Shown in pieces: positions 1 through 64,000 of a stretch of DNA of 64,000 nucleotides. A model generated the notes under the pieces. It searched no databases. It worked only from the letters and a program-made list of their open reading frames with translations, and was not told where the DNA came from. Source of the DNA: an uncultured Methanomicrobiales archaeon (GTDB lineage: Archaea > Halobacteriota > Methanomicrobia > Methanomicrobiales > Methanospirillaceae); assembly GCA_963697895.1 (NCBI GenBank), contig OY969100.1, forward strand, positions 1,440,001-1,504,000, in the 5' to 3' direction. How positions within the stretch are numbered: the first letter of the stretch is position 1; each line of letters starts with the position of its first letter. Position numbers and translations under genes: made by a program.

Positions 1-202
1 GGAGGGGTCCCGGCTCGCTGCCGAGTATAGCCAGATCATAAAAAAATTACAGGAACCGGCGGGTAGCCGGATTCATCTCCTCAAAATGCACTACCGGGGA
101 TCACCGCTCATCATGGTCATCCAGACAGAAAAACCTCTTCCTCCTGTATGGTTTTCCTCGATCGAAGATGATGCGCGGAAAATTTTGAACATATGGCTGT
201 AA
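1..202 (+). CDS. 3' end of a hypothetical protein (partial, runs in from the window edge)
   Basis: Frame 2 is open from base 2 (EGSRLAAEYSQ...ARKILNIWL) to TAA at 200-202; not in the ORF track because it has no start in the window. Confidence 0.6.
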   Translation, partial: EGSRLAAEYSQIIKKLQEPAGSRIHLLKMHYRGSPLIMVIQTEKPLPPVWFSSIEDDARKILNIWL

Positions 203-261
203 CCAAACAGCCCAAATACTATTATAAGAATCTCCCGCGAAACCCTTATACAGGGGTTTCA

Positions 262-1047
262 TTGGTCAGGGTAATCACATTCGCTTCCGGCAAAGGAGGG
301 ACCGGGAAAACCACGGTCACCGTTAACCTGGGCACGAGTCTCGCCCAGCTGGGAAAAAGAACCTATATCATGGATGCTGACATCGGCATGGCCAACCTCG
401 GTCTGATCATCGGACTGGAAAATGTGCCGGTCACTTTGCATGAAGTACTGGCAGGGAAAGCATCCATCAACGAAGCCATATATGATGGTCCGGGGGGCGT
501 AAAAGTCATTCCGAGCGGTATTTCGCTGCAGGGATTCCAACAGGCGAATCCGGAAAAATTACATGATGTATTACAGGAGATTCTGGAACGGTGTGATTTT
601 CTCCTGATAGACGCCCCCGCAGGGATCAGCAGGGATGGTGTCATCCCGCTTGCCGTGGCCGATGAAGTGATCCTGGTTGTAAACCCTGAGTTGTCATCGG
701 TTGTTGATGCTTTAAAGACAAAGATTCTCACAGAGGTTGTTGGCGGGCATGTTATGGGATCGATCATTAACCGTGTCGGAGCAGAAAAGCCCCTGGTCGT
801 CACGGAAAAGATGGAAAAAATACTTGGCGTTCAGGTAATCGGCATTATTCCGGAGGATCCCAATGTCCGGACCGCCGCATCGTATAAAACACCGGTTGTA
901 ATCAAATATCCCTCCTCAAATGCAGCGATCGCACTGAAACGCATCGCCTCCACCGTTGCAGGAGTATCCTGTTCGGAAGCCCAAAAGATGAACACTGAAG
1001 GATTCATCGATCGGTTTGCAAAAGCACTGTTCAGGGGGAGAAAATGA
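262..1047 (+). CDS. minD: Archaeal MinD-family ATPase
   Basis: Deviant Walker A SGKGGTGKTT, DADIGMANL, DAPAG; likely TTG start at 262 after GGGGT (ORF track extends to 193). Confidence 0.92.
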   Translation: MVRVITFASGKGGTGKTTVTVNLGTSLAQLGKRTYIMDADIGMANLGLIIGLENVPVTLHEVLAGKASINEAIYDGPGGVKVIPSGISLQGFQQANPEKLHDVLQEILERCDFLLIDAPAGISRDGVIPLAVADEVILVVNPELSSVVDALKTKILTEVVGGHVMGSIINRVGAEKPLVVTEKMEKILGVQVIGIIPEDPNVRTAASYKTPVVIKYPSSNAAIALKRIASTVAGVSCSEAQKMNTEGFIDRFAKALFRGRK

Positions 1048-1241
1048 CTTCTGAACAATTATTGCTTGTTATTTTCGGGATAATTATCGTAATGCTCATT
1101 TTTCTCGTCTTTATCATGTGGATTCGGATACAACAGCTTCTTGAAGATGTCGAACGGATGGAGCAGAATATTTGTTCAACAACTGCCGACCTTGATCTCC
1201 TATCACATGATGTCGAAGAGATAAAAAAGCTGAAGATCTAG
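1044..1241 (+). CDS. Small single-pass membrane protein with coiled-coil tail
   Basis: ATGA overlap with minD stop; hydrophobic N-terminal helix followed by heptad-like acidic segment. Confidence 0.7.
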   Translation: MTSEQLLLVIFGIIIVMLIFLVFIMWIRIQQLLEDVERMEQNICSTTADLDLLSHDVEEIKKLKI

Positions 1242-1330
1242 AATCATAACCAGCTCACAATATGTGAAGAGATCCAGAATTTGAAAACTGTTTAAAGAAG
1301 AGCAGAGAAAAATGAACGATAAAAAAAAGA

Positions 1331-2461
1331 TTATATCTCTTCTTTCCGGTTTGTGATCTCGAAAACACAATGCGGGTCCCCTTTTGCCCGGCACTTGATC
1401 TCCCTTCCCCTTACCTTGATCCCGAACGCCCCTTCGGTAATGCCTGCGAGCAACCCTGCGGTGCAGAAACAGACATTCTTGCCTGTATTGCCGAATGCTT
1501 CTGACTCTACCGTGTGCTCGAGGGTGATTGTCTTGGTCTTTGCCGCTTCGTTCCAGTCCATCCTGATAATCCGGAACCATCCCATTTGGGAATAGAATGT
1601 AAACGCCATATCGGCAAGATGATTGGGATTGGTTATGCCCATCTTCTTATAGTGTTCGACATTTTCCTTACCCATATCCCAGTATGCCCGGTAGTTGACG
1701 CCCGCGGCGGGCATTTCACCCATCGTTTTTGCCAGGGAAGTCATCATAGAAGTAAAGACGAACCGGGGCATCATGACTACCGGATCATCGATCAGGTTGA
1801 TCTTCCCCACGAGAGGCTTGTGAACGATAAACTCGGTTATTGCAGAATCACCTTTTACAATCGCCTGTGCCTTCCACTTCCAGCTGGCTTCGGTCTGATC
1901 GGCGGCAAACTCGCAGCATTCATCACCGTTTGCATGACATTTTGTTTCGACACAGAACCAGTTTTTTCCGGTAACGGCGGCAAGAACACCCTCGATCCAT
2001 CCGCAATGAATGCCACAGACCGGCATCTTCCAGTCCTTCATCACCTGCGATTCGAAGGTCTGATCGGTGCGGAGCACAATTCTTTTGTCACTCTGCTCCA
2101 CCAGTGTAAATGGCGCCCCCCACCCCTGCTGGTGCTGGAGTTTGAATACCAGCAGCAGGAACTCCGGCGGTGAAAGATTTATCCCCAGTTTCAGCAGGAA
2201 ATTGTAGAGCCCGATAGATCCTAACCCGACCGATCGGAAGAGCTGTGCTGTGGCCTTTACGGCAAGTTTCTTATTGAGATTGGCCTCGTACATCTCAAAG
2301 ATGGCCTTGATCAGATAGTCCGGGTTGCTCGCGGTTCGAACGCCAAAAACGGAAGTTATTCCCTGGAGAGGGTCAATCTCGGTGAAATCGGTGATGTTTT
2401 TCTCGTTCCTGATGATTGCTTCAATGTCGGCCTTATCGATCCTTTTTCCTGACATTTCCAT
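1331..2461 (-). CDS. Tandem V4R (4-vinyl reductase-like) domain protein
   Basis: Two V4R copies: QGWG...CGIHCGWIEG...ETKCHANGDECCEF and QMGW...CFCTAGLLAG...EIKCRAKGDPHCVF. Confidence 0.85.
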   Translation of the reverse strand: MEMSGKRIDKADIEAIIRNEKNITDFTEIDPLQGITSVFGVRTASNPDYLIKAIFEMYEANLNKKLAVKATAQLFRSVGLGSIGLYNFLLKLGINLSPPEFLLLVFKLQHQQGWGAPFTLVEQSDKRIVLRTDQTFESQVMKDWKMPVCGIHCGWIEGVLAAVTGKNWFCVETKCHANGDECCEFAADQTEASWKWKAQAIVKGDSAITEFIVHKPLVGKINLIDDPVVMMPRFVFTSMMTSLAKTMGEMPAAGVNYRAYWDMGKENVEHYKKMGITNPNHLADMAFTFYSQMGWFRIIRMDWNEAAKTKTITLEHTVESEAFGNTGKNVCFCTAGLLAGITEGAFGIKVRGREIKCRAKGDPHCVFEITNRKEEI

Positions 2462-2624
2462 CCTCGATATGAGAATGAGTGTCTGCGTTCATATAAGCGT
2501 AATCCTCTATTCTCGATGTTAATGGAAGAATTTTATCCATTGGCAACCCCGAATATATGAGCAACTTTTCGTTTGAGATTCCGTGCAAAGAGCTCCAGGG
2601 AGTGTTAAATCACTATGTGGACCT

Positions 2625-3265
2625 TCAGATCGCCGGCAATACCGTATCGCTATCGGATATTTCAAGGACAATCCGCGGCGACTGTGGGGTAAATGCAAAT
2701 GTGTACAATCGAATTCGCTGGTCCTTCGATGACACCGTAAATCATACATACCGTGAATCAGCCTGAACGATACCTTTCCGGTTTTATCGGTCACGTCATT
2801 GCCTACCACATGACCCTCGCGACGTATCGATAGATGGACCCCAGGCTGGAGGATGCCCTCCTTCGATACCGTGAGGGTCAATATACCGATTCCACAATTC
2901 TTCTTTCCGATCTGAAAGATCCCTTCCGCCTGAATTGGGTTAAGATGGCTCTTATCAAATATCCTGGTTCGCAGGACGATTCCCTCGATAATTGCACGTT
3001 CGATGACATGGAACTCATACTCTAATCCGGGGTCGAGCTGGAGGGTCGCTTTGTCCCCGACGAGTATACCATGTGAATCGGCAATAAGGGCTCCCTCTGG
3101 ATCGCCGCCGAGAAACAGGAGGAAAGATTCTCTCTTCGGTGTAACTCCGACGCCAATACCATTCAGATTCTGCGATTTTGCAATCTGAACCATATCATGC
3201 AGTACACAGCTCCCGGATGCGTTTGTTTTCCTGACAAGATCCCGTAATACCTCATCTAATTCCAT
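2625..3265 (-). CDS. Hypothetical protein with C-terminal prealbumin/carboxypeptidase-regulatory-like beta domain; probable 1-nt deletion near 2740
   Basis: SD-like GGTGGTGA before ATG 3265; ...VTDKTGKVSFRLIHGMYD continues plausibly in another frame (TVSSKDQRIRLYTFAF...LPAI*, stop 2625); track version ends 2519 with an implausible tail. Confidence 0.6.
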
Positions 3266-3519
3266 TCTCGTTATTCACCACCCGGGTGCATCGAAGGATA
3301 CTGTGGGAGGAATTCTGGAAACCTATCTGCTCCCCCCATTCACAATGTCGATCGTTACAGGAATTTTCGTTACCCGGTATTTAATAATGCACCCATCCCG
3401 CTCACGAGGTTACTTCTCTGCAGATTACAATTTGTGCCATCTTCAACAATCACGAGTGCGCTCCCGCGAGGCAGGAGACATTGAATAATAGGGATAAACG
3501 CACACAGATACTCACACGT

Positions 3520-4305
3520 ATGATTGTTCCCCTGGTAATCGGCACTGTAGCGGTGCTGTTGACGCTTCTTTATGCTTCATACCGGGATATTTGCGAACGG
3601 CGCGTCCCGTTCAGGACATGGTATCCGATGCTGATGGTCGGATTACCTGCTGTTGCCTGGTTTTACGCCTCACTTATCGGAACTGAAGAGGTGCGCCTTT
3701 TCGTCCTTTTTATCGTATTGACTGCAGTTTTTTCCCTAATATTTTACCTCTTTGCTCTTATGCATCTTTTTGGCGGGGCCGATGCATGGGCACTTATCTT
3801 TATCGCACTCTGTATTCCCGCATTTCCCATCGAACCGTATCTGGGGTATTCTCCCACGGGATACTTTCCCCTCACCGTCCTTACCAACGCCGTTCTCCTC
3901 AACCTTATCACCCCGGTCGGTCTCTTTTTAATGAACCTGGTTCTTCGAAACCATGCCCCTTTCCCTTATATGTTCCTTGGTTATCCTGTTCCCGGGGACC
4001 GGATACAGGAAAGTTTCGGGTATGTCATGGAGGATCTGAGCGTTGAAGATGGCAGAATCAACAGGCGATTCATCAGGGTCCGTGATTCGATACGGGGTAT
4101 TCTCTCCGGGAGTGACCGGTTGTATACAAAAGAACTCCGTCTGCATCCTGAAAAGTATACCACTGAGTTATCGCTGTACCGGCAAGCGGGAAAGATATGG
4201 ATATCATATGGCGTGCCATTCATTGTACCAATAACAGCCGGACTGATCACCGCACTCCTGCTGGGGGATGTGCTGGTATGGTTCCTGCTCCTGGTACGAG
4301 GTTAA
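3520..4305 (+). CDS. A24 family prepilin/preflagellin peptidase (FlaK/PibD-like)
   Basis: [11 protein letters not shown] and FGGADAWAL aspartate motifs, multiple TM helices, C-terminal [13 protein letters not shown]. Confidence 0.88.
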
Positions 4306-4309
4306 AACA

Positions 4310-4681
4310 ATGATACACCTGCAGTATTCCGATTCGCTGATCCCGGTCATTGTTCAGGATGAGTGCACCAAGGAGGTGCTGATGCTCGCATATGCCAACG
4401 AGAGGGCAGTGACGCTTACCCGGGAGACGGGTTATGCACACTATTTCAGCCGTAGCAGAAGAAAGATCTGGAAGAAGGGTGAAGAGAGTGGGAACCTGCA
4501 GCGGGTTGTTCGTATCCTTGTCGACTGCGACGAGGACTGCCTTCTTTATGAAGTGGTGCAGATCGGTGGTGCTGCATGTCATACAGGGTATCGAACGTGT
4601 TTTTACCGCACCCTTGAGGGCAATATCGTATCTGAAAAGGTCTTTGATCCTTCCATGGTATATGCTAATAAAGGTCAATGA
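4310..4681 (+). CDS. hisI: Phosphoribosyl-AMP cyclohydrolase
   Basis: SRSR...[25 protein letters not shown] motifs. Confidence 0.96.
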
Positions 4682-4705
4682 CCATTACATAACTGGTGAT
4701 ATTTT

Positions 4706-6589
4706 TTGAAATTGGTACCGGATACAAGCGTCGTTATCGACGGCCGCATCACCTCAATGATAAAAACCGGTGAATATAATGGTGCATCAATAATTATTCC
4801 CGAGGCGGTGATTGCCGAACTCGAAGCACAGGCCAACCAGGGAAGAGAGATCGGCTTTTCCGGCCTCACTGAGCTCCAGTCTCTCTGTAAACTCGCTGAT
4901 GAGGGTACGATTCAATTATCCTTTGTCGGCGTCAGACCTACCCTTGAACAGGTCAAACTTGCCAGCGGTGGCGAGATTGATGCACTGATCCGGAATGCAG
5001 CGATAGAAAATGATGCGCAATTTATTACGAGCGATATCGTACAGGCTGAGGTGGCCAAGGCAAAGGGGCTCGATGTCCTCTATCTCAAGCCCCAGATCGG
5101 TGACTATACTCCCCTGGGAATCGACCAGTTCTTCGATGAACATACAATCGCAGTCTACCTGAAGGAACGCGTACCGCCGGTTGCAAAAAAGGGAACTATC
5201 AAGGAGATGCGCCTTGTCAGAATACGCGAGCAGCCCGCGAACGAATACGAGTTGCGCGATCTTGCGCAGGAGATCCTGGAACGGGCAAAACGCGACCCGG
5301 ATGGATTCATCGAGGTTGAGAAAAGGGGCATTACGGTTGTTCAGATCGGCTCCATGCGAATTGCCATTGCCCGGCGGCCATTCAGTGACGGAATGGAGAT
5401 CACGGCTGTACGGCCAATTGTCGACATAAGCCTCGAGGACTATGCAAAGGCGAACGTCATTAAGAACCGTATCGTCGGTGATAAGAGAGGTCTGCTCATT
5501 GCAGGACCTCCCGGGGGGGGTAAAAGTACGCTCGCCCAGGGTGTAGGCACGTATCTGGCGGATCATGGTTTTATCGTCAAGACCATGGAATCCCCCCGTG
5601 AGCTTCAGGTTCCGGATCATATTACCCAGTATACCACACTGGAAGGGAGCATGCAGAATACTGCAGATATCCTCATGCTTGTCCGGCCAGACTTTGTAAT
5701 CTTTGACGAAATCCGAAAAAATGAAGATTTTCGTGTTTTTGGAGATATGAGGCTCGCCGGGATCGGTATGATCGGGGTACTTCATGCAGTCGGACCGCAG
5801 GATGCACTGCAGCGATTTTCTGATAGGATAGATTTCGGTGTACTTCCCCAGATCATTCAGACCATTATCTTCGTGGACAAAGGGGAGATCAGAAATATCT
5901 ATGAGATCGGCTTCACCATCAAAGTCCCTGAAGGCATGTCCAACCAGATGCATCTCTGTCCGGTCACGACCATTCAGGATTATGAGACCGGAGAGCTTGT
6001 CTTCGAGATCTTCAAATATGACTCGGAGACGATTGTGATGCCGGTCATGCACCCTGGAGTGATTGGAGCTCCCTTGAAGACTCCGGCCGTTCCGAAAGAG
6101 GAGGAAGAGAGTTCGTCCTGGAAGATCACCGAGAAGGAGATCCAGCGGGAGATCGGTCGGTATACCGAGGGGTACGTTGACGTCCACATGCTGAATGATA
6201 ATAAAGCGGTCGTTTATATCGAAGATAAAGACGTTCCGGCAGCGATCGGAAAAGGTGGGAAGAATATAGCCGCGATCGTGAACAAAGTAGGAATCGGGAT
6301 CGATATCAGGCCACGAAGCGAACTTGAAAAACAACCCGCAGCACCGCAATCCGAGGAAGAATTAGCGTTGGGTGGCGGGATAAAGATCCGGATGGATAAG
6401 AAACAACTCTCCATCATCTGTCCTGAACTTTCCGGCAAAATCGTGGACGTTTTTGCCGGAAAAGAATACCTGTTCACGGCAACGGTGAACGAGAGCGGGG
6501 AGATACACCTCGCAAAAAACAGCACTATTGCACAGGAGATGATCCGGCGGTACAATGCAGGAGACCCGATTCGGTTACGACCTGTATAA
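4706..6589 (+). CDS. PIN-domain ATPase with KH domain (PINA/PilT-family ATPase)
   Basis: N-terminal PIN (VPDTSVVIDG), Walker A GPPGGGKST, FDEIR, KH motif IGKGGKNI. Confidence 0.9.
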   Translation: MKLVPDTSVVIDGRITSMIKTGEYNGASIIIPEAVIAELEAQANQGREIGFSGLTELQSLCKLADEGTIQLSFVGVRPTLEQVKLASGGEIDALIRNAAIENDAQFITSDIVQAEVAKAKGLDVLYLKPQIGDYTPLGIDQFFDEHTIAVYLKERVPPVAKKGTIKEMRLVRIREQPANEYELRDLAQEILERAKRDPDGFIEVEKRGITVVQIGSMRIAIARRPFSDGMEITAVRPIVDISLEDYAKANVIKNRIVGDKRGLLIAGPPGGGKSTLAQGVGTYLADHGFIVKTMESPRELQVPDHITQYTTLEGSMQNTADILMLVRPDFVIFDEIRKNEDFRVFGDMRLAGIGMIGVLHAVGPQDALQRFSDRIDFGVLPQIIQTIIFVDKGEIRNIYEIGFTIKVPEGMSNQMHLCPVTTIQDYETGELVFEIFKYDSETIVMPVMHPGVIGAPLKTPAVPKEEEESSSWKITEKEIQREIGRYTEGYVDVHMLNDNKAVVYIEDKDVPAAIGKGGKNIAAIVNKVGIGIDIRPRSELEKQPAAPQSEEELALGGGIKIRMDKKQLSIICPELSGKIVDVFAGKEYLFTATVNESGEIHLAKNSTIAQEMIRRYNAGDPIRLRPV

Positions 6590-6638
6590 GGCTGAAAGTC
6601 TCCCCAAAAAGACGGCTCAAATTGGAGGGTGAAGAAGA

Positions 6639-9420
6639 GTGAGCGGAATCAATATGCGGGAACTTGAAAATGAGGCTGCAACCCGGTGGGAGCATGTTTT
6701 CGAGTCAGACCCATCGAATCGTGAGAAATGGTACCTGACGGTCGCATATCCGTATCCAAGCGGGGCAATGCATGTCGGCCACGGGCGCACCTATATTGTC
6801 CCCGATGTAATCGCACGTTTCTGGAGAATGAAGGGTTATCAAGTGCTGTACCCGATGGCTTTCCATGTAACCGGTGCACCAGTCATTGGTATTTCGAAAC
6901 GAATCGCCCGGGGTGACGAAAAAGCGATCCATCTCTATCGGGATCTGTACAAAGTTCCTCCAGATGTTTTGGAACAATTTGTGGACCCACTCGCGATTGT
7001 CCGTCATTTCAGCGATGAATATGAGCGGGTAATGAAGAGCTGCGGTCTCTCCATCGACTGGAGGCGCAGGTTTACCACGGTCGATCCGCAATACAGCAAG
7101 TTCATTGAATGGCAATGGAAACATCTGTATTCCGGGGGTCACGTATTAAAAGGAGCCCACCCTGTCCGATACTGTCCACAGTGCGAAAATCCGGTAGGTG
7201 ATCATGACCTGCTGGAAGGGGACAAAGCGGAGATTCTGAAATTCACCCTGGTCATGTTCCGGTTTGGGGACGCACTCATTCCAACCGCAACCTTACGGCC
7301 GGAGACCATTTACGGGGTGACAAACCTCTGGATTAATCCCGGGGTTTTATATGTCCGTGCCCGGGTTGACGGAAATGAATGGATCCTATCCCGCCAGGCA
7401 GCTGAAAAGCTCAGCTTTACAGGACCATCGAATTGAAATTATCGGGGAAATGGATGGAAAAGCCCTGATAGATTGTACCGTGTACCACCCTCTTTGTGGG
7501 GAAGTACCGATCCTGCCGGCTACCTTCGTTGACCCGGATATGGCAAGTGGTATTGTCATGAGCGTCCCCGCCCATGCTCCTTTTGATTATATCGCTCTCC
7601 GGGATCTTCAGGAGAAAGGGTTTAACCGGGAGATAAAGCCGATTCCCCTTATCCGGGTCGAGGGTTATGGCACGATTCCTGCACAGGACGCAGTGGAACG
7701 GGCAGGTATACGGGACCAGAATGACCCACGAATGGAGAAGCTCACCCAGGAGGTCTACGCCACCGAATTTTCGAGGGGAAAGCTATTGGATCAGTATGGA
7801 GGTGAGCCAGTACGAACGGCACGGAATACCGTCGGGGAGCTTTTAACCAGAAAGTATTGTTCGATCGAGATGTTAGAATTCGATACCCGATCTGTTGTCT
7901 GCCGATGCGGGGGAAAGGTATTTGTCAAGATACTCCACGACCAGTGGTTCCTCCAGTATAGCGATCCGAACTGGAAACAGGAGGTTGCCGGGCAGTTGAA
8001 GACGATGACGCTGGTCCCCCCTGAGGTCCGGGCCGAATTTGAACGCACAATCGACTGGCTGAATGATTGGGCATGCACCCGCCGAGTCGGTCTCGGTACG
8101 CGCCTCCCATGGGATCCCGACTGGTTGATAGAGCCATTGAGCGATTCCACAATATACATGGCGTATTATACCATTGCTCACCGAATAAGAAATTTCGCTC
8201 CTGAACTGCTGACCCCGGCGGTATTTGATTATATATTCCTCGGCATGGGCTCCCCGGATCTGCCCGATAAGGAAGATCTCGCCGATATCCGATCAGAATT
8301 CCTTTACTGGTATCCGTATAATTTTCGGTTCTCCGCCAAAGATCTGATATCCAATCATCTCACGTTCCAGCTCTTCCATCATGTAGCCATTTTCCCGAAG
8401 CAGTGTCTTCCGAAGGGGATGGTAGTTTTTGGTATGGGCCTCCTCAACGGTGCCAAAATGTCATCGAGTAAAGGGAACGTCTTTCTCCTGGAAGATGCCG
8501 TTGCCGAATTCGGTGCAGACACGGTACGGATGTTCCTCGTCGGGAGCGCCGAACCCTGGCAGGATTTTGACTGGCGGAATGAACTTGTTTCTTCAACGAA
8601 AAAACAGATCGAACGGTTCTGGAATACAGTTAAGGAGGATATGCAGGCCGTTGGTGAGAAAAGAGACATCGACCGGTGGTTGATCTCCCGTCTTCAGTCC
8701 CATGTGGAGATGGCGACCGATGCGATGGAACATTTCCAGACCCGTCAGGCACTTCAGGAGTCATTATTTGCGATCGAATCTGACCTGAAATGGTACCGCA
8801 GGCGGCTTCCTGCCGGTTCCACCGGGAGCGAACTCCTTCGCTCACTCTGTTCCGTCTGGGTGCGTCTGCTCGCCCCCATTATTCCTTTTACTTGTGAACG
8901 GCTCTGGCGCGAACTGGGAGAGGAGGGTCTGGTATCTTTTGCAGCCTGGCCCGTCGCCGACACCAATATGAAAGACCCGGGGATCGAACTTGCCGAGGAA
9001 CTTCTATTCCGTACGGTGGAAGATATCGAATCCATCGAGAAGATCATCCAGTTCACCCCTTCAGCGATAACCATCCTGATAGCACCTTTGTGGAAAAGGC
9101 AGATATTCAAAAAGATTGCAGAAACATCGGATAAAACTTCAATCATTAAGGAAATTATGAGAGATCCGGAGATGCGATCAAGAGGAAAGGAGGCGATACG
9201 GATCGCCCGCCAGTGTACGACCCTGATCCACCGCCTCCCCCCTCAGCTGGTTGATCTTCTGGTAAGTGACAGCCTGAATGAGAAAGACATGTTTAATCGG
9301 GCACGAGGGTTCCTCGAAAAAGAGTTCGGAGTCCCGGTAAGTATCGTTGACGCTGACATGAGTACGCAGGCAAAGGCAGATTCAGCCCTCCCATTCAAGC
9401 CGGCAATTGTTATTGAGTGA
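6639..9420 (+). CDS. leuS: Leucyl-tRNA synthetase, split by a 1-nt insertion near 7413-7418 (about 926 aa when corrected)
   Basis: [11 protein letters not shown] in ORF 6639-7436; KMSSSKGN in ORF 7351-9420; the two frames join on removal of one base. Confidence 0.95.
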
Positions 9421-9428
9421 TCGTAACC

Positions 9429-9740
9429 TCATTCAATACTTTTTGATTTTTTGACCCGTTCTTTTGTGGTATAGCCTGTCACCACATCCAGGAAACGCCT
9501 GTACCGTCGGTTGGTGTCGAGGATCTGTGCATCATCGGCATCCCTGTTCGATTCTGTTCTTACGCGGATGCTCTTCCCATCGGCACCGACAGATACATCA
9601 AGGAGCCCGAGCGCTCCATAGCTGATCTGGTAATGGTCATTCATCCGCTGCGGCTCTGTCTCAAAGATCTGGCGGATTCCGTTCGCAACGGATTCTTCCA
9701 GTCCCTTTGTATATCCCCGCTTTACCGGATACTCTTGCAT
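9429..9740 (-). CDS. Conserved archaeal hypothetical protein (DUF5611-like)
   Basis: MQEYPVKRG start and RRFLDVVTGYTTKERVKK C-terminus, typical of this family. Confidence 0.75.
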   Translation of the reverse strand: MQEYPVKRGYTKGLEESVANGIRQIFETEPQRMNDHYQISYGALGLLDVSVGADGKSIRVRTESNRDADDAQILDTNRRYRRFLDVVTGYTTKERVKKSKSIE

Positions 9741-9774
9741 AATACTTTTTAGGTTGGCGCGATATGTTAAACTA

Positions 9775-10506
9775 ATGTCACCAGAACCAATGGGAGATAT
9801 AAAGATCCTTTCGAAGCCTTTGCAGGCCAAAGGTTCCTCCGTGCTGATGGGTTTCCCCGGGAGCGGACTTGTCGGGAGTATTGCTCTTGCCTACATGGTC
9901 GAACAGATGGAGTTTGAATTGATCGGCAGCATAACCAGCAAATACTTTCCGCCGCTTGCGATGATGAACAGGGGGGTGATCAATGTACCGGTGAGGCTGT
10001 ATGAAAAAGATAAAATTGCCGCAGTCGTTGCCGATATTCCGATACACCCCATGATATGCTACGAGGTATCGAATGGTATCCTTGACTGGCTGGAGCCCTT
10101 CAAAGTAAAAGAAGTTGTAACTATTGCGGGTATTATAACCAATGAATCAGAAAAACGTGTATTTGGGGTTGCCACGACGGATCAATCGCTGCCCCGGATC
10201 CAGGATTCTACGATCATACTGCCCGTCGGGAGTATTTCTGGTATCGCAAGCAGTATTATGACGGAATGCAAGATCCGAAACATCGCCGCATTCGGACTTC
10301 TGGGAGAGACCATTAATGCGCCGGATCCGCGGGCGGCTGCGGCAACGATCGATGTCCTGAATAAGATGTATAAAATGGACCTCGATGTAAAGCCCCTTCT
10401 TGAACAGGCAGAGGAGATCGAAGCGACCATGCACAAACTCGCCGAGCAGGTGCAGACTGCTGAGACCATGCCGAAGAAAGAACAGCAGCTCCCGATGTAC
10501 GGGTGA
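9775..10506 (+). CDS. Proteasome assembly chaperone (PAC2 family, Pba-like)
   Basis: GFPGSGLVGSIA, PDPRAAA, C-terminal HbYX motif MYG. Confidence 0.9.
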   Translation: MSPEPMGDIKILSKPLQAKGSSVLMGFPGSGLVGSIALAYMVEQMEFELIGSITSKYFPPLAMMNRGVINVPVRLYEKDKIAAVVADIPIHPMICYEVSNGILDWLEPFKVKEVVTIAGIITNESEKRVFGVATTDQSLPRIQDSTIILPVGSISGIASSIMTECKIRNIAAFGLLGETINAPDPRAAAATIDVLNKMYKMDLDVKPLLEQAEEIEATMHKLAEQVQTAETMPKKEQQLPMYG

Positions 10507-10904
10507 TAAAGATGCAATGCGTCGCGCTAACCGGAATCGCTCCCGAAGTGATACGGGAGATCAAACAGGGAAGGCCACGAACGTTGGATCTTCAGAGTAC
10601 TCACAATGTGGTAACACTCGCCGGGATAAATCCGGGACAGGCGGTATTTATGACTTCGACCGATATGGAGGACCTTTCCCCGGGAGATTCAGGGATCATT
10701 GCCGAGGTGCTGGCGGTCAGCATTACCATGAAGCGAATCGTGGAGTTCGCCCAAGGGCTCCACTATGAAGAACGCGAGCGGGTATCGGCCCGGATAAAAG
10801 TGAAAATAAACTGTAATTCATCCGTTAAATCCGTTGCCCGTGAGGGATGGGCTGAGCCACTAACCGTTGACGTTGTAAAATGCTCCTGTTATCAGGCAGG
10901 ATAA
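10503..10904 (+). CDS. DUF473-family protein
   Basis: ALTGIAPEVI...RTLDLQSTHN...VFMTS pattern; GTGA overlap with upstream gene. Confidence 0.75.
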   Translation: MIKMQCVALTGIAPEVIREIKQGRPRTLDLQSTHNVVTLAGINPGQAVFMTSTDMEDLSPGDSGIIAEVLAVSITMKRIVEFAQGLHYEERERVSARIKVKINCNSSVKSVAREGWAEPLTVDVVKCSCYQAG

Positions 10905-11033
10905 TCCTTCCTCCCTGATTGCCGATCAATAGGGTGAAATTATCATTTTTTTAATGATAATTCATGCCAGGCCAAAACAGACACTTTAACGATAGTTAAT
11001 TAACCATCCGGGCTCATACTTTATCCTTGCGCA

Positions 11034-11108
11034 GGGCTTGTGGCTTAGCTTGGATAGAGCGCCGGGCTTCTAACCCGGATGTCGGGGGTTCGAATCCCCC
11101 CAGGCCCG
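11034..11108 (+). tRNA. tRNA-Arg(TCT)
   Basis: GGGCTTG/CAGGCCC acceptor stem, CCGGG-CT-TCT-AA-CCCGG anticodon arm, GTTCGAATCC T arm. Confidence 0.96.
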
Positions 11109-11182
11109 TTCACCAGGAAGATCTGATAACGGCAAACTAGGGAATTTATCCAGCAGCTCTCCTGAACATTCCTAGGGAAAAA

Positions 11183-11638
11183 TCAGAAGTTAGAGGCCGG
11201 TTCGTTTGATATTAGCTGAACGTCGGCGATGTTATGTTGCCTTTGCGAGAGTTTTTTTGCCTTGAAAATATTTTTTCCTTCTTTTCCAATGGCAATCCCG
11301 CGATCCTCATCCCTGACTTCGATATGTGCGACCTGGCCGTCTTCCTGTTCTTCAAAGGCGATACTGGTCACCTGCGCAGGGAGGAAACAATTCCTGATGA
11401 ATTGTTCCGGATTGGTGGAATATTCCACCACCTCGATCTTCTTCCCCATCACATCGGATGCTTTCTTTATGCTCGCACCATTCTTTCCGATGGCAAGGCC
11501 CATTTCCCCAGGGTTAATGACAAAAATAAGGCGGTTATTCCTGTCATCGATGATGCAGTCCCTGCTTCCTGCGCCAGTCAGCCGTTCAAATTGAGATATA
11601 AGGCGCATGCAATCTTCTGTCAATGTTACTTCGACCAT
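11183..11638 (-). CDS. nusA: Archaeal NusA-like transcription factor
   Basis: Two KH motifs AIGKNG and AIGKEGKNI; follows rpl30e. Confidence 0.95.
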   Translation of the reverse strand: MVEVTLTEDCMRLISQFERLTGAGSRDCIIDDRNNRLIFVINPGEMGLAIGKNGASIKKASDVMGKKIEVVEYSTNPEQFIRNCFLPAQVTSIAFEEQEDGQVAHIEVRDEDRGIAIGKEGKNIFKAKKLSQRQHNIADVQLISNEPASNF

Positions 11639-11639
11639 A

Positions 11640-11930
11640 TCATGCCCTCTTCAGGCTGAGAATATCCGATTCTCCGGGATTCACAATAGAGAGCGCACTT
11701 ACCATAAATGGCTTCCCGCAGGCTTTGCCCAATGCAACACTGGATCCATCGAAGGTATAAATGAAGATATTTTTCTCCCCGGAGATCTGCTGTTTGTAGT
11801 CCTCCGGGCAGTTCGATGCGATGACTACCAGTTGGGCCTTGCCTTCCTCGATAGATTGCCTGGTCGAATTCTGTCCGAGAAACACCATTCCTGTCTTCAT
11901 GGCTCTTCTTAAAGATGCATTAAAATCCAT
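11640..11930 (-). CDS. rpl30e: 50S ribosomal protein L30e
   Basis: LGKACGKPFMVSALSIVNPGESDIL. Confidence 0.96.
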   Translation of the reverse strand: MDFNASLRRAMKTGMVFLGQNSTRQSIEEGKAQLVVIASNCPEDYKQQISGEKNIFIYTFDGSSVALGKACGKPFMVSALSIVNPGESDILSLKRA

Positions 11931-11935
11931 TACAA

Positions 11936-15748
<3,813 letters not shown>

Positions 15749-15758
15749 CGGGCACTTC

Positions 15759-17573
15759 CTACACTACATCTTCCAGTTTCAGGCGAGGGGCGATTCCCAT
15801 TGATTTCATCTCATCGAGGAGCAGTTTAAATGCATAGCTCATCTCGACCGGATAAATGTCGGTCTCACTTCCACAAGCGAGACATCGGGTGGTATTTTGT
15901 TTCCGATCGAGCATTGCAACCATTCCGCAATGCGCACATACATACTCCTGCACCTTGTCAGACTCATCGAGCAGCCGTTCCTTAAGCGCCATGGCGGCAC
16001 CATGGCCGATCATCACGTCTCGCTCCATCTCACCGAACCGGAGGCCTCCTTCGCGGGCACGCCCCTCTGTCGGTTGTCGTGTCAGGACCTGCACCGGTCC
16101 CCGGGATCGGGCATGCATCTTCGAGGAGACCATATGATACAATTTCTGGTAATAGATGACCCCGACATACACATCAGCCTTAAATTGCTTTCCGGTGATC
16201 CCGTCATACATCACTTCACGACCGGTATGCGAGAAGCCGAGTTTCTTAAGCGAGGATCTCAGGTCTTCCTCGATCTCTCCCCCGAATGCAGTACCATTGA
16301 TACGACGACCCTCGAGCGACCCTACCTTACCTCCGATCATCTCAAGCATGTGACCGACCGTCATACGGCTTGGGATTGCATGGGGATTTATGACAAGGTC
16401 TGGTGCCACCCCTTCTTCGGTAAAAGGCATATCCTCCTGGGGGGCGATCAGGCCAATGACCCCTTTCTGGCCATGACGTGAAGCAAATTTATCACCCACC
16501 TCCGGTATCCGGAGATCCCTGGTCCTTACCTTCACCAGTCTCGAGCTGTTTTCTCCCTCGGTGATGATCACGGTATCAACGATGCCATGCTCGTTGCTCC
16601 GCATGGTCACCGATGTGTCACGCCTCTTTTCCACGGTGATCAGGTCACTGGTGGGTTCTTCGAGAAATCGCGGCGGGGAGGTCTTCCCGATCAGAACATC
16701 TTTCTCATTGACCACAGTCTCCGGGTTGATAACCCCGTCATCATCCAGGTTTTTATAGGATTCGGCGCCATGCGCACCCGTAACCTCTTCATCCGGCACT
16801 TCGATGCGGTCAAGCTGTCCACCGGGGTACCTTCGTTCCTCACCTTCATATGTCCTGAAAAAGTGCGAGCGTCCAAGCCCCCGTTCTATGGATGCCTTGT
16901 TAAAGATGAGCGCATCTTCAATATTATAACCTTCATAACTGAGAATGGCAACAACGAAGTTCTGGCCTGCGGGCCGATCATCTGAACCGATCAACTCAGA
17001 AGTCTGGGTATGCACGAGCGGTCGCTGCACATAATGGAGCAGGTGTCCCCGGGTATCGGGCCTGAGCTTCATGTTTGCTGCTGCGAATCCGAGGGCCTGC
17101 TTGACCATGCCGGCACCCATCGTTACCCGGGGACTTGCATTGTGTTCGGGGAACGGAACGTGTGCCGCCCCGATTCCAAGGATCAGTGACGGATCGATCT
17201 CCAGATGCGTGTGTTCCGGGGTAATAACATCCGGATTGATCGCAATGAACAGATCTTCTTCTTCTTCCGCATCGACCAGTTCAATAAACCCCTTCTGGAT
17301 GAGGTGATCAAAATTGATCTCCTTTCTTTTCAGCCGGTCGATCTCCTCGTTGCTGATAAGGGGTTTGCCCTGCTGGAGCACGATAAGTGGACGACGTGCG
17401 CGGCCCCTGTCCGTATGAATAACCACATCGTTGTTAAACTCCTTGTATGAGACATTAACCTCTGTAGAAAGCGCTCCCTGCCTGCGCATTCCCCGTATCT
17501 GAGTTACCAGTGTCCGGGGATCATCAACGAGACCGATCAATGCACCATCTACGAAAACCCTCGCCTTCATCAC
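15759..17573 (-). CDS. rpoB1: DNA-directed RNA polymerase subunit B'
   Basis: [24 protein letters not shown]-terminal zinc ribbon. Confidence 0.98.
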
Positions 17574-19129
17574 TGCAAACCACTCCTTATCTGTTCGACG
17601 TTCAGACTGTAGAGGAGCCGGGTCACTTCTTCCTCGTCTGAAACCCCCTTGCTGATCTCGACCATCTGTGCGAAATTTTTAACCAGACCGCAGTTTGGAC
17701 CCTCCGGTGTCTCGCTTGGACATATCCGGCCCCATTGTGTTGGATGCAGGTCTCTGGCTTCGAAATGCGGTTGTGAGCGTGAAAGCGGGGAGATAACCCG
17801 GCGGAGATGGGAAAGGACACTCATGTGGTCGACCCTGTCGAGCAGCTGGGATACGCCCGTCCTCCCTCCAACCCAGTTTCCTGTTGCAAGAGGATGCAGG
17901 AGGCGTTCTGTTAAAACATCCGCACGCACCGCAGTGCCGATGGAAAGGTCGCGGTGACGCATGCTCGCCCGTTCGAGCTGATACTTGATATCCCGCGTGA
18001 GGCGGTTAAGGGAGATTCGGAAGAGATCCTCCATGAGATCCCCCGCGAGCTTCAACCTCTTGTTCGAGTAATGGTCCTTATCGTCGATCCGGCGCTTGTT
18101 CAGCACGAGATCGAAGCATGCTTCAGCCATGCGCCCGAGGAAATGTCCCTTCGCCAGTCGGACACCTTCAACCGCCTCCCGATATCCTTCATCCTCTTCC
18201 TTTAACTGGGGTGGCATCAGGTAATTCAGATGGGGCAGGAGGTAATTATCGAGGACGAACTCGGCCCGCTTCCGCTGGTAATCGCGGGTCTGGTTAGGCG
18301 CAAGTTTCTTTCCGACATACATGATTCCTGAATCCACGCTGTCACATTCGCTCTCCTCCAGGTTCTGCATCATGAAGGTAAGAATGTCCTCGTCTGTTGA
18401 GACCGCGTTCACCACATCATGGTCACTGACCATTCCGAGTGCCCGTATCAGGTCGACAAATTTAAGGTGGCCTGCAACCGAGGGAAATGATACCTCAAGA
18501 AGATTTTTCCGGTTTCGCTCGACCACCACCAGTGCGCGATATCCACGGTACTGAGAAAAGACCTTGGCCACATAGATCCGTTCATTGTATCGTTCCGTAA
18601 ACTCGGTCATGATCTTGTTCGATGCGAGGTCTTCAAGTGTCATCAGTACGCGCTCGGTACCGTTAACGATGAAATATCCCCCGGGATCATACGGATCCTC
18701 CCCGTGCGTCACCCTCTCTCCGTCGCTCATCCCCGCAAGGTTGCAGGATGCCGAACCGACCATGATCGGAAGCTGGCCGATCGTGGTCATCACCGGTTCC
18801 TGCCGGTCGCCACCCTGGACGAGTGTCAGCTCCAGCTGGATAGGAGCCGCATAGGTAAGGTTCCGAAGGCGTGCTTCACTGGGAAAAAGCTCTCCCTGAG
18901 AACCGTCTGCTTCCCTCACCAGAGGTTTTTTTACTTCCGCTTTACCCAGTTCTACCCAGACCGGCTCGTTACTTTTCCCGCGGATTTCAATATCAGTCTC
19001 GATAATCCTTTGCTCGTTAACCACTTTCTGCAGGTTATGGAGAAGGAAATTATTGAAGGAGTCAAGTTGATGCCGCGCCACATGCTCCCGAGAAAAATAT
19101 GCCCTAGACAATACACTTCTGTCAATCAG
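17570..19129 (-). CDS. rpoB2: DNA-directed RNA polymerase subunit B'' (start TTG 19111 or, more likely, CTG 19129)
   Basis: [27 protein letters not shown]. Confidence 0.97.
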
Positions 19130-19145
19130 AAATATCAGCCCCGAA

Positions 19146-19397
19146 TTATTTCTTTGGTCTTTTTATCACGAGTCGATACGATTCGGCTCTGCCTGCCGTA
19201 TGGCTGCTGCGTATGGTCCGGATGACATCTCCGAACTTCGACCCAATCTCTTTCACCGCAGGATCGTCATGATAGATTTTAGGCAGCTGCTCTGTAGTTA
19301 TCTTGTAGGTGGAGAGTAGTTGTGCGACCTCCTCCTCGCTCATGATTTTATGATCCGGAACCATTGCATGCTCAAGCACACGCAGTTTGGTGCTCAA
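19146..19397 (-). CDS. rpoH: DNA-directed RNA polymerase subunit H
   Basis: [24 protein letters not shown]...YRLV. Confidence 0.97.
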
Positions 19398-19474
19398 TAA
19401 AAATCCCCCTTTTCTCGCATTTTTCTTTATTCAGATGCATCACCGCTGAAAAGCCCACGCCACACCAGTGGCAG

Positions 19475-19548
19475 CGGGCCCGAGGGGATTTGAACCCCCG
19501 ACCACCTGGTTAAAAGCCAGGCGCTCTACCTAACTGAGCTACGGACCC
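19475..19548 (-). tRNA. tRNA-Lys(TTT)
   Basis: Reverse complement GGGTCCG...CCTGG-CT-TTT-AA-CCAGG...GTTCAAATCC...CGGGCCCG. Confidence 0.96.
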
Positions 19549-19814
19549 ACAAGTAGATGTATCGCAGCATTATTACAATGCAAGAAAACTATATAAAGAT
19601 TCTTAAATAACATAATTACTTCAGATCTCTTGTTCTCCATAATTCCTCAATTTCCCATATTGTCATCCACATCCTAGAGCAGGCATCATTCATTTGATAG
19701 CGGCGGGTAATCCTGATATGAACCTGGACACATCTTTTCACGATTTTGGCTATATTCGAAGAAGGAGTAACGCGGGTAAATTTTTAACCACAAAGACTAA
19801 ATAAATGTTGTGCT

Positions 19815-20963
19815 ATGGTCGAGACTACCCGCTGGTTGAACATGAATGCCAGCGCCCTGGAACCAAATGAAAAGTTCGCTCTCGGTGCCATGCGTCATAT
19901 GAATAAAATCGAACGGAAAAAACTCTTTTCCTCTGAAATTGAACAGATGCGGACGGCGGAAGGACGCTGGTACGAAGCAATTATTTACGAGATGTTCCTT
20001 GACATTTCAGAAAATTCCGATCGTATCGGGAGGATCGCGGCGAAAGGGGCAGATGCACCCAGAGGAAGGCGTAACATAAGGCTCGGCCAGAACGGGATCT
20101 ATTATTCACGGTGCGGGGATATTACGATACGGGGGAATGGTCAGGATCTCGCCGAGTTCGACCTTCTCATGACCGATCTCGATGATAATGTGATATTTGG
20201 CGAGGTAGTCACTTCACCATCCGATATGAAAGAATTCGAGAAGGAGATCGAATATAAAAAAAAGTTGATCGGCTATCTTTTCGAACAAAAAAAGGTTAAT
20301 TTTCTCCTGATATCCTCATTCGATATCACCAATTACTCGGTCGGACGCCGCCTCCTTAAGTCAGATGAAAATATTTATATCCACACAATATCCTGCGAGG
20401 AGATTAAGGGGTTGATTCAAGGGAAAAAGCTATGTGATCCGAGCGAAAGGCCAGTTGCACGCCCTTCGATGATCCTCGCATCAGACATCCCCTCAAAGCG
20501 ACCTTTCGATTATCAAAAATATCATGATTGGGAGAGGAACCGGGTATTCAACCATGTTGCCAATCAGGTAGATGTCAGGACCCAGCCACCGGAGAACGGT
20601 ACATCCCAGCTGGTAAAAAAGATCCTCTACGGAGGTTTGTACCCATCTGCAGTCCGATCATTGTGCCAGGAGCATGAGATACGGATCCGGGGGGAGACCC
20701 TCGATTTCCATGATGTCATGTATCATTTTTCCAAAGTTATACTCGCAACAGATCTACCCGGGTTCGAACCCATCGTCTACCTCCGTTCGAAGCAGAAGAA
20801 ACAGTATCTTAAAATGGTTCAGGACAAATCCGGGAATTTCAAATTCGAGCGGTATACTCCCTCTAAAGTCGGATTCTTCCTCTGGCTCGAATCCCTGAAC
20901 CCTTCTCTCGGCTCCCGGATAACGAGCCGTATACTCGAGGCGTTCTCACCGCAGAATTCTTAA
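19815..20963 (+). CDS. Hypothetical protein with a PD-(D/E)xK restriction-endonuclease-like N-terminal region
   Basis: Long ORF; GRWYEAIIYEMF...AEFDLL...IFGEVVTS spacing resembles nuclease motifs I-III. Confidence 0.6.
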   Translation: MVETTRWLNMNASALEPNEKFALGAMRHMNKIERKKLFSSEIEQMRTAEGRWYEAIIYEMFLDISENSDRIGRIAAKGADAPRGRRNIRLGQNGIYYSRCGDITIRGNGQDLAEFDLLMTDLDDNVIFGEVVTSPSDMKEFEKEIEYKKKLIGYLFEQKKVNFLLISSFDITNYSVGRRLLKSDENIYIHTISCEEIKGLIQGKKLCDPSERPVARPSMILASDIPSKRPFDYQKYHDWERNRVFNHVANQVDVRTQPPENGTSQLVKKILYGGLYPSAVRSLCQEHEIRIRGETLDFHDVMYHFSKVILATDLPGFEPIVYLRSKQKKQYLKMVQDKSGNFKFERYTPSKVGFFLWLESLNPSLGSRITSRILEAFSPQNS

Positions 20964-20995
20964 AAAATGAATGAGTCTTCTGGTATTTCTATTTT

Positions 20996-22585
20996 TTAGT
21001 CCAGAAGGATACTGATCGCTTCATCGCGGTATGCATCCATAACATACGGAATACCCGAGATCTTCGCTGCGTCTTCGGTCAACGCCATGACATCTCTCCG
21101 GGATACCGTCTTCATGCTGAAGTTCCGGCTCCCTGCCATAATCTGCTGTAGACCGATCTTAAACTTCTGTGTATAGGTATAGATTCCGATCGCCCCCATC
21201 GGTATATCCTTGAACCGGTTGCCATATTTTTCCTTGAGTTCTTCATAGGTCACGAAGATCTCTTCCGGCTTGGATCCATACTTGGAGACGGTCTTTGGAA
21301 GGTCACCTTCTTTGATCCATTTCTCAATATTCTTCCCGACCATTCCGGGGATCATCAGACCTCGACCCATACATACTGCTTTTACATATGGATCTCCCAT
21401 CGCAATTGATTTGAAGACGTTTGGTTCATCTGAAAACCCTCCGGCCATAGCAATATCCGGTACACGGATGCCCCGCTTGTTTAGCCGTTCGCAGAACTCG
21501 TGCATCAATGCCTGTATATAGAAGGTCGGAATCCCCCATTCATTCATCATCGGCCACGGGCTCATTCCAGTGCCTCCTGAGGCACCATCGATGGTAAGCA
21601 GGTCGATCTTCGCTTCCGCACCATAGCGAATGGCCATTGCAAGTTCGATTGCCGAATATGCTCCTGTTTTCAGGGTGACACGCTTGAACCCGATATCCCG
21701 GAGACGATCGACTTCTTCGAGGAATCCTTCTTTTGTGACGAATCCAAGGCGTGAATGTCTTTCGAACTCAGTTATAGCGCCTTCCTTGAATGCCTTCTGC
21801 ATATCAGGCCGGGTCGGATCCGGGAGCACTATATAACCCCTCTTTTTCAGTTCCATGGCTCTTTCTATGGAATTTACTTTTATCTCACCCCCGATGGATT
21901 TTGCGCCCTGTCCCCACTTGAGCTCGATCGTATCAAGGTTATGTTTGGCAGATACGTACTCAGCCGTACCGAGTCGCGTGTCCTCGACATTCATCTGTAC
22001 AAGCATCTCGCCGTACCCCTCGTGGAATTTCCTGTAGATCTCCATCCTTCTGTCCATTTCCGGGGATTTTTTAATTTTACCGGTGCTGTCGAGCTCGAGT
22101 CCTGGATCGATCCCGCAGACATTTTCTCCACATACGATTGTGATCCCCGAGATCGCTGCCCCGATCGCAAAATGTTCCCAGTTATTACGGGCAATATCTG
22201 TTGACCCGAGCGCCCCCGTGAAGATCGGGAGACGCATTTTTACTTTTTTTTCCCATCCGTATTCGGTCTCGGTATCCACGGAGTAGAAGACGGCTGCGTC
22301 GGGCCCGATCTCCACTCCGGGGGGTAATCCCCGGGCACCAACCGCATATCCCTGGATATTGATATGAGAATAGTCGACCGGATAGTTTTTGTCGGCTCCT
22401 GCGGTCATCTCCCCGAATGGTCCCGGATAAAGCACCTCTCTCCCTCTGAAAGTGGATAACCAGGTCTCACAACTCCCACGACATCCATCGATGCATCGTG
22501 TGCAGATACCCGATACATGTGAAACATTGCGTGAACGGTTTGCGGTTAATGTTGCCTCATTGGCATTTGGCTGTCGAAGATTCAT
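20996..22585 (-). CDS. Stand-alone FMN-binding glutamate synthase family protein
   Basis: ELKWGQGAKSIGGE, TIDGASGGTG, AMAGG, N-terminal CxxCxxxCxxxC; start MNLRQPNANEAT. Confidence 0.9.
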   Translation of the reverse strand: MNLRQPNANEATLTANRSRNVSHVSGICTRCIDGCRGSCETWLSTFRGREVLYPGPFGEMTAGADKNYPVDYSHINIQGYAVGARGLPPGVEIGPDAAVFYSVDTETEYGWEKKVKMRLPIFTGALGSTDIARNNWEHFAIGAAISGITIVCGENVCGIDPGLELDSTGKIKKSPEMDRRMEIYRKFHEGYGEMLVQMNVEDTRLGTAEYVSAKHNLDTIELKWGQGAKSIGGEIKVNSIERAMELKKRGYIVLPDPTRPDMQKAFKEGAITEFERHSRLGFVTKEGFLEEVDRLRDIGFKRVTLKTGAYSAIELAMAIRYGAEAKIDLLTIDGASGGTGMSPWPMMNEWGIPTFYIQALMHEFCERLNKRGIRVPDIAMAGGFSDEPNVFKSIAMGDPYVKAVCMGRGLMIPGMVGKNIEKWIKEGDLPKTVSKYGSKPEEIFVTYEELKEKYGNRFKDIPMGAIGIYTYTQKFKIGLQQIMAGSRNFSMKTVSRRDVMALTEDAAKISGIPYVMDAYRDEAISILLD

Positions 22586-22780
22586 CTGTCTCCCCTGTCT
22601 TTTTCTTACGAACGAATACTGAATAATACAGGATATTTTGTTACATTGAGTGCATATAAAATCATTCTTGGTGAAACAAATCCTATCTGTTGATTTCATT
22701 ACTCACGGGAGGAGGTCCTCCTGGTGTTGTAATGCATTTTCTCCCATCACATTCTTCCTTCAGGATAAACGAAGATACGA

Positions 22781-23896
22781 TCATAAAAAAACCAACTCAT
22801 AATCGCTGCATCCCAGTCCGATCTCCTCCGCGTAGCGAATTTGACGGTACCCTTCGGTCTGCTCCCGGATCCCACTGAATTTGTCTTCCCCTGGTTTGAA
22901 GTGGGTATGCAGGAGAGAATTAATGAATCCGGCCTCCTTGTTCACCAGATCAAAGCTGGCGGCATCAATAGACACCGGGTCACGTGAGGCAAGGATGCCG
23001 ATATCCGGAACCACGGGAGCATCGCTCCAGGGGAGACAGTCGCAATCAGGGGTGATTTTGGTCAGAAAATTCATATAACCCACCTTTCCGGATTTGTTCA
23101 AAACAGCCCCGTACGCATACTCTACCATTCTTTCGACGAATAGTGGGATCTCAGTGCTCCAGTCGACCTCGATTGCATGGGCTGGACAGATAGTCATGCA
23201 GGAGAAACACCCGATACAGAGTTCACGATCGATCGACGATCTGCCCTTATCGATGGTAATCGCTGATCTCGGACAGACCTGGATGCACATCTCGCAACCG
23301 GTGCATCTGCCTTCTACCGGAAGTGGTCGTGCCGAATGCTGGTCCTGCTTTCCCTGTGGAGGTGCACAACCCATGGCAAGATTTTTTATTGCACCCCCAA
23401 ACCCCGCAACTTCATGTCCCTTTACATGAGAAAGCACAATCATGCTCCCTGCATTGTGGATATCCCCGGAGATTTTTACTTTTTTGAAGTGTTTCCTGTT
23501 GATTTCAACCTCTTCCATATGCTTTCCGGAAAGTCCATCGGCAATTATCACCGGTGCACCGACCACCGCATAGCAAAATCCGTGTTCTATTGCGGTGATA
23601 ATGTGATCGACCCCATTTGATCTGCTTCCCCGGTATAGCGTGTTCGAGTCGGTGATAAATGGTTTCCCGCCTGATTCTCTGCTCCGATCCACCACCTGCC
23701 GGACAAATACCGGGTTGATATAGGAATCATTTCCCCATTCACCGAAGTGCAGCTTTATCGCGGTCAATACTCCCCCGGAACAGAGGGAGGAGAATCCGGC
23801 TGCATCAAAAAGCCTCCGGACTTTGTTGATGGTGTTGTCAGCCGGATCCCTGCATCTTAATCCCGCAAAATAAACTTTTTCTCCCATATCTATCAC
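22781..23896 (-). CDS. DUF362 protein with 2x[4Fe-4S] ferredoxin domain
   Basis: AIKLHFGE, HVKGHEVAGFGGAIKNLAMG, two CxxCxxCxxxCP motifs, PDCDC. Confidence 0.9.
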   Translation of the reverse strand: MIDMGEKVYFAGLRCRDPADNTINKVRRLFDAAGFSSLCSGGVLTAIKLHFGEWGNDSYINPVFVRQVVDRSRESGGKPFITDSNTLYRGSRSNGVDHIITAIEHGFCYAVVGAPVIIADGLSGKHMEEVEINRKHFKKVKISGDIHNAGSMIVLSHVKGHEVAGFGGAIKNLAMGCAPPQGKQDQHSARPLPVEGRCTGCEMCIQVCPRSAITIDKGRSSIDRELCIGCFSCMTICPAHAIEVDWSTEIPLFVERMVEYAYGAVLNKSGKVGYMNFLTKITPDCDCLPWSDAPVVPDIGILASRDPVSIDAASFDLVNKEAGFINSLLHTHFKPGEDKFSGIREQTEGYRQIRYAEEIGLGCSDYELVFL

Positions 23897-24228
23897 CGCT
23901 CAGCTGGTCGATCCCGCCGTCCATTTTGATGATTGGATCCTCCCCATAATAAGATTCGCTTTGCTGATTGAGATTGACCTGTAATTGTCGTAGTATCATG
24001 GTACAGTCCATAAGATGAGTTCCAGTGAGGACAGAGACGAAAAAATGGGTGTACGTGAACTAACCCTGTTCGCTGCAGCTCGGTCCAGGCCTGTTACATA
24101 TTCGTCGAGCGTTTTCTCGTGTGCAGATCAGATTTGATCTGTATTTTACCCCGCTTCATAGAGCGGTTCCGGCGGTTAACCTGCATCTTTTTGCGATGGG
24201 ATGGCTTAGTGAAGTATGGTCGTCCGGT

Positions 24229-25648
24229 ATGGAGTTACGGAAGGAGTTGTCCCTGTTCGATGTGGTCAATATTGTTATCGGGTCTATCATCGGGGCTGAT
24301 ATCTATATCGCCTCAGCGCTCACTGCAGGGCTGGTCGGACCCCTTGCGATAGTTATCTGGATCATCGCCGGGATACTCGCTGCCATTATTGCCCTCGTCT
24401 TTGCATACTGCAGCTGATTATGTTCCAAGGGTCGGAGGTCCGTTTGCCTATGTATCCGCGGCTTTTGACGACTTTTTCGGGTTTCTCACCGGATGGAGTA
24501 TGTGGATTGCTGAAATCCTCTCGCTCCCCGTTTTTGCCATCGCATTTGTTCAATATCTCCAGTATCTTGTCCCTATGGGTTATTATGTGCAAACCACGGT
24601 AAAAGCGCTCTTCATTATCGCTCTCACCCTGGTGAACATCCTCGGGGTGAAGGCGGCGGGAAGGGTGAATGATGCGCTTACCCTGGTAAAACTCCTTCCG
24701 TTGGTGATGTTGATCGTTGCAGGATTCATATTTATCTTCGTTCATCCGGGGGTTCTGGCAGAGAATTATGTTCCCCTTGCTCCACTGGGTTTCGGTGGTT
24801 TCGGAACGGCGCTCGTGCTCGTTTTCTGGGCGTATGTGGGATTTGAGCTCGGAACGCTCCCTGCCTCGGAGATGAAGGACCCGCAACATATGATACCAAA
24901 GGCGATCGCCATCGGAATGGCAACGGTAACTCTATTCTATCTATTAACCAATTTTGTTGTATATGGAACGGTAAACTGGACTCTTCTCGCCGCGAACAAC
25001 ACTCCACCGCTTATTCTGGTCGGAGCGGCGATAATGGGTTCGTTCGGGGCTTTGATCATGATGATCGGGGCGCTCTTCTCCGTATCCGGTTCGGATGAAT
25101 CGGGAACGCTCGGTACTGCACGATTGAGCTATGCCATGTCGATCGACGGACTCTTCCCGCGATCTTTCTCCATCATACATCCTAAATATGGCACCCCTGC
25201 CGTAGCGCTCATCGTTCAGGGTATCATCGCGTTTATCCTCTCGGTTTATTCGGATCTTCCTCATCTCATATCTTTTGCCGTTTTCAACCTTGCATTCTCA
25301 TTTCTTTTAACCTGCTGCGCATTAATTGTCCTCAAGGACTCCTCGCAACGGAACCTGCCCGGACAAAATATTCTCCCCTGGCTGGGGATCCTTATCTGCC
25401 TCTATCTGCTTTTCGCAACTTCCTGGTTCGATAAAATAGTGGGGGGCATGATTATTCTGATAGGGATTCCGATATACGTTTTTTTCTCCCCAAAGACGGA
25501 TATACGTCATCTGAAGGAGTTATTCCTCTCGGAAGAGGCAATATTCATACGGCAGATGGAACGAAAGAACCGTTATCTTGCAAACTTCATCCAGATCCTG
25601 CACAGAGCTTATAAAGGACTTCATCATCTGGTGTTGGAGGGATCGTAA
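24229..25648 (+). CDS. APC-family amino acid permease, split by a 1-nt insertion near 24414 (about 472 aa corrected)
   Basis: GSIIGADIY TM1, P-x-x-GGPFAYV, FWAYVGFE, multiple TM helices. Confidence 0.9.
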
Positions 25649-25805
25649 CATTTCTCTAATCTGCCCGATCAATTCGTCGAATCATTCACCTGAGGCCGAT
25701 ATTACAAAAATGTCTGCCGGAGGATTTTAAAACCTTAAGCTCATGCCACCAGTAACCACCACAGAGCGGTTAAATAGATTTGTCGCTTTCTTTTAAACGA
25801 GATAC

Positions 25806-26135
25806 ATGGATGCGTACGACCGAAAGCTGCCGGAATTTTCTGACGGATCCGGCAGGGATCGGGCGAGGGTGATCACCCCGCTGAAAACCCTCTGCAACTG
25901 CCCGCAATGCCCGACCCATACCGAATGCGCTAAAAAAGCGATGGAAACTTTGTTCTGCGTCACGGGAAGGAGCTTTATATGTATGTCGGAAGATCGGGGC
26001 TGCCTCTGCCCGGTATGTCCGGTCGCCTCCCAGCTCGGACTCACCCGGGACTTCTTTTGTCTTCGGGGTTCCGAGGCCGAACAGAGATATCTCCGTCTTC
26101 AGAAAAATCAAGATATAAAACAGGATCCCGGATAA
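25806..26135 (+). CDS. Cys-rich DUF2769-like protein
   Basis: CNCPQCPT...LFC...GCLCPVCPV...FFC pattern. Confidence 0.75.
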   Translation: MDAYDRKLPEFSDGSGRDRARVITPLKTLCNCPQCPTHTECAKKAMETLFCVTGRSFICMSEDRGCLCPVCPVASQLGLTRDFFCLRGSEAEQRYLRLQKNQDIKQDPG

Positions 26136-26797
26136 TCGTTTTTTGAACACGTTCCGGTTCGTTTCAACGCCCGCTCATGCGCCAGACGGAGTGGTTCGGG
26201 AGTCCGGTATTTCGGTGCGGCGCTGAGGACGACTTCAACGGCCTGTTCGATGTCGGTTTTATGGCCGACCGATACATAGAGGGGTTTCACCAATTCCCGT
26301 GTACGCACAGCCTTCCCGATTCTCTCACCATCTGCGATGACGGGGGTTGTTGACCCCCGTTCCTCCTGCGGATCCATCGAACTACCTGTTAGGAGACTTT
26401 TTGAGACCCCGATGGTGGGAACATTGAGGATAACCCCTATCTGACTCGCCATGCCAAACCGGCGGGGATGGGCGAGACCGTGTCCATTGACAAGGGTAAT
26501 ATCCGGCAACTGTTCAAGTCGCCGAAATGCCTTTACGATAGCCGGCCCCTCCCGGAATGCAAGGAGGCCAGGAATGTACGGATAGAAAACCCTCGCGTCG
26601 GCACAGGCTGTCCCTGTTACCCTGAGTCCCGGGTACGACAGGGTTATGACTGCCGCATATGCCCTGTCCGCAATAACTGCGGCATCCGCTCCGGCGATCG
26701 AATGAATATCCTCAGTTTCGATCACTCTCCGGTTTATACTTCGTTCGCGAAGGAGGATCTGAGCTGATATGGCCTTTTCTACGGCGATCCTCCCCAT
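26108..26797 (-). CDS. nfi: Endonuclease V (deoxyinosine 3' endonuclease)
   Basis: PYIPGLLAFRE, NGHGLAHPRRFGMASQIG, GVSKS, YVSVGH, PEPLRLAH. Confidence 0.93.
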   Translation of the reverse strand: MGRIAVEKAISAQILLRERSINRRVIETEDIHSIAGADAAVIADRAYAAVITLSYPGLRVTGTACADARVFYPYIPGLLAFREGPAIVKAFRRLEQLPDITLVNGHGLAHPRRFGMASQIGVILNVPTIGVSKSLLTGSSMDPQEERGSTTPVIADGERIGKAVRTRELVKPLYVSVGHKTDIEQAVEVVLSAAPKYRTPEPLRLAHERALKRTGTCSKNDYPGSCFIS

Positions 26798-26869
26798 AAC
26801 TCATCCGTTCCGAAAATACTCGTGCGAATAAAATAAGCCGGGCCTTTGGAATCTTATCTCTGAGAACAT

Positions 26870-27019
26870 CTACGCATTTTTTGTATATTTGTCCGGGTCA
26901 GCATCAAATGCCTTCTTACAGCCGGGAGCGCAGAAATAATACTTTTTCCCCTGGTACTCACTCACCAGTTTCGCTGTTTTTTCATCCACCTTCATCATAC
27001 ATACCGGGTCCGTTGCCAT
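26870..27019 (-). CDS. YHS/TRASH-domain metallochaperone, 49 aa (missed by the ORF track)
   Basis: MATDPVCMMKVDEKTAKLVSEYQGKKYYFCAPGCKKAFDADPDKYTKNA*, with GAGGT SD directly after the copA stop. Confidence 0.9.
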   Translation of the reverse strand: MATDPVCMMKVDEKTAKLVSEYQGKKYYFCAPGCKKAFDADPDKYTKNA

Positions 27020-27030
27020 GGTCTGTTACC

Positions 27031-29502
27031 TCAGCCTTGAGGTGCTCTGGCCGGAGGTATATACTTTTTGAGCATAAGGGAAAGACTGATGACCGTTACC
27101 GAACTTAAGGCCATAGCAAGTGCCGCCAGCTCCGGCCGGAAGATATACCCGGAAATGGGATACAATATTCCTGCCGCAATGGGGATCAATGCCGCGTTAT
27201 AAGCGAATGCCCAGAAAATGTTCAGCTTGATTCGGGACATTACTTTTCGGCTCAGCTGAATGGCCCCGACCGAATCTGTGAGGTCATCCCGGACCAGAAC
27301 AATATCCCCGCTCTCAATAGCGACATCGGTACCGCTCCCGATGGCGATGCCGACATCTGCCTGGGCCAGTGCGGGCGCATCGTTAATTCCATCGCCCACA
27401 AATGCCACGACCTGTCCTTCGTTCTGCAACCTCCTGACTTCGTCCGCTTTATCCTGAGGGAGGACCTCGGCGATTACCCTGTCGATACCAATCTGACCCG
27501 CGATTATCGCAGCTGTACGCCGGTTGTCACCAGTGATCATCGCGACATTTAAACCCATATATTTGAGTCCGGCGATCGCATCCGATGCTCCATCTTTGAG
27601 CCGATCTGCAATCCCTATCGCGCCTGACAGCACGTTGTCGAGGGCCACAAGGATAACCGTCTTTCCTTCCTGCTCCAGCCGGGATATCCTGCCTTCGGCA
27701 TCCTCTTCAACCCGGATTCCCCGCTCCTCCAGGAAATTCCTGTTTCCGATGATAACTGCGGTCCCCTGTACATCAGCCCGAACACCCTTACCCCCGAACG
27801 TGTCGAATCCAGTGACCGGATAGAAGGAGATTCCCTGATCTTCGGCTTTCCTGACCACTGCGCCCGCAATCGGGTGTTGGGAATTTTTTTCCACACTCGC
27901 AGCCAGTGGGAAGAAAAAAGGCTCGCCTTCGCGAAATGTGATTATATCCGTTATTTCTGGTTTTCCTCTCGTTAACGTTCCAGTTTTATCGAAGATCACT
28001 GTTGTAAGATGGCTTGAGACCTCCAGCGCATCGCCATTTTTCACCAGGATCCCGAGTTCTGCTCCCCGACCAACACCGACCGTGATAGCCGTCGGTGTCG
28101 CGAGGCCGAGCGCACAGGGACACGCCACAACAAGAACGGAAACGAGGGCCGTCAATGCGAAAAGAAGGGTAGATCCACCCGCAAAATACCACAAGGCAAA
28201 GGATGAAAATGCGATAATAAGCACCGTCGGGATGAAATAGGTCACGGCGATATCTGCCACCCTCTGGACCGGAGGCCGGGATCCCTGCGCTTCCTCAACC
28301 AGCCGTATGATCTGAGCGAGTACCGTATCCTTTCCGATCTTTTCCGCTCTGAACCGGAAGACACTGTTGGTATTCAGGGTCCCCCCCACGACAGAGGCTC
28401 CGGGTGTTTTCAGGACGGGAATCGGTTCGCCGGTGATCATGGATTCATCGACATAACTCTCCCCCTCTGCCACCGTCCCGTCGACCGGTACCTTTTCACC
28501 CGGTTTGACCATCACGAGATCCCCTATGGCGACATCCTCGATGGCGATCTCAACTTCCTTCCCATCCCGCACCACTACCGCACTCCGCGGCCGAAGCCCG
28601 ATCAGTTTTTTTATCGCCTCCGATGTCCTCCCCTTCGCACGGGCCTCAAGATACCTCCCCAGGGTCAGGAATGAAGCGAGCATGATCGCGGTATCGTAAA
28701 AGATGAACTCCTGGGTTAGAACAATTTCGAATGTACCGAGAACACTCACGGTAAATGCAACTCCCATGCCCATTGCATACATAACATCCATCGACAGGGT
28801 CCTGTTTTTCAGCGCAATTACCGCTGCCCTGAAGATAGGATATGATACATACACAAAGACCGGTGTCGAAATTACAAACATTGCATATGCCAGAGTCGTC
28901 ATCGGTACCGGTACGTGCAGATACATCAGGAGGAAGAGGGGGATGCTGACCGCAAATCCGATCGTGAACCTCCGGAATTTATCAGCAAGATCCCGATCAT
29001 AGGCTTTTTTTTCTGCTGCAGGACTGATTTCTCCAGCGATTCCGAGATACTGATATCCTGCCGCCTCTATTGCATTTTTTATGTCCTGAATCGTGACAAG
29101 AGAAGGATTGTATGTGACGTGCGCTTCTTCTGTCGCGAGGTTTACGGATGCACTGACGATACCTTCAATGCGCTGCAACACGGTCTCAATAGTCTGAACG
29201 CAGACTGCACAAACCATTCCCCCTACCTTGACCGTCACATCTACATTCAGCACATCATATCCGGCTCCGCGAACCGCTTTTTCAATGTCCGTCAGCCTGA
29301 CCAGGTCTGGATTGTATTCCACGTGTGCCTCTCCGGTACCATAATTTACCTCGACATGGGATACATCGTCCAGTGCTGCGATGGACTTTTCAACGCTCAG
29401 CGCACAGGTAGCGCAGTGCATTCCGGATATCCGGATGTCTGCTTTCTTTTTTCCTTCTCCGGGGTTGTCATCGTTCCCGGACAAGTTTTTTTCTTCATCC
29501 AT
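27031..29502 (-). CDS. copA: Copper-translocating P1B-type ATPase
   Basis: Two HMA domains (GMHCATC, GMVCAVC), [20 protein letters not shown] and MALSS. Confidence 0.95.
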
Positions 29503-29715
29503 ATAATTCACCGGACGATTCGAGCGGACCAGATTGTTCCATCCCTCATTATTCGGGCATGGCAAAAACGTTATGGGGATTTAACAAAATCAGACCACCG
29601 CGAACAAATCTGACACAATGGTGACATCGGGAGAAAAGGCCAAGTTCCAATGACCTGGAAAAAGCATTATATACTAAAATCTTTCTCTATCTGGCGTAGG
29701 AGGGAGGGGACCAAT

Positions 29716-31491
29716 ATGTCTAAATGGCTGTGTACCGTGTGCGGGTACATATACGACGAATACACGGGTGAGCCGGCGACCGGTACGAAATCGGGGACCC
29801 GTTTTGCGGATCTTCCTTCAGATTGGCTTTGTCCGGTCTGTGGGGCCCCGAAAGATGCATTTACCAGAATTCCGGATTCTGACGAACATGCCGGAGCAGC
29901 CACCACCGTATCGGATGTGATCATATCCGAGTTGGAGCACTGGGGCGTCTCCCTGGTTTTTGGTCTTCCCGGCACCTCGTCCCTGGGGATCATCGATGCA
30001 ATACGAAAAAACGGAGCCCTGCGGTTCATAGTCGTGCGCCATGAGGAGACTGCGGCAATGGCCGCATCCGCCTACTATAAGCTGACCGGAAAAATAGCCG
30101 CATGCGTGACCATTGCCGGTCCAGGCGCGACCAACCTCGCTACCGGGCTTTATGATGCAAAGGAAGACCATGCGGCAGTGCTTTCCCTGAACGGCCAGGT
30201 GGAGACACAGTATACGGGACCCGGAGGTTTTCAGGAGATCGACCAGGATGCATTCTTCCGCCCGGTGACCGTCTTTAACAATACCATTTACGAAAAAAAG
30301 ATGACGTTGAAACTTCTTACATCGGCCCTCAAACATGCATTGGTATACCGGGGGGTTGCGCAGCTGTCGGTTCCAAACGATATCCAGAAGGAGCCTCTGG
30401 ATTCTCATTCCTGCATTCGTGAAGCGGAACCGCCCGATTTCAACATTCTCCCGGAAGATGATGCATTCAGACATGCGGCAGATACGATCAACCGTGCAAA
30501 GAAACCCGTCATTCTTGCCGGATGGGGATCCCGCGATGTACCGGAGATGATCCTCGGAATCTCCCGACGCATCCAGGCACCCATTCTCACCACGTTCAGG
30601 GCAAAGGGGATAATTCCGGACGACAATCCCTGGCTCCTTGGCATATTGGGGACCATCGGCTCTGCGCATTCAAGGGCAGTAGTCCGCGACTGTGACCTCC
30701 TCATTACGCTCGGCGTCGGATTCTCGAAAATGACCGGAGTCCCGACGGATAAACCGCTTGTCCAGGTCGATTTCGATCCGGTCAAACTCGGTAAAAATCC
30801 GTCTTCCGTCAGTCTTTTTGGAAACTGTAATCTCGTCCTCCCTGAGCTGTTCCCCTTACTTCAGGAGAAGGAGCCCGGTACCGTTCTCGCCGATATAGCC
30901 CGGATGAAGGTTGAATGGGATGCACAGCGGAACCGGGAAGCCGATCCGGATGCGGTTCCGATCCGGCCGCCATACATCATCAAAGTCCTTGAGGAGACCA
31001 TTCCGGAAGACGCAGTGATATGCATCGATGTCGGTGAGAACGGATGGTGGTTTGGGAGAAATTTCCATATGAAACGGCAGAAAATGGTGATGTCCGGTTA
31101 TCTGGCAACGATGGGGTTCGGTCTTCCGGGCTCGATCGCAGCGCAACTCGCCTATCCGGACAAGTCCGTTATATGCATCACTGGTGACGGCGGTTTTGCG
31201 ATGGCAATGGCCGATTTCATGACGGCGGTGAAATACAACCTGCCAATTATCGTAGTCATCCTTAATAATCACCAGCTGGGCATGATACAGGTCGAGCAGA
31301 TGGAGGAAAATTATCCGAATTTCGGGACTGATCTGGTCAACACCGATTTTGCCTCATATGGCGAAAAATGCGGGGGTGTCGGTATACCTGTCACGAAACC
31401 GGCTGAACTACGCCCTGCAATCGATCGCGCACTGCTGATAAAAAAACCGGTGATCCTGGATATCGAGACCGACCCAAAGCGCTTCAGGTAA
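29716..31491 (+). CDS. Rubredoxin-fused thiamine-pyrophosphate enzyme (pyruvate oxidase/acetolactate synthase-like)
   Basis: N-terminal CTVCGYIYD...WLCPVCGA; RHEETAA, GPGATN, GDGGF...NN TPP motif. Confidence 0.88.
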
Positions 31492-31566
31492 GATAATTCA
31501 GGCTGCGTTCCCTCGAACCAACATATTACCCGGGAATCCATTCCTCACAGAACAAAAAGCCCGGAG

Positions 31567-32830
31567 TCATGAAAGAAGGAGCAGGAATCCGATGTATGCC
31601 AGGCTGTTCAGGATGGTCAGGGGAAGGCCTATCTTCAGGAACATGAAAAAAGAAAGGCTTTCACCTTCCCGTTCAGCATGCTGGATAACGATGACATTAC
31701 TTGCCGCTCCGAGGATCATGAGGTTTCCGGCGATGGTGCTTCCGGCAGCGAGCGCCATGGTCTGAACCGGTGATGAACCTGCTTCGAGAATCAAAGGCTG
31801 GAACAACGCAACGAAGGGGACGTTTGAAATGAATTGGCTAACGATAATACTCGTTCCGATTATTACGGGTACGGAAGAGACTGAGGAAACTCCGACCAGT
31901 GCCTGGAAAAGACCGGTGTTAAAAACACTTTGCATCAGGATGAACATCGCGATGAAGAAGACCAGGGTTCTCCAGTCAATGTTTCTCACAATCTCCGATC
32001 GTCTCTTGCTGAATATCAGGAGGGGAAGGGCCGCGCCCAGCGCAATTACAGAGAGCGGGAGATACGGTGCCGATAAGATTTGGGCAGAGATGATCTGCAA
32101 AATAATAAGGCCGATAACCAGAAGAAGTGAGATCTTCGATAGTCTTGCAAGCGCGGGATCCCTGACCGGCTCTCCATAATATAGCGTAAATCTTTTCTGA
32201 AATTCCTCTTTAAAGAAAAATTTCAGGAGAACATAAATGAGAAGAAGATTGATCAACGTCGGGATCCCCAGGTAAATGAGAAAAGTAGGAAAAGGATCGG
32301 CCAATCCGCTATTGACGGTGACCAGCAGGTTCTGAGGGTTTCCAATCGGACTCAGAACGCTTCCGGTCGTGATTGCAAAGCAGAGGCAGAGGAGAAGGAG
32401 CTGGGGCGATATTGAGCACTTTCGCGACAAGTACAAAGCGAGGGGAGTACCGATTATTGCGAGGGTATCATTCATCAGAACCGCGGATAAGAGAGCGAAT
32501 GAAAAGACCAGAAAAAGAATGAGCTGATCGACATTTCCAGCCCGTCTGACTAATCGATGGGAGATTGTGTACAGGTAGCCACTCTGGTATAGGGCCTCCC
32601 CGAGAACAAACATTCCAAAGAGAAAGACCATCACGTCGATATTAATTGCAGCCAGCGCAGCCGTAAGAGAGATCTGCCCGGTAGCCATAACAGCGATCGC
32701 TCCTGCAAGCATGATCTGCCAGATACGGACTCTGAACTGTCCAACCTGACGTATCGCGATCAGGACAAAAACAATGGCAAGGATGACAACGGACAGATAC
32801 GTAAATTGGTGTTAGGTCTGATGATTGCAT
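31567..32830 (-). CDS. ArsB/NhaD (SLC13-like) anion transporter; 1-nt insertion near 32790
   Basis: SAVLMNDT, SPIGNPQN, ISNVP, STIAGN...GAASN; N-terminus MQSSDLTPIYVSV joins VILAIVFVLIAIRQ in the next frame. Confidence 0.87.
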
Positions 32831-32957
32831 CAATATTGTCTAAAGCCCTCATAACTGATTCGTGTATAATTCCTTTCTCCGGGATTAAGCCCTAGCACGC
32901 GACGAATAGTGAATTTTAGCCGGGAAAAGGGGAAATACCCAGACACCGCAGATTTTT

Positions 32958-33644
32958 CTACCGATGAGGGTTTGTCACATGCCATCGGAGAAGAATCCCA
33001 TTGTCCAGAGGTCTCGCCTCCGCGAGGGTCAATCGGATAAAGGAATCCTCCTCGACGAACCCTAACCCGTCGGCGAGTGTCGGAGCATCTTTTCCGCCAA
33101 TAATCATGTTTCCCATAAAACAGGAGATCTCATCGACCAGACCCGCGTTAAAGAACGACCAGATGAGGGAGCCGCCACCCTCGACCATGATCTTTTTCGC
33201 TCCCAGTGAGGCGAGCTCATCAACAAGGACGGCGAGATCTACCGTATCCCCGCAGGTCCGGATAATTGTCGCAAAGGATTCGAGTGCCTGGGCCTTTTGG
33301 TATTCCGCCTTTTGACTGCATGCGACCACTCGTCTACCCTTCCCCTTATGAAGGATTGCGGAATCAAGGGGAATCCGCAGACGGCTGTCGACAACTACCC
33401 GGATAGGGTGTTCTTCCTTTCCCTGCGAGATGCGCCGTTCGCGAAGATCGGGAGATTTTATGGTAAGCGACGGGTCGTCAGCAAGAACGGTGCCGATGCC
33501 GACCACGATCGCATCGCTGTCGGCTTTGCATTGGTCAACCCTTTTCAAATCTTCCTGCCCCGAGATCCTGACCTGCCGGCGTTCACGCGTAGAGAGTTTC
33601 CCGTCTGCACTCATCGCGACATTGATAAAAACAAAGGGACGCAT
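32958..33644 (-). CDS. 2,5-diamino-6-ribosylamino-4(3H)-pyrimidinone 5'-phosphate reductase (archaeal RibD reductase domain)
   Basis: RPFVFINVAMSADGKL, GIGTVLADDPSL, MVEGGG. Confidence 0.93.
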   Translation of the reverse strand: MRPFVFINVAMSADGKLSTRERRQVRISGQEDLKRVDQCKADSDAIVVGIGTVLADDPSLTIKSPDLRERRISQGKEEHPIRVVVDSRLRIPLDSAILHKGKGRRVVACSQKAEYQKAQALESFATIIRTCGDTVDLAVLVDELASLGAKKIMVEGGGSLIWSFFNAGLVDEISCFMGNMIIGGKDAPTLADGLGFVEEDSFIRLTLAEARPLDNGILLRWHVTNPHR

Positions 33645-33864
33645 GGTAATACGATCTGAACCGAAATTATTAGAGGGTTATGGAGTGGTGCCGGTTCCGA
33701 TCTGGAGACCGCCGTTATGAGAAACCGGATTGCATGTCTTTTCACCCGCTACATCTTGTGCATTTTCAGATCCCGTACTCAAAAATAAATTCCATTTGGA
33801 TATCACATACGGGGGAAATCGGCATCGAGGTTAAAATTTGGTATTCAACTGCCTTTTATGTATG

Positions 33865-34299
33865 TCACTCATCCGATAACAGACCCTGCTCTGTTCCCCA
33901 ATGCGGATTTTTCAGTGCGCTGCACCGTGGGAAATGAGTCTCTCCCCAAACCCATGGCTGGTAGAACCCGCACATATCCGGTTTTGTAGTATGGATCGCA
34001 CAATTATATCTGTTCCTTGCCGAACGTCTTAAAAACGGGCAAACGGGCGGGCATTCTCCGGTCGCCGGGTCCCTGAGTTCAACAGATATCAGTTCTCCGA
34101 GATCCTCCGGGTTCAGATCGGCACAATTCACCCAAACCCCATCGTCCCCGCAGCCTGAGAAATGCCTGAGTATATCCACTCTCCCGCTCTCCATCCAATG
34201 AAAGAGGTTCTCGATCGTAGGGGAGATGGAACACCCCCAAATCCTGCAGCACAGGCCGCATTGCCTGCACCGATCCCCGCTATATTCTCCATTTTCCAT
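33865..34299 (-). CDS. YkgJ-family cysteine-cluster protein
   Basis: CRQCGLCC...CPFL...CAIHTTKPDMCGFYQP. Confidence 0.85.
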   Translation of the reverse strand: MENGEYSGDRCRQCGLCCRIWGCSISPTIENLFHWMESGRVDILRHFSGCGDDGVWVNCADLNPEDLGELISVELRDPATGECPPVCPFLRRSARNRYNCAIHTTKPDMCGFYQPWVWGETHFPRCSALKNPHWGTEQGLLSDE

Positions 34300-34497
34300 A
34301 TACCGTTCCTCATTTTATCTGATGCCCGACAACGCTCTTCCCAACCAGACTCCGGATCTGACTGTCCGCGATAAAGATCTTCAATAGAACCAGGATATCC
34401 TTTCTTCTGAAATGGAAAGACCAAATCAGGAACATTATCCCATGATCTATATTGATAAGATAACCATGAATAGATTATAAGTATCCGGAGCTGAACA

Positions 34498-35841
34498 ATG
34501 AGGCGGGATATGGATCACTTGCTCAATAATTCGCGGATCAGAATGGTCCCAATCACCGTATTCTCAATTGTATTTTGTTTAATTTTCATAGGATTGTGCA
34601 TAAGTCCCGTTATGGCAGGGGAGAAGTTCATCAGCGGGTATCCGAACCTGTCGGCAACCATCATCGGCCCGAATGAATTCTCTCCGGGAGATTCCATTAC
34701 GCTCCCCGTCCTGGTCCAGAACAGCGGGGTGATCCAATATGAATTTTCCAATCCATATATACTCAACCGTTCGGATCTTCCCAATACGGCAAAATTTGTG
34801 GTGGTTTCTCTCGGGCCCGGAGATGCCCCCGTCTCTATCCGATCAGATCCCCAGACCATAGGGAATATCCTTGGGGGTGGCAGTATGCCGGTCCAGTTCA
34901 ACGTGAAGATAGCCCCCGATGCTCCTTCCGGGACCTATAATCTCCCGATAAATATTCAATATACCTACCTGTGGAACGTGGATCAATACGGACTGGACAC
35001 GCTGCAATATTTCTATAAGGATACTTCAGTGCAACTGGCTCTTCCGATCCGCATAAAACCTGAAGTGCTGCTTGCCGTGAATTCGGTGGAACCGGAACAT
35101 GTCAACGTAGGCACAACCGGATACCTGAACCTGACGATCACGAATATCGGGAATGATGACGGGAGCAATGCGGTCGTAAAACTGACCCAGAACGGTAATA
35201 GTCCCGTACAACCGGTCGCGAGCAGTGTTTATATCGGTGATTTCCCGAAAAATTCTCCTGTTTCCCTTCAGTATAAGGTTGCGGTCTCAAATGACGCTGA
35301 AGCGCTGAACTACCCGGTTAATCTGACAGTGATCTATCAAAACCAGGACGGGGATACCGTCACAACGGACCCGGTTACCATCGGCGTCCCGGTTGGCGGC
35401 AAGATCGGGTTCTCTGTCGTATCACCCCCACCGGAGTTCAATCCCGGGTCCCAGAAGACCATGGATGTGACTTATCAGAATACCGGGTCGGCACCCGCAT
35501 ATGGAGCAGAAGCCCGTATTATTACGGTGGATCCGTTTACGACCAATGATGATACGTCGTATCTTGGCGACATGGCACCCGGGGAAACAAAAACCGCCCG
35601 TTTCGAGATAACGGTCGGTTCGAGCGCAACGATAAAGGAGTACGCCCTTGATTCTGAGATCAAATTCCGGGACGCACTCGATAATGACCAGATATCGGAC
35701 CGTATCAAAGTACCGGTAGAGGTTGTCGGAATATCAGGGATCGGCTGGCTCCTTAGTCCGTATGGCATCCTCATTATTGCCCTGATCGTCATTGCAATAG
35801 TCTATTTTGGAGTGATCCGAAGAAGGAAGCGGTCGACGTGA
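34498..35841 (+). CDS. COG1361 S-layer-like Ig-domain membrane protein
   Basis: Signal peptide, three Ig-like repeats (PGD...NSG; YIGD; YLGDMAPGE), C-terminal TM plus RRRKR. Confidence 0.85.
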   Translation: MRRDMDHLLNNSRIRMVPITVFSIVFCLIFIGLCISPVMAGEKFISGYPNLSATIIGPNEFSPGDSITLPVLVQNSGVIQYEFSNPYILNRSDLPNTAKFVVVSLGPGDAPVSIRSDPQTIGNILGGGSMPVQFNVKIAPDAPSGTYNLPINIQYTYLWNVDQYGLDTLQYFYKDTSVQLALPIRIKPEVLLAVNSVEPEHVNVGTTGYLNLTITNIGNDDGSNAVVKLTQNGNSPVQPVASSVYIGDFPKNSPVSLQYKVAVSNDAEALNYPVNLTVIYQNQDGDTVTTDPVTIGVPVGGKIGFSVVSPPPEFNPGSQKTMDVTYQNTGSAPAYGAEARIITVDPFTTNDDTSYLGDMAPGETKTARFEITVGSSATIKEYALDSEIKFRDALDNDQISDRIKVPVEVVGISGIGWLLSPYGILIIALIVIAIVYFGVIRRRKRST

Positions 35842-35931
35842 TCCCAGGGATCCGTGTGGATGAGGGGTTTCCAGGGGCAGCATTGCAACTACTTCTCCTG
35901 GAATTTCGTAAGTTGTGAAAGGACCTGATGC

Positions 35932-37014
35932 ATGAACCAGAACAATCTTTTGGGGAATTCGATTCCTGTGGCGCCACCGGATGTCCCTGGAATACGGGAT
36001 ATAATTCCCGTTTCACCGGTGAGTGGTGACGATATCATCAGGATCGAACACGTATCAAAAATATTCAGAAACCAGAAAACAGTTGTTGCCGTTGACGATG
36101 TCTCGTTCAATGTAAAACGGGGAGAAATATTTGGCCTTCTCGGACCGAACGGAGCGGGAAAGAGTACTCTGATTCGTATTCTCACTACATTGATGAAACC
36201 TACGACCGGGACGGCCTGGCTGGACACGTATGAAGTAACAAGGGACGAAGAAAAGGTCAGGGCGATCATAGGGGTCTGTCCCCAGAACAGCACGCTCGAT
36301 ATCGAGCTCACCGCGTATGATAACCTTTCTTTTTATGGAAAACTGGTCAACGTCGATGACGAACACCTGGATGCCCGGATATGGACTCTCCTCAAGATGT
36401 CCGGGCTCACCGACCGTGCCAACTCCAAAGTCGCAACCTTTTCGGGAGGTATGAAGCGAAAACTGGAGATTGTGCGGGCATTCATCCATCATCCGCTCAT
36501 CCTGTTTCTCGACGAACCGACCATCGGGCTCGACCCGGAATCGAGACACGAAGTCTGGGGACAGATTTCATTGTTGAACACGGAGAAGACAACGATCATC
36601 CTTACGACTCACTACATGGATGAGGCAGAAAGGCTCTGTCAGCGCATTGCCTTTATGGATCAGGGACGCCTTTTGGCTCTGGATACTCCGCAAAATCTCA
36701 AGCGCTCGATGCCGGCAGGGGAATTGATCGAAATCGGTGTTGAGAACTACAATGCCGCAGTCGTTCCTGTGATTAAATCGCATGCTCAGGTCATTTCCGT
36801 CGAAATGAAAGAGGGAAAAGTGCTTATCTCCGCAAAAAATGGAAGCAGCCTTCTCCCAGCAGTGATTGCGGATCTCCAAAAATTCGGCATCGGTATCACC
36901 ACTATCTCGATAAGATCCCCCTCATTGGAGGATGTATTCCTTTCTGTCACCGGAAAGCACCTTGAGCATCAGGGAACGGACGAGCAGGTCGCTCGGGGGA
37001 GAGGATCGAGGTGA
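35932..37014 (+). CDS. ABC exporter ATP-binding subunit (DrrA-like)
   Basis: GPNGAGKST, FSGGMKR, LFLDEPTIGLD, LTTHYM. Confidence 0.95.
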   Translation: MNQNNLLGNSIPVAPPDVPGIRDIIPVSPVSGDDIIRIEHVSKIFRNQKTVVAVDDVSFNVKRGEIFGLLGPNGAGKSTLIRILTTLMKPTTGTAWLDTYEVTRDEEKVRAIIGVCPQNSTLDIELTAYDNLSFYGKLVNVDDEHLDARIWTLLKMSGLTDRANSKVATFSGGMKRKLEIVRAFIHHPLILFLDEPTIGLDPESRHEVWGQISLLNTEKTTIILTTHYMDEAERLCQRIAFMDQGRLLALDTPQNLKRSMPAGELIEIGVENYNAAVVPVIKSHAQVISVEMKEGKVLISAKNGSSLLPAVIADLQKFGIGITTISIRSPSLEDVFLSVTGKHLEHQGTDEQVARGRGSR

Positions 37015-38099
37015 TCCGGGGAGCAATCGCTATATTCCAGCGGGATTTCAAAAAATTTCTCAGTAACCCGTTTGTCCTCTTCCTTACACTGATGATCCCC
37101 ATCATGTATCTTTTGATCTTTGGGAACGCAATAGGGGGGACTATCACGGGGATACCGATCGGTGTCGTCCAGGAGCAACCGTACGTGACAGAAACGCCCC
37201 TGTACACAGCAGCCGTCGATAACCTTGAAAATATTCATCAGTCCGATAAACCCGGCCTTTTTCTTGTGACTCGCTATACCGATGAAAAAATAGCACAGGA
37301 CGCGCTGTCAGCGGGAAAAATTTATGCGGTTGTGGTGTTTCCCTCGAACATATCCCCGGGTCGCGAGATCGGTTTGTTTGTCGACAGTTCGGAATTTACG
37401 ATCCCATCCCTGATTGAGTCAGGGGTAACCAGTTCCATCATACAAACAGGGGCACAAAACCCCATAAATACCGTTAATATATATGGGACGATTGAATATC
37501 TGCAGTTCTTCGGGGTCGGGGTCATCGTCCTGGCAATATTCAGCACTACCTTGTTCGGGGGTGGACTCGCCCTGATCCGTGACCGCGAGATGGGAATCAT
37601 AGAGGGATACCTCGTTACACCGGTGAAGCGGTCAAGTATCATTCTCGGGACAATCGGAAGCGGAACGGTTAAAGCATTCTTCGCCGGGTTTGTTATCTTC
37701 CTTGTTGATATCTTTGTAGCAGGAGTTATCGTAAGAACTGTCCAGGATTTCTTCCTGGTCCTTCTGGTAATATTTATTACCAGTATCGGGGTCACCAGCC
37801 TTGTGGTCTCGATCGCTTCCCGTTTTTCAAACCAGCAGGAATTCGCGTCTACCGTCGCATTTCTCAACCTCCTCCTGTTCATGACAAGCGGGGTTTTTTA
37901 CCCGATCATCGGAATGCCGGAGTGGCTCCGGTGGATTACGGTGATAAACCCTGAAGCATATGCGATTCACGCGTTAAGGAGCATCACATTGAGAAACCAG
38001 GGTCTGAGTGTCATATGGTTTGACATCGTCGCAATCCTCATCTTCTCGGTAACGATGATTGCTCTCGGGATAATCACGTACCGAAGGACGCTTGAATAA
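37011..38099 (+). CDS. ABC-2 type permease
   Basis: DREMG...LVTP, SGVFYP...MPEWL...NP; six TM helices. Confidence 0.92.
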   Translation: MIRGAIAIFQRDFKKFLSNPFVLFLTLMIPIMYLLIFGNAIGGTITGIPIGVVQEQPYVTETPLYTAAVDNLENIHQSDKPGLFLVTRYTDEKIAQDALSAGKIYAVVVFPSNISPGREIGLFVDSSEFTIPSLIESGVTSSIIQTGAQNPINTVNIYGTIEYLQFFGVGVIVLAIFSTTLFGGGLALIRDREMGIIEGYLVTPVKRSSIILGTIGSGTVKAFFAGFVIFLVDIFVAGVIVRTVQDFFLVLLVIFITSIGVTSLVVSIASRFSNQQEFASTVAFLNLLLFMTSGVFYPIIGMPEWLRWITVINPEAYAIHALRSITLRNQGLSVIWFDIVAILIFSVTMIALGIITYRRTLE

Positions 38100-38358
38100 T
38101 TTTTCCGGCACGCTTCAAAGCGGTGCGGCTATCCATCATTCGCTGGACTCACCGATCTTTTTTCGTCTCATATTTAACTAATAAATGAATATGCCGACTG
38201 CAGTCCATATCGGACTGAATAGAATCGCATACTGACGGGGTTATGCGAGCAAGAGGCTGCATGAAGCGATCTCGAAATCAGTTCAGAACAACGGGGCTGC
38301 TTGAAATTATAATTTTACAAATAGAGAGGGAAAGTTTTCCGGTTTCCCCTCATTTCAA

Positions 38359-38432
38359 TGCCTCAGCCCGGATTTGAACCGGGGACAACCAGATCTTCAG
38401 TCTGGCGCTCTCCCAAACTGAGCTACTAAGGC
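38359..38432 (-). tRNA. tRNA-Phe(GAA)
   Basis: Reverse complement GCCTTAG...CCAGA-CT-GAA-GA-TCTGG...GTTCAAATCC...CTGAGGCA. Confidence 0.96.
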
Positions 38433-38523
38433 AGGATACCAGTATAGGATTTTTAGCATAATAAATGATCTGGTTTTGAAAAGAAAGCCCATATTTTTAT
38501 GCTCCGCGGTGGATTCTTTGAGG

Positions 38524-39492
38524 ATGGCGCCAGTACCCGCCCGCCTCAGGGAAGAGGCGGAGACGCTTACCCGATCATTATACGCACGAACCGCCCATGT
38601 CGTCCATCTGACTCACAATGACCTGGATGCAGTCGGTTCAGACGCCATTCACCGGATGAAATTCGGGGACGTCTTAACCCTGTGGAGCTCGGTCGGAAAA
38701 TACCCCTATTATCTTGATCAGATCGCGGGAGTACCGGGGAACGGTGACCTGATTAGCATAAGTGACCTCGGATTCCAGAAGGGTGCAGAACAACCCCTTC
38801 GCCGCGCGAAAAAGAATGGATGGAGGCTGGAATGGCGGGATCACCACCGGTGGCAGGATGATGAGATAGGTCTGGTCACCGGTCTGGCCAACCTGCTGCA
38901 CGTGGATGTCACCACCTGTGCCTGCGGCATCTGCGTCCGCGATCTCCAGCCTGATAACCCGGTTGCGGGTGAGGTTGCACGGGTTGTCTGCGACTATGAC
39001 CTCTGGCTGAATCGTGACCCCCGGGCTGCCGTTCTCGGTCAGGTTCTTCAGCGAAAGAAAAATCGTGAGCACGTCAGGGACTGTCTGATTGACGGGATCT
39101 TTTCTGATGATTTTATCGAGTGCGAATACCGGGACATACGGGAAGAGATGAATGCAATGATGGAAAAAAGTCTCCGGCATGCAGTGATCCGGAAAGGGAA
39201 GTACCGGATTGTATTTGCACCCCTCTACGGGTACCCCAGTGAGACTGCTGCATACATCAGAGAGAGGGAGGGGTCCGAAATCGAGGTGATCATATCCCCA
39301 GGAGGGCGGTTTTCACTCCGTTCCGTGCCCCCGATTAGTCATATCATCGCACGCGAGTTCCAGGGTGGAGGCCACCCCCACGCCGCGGGAGGGACTTTTC
39401 CCTTCTCGTTCTGGGACCGGCTCGCATTCCTGCTCTTCCGTAGGTCACGCTATTTCGATCACTTCGTATCAGTGGCTGAATCAAGCGTATAA
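38524..39492 (+). CDS. DHH/DHHA1 phosphoesterase (NanoRNase-like)
   Basis: THNDLDA, ISDL, RDHH, DYDLW, GGGHPHAAG. Confidence 0.88.
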   Translation: MAPVPARLREEAETLTRSLYARTAHVVHLTHNDLDAVGSDAIHRMKFGDVLTLWSSVGKYPYYLDQIAGVPGNGDLISISDLGFQKGAEQPLRRAKKNGWRLEWRDHHRWQDDEIGLVTGLANLLHVDVTTCACGICVRDLQPDNPVAGEVARVVCDYDLWLNRDPRAAVLGQVLQRKKNREHVRDCLIDGIFSDDFIECEYRDIREEMNAMMEKSLRHAVIRKGKYRIVFAPLYGYPSETAAYIREREGSEIEVIISPGGRFSLRSVPPISHIIAREFQGGGHPHAAGGTFPFSFWDRLAFLLFRRSRYFDHFVSVAESSV

Positions 39493-40271
39493 ACGGCTGA
39501 ATCTGCCACACTTTCCCAGTATTCCTGGCATCGGGATCTGCAGAAACCGCCGGCGTACACATGCTCCGGATCGAAATGCATGAGCACTGACCGTAATGCA
39601 TTTTCCTCCGGATCCACAAGAATAATATCTTTCACGATATATTCATCCATCAGGTCGATCACCAGTTTGAGCTTTTCTGGCTTAACCGCTATGGATTGAT
39701 GATGCTCGAGCAAATCCGCGAGATCAGATGCCCCAGGGCTTTCCTGAAAGAATATAAACTTCTGTCCCGTGAACATCTCCAGTTCAATGGGTTCCATGTG
39801 GTCACAGAGCAGGACGTGTCCCTTTACCCCCCTATCCCGCATAGACCGCATCATCCGAAGGAACTCACTTATAATCGCTCTCCGGGCTTCTTCTTCGTCA
39901 CCAAAGTAAGCATCCGTCAGCGTGAGCGTGTGTGGGGCGGGAATTGAAAACCACAGGTCTCCTTTCTTTCGAATTAAACCTTCAGCGTCATCACTGATCC
40001 GCAAAGGATCCCCCTCCAGCTCCCCGGTAATCACCCCCTCCTCTGTACCCCGAAGGCTTTCGAGGACGCGGTCCCGGTAAAACATTCCACCGGCACAGGG
40101 GATATCGATCCCTGCCTCAATCTGAGGTCCGAGTGATTGTTCCAGCATGAATGTCATTAAATCTCCCGCCCGTGGTTTTTGCTCCGATACCCATTCTGCC
40201 AGGGTCACGAGATCGGGGAATTCCACCTCAGAACCGAGCGATCTGGTCCGGAACTGCAGTTTTTTACCCAT
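39459..40271 (-). CDS. Hypothetical protein, degenerate methionine synthase (MetE core)/UROD-like barrel
   Basis: SLGSE..., QIEAGIDIPCAGG, IPAPHTL...YFGDEEE...MRDRGV resemble MetE C-terminal barrel motifs. Confidence 0.55.
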   Translation of the reverse strand: MGKKLQFRTRSLGSEVEFPDLVTLAEWVSEQKPRAGDLMTFMLEQSLGPQIEAGIDIPCAGGMFYRDRVLESLRGTEEGVITGELEGDPLRISDDAEGLIRKKGDLWFSIPAPHTLTLTDAYFGDEEEARRAIISEFLRMMRSMRDRGVKGHVLLCDHMEPIELEMFTGQKFIFFQESPGASDLADLLEHHQSIAVKPEKLKLVIDLMDEYIVKDIILVDPEENALRSVLMHFDPEHVYAGGFCRSRCQEYWESVADSAVYTLDSATDTK

Positions 40272-40313
40272 ATTCATCACGTTATTTATACCAGCCCGGC
40301 TAAAATCATATTG

Positions 40314-42305
40314 ATGCCGGATGCACCCATACTGATAACCTGCGGGTTGCCGTATACCAACGGACCTTGTCACATCGGCCATCTCAGGACTTATGTCCCG
40401 GCCGATTTTTATGTCAGGTACCTGAGACATAAAGGGGAACAGGTGTTATTTATCTGTGGGTCTGACAACCACGGGACACCGGTAGTCGTAGGCGCCGAAC
40501 AGGCCGGCGTTTCTCCGCGGGAATTCTGCGAACGGTTTCACAAGCATTTCTATGACACATTCCGGCGAGTGCATATTCATTTTGATCATTTCGGGATGAC
40601 AGACAACCCGACCAACCACAAACGGACCAGATCTATGGTCAGTACGCTCATCAAGAACGGATATGTGTATTCCCAGATTGTTCAGCAGAGCTACTGTACC
40701 CGATGTGCACGCTTTCTCCCCGATCGCTATGTCGAGGGAATATGCCCGTATTGCGGGGTTCCTGCACGGGGGGATGAGTGTGACCAGGGGTGCGGAAGGC
40801 ACCTGGAACCCGGAGAAGTGCTTGAGCCCACATGCGGAATATGCGGGGGTGCAGCGGAAAACAGGGAGCAGGAGCACTATTTCTTTAAATTAAGTGAATT
40901 TAAAGAATTTCTCCTCGCATATCTCGAAACCCTGGGGGGGACAATCAACGCTCGGAATTATGCGATTGGCTGGGTTAAGGATGAACTTCGTGACTGGTGC
41001 ATAACCCGGACTCTTGAATGGGGGGTGAAATTTCCCGGGCGTGATGACCTGGTCGTGTACGTGTGGGTGGATGCACCGATCGGGTATATCTCCTTTACCG
41101 AGGAATGGGGGAAAATGACCGGAAATGACTGGAGATCATACTGGTGTAACGATACGAACGTCACCCATTTCATCGGCGGGGATATCATCTACCATCATTG
41201 CATTTTCTGGCCCGCTTTGCTGAAGGCGGCAGGATATGGAACGCCGCATGCGGTCGTTGCAAGTGGTATGGTAAAGGTAGACGACCATAAGTTCTCAAAA
41301 TCGAGAGGATATGTGGTATGGGCAAATGACGATTACCTGGACCAGGGGTTACCTGCTGATTATCTCCGCTATTATCTCCTTTCTTACACAAATCATACAA
41401 AAGAGCTGAACTTTTCGTGGAAGATATTCCAGGAGAGGGTAAATAACGAGCTCGTCAATACGCTCGGCAATTTCATTTACCGTACCTTATATTTTGCTCA
41501 CAAAGAATTCGGGGGGATACCGGAGGGAGAGACTGCCGGGGAGATCCAGGATCAGGTAACGGAAACACTCCGCCTTATCGAAGATGCGGTGAAGGTGTAC
41601 GAATTCAAGACTGCCATTGATACGATGATGGCCCTTGCTGCATCCGGGAATACCTATATACAGATGAATGCACCGTGGAAGCTGGTTAAATCTGATCCCG
41701 ATAAAGCAAAACGTGTAATCAGGAACTGTCTTGCCATTGTACAAGCACTCACCCTCATCATCGAACCGGTGATGCCGGAAAAAAGCCAGATTATCTGGGA
41801 GATGCTCGGTCATACTGACCAGATAGGAGAGCACCTGCTCAAAGAATCCCTCGACCCACTTCCCGCAGGGCCCCTGCCGGTGCCGCGACCGGTCTTCGAA
41901 AAGATGGATGATACCCGGATCGATGAACTGGACCGGTTGCTCATGAAACGTGTGGAGTCAGCTTCACGAACGGTGGTCAAACCGCAGGAGATCGTTTCGA
42001 TCGATGAATTCTGTCGTATGGATATCAGGATAGGAAAGATTGTGCAAGCCGAACCGGTGCCGAAATCCAAAAAACTACTCAGGCTCATTGTGGATATCGG
42101 AACCGAAAAAAGACAGATTGTCGCCGGTATTGCGATGTTTTACGATCCCGGGGAAATTGTCGGGCAGGAAGTTGCGGTCCTGGTGAATCTCGCCCCTGCG
42201 ACCATCTTCGGGGTGGAAAGTAATGGCATGATCCTTGCTGCCGGTGACACCGCCTCGCTTCTCGTACCCGTGCGGGGAGTTGAGCCCGGAACCAGGATCC
42301 GTTAG
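40314..42305 (+). CDS. metG: Methionyl-tRNA synthetase with C-terminal tRNA-binding domain
   Basis: LPYTNGPCHIGH, zinc knuckles, YVWVDA, KFSKSRG, C-terminal OB fold. Confidence 0.97.
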   Translation: MPDAPILITCGLPYTNGPCHIGHLRTYVPADFYVRYLRHKGEQVLFICGSDNHGTPVVVGAEQAGVSPREFCERFHKHFYDTFRRVHIHFDHFGMTDNPTNHKRTRSMVSTLIKNGYVYSQIVQQSYCTRCARFLPDRYVEGICPYCGVPARGDECDQGCGRHLEPGEVLEPTCGICGGAAENREQEHYFFKLSEFKEFLLAYLETLGGTINARNYAIGWVKDELRDWCITRTLEWGVKFPGRDDLVVYVWVDAPIGYISFTEEWGKMTGNDWRSYWCNDTNVTHFIGGDIIYHHCIFWPALLKAAGYGTPHAVVASGMVKVDDHKFSKSRGYVVWANDDYLDQGLPADYLRYYLLSYTNHTKELNFSWKIFQERVNNELVNTLGNFIYRTLYFAHKEFGGIPEGETAGEIQDQVTETLRLIEDAVKVYEFKTAIDTMMALAASGNTYIQMNAPWKLVKSDPDKAKRVIRNCLAIVQALTLIIEPVMPEKSQIIWEMLGHTDQIGEHLLKESLDPLPAGPLPVPRPVFEKMDDTRIDELDRLLMKRVESASRTVVKPQEIVSIDEFCRMDIRIGKIVQAEPVPKSKKLLRLIVDIGTEKRQIVAGIAMFYDPGEIVGQEVAVLVNLAPATIFGVESNGMILAAGDTASLLVPVRGVEPGTRIR

Positions 42306-42388
42306 GATTCTTCGGAGGGGTCTATTTTCGTGGAAGAAAACAGAGAGAGCCCGGAATCCCGGCCTGGTTCACCGGTCTCATTCTCGGG

Positions 42389-42975
42389 CTATTCCCTTTC
42401 CCGCGCATTTCTTATGGCTGCCATGACCTTGGGAGATCTCTCCCGGATCTCTGCTTCTTCAATGCTTTTTTCGCGAAATCACCTCCAATCGCTCCGAGAG
42501 ACTCGGCCGCCACCTTTCTCACAAATTCATTTTCGTCCTTCAGTGATCTGATGAGGGGCTCCACGGCTTCCATCGCACGCAATTTTCCGAGTGATTTTGC
42601 TGCCATGTAGCGTACATGGTCTTTTTCGTCACCTAACAATAGAATGAGGGCGGATATGGAGTCCGTTTCAGGGATCATGCCCAAGGCCTCTGCCGCACGG
42701 TATCTGACCCTCCAGTCTGCATGGTTGTTCAGCATCGTGAGACGGGGAACGGCTGGTTTACCGAGCTCTCCGAGCGCTTTTGCAGCCTGTGCACGGACGC
42801 CCTTATCCCTATCGGAGAGCGCCTTCACGAGTATGTCAATATTATTCGGATCCTGTTCTGATCCAAGAAGCAAAACAGAATATCTCCGTATATGGGGGTC
42901 CGGACTATTCAGGACGGCATAGGTCAGACCTTCATTTCCCTGTTCAAGGGAATCCACAGATTTGTAATCAGCCAT
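42389..42975 (-). CDS. HEAT/PBS-lyase repeat protein; probable 1-nt deletion near 42455
   Basis: Repeated VR..AA..LG motifs; corrected C-terminus ...EEAEIRERSPKVMAAIRNARERE* (track ORF 42412-42990). Confidence 0.8.
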
Positions 42976-43049
42976 TATTCCCAACTTCAAATGCAGGTTT
43001 CTCCTCTGTCTCTTTTATACTCTCCTCACAATCCTGTTGCTGATGAGAA

Positions 43050-43238
43050 TCATTTCGCAAGACCGAGCCAGATCAAAAAGAGGCCAAATCCTATGAATAT
43101 TACCGTTATCGGGATCGGAAGGGGCGGAAATCCATGAATAACCAGAGGTAACACACCAAAGAGGATAATTAGTATGCCAAGGCCGATTATGGGAATGCCG
43201 CTTTCCACACCAAATATTCCGCAGGACTCCTTTTGCAT
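43050..43238 (-). CDS. Small two-TM membrane protein
   Basis: MQKESCGIFG... followed by two hydrophobic helices separated by PPLP. Confidence 0.65.
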   Translation of the reverse strand: MQKESCGIFGVESGIPIIGLGILIILFGVLPLVIHGFPPLPIPITVIFIGFGLFLIWLGLAK

Positions 43239-43701
43239 TCTGGCAAGAGAGTGTTTGCATTGATTCCTCTTAACTTTTAATGACCCGATATTCTCTGTGC
43301 ACATGAGAATGTGGAAAGAGGTTGGTTCCGACCATGCAGGGCCTGTCAGGGCCCCCCTCTTCATCGGTGTCGACAGGTGAGATGTTGCCCCCCCTCACGA
43401 TTAAATCGCATCCGATCATACTTATTGTATAGCAGTATTTGGTTTATAAAAAATTGAGACACAGATTAAAAGAATTTGGTGCACGCTGAAACAATACCTC
43501 AACATAGGATATGAAACGTCTGTAAGCGAACAATATTATTTCAATCTGTAGTGCAATCATCTTTTAAACTGCGTTTAGGGATGGAGACTCATTAACCCTG
43601 ATTTGTTTTCCGTACGAACTTTCAACAATTCCAACAGGACTGGGATGGTTCCGGCAGTTTCCTCAGGGAAATGATTGTAACGATCCGACGACCGGGTGCA
43701 C

Positions 43702-43741
43702 TTAACAAACTGTATTGCAATTTAACAAACTGCATTGCAAT
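43702..43741. repeat. 20-bp tandem direct repeat (TTAACAAACTG[T/C]ATTGCAAT x2)
   Basis: Two adjacent copies with one mismatch, each containing the palindrome ATTGCAAT. Confidence 0.85.
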
Positions 43742-43938
43742 TGAAAATCCATTGGATGCCCGCAGTACCCATGCATAAAATCTTATGATCAAAAAAATGA
43801 TGAGGACCACATATTTCCATCGATTTCGTTTCTTATTCGGCACCCCACTGCTTTCGAATATATCTGAAACAGTACACCGATATTGATAAAAGATTAATAT
43901 TTTTTCTATCGCGATAAATATAATTTTATCTCGTTCCG

Positions 43939-44817
43939 TTAACAGAAACCTTTCAGAGAATATTGCAGAAAGAACGGGAACGGTATCGTCATCTGATTCC
44001 CATAATTAATGGGCATCACCTGTTTATCTGTGAGTGCCATCGTGATGGGTTTTCCATTGACCACGGTTGGAACCGATGCCGCATATTCATAATACGGTTG
44101 GTATGGGGTACCAACGTACACTGCTGGACTCGTCGCAGGATAGGATGCCTGGACCGGATATGTATTTACATACGGCATCGTGATTACCGGCTGAAGAATT
44201 TTCGGTATCCCTAATCCCTGATCAGATTTGGCCGGAGATTGAACAGGAGTGCTGCTACTCCCCATAACAGGCGCAGATGCAGTGCCACCAGACGTTTCGG
44301 ACGACGATGGTTGACCGGTAACCACAATGTAATCCGGTTTGACAATGCCTGCCGCCACGATAGATTCTGTCGTTCCCTCCTTCGTGTACCTCTTGGCCAT
44401 GAACGTTACCGAATAATTTCCCGGGAATGTATAGGTGTGCGTTGGGTTCTGGAGGGCTGAGTTGGTACCGTCGCCAAATTCCCATCCCCAGATGTTCGGG
44501 CTCCCCGATGATGTATCCGTGAACTGGACGGTAAGAGGTACGCTACCGGCTGTTTTGTCCGCGGTGAAACTTGCCTTTACCGTACCTGTGGGATCAGAGA
44601 TGACTGTGTCCCCGGTATCGGTATCAATGCCCGGGATTGGTGTACAGAATCCCGATTCTTCGAAGGGGCAAAGACATGCACAGGGATCTGTTTCTTCGTT
44701 ATGATCTTTGTGATCTTTTTTGTCATGACATGAGCACGAAGCCGCAGTTGCCAGAGAGACACAGATTACCATTCCGACAAATAGAATAAGTATTAACCTT
44801 TTAATCATGATGTTCAT
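43939..44817 (-). CDS. Secreted PKD-domain protein with Cys/His-rich N-terminus
   Basis: Signal peptide, SCSCH...CACLCP, PKD core FTDTSSG...WEFGDG...QNPTHTY. Confidence 0.85.
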   Translation of the reverse strand: MNIMIKRLILILFVGMVICVSLATAASCSCHDKKDHKDHNEETDPCACLCPFEESGFCTPIPGIDTDTGDTVISDPTGTVKASFTADKTAGSVPLTVQFTDTSSGSPNIWGWEFGDGTNSALQNPTHTYTFPGNYSVTFMAKRYTKEGTTESIVAAGIVKPDYIVVTGQPSSSETSGGTASAPVMGSSSTPVQSPAKSDQGLGIPKILQPVITMPYVNTYPVQASYPATSPAVYVGTPYQPYYEYAASVPTVVNGKPITMALTDKQVMPINYGNQMTIPFPFFLQYSLKGFC

Positions 44818-45258
44818 CCTTCCCGATCAAGATAGGGAATACACGATCGATAAAATATATCTCTCTATCCTCATAACACATCTCACGAAAAGCTTTGATT
44901 TTTTTTTTGGATGGGAAACATTTTATCGATCACGATAGAATAACATTTTTTCCCAAAATTAAAAAAGGATATGCTTAATGAGTAATGATTTCTTTTCAAA
45001 CCTCGAAAGGCTGACCAAAGACCCGGCCTTCCGACGCATCTCATCATTTTATGTCCATCCCAGAAGGAAAAAATTCGTTAATGGAATACCGGATGCCCGG
45101 GCACTGAGCTGGCAACATTGTATGTGCAGTTTATCATTTAGGATCGGGGACTAGGTATCAGGGATTCTCTATCAAGGGTGCTCCCAACCCCCAGATACCC
45201 CGAAATTGACCGTATTTTCTCTCAAATGAGGGATAAGTATCATCGTTCGGTCGGACCT

Positions 45259-45748
45259 CTGAACACCCTGCCTCATAATAACGATTTAATCACCTTAATC
45301 ATGAAAATAACCCTTTTTATCCGAAATAACGGGTGCTTAATAGCGCGGTTCACCAAGACGGGTGATGGCAGAAGGTATGACCGGTCGACCGGGCAGGCGA
45401 TCGCTTCGGGAAACCTTAAGAAATCGGGTGTTACGGGCCGATTTTCTCCAGTGCGATAGCGTCCCCGGATAGTGAAAGTAGGTCTCTCATCGTGAAAATA
45501 ACCTTCAATTGCGCTCTGTTTCCGGTAAGTGTGATCTCGATTTCCTGTTTACCTGAATGCCCTGAACACGCGCACAAAAATCGCCTGTTTAATCACTTAT
45601 TCCTCGAAAAGAAAGGGGATAATTGGGATAAAAAGGTGCTTAATAGCACGATTTACCGGAGGAGTGATAGTTGGAGATATAACGGTCGATCAGGCAGGAG
45701 ATCGTGCCAGGGAACCCCCATGGATCGGGCGTTAAACAGCCGGATTTC
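45259..45748. repeat. Two degenerate copies (about 190 bp, period about 302 bp) of a probably non-coding element
   Basis: Colinear shared blocks CTGAACAC, TTTAATCAC, GGTGCTTAATAGCRCGRTTYACC, CGGTCGA, GGCAGG.GATCG, ATCGGGYGTTA at about 45259-45446 and 45562-45748. Confidence 0.75.
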
Positions 45749-46150
45749 GGTAAATTGGATGGGTTATAAGCAACGGGACCCAGGGGATTCCCGAAGAGAG
45801 CCACTGGGGACGGCAGGAGAAAAACACTCTGATCGGTTAATGCTGTCAGGGCCGCCTTGCTTAGACTTCACGGTTTTCAAAGTGGATCCCGTTTTTCCAG
45901 ATTTTCAATCTTCCCGTCATGTTATCCTTCTCTTATCAAATTATTATCATTCGTTTGAATCTCAGTTTGGGAAAATTGATCTGGTCTACCAAGTACCACT
46001 ATCGAACGAAAGGGGAACGGGATATTATTATTTTTGGCGATCCATTGAACAACGGCCATGATTTGATGATGAGGGTAACCTCGAATAAGTGAAATGTTTG
46101 CTGTCTTGTGTAAATTTAATCCGACAAAAAAAGATCGGAGATGATGGACG

Positions 46151-49100
46151 TTATACCTTCACCGATTTCTTGTAGGATACCCAGTAGGTGCTTCCGTCGC
46201 ATCTCATCCCCTTAACGTTCTCGGTCACCGTGTATGTCCCCGATCTCGCATATATGTTCTGAGGATTTCTCAATTGACTCGTACGTCCGTCACCGAAACT
46301 CCAGAACCACTGAACAGGGTTCCCGGTTGAGGTATCCGTAAAAGTAACCGTCCTACCGGAGTTCGATGTGGTAAAGAATGCAAATGTCGGGCAGGAACAG
46401 CAGCTGGTATTCTGCAGGTTACCAAAGTCTCTTCCTGTCACGTTCAGGTTTGTACAGTTAATTTCAACAGGATACAGGTTACCTGCGGGTTTCGTCTGCG
46501 TCCATCCGGATTGCAGGGTCTCTGACAGGTTGTATCTACCCCAGGAAATGTTTACAAACGCGAATGATCCATCAGCCCCGGTTGTCTTCGTGGCATAGAT
46601 TGTCCCGTTCGGGTATCTGAGATTAATAACCCACCCGGATAGTCCGCCTTCATTGACATCCCTGACGCCATTTCCGTTCAGGTCATTGAATTTAATTCCT
46701 GTGATGTTCCCCAGCAGTTGCTTGTTTGTGAAGTTGATCCCCGTTGCATTCGTGCAGGTCAGCGTAACATTCCGGCATGTCGGAGTCACATTCGTCCAGC
46801 CGCACAATACTTCTTCGCAGACGGTGTAACTGCCCGGAGACAGGCCGCAGACCTGATACTTGCCGGTCGCATCCGTCACATTTGTTCCTATGATGCCCCC
46901 AGTGCTGTTTCTCAACGTGATGTTCCAGCCTGACAGCCCCTGACCTGTCAGGCTATTGAGCTTGTACCCGCTGATACACATCAGCTGGGTGTTCGTGAAG
47001 TTCTGGTTCGTCAGGTTCGTATTACAGACCAGCGTTACCGGGTTCGAAGGTCCGGGACCCGCCTGGTAGCCGGGCTTCAGGGTCTCGGTTAGGTTGTACT
47101 GCCCGGGTACCAGACCGCAGAACTGATAATAGCCGGTTGCATTTGTCGTGGTACTGTTGGTATATGTCCCATTCGTCAGGGTGATGTTCCAGCCGGGGAG
47201 TCCCAGCTTGGTACAGTTGTCCAGCTTGTATCCGCTGATACACATCAGCTGGATGTTCGTGAAGTTCTGGTTCGTCAGGTTCGTATTACAGACCAGCGTT
47301 ACCGGGTTCGAAGGTCCGGGACCCGCCTGGTAGCCGGGCTTCAGGGTCTCGCTCAGGTTGTACTGCCCGGGTACCAGACCGCAGAACTGATAATAGCCGG
47401 TTGCATTTGTCGTGGTACTGTTGGTATATGTCCCATTCGTCAGGGTGATGTTCCAGCCGGGGAGTCCCAGCTTGGTACAGTTGTCCAGCTTGTATCCGCT
47501 GATACACATCAGCTGGATGTTCGTGAAGTTCTGGTTCGTCAGGTTCTGGTTGCAGACCAGCGTCACCGGGTTTGCCGGGCCGGTACCTGACTGGTAACCA
47601 TCCTTCAGGGTCTCGGTCAGGTTATACTGTCCGGGCACTAATCTGCAGAACTGGTAATAGCCGGTTGCATTCGTCGTGGTACTGTTGGTATATGTCCCAT
47701 TCGTCAGGGTGATGCTCCAGCCGGGGAGTCCCAGCTTGGTACAGTTGTCCAGCTTGTATCCGCTGATACACATCAGCTGGATGTTCGTGAAGTTCTGGTT
47801 CGTCAGGTTCGTATTACAGACCAGCGTTACCGGGTTCGAAGGTCCGGTACCTGACTGGTAACCATCCTTCAGGGTCTCGCTCAGGTTGTACTGTCCGGGC
47901 ACTAATCCGCAGAACTGGTAATAGCCAGTTGCATTTGTCGTGGTACTGTTGGTATATGTCCCATTGGTCAGGGTGATGTTCCAGCCGGGGAGTCCCAGCT
48001 TGGTACAGTTGTCCAGCTTGTACCCGCTGATACACATCAGCTGGATGTTCGTGAAGTTCTGATTCGTCAGGTTCTCGCTGCAGAGCAGCGTCACCGGGTT
48101 TGCCGGGCCGGTTCCCGCCTGGTAACCATCCTTCAGGGTCTCGCTCAGGTTGTACTGTCCGGGCACTAATCCGCAGAACTGGTAATAGCCGGTTGCATTC
48201 GTCGTGGTACTGTTGGTATATGTCCCGTTCGTCAGGGTGATGTTCCAGCCGGGGAGTCCCAGCTTGGTACAGTTGTCCAGCTTGTACCCGCTGATACACA
48301 TCAGCTGGATGTTCGTGAAGTTCTGGTTCGTCAGGTTCTCGCTGCATAGCAGCGTCACCGGGTTCGAAGGTCCGGTACCTGACTGGTAACCATCCTTCAG
48401 GGTCTCGCTCAGGTTATACTGTCCGGGCACTAATCCGCAGAACTGGTAATAGCCAGTTGCATTTGTCGTGGTACTGTTGGTATATGTCCCGTTCGTCAGG
48501 GTGATGTTCCAGCCGGGGAGTCCCAGTCTGGTACAGTCGTCCAGCTTGTACCCGCTGATACACATCAGCTGGATGTTCGTGAAGTTCTGGTTCGTCAGGT
48601 TCTCGTTACAGGTCAGTGTTATCGGACCAGGGGCGTCTCCCGCCTCGTAGCCATCCTTCAGGATCTCGGTCAGGTTGTAGTTCCCAGGAATCAATCCACA
48701 GAACTGGTAATAGCCGGAATTATCGGTCACATTTGTGTCAATTATAGCCCCAGTGCTGTTCCTCAGAGTTATGTTCCACCCCGGGAGGCCTAACTTGGTA
48801 CAGTTGTCCAGCTTGTACCCGCTGATGCAGAGGAGTTTGGTGTTTGTGAAGTTCTGCGGGCCCAGCTCCTCGTTGCACGTAAGCGTGAAGTTGGCCGGAG
48901 ATGCTCCTGCCTGGTACCCGTCCTTCAGCTCCTCGCTCAGGTTATACTCGATCCCCGGCAATAAGCCGCAGATCTGGTAGTAACCCGTTGCATTTGTCGT
49001 CGTCTGGTTCACGAATGTCCCGGTGCTGTTCCGCAACGTGATGTTCCAGCCGGGCAGGCCGGTACCGTTACAGTCCAGCTTGTACCCGTCGACACAGAGG

Positions 49101-52100
49101 AACTTCGTGTTCGTGAAGTTCTGCGGGCCCAGCTCCTCGTTACACGTCAGGGTGAAGTTGGCCGGAGATGCTCCTGCCTGGTACTCGTCCTTCAGCTCCT
49201 CGCTCAGGTTGTACTCGATCCCCGGCAATAAGCCGCAGATCTGGTAGTAACCCGTTGCATTTGTCGCCGTCTGGTTCAAGAATGTCCCGGTACTGTTTCG
49301 AAGCGTTATGTTCCAGCCGGGCAGGCCGGTACCGTTACAGTCCAGCTTGTACCCGTCGATGCAGAGGAATTTGGTGTTCGTGAAGTTCTGCAGGCCCAGC
49401 TCCTCGTTGCACGTAAGCGTGAAGTTGGCCGGAGCGTCCCCGGCCTGGTACCCAGTCTTCAGCTCCTCGCTCAGGTTATACTCGATCCCCGGCAATAAGC
49501 CGCAGATCTGGTAGTAACCCGTTGCATTTGTCGCCGTCTGGTTCAAGAATGTCCCGGTACTGTTTCGAAGCGTTATGTTCCAGCCGGGCAGGCCGGCACC
49601 GTTACAGTCCAGCTTGTACCCGTCGATGCAGAGGAATTTAGTGTTCGTGAAGTTCTGCGGGCCCAGCTCTTCGTTGCACGTCAGGGTGAAGTTAACAGGA
49701 GATTCTCCTGCCTGGTACCCAGTCTTCAGCTCCTCGCTCAGGTTATACTCGATCCCCGGCAATAAGCCGCAGAACTGGTAATAACCCGTAGCATTCGTCG
49801 TTGTCTGGTTGACGAATGCCCCGGTCCTGTTCCGAAGCGTGATGTTCCAGCCAAGAAGCCCGGTACCGTTACAGTCAAGCTTGTACCCGTCGATGCAGAG
49901 GAATTTGGTGTTCGTGAAGTTCTGCAGGCCCAGCTCTTCGTTGCACGTAAGCGTGAAGTTGGCCGGAGCGTCCCCGGCCTGGTACCCGGTCTTCAGCTCC
50001 TCGCTCAGGTTATACTCAATCCCGGGCAGTAAGCTGCAGAACTGATAATAGCCGGTTACATTCGTCGTTGTCTGGTTGACGAATGCCCCGGTGCTGTTTC
50101 GAAGCGTGATGTTCCAGCCAAGAAGCCCGGTACCGTTACAGTCCAGCTTGTACCCGTCGATGCAGAGGAATTTGGTGTTCGTGAAGTTCTGCAGGCCCAG
50201 CTCTTCGTTGCACGTAAGCGTGAAGTTGGCCGGAGCGTCCCCGGCCTGGTACCCGGTCTTCAGCTCCTCGCTCAGGTTATACTCAATCCCGGGCAGTAAG
50301 CTGCAGAACTGATAATAGCCGGTTACATTCGTCGTTGTCTGGTTGACGAATGCCCCGGTGCTGTTCCGCAGCGTGATGTTCCAGCCAAGAAGCCCGGTAC
50401 CGTTACAGTCAAGCTTGTACCCGTCGACACAGAGGAATTTGGTGTTCGTGAAGTTCTGGTTCGTCAGGTTCGTATTACAGAGCAGCGTCACCGGGTTCGA
50501 GGGGCCGGTGCCTGCCTGGAAGCCCGGATTCAGGGTCTCGCTCAGGTTATACTGCCCGGGTAATAATCCGCAGAACTGGTAATAGCCGGTTGCATTCGTC
50601 GTCGTTGTCGCAAGAAATCCCGGGGTACTGTTGGTCAAGTTGATCTGCCAGCCTGATAGCCCGGAACTGTTGCAGTCTCAGCTTGAACCCGCTGATACAC
50701 ATCAATTTCGTGTTCGTGAAGTTCACATTGGTCATGTTGGCGTTGGTTATAGTCGCATTCTGGCAAAGGGCCGTCAGGTTCGTCCAGCCGGGCTGCAGCT
50801 CCTCGCACACCGTGTAGTTGCCGGGCATCAGGTTGCAGATCTGGTAATACCCGGAGACGTCAGTCGTGACCAGTGCCACCTGACCGGTCTGGTTACTAAC
50901 CGTGACATTCCAGGACGGAACGCCGAGGCCAGTGCAGTTATCGATCTTGTAACCTGAGATACAGAATGTATTACCTGGACAGCTTGACACGTTAACGGTC
51001 ACATTCGCGTACGGAATAGGATCCACGATCGGGACGCCTTTCGAATTTATATAGTTCACATGTGCAGTCCCGTTATTCACCGGAAGTCCGGTCCCGGTTT
51101 GTGATGAACTCACATTGAAGGTGATATTGACAGTTTCTATGCCGTTAAGGCGCTGGTTATGATTCCCTACGTACTGGCTGATGTTCGTCCAGATATAGGT
51201 ATTATTCGGAATGTCCGACGAATTGGGGGTAAGGTTGAAACTGCTCTGGTCGACGATAATGTAGGGCTCGAGAACCTCCGTCACATTGACATAGGACGGT
51301 GAGCTGATTGAGATGATTTCGACGAAAATTGAGTCGTATACATCAGCAATAACAGATGCATTGGTTGCGAAGTAGTATGAACCACCTGTTCCTTGTGCAA
51401 TGTAGGTTAACAGATTGGGATCTACGCCACTTCCCAGTCCAATGGTATAGATCCTGATGTTAAGGCTGTTTGCAAGTGCTATTTCGTCATTAAAACTTGC
51501 GTTCGTTGAACCTCCGATATTGAATAATCCATCAGTGAGTAGAATAATAGCCTTCGTTGAATTCACATTCGGGCACCGGGTATTGTTCTGCATCATTTCC
51601 AGGGCCCGATCTACGGCACATTCTCCGCACGTGAACCCGTCGCAGGTGTTCATATCGATAGTCTGATTTGCCGCGGTGAAATTATTTCCCAGCCCCGGCG
51701 GATAAGGTGCCGGGGGATACGTTGGATTATTAACGGAAGTATCCCAGTTGATCACGCCGACCTGGTCCTTGCTTGCGTTCATTTCACCAATGAATTCCTT
51801 AGCACCGGTCAGTCGGAGTCCGGTAGGGTCATTCCCGGGTGGTGGATCTCCGCACATACTCCCGGAGCTGTCGATGGCAAAGATGATATCAAGTGGTTCC
51901 GAACTATTCGCACCACATGCAGGATTGCCGCATCCATAGCCGGTTATGGATAGGGTCACCGTGGTATTCTGCGGGAAACAGGAAGATCCTGAAATATTGA
52001 TATTTGATGGATTTACCGTTTTTATTATGGTTAAATTACCTTCCGGAGGCGGTGGGGTGGGTGGGGGGCACATGTTGGTGAAGTTCTGGTTGGTCAGGCT

Positions 52101-53348
52101 GCGGGTTGTCGTATTGATCTGCACCACCCGGTTCGGGGTGGCCGGGTCCTGGATCCAGCTTGCCTGGAGGGTCTCGTTCAACTGGTAAGAATACAACGGC
52201 AGGTTCCCAAAGAAGTAAGACCCGTTGCTCGCCGTTTTGCAGGTCAGGAAGATCCCGTTCGTCTGGTTGGTCAGGGTAATCTGCCAGCCACCGAGCCCGG
52301 TTCCGGTCGCATTCCTTTTATACCCGCTGATATTCCCGAGGATTATCTGAGAGTTGGTGAAGTTCTGGTTGAACAGGCGGGGAGTGGTGGCATTGATCTG
52401 CACCGTCCGGTTCGCGCTGACCTGGGTCCAGCCGGCTTCGAGAGTCTCGTTCAGCCAGTAGGTCCCATACGGAACTCCGGTAATATTGTAATATCCGGCA
52501 CCGAAACCCGTCTGTGTGTGGGTTACATTGAAATAGACCGGTGTCAGGGTCGTAGTATTCCGCAGCGTGATGTTCCATCCATTCAACCGGTTGTTGTCCG
52601 AGTCGATCTTATACCCGCTCACACTGCCTGTCGGTGTAGCCGCTTCACGAAGCGCAATGAGGTTAGCGACCCAATCCGCATCAGGAACAGCAACACCGTT
52701 GAAAGAGGTTCTGGATCCGGTATTCCCCCCTGAAGTCCAGTTCTCCCTTGCCGCAGCACAGGATGGACCATCACCGTCAGTGTGCTCGAATACGTAATTC
52801 CAGGTCATATTGGAAGGAACGTTGAAGTCGTCTTCCTGATCATCGAAGCCGAAGCATGCAACAAGCAGGGAGCCGGCGGGAACAACATTGATCCCCAATG
52901 CAGTCAGATCATCGCCGTTCCCCGAATTACTGCTGGAACCAAAGATTGGAGATGTCGTATTGACACCCGTATAACGCATGATGCCCCCGACTGCCCTGGC
53001 TCCATTACCTCCATAGTTGAGCGTCCAGGTGTACGAATTTGTTCCGGTCGCTGTAACGACCTTATAATAAATAGCCTCTCCAATATCGTCACCGTTATTT
53101 GTTCGATTTATGAGGTGCCATGTACCGTCGGGAGCTGTTACGGTATCATCAGAACCACCATTAAATACAATATGAGCAAGGAGGAGGTCATCTGTTTGAG
53201 CAAGGATATTTGTGAAGGTAAGAGAAGTCGTGGTCGTCAGGTTGTTCGTTGAAGAAGCATACCCTATCGCAGCAGCTGCGGGAACACTAAACAGACAAAG
53301 GGCGAGAACCAGCCCTAGAATGATGGCTATCCATTTGTTACAAAGCAT
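46151..53348 (-). CDS. Giant secreted adhesin (about 2398 aa): N-terminal beta-sandwich, vWA, 19 SdrD-B/CnaB-like domains, C-terminal PKD; 1-nt insertion at about 50678
   Basis: Signal peptide; MIDAS DSSGS...T...LTDG; repeats ISGYK...YNLSE...NFTN; WSFGDG PKD; the extra T at 50678 is visible against sister repeats (GTCTCAGC versus GTCCAGC). Confidence 0.9.
46985..48568 (-). repeat. Six tandem 264-bp units (88-aa type B domains)
   Basis: LMCISGYKLD[N/D]CT recurs every 264 bp (1584 bp = 6 x 264), near-identical DNA. Confidence 0.95.
48836..50437 (-). repeat. Six tandem 267-bp units (89-aa type A domains)
   Basis: FLC[I/V]DGYKLDCNG recurs every 267 bp (1602 bp = 6 x 267); a hybrid 267-bp unit lies at 48569-48835. 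Confidence 0.95.
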
Positions 53349-53501
53349 AAGCTAATCACCTGGATTTAAGATCATGGTGGATTTAAATTAATTTTATAAA
53401 TAAATTGCGTTTTTATTTAAACAAATAAACAAACATATTTATAATACCAGAAAAAAAACGTCACTGCTGATTAACTTCAGCCGCTCATCCGGAGGTGCAT
53501 A

Positions 53502-54446
53502 TTGAAAAGGGTTTTATTAGCCGTATTTATTCTAATCGCGTTCTTTATCGGACCAGCACTGGCCGACATCGCTCCTGGGGATGGTCCCGAAACCCAGGGG
53601 ATCGTCAGTACAACTGTGATATCGTGCCTGGGAACTGTCACGAAGGATGACCAGATCTCCTGGCGGGCAAGCAATGAATATCTGGATGCCAATTTTGATC
53701 TTTATCTGAATCTTCCAGGAGAACCGTATTACGATCCGGATCTTCCGTTGGGAGCCCAGATATGGATCGAATCAGGTGAGCCTCCCATGAAATTCCCCGG
53801 CGAGATCCAGATGGTGAGCGCGTATTCCGAAATGACAGAAGCGAAGAACGGGCTCACCGAGTATTCCAAGAGTCTGCAGGTGGACACCGCCGGGAAGGTT
53901 CTCGGCCAGAATAATGTCCAGACCCACCGGAATGTTCAGTTTGAGGCAAATCCCGAGATGGATGGCCGGATCACTTCCTCGGAAGAGCATACGATCGATC
54001 TCGCCGGATGGAATACCATGAAAGCGACATCGACGCTCTGTCCGCTTGCGCAGCCTTTCGAGATCCCCACGTGCTGGCCTCCGTTCTGCAGTATCGAGCG
54101 GGTGGGAAGCGATATCGACATGACCACGGTTTCGCTGGTCACCGAAGCTTCGTCCAGAACGATCTCCCCGGGTGATAATTTCCAGGACACGCCGATACCG
54201 GGTATTGCTGATGTACCGGTCAACCTGCACTATAATATTGCCGTAACGGGACTATCTCCTGTGACATATGCCGAAGGAAATGTCGTAGCCTATATGGATG
54301 TCCATTCCCAGGATGGCACATCTGACTGTTCTTTACCGAATGTCGGATCGGAAGTTGTTTATAACGAAAAAACGGCTGCAGACGGTATTATTGGCGCATT
54401 TACCAAGACGATGGATTATACATCCGGCGTCCTGCGACCGTTCTGA
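53502..54446 (+). CDS. Secreted beta-rich protein, possible Methanospirillum-type major sheath protein (MspA/SH) homologue
   Basis: Signal peptide, PETQGI start of the mature region, S/T/V-rich alternating strands, CP...PPFC, C-terminal FTKTMDYTSG; family assignment is from memory only. Confidence 0.5.
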   Translation: MKRVLLAVFILIAFFIGPALADIAPGDGPETQGIVSTTVISCLGTVTKDDQISWRASNEYLDANFDLYLNLPGEPYYDPDLPLGAQIWIESGEPPMKFPGEIQMVSAYSEMTEAKNGLTEYSKSLQVDTAGKVLGQNNVQTHRNVQFEANPEMDGRITSSEEHTIDLAGWNTMKATSTLCPLAQPFEIPTCWPPFCSIERVGSDIDMTTVSLVTEASSRTISPGDNFQDTPIPGIADVPVNLHYNIAVTGLSPVTYAEGNVVAYMDVHSQDGTSDCSLPNVGSEVVYNEKTAADGIIGAFTKTMDYTSGVLRPF

Positions 54447-54590
54447 TCCCTATCTTTTTTTAAGAATCACAAGAATCGTATCAATCATCTATTGTAGGAA
54501 TTAATCTCTTGCAGAGTTATCGAATTCTATTCAGGCTGGAAGAGTTCCTTAAAAGGGGCGTTTATGATATGTTCTGAAAAAATAAGTAAA

Positions 54591-54663
54591 CGCCCAGGTC
54601 GGAATTCGAATCCGAGTCGTCTGCGTGACAGGCAGACATGATGGGCCGCTACACTACCTGGGC
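54591..54663 (-). tRNA. tRNA-Asp(GTC)
   Basis: Reverse complement GCCCAGG...TCTGC-CT-GTC-AC-GCAGA...TTCGAAT...CCTGGGCG. Confidence 0.95.
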
Positions 54664-54683
54664 ACCGGTATTCCTGCAAGTTA

Positions 54684-54790
54684 TCCCGCCTCCCGGAGTC
54701 GAACCGGGGACATCGCGGTAGCCGCGCAGTTGCCTCGAATCGGCAAACCATACTACAGCCGCGCACTCTACCAGGCTGAGTTAAGGCGGG
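54684..54790 (-). tRNA. tRNA-Tyr(GTA) with 33-nt intron at 37/38 (intron 54720-54752)
   Basis: CCCGCCT/AGGCGGG acceptor, CGCGG-CT-GTA-G[intron]A-CCGCG, bulge-helix-bulge-like pairing. Confidence 0.93.
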
Positions 54791-54866
54791 GTATTGCGCT
54801 CTTAATATTGGAATATACAGTTATTAAACGTATCGTATTTCTGCCACGGGCTCCGCTACCCGGTGC

Positions 54867-54880
54867 TTTTTTTATAGTAT
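54867..54880 (+). promoter_or_regulatory. TATA box for a probable leaderless transcript starting near ATG 54900
   Basis: TTTATA at 54871-54876, centred about 26-27 nt upstream of ATG 54900. Confidence 0.6.
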
Positions 54881-54899
54881 GAGCGCACTAGTTGTGAGT

Positions 54900-54944
54900 A
54901 TGTCTCGCACCAACAGGGAAGCGGGCGGTTGTTTTCTTTGTTGA
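54900..54944 (+). other. 14-codon upstream ORF MSRTNREAGGCFLC* overlapping the leuA frame; candidate +1 frameshift leader
   Basis: ATG TCT CGC ACC AAC AGG GAA GCG GGC GGT TGT TTT CTT TGT TGA; leuA is in the +1 frame. Confidence 0.6.
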
Positions 54945-56469
54945 AGGCAACGGCAAGAGAGAAGTAACTGTTTTCGACACCACTCTCCGGGATGGTGAAC
55001 AGACACCGGGAATTTCATTTAAATTCGATCAGAAACTTGAGATTGCCCGCCAGTTATCGGAGATCGGTGTGCATGTGATCGAAGCCGGGTTTCCAGCATC
55101 ATCAGAAGGAGAGCGGGAGACGGTGGCGGCAGTTGCCGGACTCGGGCTGAATGCCCAGATTTGTGGTCTCGCTCGGTCGAAGAAAGAGGATGTGGATGCA
55201 TGCCTGGACTGCGATGTGGACCTGGTACATGTATTCATTCCGACCTCTGATGTACAGCGGGTACACACGATCAACAAGTCCCGGGACGAAGTTCTCGAAA
55301 TCACGGGGGAGATGATCACGTATGTCCGTGACCACAGCCCCAGATGCATGTTCTCAGCCATGGATGCGACCCGTACGGACCCCGATTTCCTTATGCAGGT
55401 CCTGAAAACGGCGACCGAAGCGGGTGCCACCATCCTGAACATTCCCGACACCGTGGGGGTCATTACTCCTTCTGGAATGAAACGCCTGATATCTATGATT
55501 ACGAAGGAGATTTCATGTCCGATCGATGTGCATTGCCATAACGACTTCGGTCTGGCAGTCGCGAACACCATAAGTGCCGTGGAATCCGGTGCCTCACAGG
55601 TCCAGGTGACGGTAAACGGTCTCGGTGAACGGGCAGGGAATGCCGATCTTGCACAGACGGTGATGGTGCTCGAATCCATCTTCGGCCTGACAACCGGAAT
55701 CAGGAAGGAGCGCCTCGTGGAGACCTCACGTCTGATATCCCGGTATTCCGGAATCGGTATTCCGCCAATTCAACCGATCGTGGGAGATAATGCATTTTCG
55801 CACGAAAGCGGGATCCACTCGCATGGGGTCATCGCGTGTGCCGCAACATTCGAACCGGGTATCATGACACCGGAGATGGTGGGTCACCGCCGGAAGCTTA
55901 CCCTCGGGAAACACGTCGGAAGGCACGCGGTGAGGCAGATGCTGGGAGAAGCACATATCAGTCCGAACGATGCAGAACTGGATTCCATCGTCGAGAAGGT
56001 AAAGTCCATCGCGCTAAAGGGAAAAAGGGTGACCGATGCAGACTTATACGAGATTGCGGACAGTGTAACGGGCACCGGAAATGGCGGACGGGTTATCGTG
56101 CTCGAGGACCTCGCGATCATGACCGGAAACCATGTGATTCCGACCGCGAGCGTGAAGGCACAGGTAAACGGGAAAGAGCAGGTATATTCGAGCACGGGAA
56201 ACGGACCGGTGGATGCGGCATTGAATGCCATCCTGGGCCTGGTCCCGACCCGTATCCTGTTGAAGGAGTTTAGCATAGAAGCAATTTCGGGCGGATCGGA
56301 TGCGATTGGTCATGTAACCATCGCGGTCGAGGATGAACAGGGACGCGTCTTCGATGCGAGTGCATCAGGGGATGATATCGTCCTTGCATCGGCAGAAGCG
56401 ATGATCAATGCGATCAATCTGTTGCACCGGCTGCAAACAAAAAATTATTCCGAAAATACCGAACGATAA
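54900..56469 (+). CDS. leuA: 2-isopropylmalate synthase (about 522 aa if entered from ATG 54900 via a +1 shift)
   Basis: FDTTLRDGEQTPG at about 54973 lies upstream of the first in-frame start (GTG 55069); FSAMDATRT, HCHNDFG, GLGERAGNA, C-terminal regulatory domain GNGPVDA. Confidence 0.88.
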
Positions 56470-56477
56470 AAAGAAGT

Positions 56478-56837
56478 CTATGCCGCGCTCGGGGGTTTTC
56501 CCTCGAGCGCCTGCCGGATCTGTGCCTGCAACTGTTCAAACTTTTCCGCGAGCATCTTCTCTTGCTTTTCCAGGGATTTTATCCGGAGTTCGAGTGATTC
56601 GGCCTTCTCTTGCAACTTGATGACGATTTCCGGCTTTTTCTTCTGCATCATAACCGTTCCGACACTCATGAAGACATTTCCGTCATCCGGCACATCTGCA
56701 AGTTCCTCTATCGCACGCTTCGTCTCGCGGAGGGCGATATCGTACTGGGTCTTCTGTGCCTGAACGGTCTGCAGCTGTCCCTGCATCTGTTGCAGCATGG
56801 CGATCTGATTCTGAACCTTTGGTGAAATAGTATTCAT
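56478..56837 (-). CDS. pfdB: Prefoldin beta subunit
   Basis: Coiled coil with SVGTVMM hairpin, LELRIKSLEKQE. Confidence 0.94.
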   Translation of the reverse strand: MNTISPKVQNQIAMLQQMQGQLQTVQAQKTQYDIALRETKRAIEELADVPDDGNVFMSVGTVMMQKKKPEIVIKLQEKAESLELRIKSLEKQEKMLAEKFEQLQAQIRQALEGKPPSAA

Positions 56838-56839
56838 TC

Positions 56840-57094
56840 TTATTCTTCTCCCGAAATCTGAACAAGTTCCTGCATTTCTCTGGCAACATTGGTGAGCCGG
56901 AGCCACATGTTCAATGAAGCCCGGAGCGCGGGGATATCTGCTGCGGTAATCCGTAGGATCATGGATCCCGGTTCATCGCACCAGCATTCGGCAGCTGACC
57001 TTTGATTCACCTCTCCCTCCATTTCAGGTCTTATAGCGGCGAGAACAGTATTCACGTCCTTACACCTGAACCTGAAAATTGCCTCATGTTCCAT
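56840..57094 (-). CDS. pcc1: KEOPS complex subunit Pcc1
   Basis: ITAADIPALRASLNMWLRL; conserved operon position. Confidence 0.9.
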   Translation of the reverse strand: MEHEAIFRFRCKDVNTVLAAIRPEMEGEVNQRSAAECWCDEPGSMILRITAADIPALRASLNMWLRLTNVAREMQELVQISGEE

Positions 57095-57491
57095 AGGGAT
57101 TCAATTCGAGCATATAATGTCGTCTTTTGGTGCCATCATACGTCAAAGTACCTTTCATCCCCTCTGACAGGACAACCGGTACAAATTGACGCAGCTTCTC
57201 ATAAATCGATTGGTTTGAGACGAAAATGCCTCTGGTAAATTCCTTTTCCCGGAAATTCACATTCCCCGACTGAACAAGATAATCGGCCGCGATGCCGTCT
57301 GTTGTAACTAATTGCAGGCGAATGCTCTTTTTTTCGCTAGATACAATAAAAAAAACCGGATATTTTTCCCGGATTTCATCCATACTGAGTTTTCCGCGGA
57401 TGAGATACTCACATTCCAAGGCGAATGCGAGATCCCGGGCAAGTGATCGCACCTCTGGTACAGGTTTCCTCGACGTGGTGACGACCGTCAT
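57084..57491 (-). CDS. Short Brix/Imp4-like protein
   Basis: TTSRKP...RSLARDLA...RGKLSM; sits between rpoP and pcc1. Confidence 0.78.
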
Positions 57492-57625
57492 CGAGCTTTC
57501 AGCTCTTTGATCGCTGCTCCCCGCTCTTTAAACAGGATACGATGCCCGCAATATGGGCATCTGACATTTACATCGATCTCGACCTTCTGCTTGCATCGTG
57601 CACATTTATAGGATCCGCCCGCCAC
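57488..57625 (-). CDS. rpoP: DNA-directed RNA polymerase subunit P (missed by the ORF track; start GTG 57625 or ATG 57634)
   Basis: [40 protein letters not shown]. Confidence 0.95.
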
Positions 57626-57630
57626 AGGCC

Positions 57631-57921
57631 TCATGCCTCCTTCTGGATCGAGCGCTCTATTGTTCGAAGCGCGATGCGGAGTGTGGGAGTCTGCGGCTGA
57701 TACGCACCGCCGGCAAATTTAAAGCCGCATTTCCTGCATCCCCAGATGCCGGTACCCATCCTGCGAACAGCAACCACATCGCAGCGCGGGCAACGGTGGG
57801 CTGCACGGGAGACTGCTTCCATTTCAGCTACGCGTTTCCGCACAAATCTTCCATAGCGCGGTCCAAAACGACCTGCACTGCCGGTAACTCTTCCCTTTGC
57901 TTTCTGTTTCGCCCTGCTCAT
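57631..57921 (-). CDS. rpl37ae: 50S ribosomal protein L37Ae
   Basis: [12 protein letters not shown]...GIWGCRKCG...AGGAY. Confidence 0.97.
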
Positions 57922-57965
57922 GAGGATTCACTATCCGATATGTCTGTTATCATACGTCATCTGAA

Positions 57966-58670
57966 TTAATATACTTGATCGAGGTGCCTGACCTCGCCCT
58001 GCCCTTTCGTGATCCGGTTGATCAGATCATAAAATTCCGCCTGTATTCCGGCCGGAATCCGGACCACACAGATCCATGATCCGTCCTTCTGCCATTCGTC
58101 CTTCTCAATAACGGCTGAAGTTCTGATCTCGGTAAATGCCCGGGCCGCAAAATCCGGTGGGATCTTTACTGCTATACGAATCTCCTCAAACCTGATGGGA
58201 ATGATTGGCCTGATCGCCTTCATCGTGTCCTTCACCAGTTCGTCGAGGTGCTTGAACGGGTCGATATTGACCTTTGCCTCTTCCATCGCCATCTCTATGC
58301 GCTGGGGAGGATGAGGATGTCCCGTCTGGGGATTTATCGCATTCCGTGCGATGAACGTGATCACCTGTCTCCGTTTCTCAACAATCATCCTGCGCCTTTG
58401 GTCTGCAGTGAGGTGTATCTCTCCTTTTTCTATGATCCTGCGTGCGATTGCGGCGAAGTCGGTGGTATGAAAAACCTTGATCAGGGCTTCCTCTGAAGCC
58501 CGTGTCCCATGGGATGCATTCTCAAAAACAGAGAGGGCAGCGACAACATCTTCGATATCGAGATCCTCTCCCTGCCGGAGCCGGACAGCCTGATCGGGAT
58601 CCACCAGGATCTCGAATCGTTCGCCGTGACTCTCAAGACGGGCAGTAACAGCCTGATCGAGCGGGATCAT
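57966..58670 (-). CDS. Ribosome maturation factor SBDS/Sdo1
   Basis: GERFEILVDP, INPQTGHPHPPQRIE. Confidence 0.95.
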   Translation of the reverse strand: MIPLDQAVTARLESHGERFEILVDPDQAVRLRQGEDLDIEDVVAALSVFENASHGTRASEEALIKVFHTTDFAAIARRIIEKGEIHLTADQRRRMIVEKRRQVITFIARNAINPQTGHPHPPQRIEMAMEEAKVNIDPFKHLDELVKDTMKAIRPIIPIRFEEIRIAVKIPPDFAARAFTEIRTSAVIEKDEWQKDGSWICVVRIPAGIQAEFYDLINRITKGQGEVRHLDQVY

Positions 58671-58682
58671 GAGGGGGCCTGC

Positions 58683-59408
58683 CTATTTTTCAAACTGTTC
58701 AACAAACCCGGCAACCTCGTCTTTGCTCATCTTCCTGAATTGCGGGTTTTTAACTTCTATGACCCCTATTTCAACGGTATTCACATCGAATTTTCCTTCG
58801 GTTGCTTCATGGAGGGCTTTGATCCCGAGGAGTATAGTGTCTTTTATGGAAGCATTATAATCATATTCCTCTTCAAAAACTTTCATAACGGCCGTTCGCC
58901 CGATCCCGATACCAGTCGCCTTGTATTCAAGAAGTGTACCTGACGGATCGGTCTCGAAGAGACGTGACTCTCCATCACTGACTCCAGCTATAAGAAGGGC
59001 AGTTCCATAGGGTCGTGCTCCTCCAAACTGGGTATATGTCTGCATATGGTCGCAGAGCTTCTTCGCCAGTGCCTCGACATCGATCCGTTCGTTGTATGTT
59101 ACGCGGTTGATCTGGCTCTCGATCCTCGCCCGATCCACCAATGCTCTTGCATCTCCTACGAGTCCGGACGAAGCCACCCCGATATGCTCATCAATCTTGA
59201 ATATCTTCTCGATGGATGATGCTTCAAGGAGGCGTGAGCTGACCCTTTTGTCCACAATCAGGACGATTCCTTCGGCACATTTGATGCCAACGGCGGTTGT
59301 CCCTCTCTTAACTGCTTCCCGTGCGTATTCCACCTGGTAGAGCCTTCCATCCGGACTGAACACCGTAATAGCGCGGTCATACCCCATCTGATATGCCTGT
59401 GGTTGCAT
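58683..59408 (-). CDS. psmA: Proteasome alpha subunit
   Basis: YDRAITVFSPDGRLYQVEYAREA. Confidence 0.98.
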   Translation of the reverse strand: MQPQAYQMGYDRAITVFSPDGRLYQVEYAREAVKRGTTAVGIKCAEGIVLIVDKRVSSRLLEASSIEKIFKIDEHIGVASSGLVGDARALVDRARIESQINRVTYNERIDVEALAKKLCDHMQTYTQFGGARPYGTALLIAGVSDGESRLFETDPSGTLLEYKATGIGIGRTAVMKVFEEEYDYNASIKDTILLGIKALHEATEGKFDVNTVEIGVIEVKNPQFRKMSKDEVAGFVEQFEK

Positions 59409-59896
59409 TATATATCCTCAAAATCTTTTTCTGTGAGAAACAATAGCTCGTGGTTTTTAAATCCCTTTTCAATGAGATTAACTTTTTGACCATCGCGGTA
59501 CACCGGAACAAAACACCTTCCATCCAGAGAAATCTCGACCGGAACGTTCCCTTCTTCCGGGTGATGAAAACGTATTCGTTTCTTTAGACCATGAATAGTG
59601 CCCGAAACTACGACCGTCCGCAACGTTGCCCGATCATTGTTGATTCCGGTGACCGTTATCAGAGCTGTTGCGAGCAGATGCTCTGATCCTCTCCGGCATC
59701 GGATGACCGCATATCCGCCCTCACACGTAATGACCGCCATCTGGATACCGGCCGCCATATAGTCCCCATAGAGCGAACTGACCGCTTCATGAATGGCAAG
59801 ATACAATTGTTTCGCATCCGGTTCAAACCCCTCGGGAGATATGACGATGAGCAGATACCGTCTTTTATCCCGGAGAGTCGGGGGCCGCGATCTCAT
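59408..59896 (-). CDS. rnp2: RNase P protein component 2 (Pop5)
   Basis: PPTLRDKRRYL, VSGTI; operon position. Confidence 0.9.
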   Translation of the reverse strand: MRSRPPTLRDKRRYLLIVISPEGFEPDAKQLYLAIHEAVSSLYGDYMAAGIQMAVITCEGGYAVIRCRRGSEHLLATALITVTGINNDRATLRTVVVSGTIHGLKKRIRFHHPEEGNVPVEISLDGRCFVPVYRDGQKVNLIEKGFKNHELLFLTEKDFEDI

Positions 59897-60534
59897 CCGA
59901 TCTCCCTCACGATAAGTTCCGGAGAGCGCAACCTGCCGATAGTTGCCAGAGCTTCCTCCACTTCCCCTTCTTCCATGCCAAACAAAGCACAGATCAGGGT
60001 AATATCACGCTTCGAGCGTTGATCAAGGATGGAATGTGCATTACTCGAAATAGTGACCCAAAACTCATATCGCCGCTGCAGTCTCACGATGTCCTGATAG
60101 CGCTGCAGCACTTTCTGGCGTATGTTTCCCCGCAAATGTATCAACGGCCGAAGATCGAGATCGATTGCAACTCCTTTTTCGGCTGCAATCCTCGCCGTTA
60201 CATGATCAAATGAATGCCGGGAGGTTTTGTGGAGGTTCCGGAGTATATTGACACCGTTTAATGAAATTATTGAACGATTGAAACCATTTTCTCCGGCATC
60301 AACAAATATCAGTCGGTTCTCCCTCCTTGCCTGATTCATCAAGCCGATTACTTCCCTGACTACCGGTGCACTGATCACGATTCCGGAAATGACTTGTATA
60401 CCCTCAATTTCGCTATGGCTGCCTTTCGTCGTAACGATGCTGTCAAAACCGAGTTCGTGTGCCTCGAGTGCCATCCTTCTGACGGTGGAGTCCCCGTCAG
60501 GATATGGATGCACCAGGCCGTCCGTGGCGATCAT
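59893..60534 (-). CDS. rnp3: RNase P protein component 3 (Rpp30)
   Basis: FDHVTARIAAEKGVAI, ISSNAHSILDQRS. Confidence 0.9.
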   Translation of the reverse strand: MIATDGLVHPYPDGDSTVRRMALEAHELGFDSIVTTKGSHSEIEGIQVISGIVISAPVVREVIGLMNQARRENRLIFVDAGENGFNRSIISLNGVNILRNLHKTSRHSFDHVTARIAAEKGVAIDLDLRPLIHLRGNIRQKVLQRYQDIVRLQRRYEFWVTISSNAHSILDQRSKRDITLICALFGMEEGEVEEALATIGRLRSPELIVREIG

Positions 60535-60558
60535 TAAGAACCGGGAAATATAGGGGGA

Positions 60559-61149
60559 TTATTTGCCCTGATTTGCATGAGACCTGATGCTCGGACGGGT
60601 TTTCTCCGTCCCCCGGCCACGGGTGCGCATCCCGCGACCCTTCAGCCCTGCACGGGTTTTCCCCCGTTCAGCTCTTCCCCGGTGCACCGGATTTGCGAGC
60701 CATCCCAGCTGCCGGTCACTCCTGATCGCCGGATGATGTCCGTCCACAAGAATCACCTCATACCACTTCTGGCGCCCGTCTTCGCCGACCCAGTAGGAGT
60801 TCAGGACCTCCATATTCGGGAACTTCCGGGATGCCCGTTCCTCCGCGATACGCTGGAGGCTTTTTCCGCTGGTGATCCTGTTGACTCCCATCCGTGCCGT
60901 GCGGCGTGCCCGGACATAGCGGGATTTTCGTCTCCCGCCCCTCCGAACTTTAACGCGTGCAACTGCAATTCCTTGTTTTGCCTTGTATCCGAGAGAACGT
61001 GCACGGTCGATCCGGGTCGGATGTTCGATTCGCACCACACTCCCCTCCCGCCGCCAGGTCTGCATCCGTTCCCACAGCAGCTCTCCCACGGCTGATGCAT
61101 CTGGTTTCTTCCAGGCATCCCGTACGTAGGCATACATCGATTTCGCCAT
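60559..61149 (-). CDS. rpl15e: 50S ribosomal protein L15e
   Basis: [29 protein letters not shown]. Confidence 0.98.
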
Positions 61150-61215
61150 AGTTATTTCACCTTCAGGTTCAGCTCCAAAGAGCCACATTCCTTAACGGGA
61201 CGGATCCCGCAAGAC
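61150..61215 (-). promoter_or_regulatory. Probable eL15 ribosomal-protein leader RNA (5' UTR of rpl15e)
   Basis: 5' UTR GCGGGATCCGTCCCGTTAAGGAATGTGGCTCTTTGGAGCTGAACC before SD AGGTGA; a euryarchaeal eL15 leader family is known, match judged by eye. Confidence 0.5.
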
Positions 61216-61273
61216 CAGTATATATCGGCAGGACTATACTTAATAACTCTGCCCACCGGGTCTTTTCAGCCTA

Positions 61274-61738
61274 TCAGTCTTTCCGCTTTTCAATAACCCG
61301 TATGTCATCGATCCTGGTCTCAGGATATTGCCCTTTTTCGTCCTTCTCCGCCGACTTCACCATATCCCAGATGGTGAGGAGTGCGATACCGACTCCGGTT
61401 AATGCTTCCATCTCGACGCCGGTCCTTCCCATCGATTTCACCCGTACTCTCGCCTGGAGATAGGCGTCTGTCTCCGTGAAATCGACTTCGATGGAACCGA
61501 CCGGTATGGGATGGCACATCGGGATCAATCTCGGGGTCTCTTTGACGGCCAGTGTTGCTGCTACCCGTGCAGTTGCAAGTACATTTCCCTTTACCACTGT
61601 CCCTTCCCGGATTGCCTTCAGCGTTTCAGGGCGCAGATATATCCTGCCTGATGCGGCGGCCTCCCGTCTACTCTCACTTTTAGAAGTAATATCCACCATC
61701 CGTGCCCGATTGTCCTGTATATGAGAAAATTCAGCCAT
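61274..61738 (-). CDS. moaC: Cyclic pyranopterin monophosphate synthase
   Basis: ARMVDIT, LIPMCHP, TGVEMEAL, IWDMVKS. Confidence 0.96.
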   Translation of the reverse strand: MAEFSHIQDNRARMVDITSKSESRREAAASGRIYLRPETLKAIREGTVVKGNVLATARVAATLAVKETPRLIPMCHPIPVGSIEVDFTETDAYLQARVRVKSMGRTGVEMEALTGVGIALLTIWDMVKSAEKDEKGQYPETRIDDIRVIEKRKD

Positions 61739-61742
61739 TTGA

Positions 61743-63134
61743 TCACTTCCCGAACAGTTTCTCCGGTATCAGCGGCAAGAGATCACTCGCGAGCATGCCA
61801 CTCTTCCGGGATGCGGCCGCATGCATACCCGCAATGCCATTCACATATGCGGCGACACAGGCCGCTTCAAATGCCGGCATACGACAGAATAATGCTCCTG
61901 TCAATCCCGCGAGTATGTCCCCGGTTCCACCAACGGTCATCGCAGGTGTCCCCGTACGGTTGAACCGGACGCGTGACCCGTCGGAGATCACATCGACCGG
62001 ACCCTTAAGGAGGATCACGCACGTGGCTGATGCGGCGGACTTCACCTGTCTCCCCCGCAGTACAATCTCCGCTGCCGGTTTCGTTCCGGTCACACGCTCG
62101 AATTCTCCCGCATGAGGGGTAACTATTGTCTCGCGTGCAGCCGGCAGCGGGCACCGGAGTGCATCTGCATCAAACACCGCTTTTCGTGCGGACCGACCGA
62201 TTGCCTGCACAACCGCGTGGCTCTGGTCACCGAGACCATTGCCGCAGACGACAACATCGGCATGTTCCACCAGTTTCAAGATCCGATCGAGATGCTCTTC
62301 TCCGATACGGTCTCCATCGAGCCGCTCATAGATCAGGTCCGGGATCGGTTCGAAAACAGGGGATGCAATCCTCACAATGTCGGCCCCTCCCCGGAGTGCC
62401 CCGAGCCCGGCCAGATAAGGCGCCCCCTGATATGGTCCTCCTCCAACGATCAGCACTTCACCCCCGGCTCCTTTATGGGCGTCCGCCCGCTTCCCCCGGA
62501 TGAGTGTCAATTCCCCCGGGCCGATAAAACATTCTGCCTCGATCGGTATCCCGATATCTACTGTATCCGAACCCGTGACTTTGGGGCGGTGAAAAGCACA
62601 TATCCGTTCAGCCAGCATACCGGGGGTCGGGATATCCGCAGCAATGATATGCCCGCCTGACTCGTTTGCGAACCGGACACAGCTCGCCAGCGGTTCACGG
62701 ATCATACCCTGGACACCTGTCCCGAGAAGTGCATCGATAATTACCTCTGCTTCTGAAAACAATTTCTGGAACGAGACCAAATCCTCCTGGCACCGAAACG
62801 GGTGCAGTCCGACCGAGCAGTGTTGGAGAAGATGTAATTGCGACATCGTCTCTCCGGTCATTCCCGGCTCATCCAGGTAACATACCGCTATTTCTCCCCG
62901 TTGTTGCAGATGGCGGGCCGCGACCATCCCATCCCCCCCATTGTTCCCCTTACCGCAGAGCACGAGAACAGACCCGGGATTATAGGAGTCCGCGGCATCT
63001 GCGAGAGATTTTCCTGCACTCTCCATCATCTGGAGCGCCGAAAGGCCGAGTGCAATTGCGTTCTGCTCAACGACCTTCATCCGTGCCTGTTGGATCATGC
63101 CCTGCTCGACAAACTCTTTCAGATCATTGCTCAC
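61743..63134 (-). CDS. nnr: Bifunctional NAD(P)H-hydrate epimerase/dehydratase (YjeF/Nnr)
   Basis: GKGNNGGDG, DALLGTG, HKG, DADAL, TPHAGEF, GGTGDILAG. Confidence 0.93.
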   Translation of the reverse strand: MSNDLKEFVEQGMIQQARMKVVEQNAIALGLSALQMMESAGKSLADAADSYNPGSVLVLCGKGNNGGDGMVAARHLQQRGEIAVCYLDEPGMTGETMSQLHLLQHCSVGLHPFRCQEDLVSFQKLFSEAEVIIDALLGTGVQGMIREPLASCVRFANESGGHIIAADIPTPGMLAERICAFHRPKVTGSDTVDIGIPIEAECFIGPGELTLIRGKRADAHKGAGGEVLIVGGGPYQGAPYLAGLGALRGGADIVRIASPVFEPIPDLIYERLDGDRIGEEHLDRILKLVEHADVVVCGNGLGDQSHAVVQAIGRSARKAVFDADALRCPLPAARETIVTPHAGEFERVTGTKPAAEIVLRGRQVKSAASATCVILLKGPVDVISDGSRVRFNRTGTPAMTVGGTGDILAGLTGALFCRMPAFEAACVAAYVNGIAGMHAAASRKSGMLASDLLPLIPEKLFGK

Positions 63135-63297
63135 CCGGAGCCCTCCATAACATCGACTGGTATAGAGACGTGTGTTCACCGTACTCAAATGGATTATGGT
63201 GCTTGTCCGGAGTGGTATTGATTTCTTTTTTAAGGGGGGGATTTCTGTTGCGTACTGACAGATGCACTAATTACCGTGAGAAGCATAGGTTGTACCA

Positions 63298-64000
63298 ATG
63301 GGTTTTCGCGAAGATGTGCAGGCCGGCGCCCGATTGATAACGTCGCATGATAAGGTAACTATTATATCGCACATCGACGCCGATGGCATCGCCGGTGAAG
63401 CAATCCTCGCACAGGCACTTTCCCGTGAAGAGATCCGCGTGAAATCGGTATTCATCCGCCAGCTGGAGCCGATCATGATGCGGCTGATCCCCTCCGATGA
63501 CAGCCTGAAACTGTTCGTAGACCTTGGAGCCGGCCAACAGAACCTCCTTTACGATACCGGGCTCGAAGAGGACCAGGTTATCATCGTCGATCACCATGTG
63601 AGCCAGCCCTGCGAACGTGCATATATGCAGGTGAACTGCCTTCCGTATGGGTATAACAAATTAAGTGCTGCGGGTGTTGCATATTTTATCGCCCGTGAGA
63701 TCGATTCTGCAAATGAAGACCTCGCGAAGCTCTGCAATTATAGGGAATGTCGGGGACATGATGGCGAGGGAAGGACTGGGCCTGACCGGTCCGGCCAGGG
63801 AGATCGTCGAGGACGGGGTCAAATGGGGAAATGTCAGGGTATTTGAGAAGGATCTGAATTGTTATGGGACATCGACGCGTCCTCTGCACATATGCCTCTC
63901 CTACAGCGACGATCCCTGTATCCCGGGCATCAGCAATAATCAACAGGGAACATTACGATTCCTTCAGAGACTGGGCATTCCTCTGCAGGATGATGAGAAG
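63298..64000 (+). CDS. RecJ-like DHH phosphoesterase (partial at window end; 1-nt insertion near 63733)
   Basis: SHIDADG, DLG, DHH, SAAG; continues in the shifted frame as AIIGNVGDMM...YGTSTRPLH to the window edge. Confidence 0.85.

Follow-up and report, generated by a model that had tools for sequence, protein, structure and literature searches.

The leuA gene in the window (the whole 64,000-nucleotide stretch of DNA that was analysed) lacks a start codon of its own before its catalytic motif, and its frame is +1 relative to a short ORF upstream. We hold it probable, at roughly 70%, that leuA of this Methanoregulaceae-like methanogen is expressed by a conserved programmed +1 frameshift tuned by the charged tRNA of its end product, a reading drawn from the comparison of sequences. 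The layout is conserved, and the sensor codon matches the pathway both in leuA (leucine) and in its paralogue cimA, which feeds the isoleucine pathway. The layout of the two genes suggests a previously undescribed sensing of amino-acid shortage.

Reading frames and integrity of the leuA locus

The leuA frame is closed upstream by a TGA (Table 1), and its translation after this stop, VCLAPTGKRAVVFFVEGNGKREVTVFDTTLRDGEQ, contains no ATG, GTG or TTG before GTG 55069. The D of the DTTLRDGEQ motif is encoded at 54976, that is 5' of this first possible in-frame start, and the best near-cognate start in the frame was AAG. The 14-codon leader ORF opened by ATG 54900 ends TGT-TTT-CTT-TGT-TGA, with CTT (54936-54938) as its sole branched-chain codon, and the enzyme is in the +1 frame relative to it. 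When TTTC was read as a single step, the product was MSRTNREAGGCFFVEGNGKREVTVFDTTLRDGEQ. The closed frame with its motif upstream of any start, the TATA box, and the leader with its lone CTT had all been described in a first-pass annotation and were confirmed in the sequence.

The product scored 680.9 bits against the LeuA profile NF002085 (cut-off 517), and the precomputed Pfam domains for its cluster were PF22617, PF00682 and PF08502. It was assigned to the LeuA family by this score, the DTTLRDGEQ motif and the C-terminal regulatory domain. The naming of LeuA versus CimA follows the source names (isopropylmalate versus citramalate synthase) together with PDB scores rather than an assay, and neither NCBIfam nor PDB scores alone split the two decisively.

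Table 1. Positions of the elements of the leuA locus within the window.
Feature	Position	Strand	Remark
TATA box TTTATA	54871..54876	+	29 nt 5' of ATG 54900
Upstream stop TGA of leuA frame	54895..54897	+	read from sequence
0-frame leader ORF, 14 codons + stop, MSRTNREAGGCFLC*	54900..54944	+	ATG is the predicted true initiation codon
G-rich tract GCGGGCGG, weak match to 16S rRNA 3' end	54921..54928	+	4 nt 5' of P-site codon
Proposed shift site TTT CTT	54933..54938	+	TTT as P site, CTT as 0-frame A site
0-frame stop TGA	54942..54944	+	would end translation of non-shifting ribosomes
leuA CDS, +1 frame, TTC 54934 to end of stop	54934..56469	+	2-isopropylmalate synthase; DTTLRDGEQ at 54976-55002

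The genome is a single contig with a completeness score of 93.85%, and its own leuA and cimA were called at 466 and 405 aa. An extra base, spurious or mutational, might have broken an ordinary leuA, and the truncated call, the completeness score and at least one non-conserved frame break, in the ilvB-like gene after cimA, could be cited for such an error or dead gene. However, metagenome contigs from four runs of four studies covered 54762-55031 with 0 gaps. No substitution was listed within 54886-54956, and 54841-54865 was full of substitutions. The four contigs, taken as independent although one of the runs may be the source sample of this genome, were identical base for base over the site. 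The ORF past the shift site is intact, with 62-81% identity to orthologues, and the same frame arrangement was present in all orthologues analysed. A broken gene is therefore scarcely credible, and the caution of the first-pass annotation that the site might be a sequencing error is refuted.

Conservation of the layout and initiation of translation

The layout, consisting of an ATG, a YTT codon, a Leu codon, a close stop and the enzyme in the +1 frame, was detected in all 107 Methanomicrobiales leuA loci analysed, in three further genomes of family f4 and in 25 of 40 leuA loci from other families of the phylum; since related sequences are not independent, these counts overstate the significance. 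Every one of the 15 loci without the layout had an ordinary in-frame start. Among 106 scored loci of the same order, the 0-frame ATG was always present; in 95 it preceded the sensor codon by 10-13 codons, and in 99 the 0-frame stop came 1-2 codons after that codon. The distance from start to shift site across loci was 5-17 codons. The out-of-frame ATG, the YTT-Leu site and the close stop are conserved in Methanomicrobiales leuA; the first-pass annotation had proposed looking for them in orthologues. Judged from the alignments, the arrangement is far beyond chance, as it recurs in all same-order orthologues analysed.

Other genes of the same genome were compared. The aksA-like paralogue, ilvB, an ilvB-like gene and ilvC all began with an ordinary in-frame ATG. 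The ilvB-like gene located after cimA carries a frame break that is not conserved. A crude genome-wide scan for a short ORF followed by a long startless +1 frame returned 193 candidates, of which seven were inspected and judged to be ends of genes or noise; a stricter pattern including the TATA box, equally crude, returned leuA and one unconvincing match and no further member.

When 124 distinct leuA upstream regions were aligned on the 0-frame ATG, a TATA box appeared 30 to 22 nt before it. The A+T fraction was at least 0.88 at -30 to -25 (consensus TTTATATAA); position -2 was G in 68% of the regions and position -1 was T in 72%. With the box 29 nt 5' of ATG 54900, the transcript is predicted to start at this codon or within about 3 nt of it, giving a leaderless mRNA. 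These upstream regions support the leaderless start that had been proposed for ATG 54900.

A regulatory upstream ORF might also act without any shift, LeuA having a separate enzyme-frame start (a TTG, ATG or CTG five codons 5', or an ATY) or arising by re-initiation after the leader stop. A canonical enzyme-frame start (TTG, ATG) was found 5-6 codons 5' of the site in 68 of the 106 same-order loci, so that ordinary initiation may serve in those species; such a start upstream of the site was absent from the other 38 and from 19 of the 25 further loci with the layout. Among 96 distinct sequences, the enzyme-frame codon five before TTC was TTG in 38, CTG in 22 and ATG in 13, and ATY followed two codons later in 79. 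It is in the enzyme frame, not the 0 frame, that the variation just 5' of the site (GGN ATY GTY) looks synonymous, possibly because the rRNA-complementary tract lies there. In families f10, f11 and f18, an ATG in frame lies close to the stop of the leader, 8-9 codons before the D.

However, no ATG, GTG or TTG precedes the catalytic motif in the window or in 23 other same-order loci, and ATY and CTG are likewise missing from the window. An enzyme-frame TGA directly precedes GGG ATC in families f7 and f14, and, judged from the promoter, the mRNA has the 0-frame ATG at its 5' end. Moreover, stalling at the Leu codon would leave the ribosome covering the candidate starts and so reduce LeuA under leucine shortage, a response of the wrong sign. 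Initiation without a shift is for these reasons improbable.

Codons of the proposed shift site in leuA and cimA

A YTT codon in the P site followed by a 0-frame Leu codon was found in 132 of 132 leuA loci with the layout, and the P codon was TTT or CTT, both able to re-pair after a slip, in all 131 scored. Within the same order (106 loci), the P codon was CTT in 71 and TTT in 35, and the A codon CTT in 100 and CTC in six. TTCT was invariant across 95 distinct leuA sequences. One Methanoregula subclade had its site shifted by one codon (CAT CTT CTC) and retained the YTT-Leu pair. These counts argue for TTT_C or CTT_T as the place of a +1 slip and for CTT as a leucine sensor, both of which the first-pass annotation had suggested. 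Its expectation of a Phe-Phe pair at this position stood for the Methanomicrobiales and one other family and failed elsewhere, where Phe-Tyr, Phe-Trp or Phe-Ser was present. A slip at the G run upstream (GGG_R) was considered as a general site and rejected, as no re-pairing would be possible in the window, in loci L018 and L133 or in families f5 and f9.

The genome's cimA reads ATG ACA GAT CGT TTT ATT CTC TGA; the enzyme frame is +1 relative to this ORF and follows immediately on a TGA. The same layout with Phe-Ile was detected in 30 of 31 same-order cimA loci, the P codon being TTT in 30 of 31, and an Ile codon occupied the sensor place in 17 of 24 loci elsewhere in the phylum. Altogether, Ile stood at this place in 47 of the 48 cimA loci with the layout. 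One cimA-like gene (L177) had Leu in place of Ile. At the P codon the cimA of family f7 was an exception, its site being ATT ATT, on which tRNA-Ile would be unable to re-pair after a +1 slip. The start signals of cimA were a TATA box at -45 to -36 and GGTGG or GGTGA at -12 to -8 of the 0-frame ATG. On balance, we find it rather probable from these alignments that methanogens of the phylum run leuA (Leu) and cimA (Ile) through matched hungry-codon +1 switches.

The shift could instead be real and conserved but constitutive, with a fixed rate, the Leu and Ile codons being by-products of enzyme-frame residues. Enzyme-frame Phe-Tyr (TTY TAY) makes the 0-frame YTA necessarily Leu, and CTT is a common codon, accounting for 17.8% of the Leu codons of the genome. 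However, the sensor codon was always Leu through five spellings (CTT, CTC, CTA, TTA, TTG) while the overlapping enzyme-frame residue changed among F, Y, W and S, and the paralogue of the isoleucine pathway has Ile at this place. Tandem sensor codons were only Leu-Leu in leuA and only Ile-Ile in cimA.

Codon choice in the enzyme frame also argues against a constitutive shift, TTC in leuA and TTA in cimA being fixed against codon preference. The first enzyme-frame Phe codon was TTC in 93 of 93 distinct sequences. The codon after it was TTC in 63, TTT in 24 and TCC in six, and the conserved Phe before the D was TTT in 54 and TTC in 39; all other Phe codons comprised 889 TTC and 270 TTT. The enzyme-frame Leu codon at the cimA site is TTA, which makes up 4.3% of the Leu codons of the genome. 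A shift at a set ratio is the foremost of the alternatives and still an unlikely one.

Slippage of RNA polymerase on the T run might remove one U from some transcripts and bring ATG 54900 into frame. The window has four T and several other families five to six, but polymerase slippage generally needs runs of about seven or more, and 71 of the 106 same-order loci read CTT CTT, with no T run beyond two. The six RNA runs listed contained at most a fraction of 0.06 of the sampled sequence words. This explanation is very improbable.

The G-rich stretch of the window pairs with the 3' end of 16S rRNA at a dG of -6.8 kcal/mol, compared with a family median of -8.6 and a background of -4.0. A dG of -10 or below was reached by 39% of 64 distinct 16-mers versus 3.4% of 5375 background windows, and GAGGGAUCG and GGGGGAUCG in other lineages form 8 bp with the 16S 3' end. 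Methanoregula and families f7, f9, f10 and f14 have a strong complementary tract, whereas that of the window is weak and family f5 has none. By its complementarity, the tract is a possible Shine-Dalgarno-like stimulator of the shift.

The consensus RNA fold of 22 orthologues around the site gave -1.98 kcal/mol with six weak pairs and no conserved structure. An Rfam search of 54500-55300 at E values up to 1 detected two tRNAs only, with no T-box or known leader. A leader-peptide transcription attenuator was considered and rejected, as no conserved hairpins were found, the leader and enzyme ORFs overlap and the window offers leuA no start of its own.

Proposed mechanism, annotation and known systems

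Three parts of the following model are inferred: that the mRNA is leaderless, where exactly the slip occurs, and that it depends on aminoacyl-tRNA. Transcription would start at or beside ATG 54900, and on the resulting leaderless mRNA 11 codons would be translated in the 0 frame as far as TGT-TTT-CTT. With tRNA-Phe on UUU in the P site, CUU (Leu) would be exposed in the A site. Both codons, like the AUU of cimA, are each decoded by one G34 tRNA via wobble, and the tRNA of the sensor codon is single-copy. If charged tRNA-Leu arrived quickly, Leu and Cys would be read, translation would stop at TGA 54942 and no enzyme would be made. If it were scarce, the ribosome would pause and tRNA-Phe would slip from UUU to UUC, its GAA anticodon forming a G.U wobble on the former and a G-C pair on the latter. 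After the slip, F-V-E-G...DTTLRDGEQ would be read and LeuA produced. The G-rich tract, complementary to the 16S 3' end in many lineages, would probably help, as in bacterial prfB. The outcome would be end-product feedback at the level of decoding, and cimA would use the same device with an Ile codon as sensor.

None of 120 listed database LeuA proteins had the 0-frame N-terminus, which we attribute to gene calling and not to biology. Among them, 96 start at a canonical enzyme-frame codon chosen by gene callers, several different start positions are used and two proteins are truncated. Public database entries for leuA and cimA of many methanogens are mis-annotated, as truncated genes, with arbitrary starts or as pseudogenes, and this can depress completeness scores and distort metabolic reconstructions.

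To our knowledge, little has been learned of how archaea adjust the synthesis of amino acids to their supply, and neither attenuators nor T-boxes have been described in these organisms. If true, reading charged tRNA through the efficiency of a frameshift would give biosynthetic genes a new regulatory logic, built from parts known in prfB and Ty1. It would represent the first natural amino-acid feedback by recoding and, among archaea, the first cellular +1 frameshift that is conserved; as the archaeal equivalent of attenuation and T-box control, it would be older than the split of several methanogen classes.

A literature search that included two reviews (PMC5009743, PMC8211752) returned no prior description of such a leuA/cimA switch; the former covers the +1 autoregulatory frameshift of bacterial prfB (release factor 2). 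According to the 2021 review, fucA1 of Saccharolobus solfataricus is the only cellular archaeal frameshift shown, occurring at A_AAA_AAT in a few strains only and with no known sensor (PMC8211752). Both fucA1 and leuA are archaeal cellular genes needing a change of frame, but the shift of fucA1 is -1. The same review describes antizyme (OAZ) as a eukaryotic +1 frameshift in which polyamines are sensed at a stop codon by means of RNA and nascent-peptide elements (PMC8211752). As proposed for leuA, the antizyme system lets a metabolite pathway regulate itself through +1 frameshift efficiency; it differs in sensing polyamines, at a stop codon and in eukaryotes.

Enterobacterial leu and ilv attenuation relies on a leader peptide with end-product codons, which reads the supply of charged tRNA by ribosome pausing. 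The short leader ORF, the end-product codons and pausing as readout are shared with leuA. However, attenuation acts on transcription termination via alternative hairpins and its structural gene has its own start, whereas in leuA the leader and enzyme ORFs overlap, the enzyme would carry the leader as a fusion, and no conserved structure was found around it.

In yeast, Ty1, ABP140 and EST3 shift +1 at CUU-AGG-C, where the codon is slow because its tRNA is scarce. Similarly to the leuA model, tRNA-Leu on CUU slips +1 before a slow sense codon and tRNA supply sets the efficiency, but the slow codon in yeast is unlinked to what the gene produces, and no metabolic feedback is involved.

Bacterial prfB combines a short 0-frame ORF, a CUU-type P codon, an rRNA-complementary tract and a slow A-site codon that reports the product level. 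The leuA locus likewise has a short 0-frame ORF before an enzyme in the +1 frame, a CUU-type P codon that would re-pair after the slip and a stop soon reached by non-shifted ribosomes; an rRNA-complementary tract a few bases 5' is present in many lineages but weak in the window, and a slow A-site codon whose decoding rate reports the product level is here proposed. In contrast to prfB, the hosts are archaea, the G-rich tract is spaced 2-6 nt from the site (3 in prfB) and the leuA site comes as early as 5-17 codons after the start. The A site of leuA holds a sense codon for the end product, where prfB has a stop, and therefore the sensor would be charged tRNA instead of the release factor.

The leuA start in the window and in Methanomicrobiales

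The leuA product is a 2-isopropylmalate synthase (profile NF002085, 680.9 bits against a cut-off of 517), and the genome around the window is a single contig of 2.09 Mb. Among named genomes it is closest to Methanoregulaceae and Methanolinea MAGs, which belong to the order Methanomicrobiales. The first-pass annotation had described a leuA frame shut by a TGA and without ATG, GTG or TTG until well inside the gene, an out-of-frame ATG opening a short upstream ORF, and a TATA box in front of it. All of these were confirmed by reading the sequence. In the following, the enzyme frame is that of the synthase, the 0 frame is the leader frame that needs a +1 shift, and D is the first residue of DTTLRDGEQ.

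Features of the leuA locus and of related loci in the same genome
Feature	Position	Strand	Remark
tRNA-Asp	54590-54664		
Second tRNA, adjoining tRNA-Asp	54684-54790	minus	107 nt; Rfam 48.7 bits; missed by ARAGORN
TATA box	54871-54876		TTTATA; 29 nt upstream of the 0-frame ATG
TGA closing the leuA frame	54895-54897		frame after it reads VCLAPTGKRAVVFFVEGNGKREVTVFDTTLRDGEQ
0-frame ATG	54900		one base behind the leuA frame; encodes MSRTNREAGGCFLC*
TTTC	54933-54936		taken as a single step, translation gives MSRTNREAGGCFFVEGNGKREVTVFDTTLRDGEQ
Leader stop	54942-54944		
D of the catalytic motif	54976		
GTG, first canonical start in the leuA frame	55069		31 codons beyond D
cimA (L002)	G000:C1:471983-473492	minus	outside the window; synthase itself at 471983-473467, 41% identical to leuA
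ilvB-like gene	G000:C1:470361-471999	minus	outside the window; two frames, split near 471086

The second tRNA probably contains an intron because of its length.

An assembly error or a dead gene would also account for a closed frame, and the annotation had cautioned that single-base insertions in this window look like errors. At the leuA site this caution is refuted: contigs of four metagenome runs from four studies (one run may be the source sample of the genome) cover at least 54762-55031 and have 0 gaps. The listed differences include no indel in the neighbourhood of the site and no substitution between 54886 and 54956, whereas many substitutions are listed at 54841-54865. The ilvB-like gene, located directly after the second synthase gene cimA, is itself split. 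Its overlap with the end of cimA makes a shared operon probable. Among 13 relatives looked at, 10 have a locus that extends far enough, and in nine of these the gene is unbroken (about 500 codons); the split probably reflects an error in assembly or a recent mutation. Its frame break is not conserved, while the leuA arrangement is.

A leuA orthologue was detected in 39 of 41 genomes, the window's own included, giving 30 loci, and 80 named loci brought the total to 110. Three were dropped from scoring, namely L147, which begins inside the gene, and L004 and L075, with less than 100 nt upstream; L004 is still readable and carries the site. The ortholog alignment proposed in the annotation, looking for a conserved out-of-frame ATG, slip site and nearby stop, was positive for 106 of the 107 analysed loci. 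The shared layout consists of a 0-frame ATG, then YTT, a Leu codon and a stop. The remaining locus, L148 from a named MAG, displays the layout by eye. Its leader and site are normal; about 25 nt ahead of the catalytic motif the frame is broken by a single extra base, which resembles an assembly error of that record. Three genomes of family f4, read separately, all carry the layout, and with them all six families of the order are represented.

Among the 106 scored loci, the P codon is CTT in 71 and TTT in 35, followed at the A site by CTT (100) or CTC (6). The stop lies 1-2 codons after the Leu codon in 99 loci and the ATG 10-13 codons upstream of it in 95. No canonical enzyme-frame start occurs upstream of the site in 38 loci, nor anywhere before D in 24. 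In six Methanoregula loci CAT has taken the P position; the YTT-Leu pair is displaced downstream by one codon (CAT CTT CTC) and the stop has moved with it.

The tetranucleotide TTCT is invariant in 95 distinct sequences. Where an enzyme-frame Phe codon overlaps the P and A codons, it is always TTC (93 of 93 distinct sequences), and the codon after it is TTC (63), TTT (24) or TCC (6). Because of the fixed C of the overlapping codon, the 0-frame codon is CTT (Leu) and not TTT. The conserved Phe immediately before D is TTT in 54 and TTC in 39, and elsewhere in these genes Phe is written TTC 889 times and TTT 270 times. The fixed TTC is a constraint beyond what coding can explain. Slippage during transcription was weighed as a rival explanation.

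The database gene calls for the leuA group reflect the start problem. Among 120 listed proteins, 96 start 19-20 residues before D, 15 start four residues before it, seven start elsewhere and two are truncated, including the window's own (466 aa).

leuA in other families and the cimA paralogue

Outside the order, 40 leuA loci from other families of the phylum (51-59% identity) were analyzed, and 25 of them, from eight families (f7, f9, f10, f11, f14, f18, f19 and f24), displayed the layout. The typical spelling is GAGGGATCG(Y) TTT TTA C, which reads ...R-D-R-F-L in the 0 frame and G-I-V/A-F-Y in the enzyme frame. The sensor codon is TTA in 18, CTT in four, CTA in two and TTG in one, and the enzyme-frame residue overlapping it is Y, F or W, and S within the order's CTC group. 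In 19 of these 25 loci the enzyme frame lacks a canonical start upstream of the site, and each of the 15 loci that lack the layout starts normally in frame. The transition is seen in family f16, where the slippery codon is replaced (GTT CTA) and ATG ATG or GTG lies in frame.

In methanogens, citramalate synthase catalyzes the first committed step to isoleucine. The cimA group is named D- or (R)-citramalate synthase by JGI and CimA in one NCBI record, for the leuA group the only name given is 2-isopropylmalate synthase, and PDB scores lean toward the same assignment. In the window's genome the cimA frame opens with TGA and reads QIVLFSEKIRFFDTTLRDGEQ without a start, and the database call is truncated (405 aa). 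The 0 frame is ATG ACA GAT CGT TTT ATT CTC TGA (MTDRFIL*), with Ile following TTT. TTT ATT forces the enzyme frame to spell its Leu as TTA, which accounts for only 4.3% of this genome's Leu codons.

Within the order, 31 cimA loci were analyzed (L169 was dropped for short upstream sequence); 30 were Phe-Ile, two of them (L168 and L174) assigned by reading peptides, and one was Phe-Leu. In 13 of the 31 the enzyme frame lacks a canonical start. In other families an Ile codon occupies the sensor place in 17 of 24 loci, as TTT ATT or TTT ATC in f14 (5), f10 (3), f24 (2) and f16 (1) and as ATT ATT in f7 (6, one read by eye); the other seven have a conventional start. The sole exception among cimA loci with the layout is L177 of genome G032 (family f4), where TTT CTT replaces TTT ATT. 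In all three f4 genomes (G027, G037 and G032; loci L206, L207 and L177), leuA and cimA are neighbours with divergent transcription.

A constitutive frameshift, with a fixed rate, was weighed as a rival. The sensor codon was Leu in 132 and Ile in 0 of the 132 leuA loci with the layout, and Ile in 47 and Leu in one of the 48 cimA loci; this match spans 14 families for leuA and 11 for cimA, although the relatives behind the counts are not independent. Tandem sensor codons were only Leu-Leu in leuA and Ile-Ile in cimA.

Initiation signals and possible helpers of the proposed shift

When 124 distinct leuA upstream regions were aligned on the 0-frame ATG, a TATA box appeared at -30 to -22 (A+T at least 0.88 at -30 to -25), with G at -2 and T at -1. 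Such spacing is expected in archaea when transcription begins at the ATG. For cimA, the TATA box lies at -45 to -36 and GGTGG or GGTGA at -12 to -8, which is a normal ribosome-binding site for the 0-frame ATG. As controls, the aksA-like paralogue, ilvB, the ilvB-like gene and ilvC of the same genome all have an ordinary in-frame ATG start. In L033, L034 and L036 (family f14), a palindrome TGTGA-TT-TCACA about 5-20 nt before the leader ATG overlaps the predicted leuA transcription start and could be a transcription-factor binding site.

An upstream ORF with independent initiation of the enzyme was also considered. The main internal argument for it is that changes immediately 5' of the site (GGN ATY GTY) resemble synonymous ones of the enzyme frame. 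We infer that this is probably explained by a tract complementary to the 16S rRNA, whose 3' end is ...GGAUCACCUCCU. The 16 nt before the leuA P codon pair with this end with a median energy of -8.6 kcal/mol across 64 distinct sequences, against -4.0 in 5375 windows inside the same genes, and 39% against 3.4% reach -10 or lower. GAGGGAUCG and GGGGGAUCG form 8 bp with it, and family f9 uses a different word (AGGUGGUC) with the same partner; the tract is weak in the window (-6.8) and missing in family f5. Independent initiation cannot serve the window, family f5 or families with TGA before the conserved codons, such as f7 and f14, where TGA often immediately precedes GGG ATC, and it has the wrong regulatory sign. 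The 0-frame ATG of f14 lies just five codons upstream of the Leu codon. In three f10 loci (L068, L072 and L049) the leader stop TAA lies 4 nt past an in-frame leuA ATG (GAG AAT GAA TAA), and there termination and re-initiation could complement or replace frameshifting.

No conserved RNA fold was found around the site, and no Rfam family matched the leader. CUU, UUU and AUU are each wobble-read by one single-copy G34 tRNA, and tRNA-Phe pairs better once it has slipped from UUU to UUC.

Proposed mechanism and relation to known frameshifts

The leuA/cimA arrangement is a real, conserved recoding signal. From the comparison of sequences, it is most likely a programmed +1 frameshift reading leucine supply, or isoleucine supply in cimA. 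The P-site tRNA would slip +1 on YUU while the A site awaits the end-product aminoacyl-tRNA, and non-shifting ribosomes would terminate a few codons later; this scheme fits all lineages. The cimA comparison favours TTT_C as the putative slip site rather than CTT_T one codon later.

Full-text searches of a library with limited coverage of subscription journals yielded no publication that describes a frameshift in leuA or cimA, or one that senses amino acids in archaea. The first 300,000 characters of PMC5009743 (2016) do not mention isopropylmalate, leuA or citramalate. PMC8211752 (2021) gives only one archaeal cellular frameshift (-1, fucA1) as shown, and lists a suggested magnesium chelatase case and halovirus cases. 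Compared with frameshifting of the prfB and Ty1 type, the arrangement would represent a variant in which both the sensor and the biological use are new.
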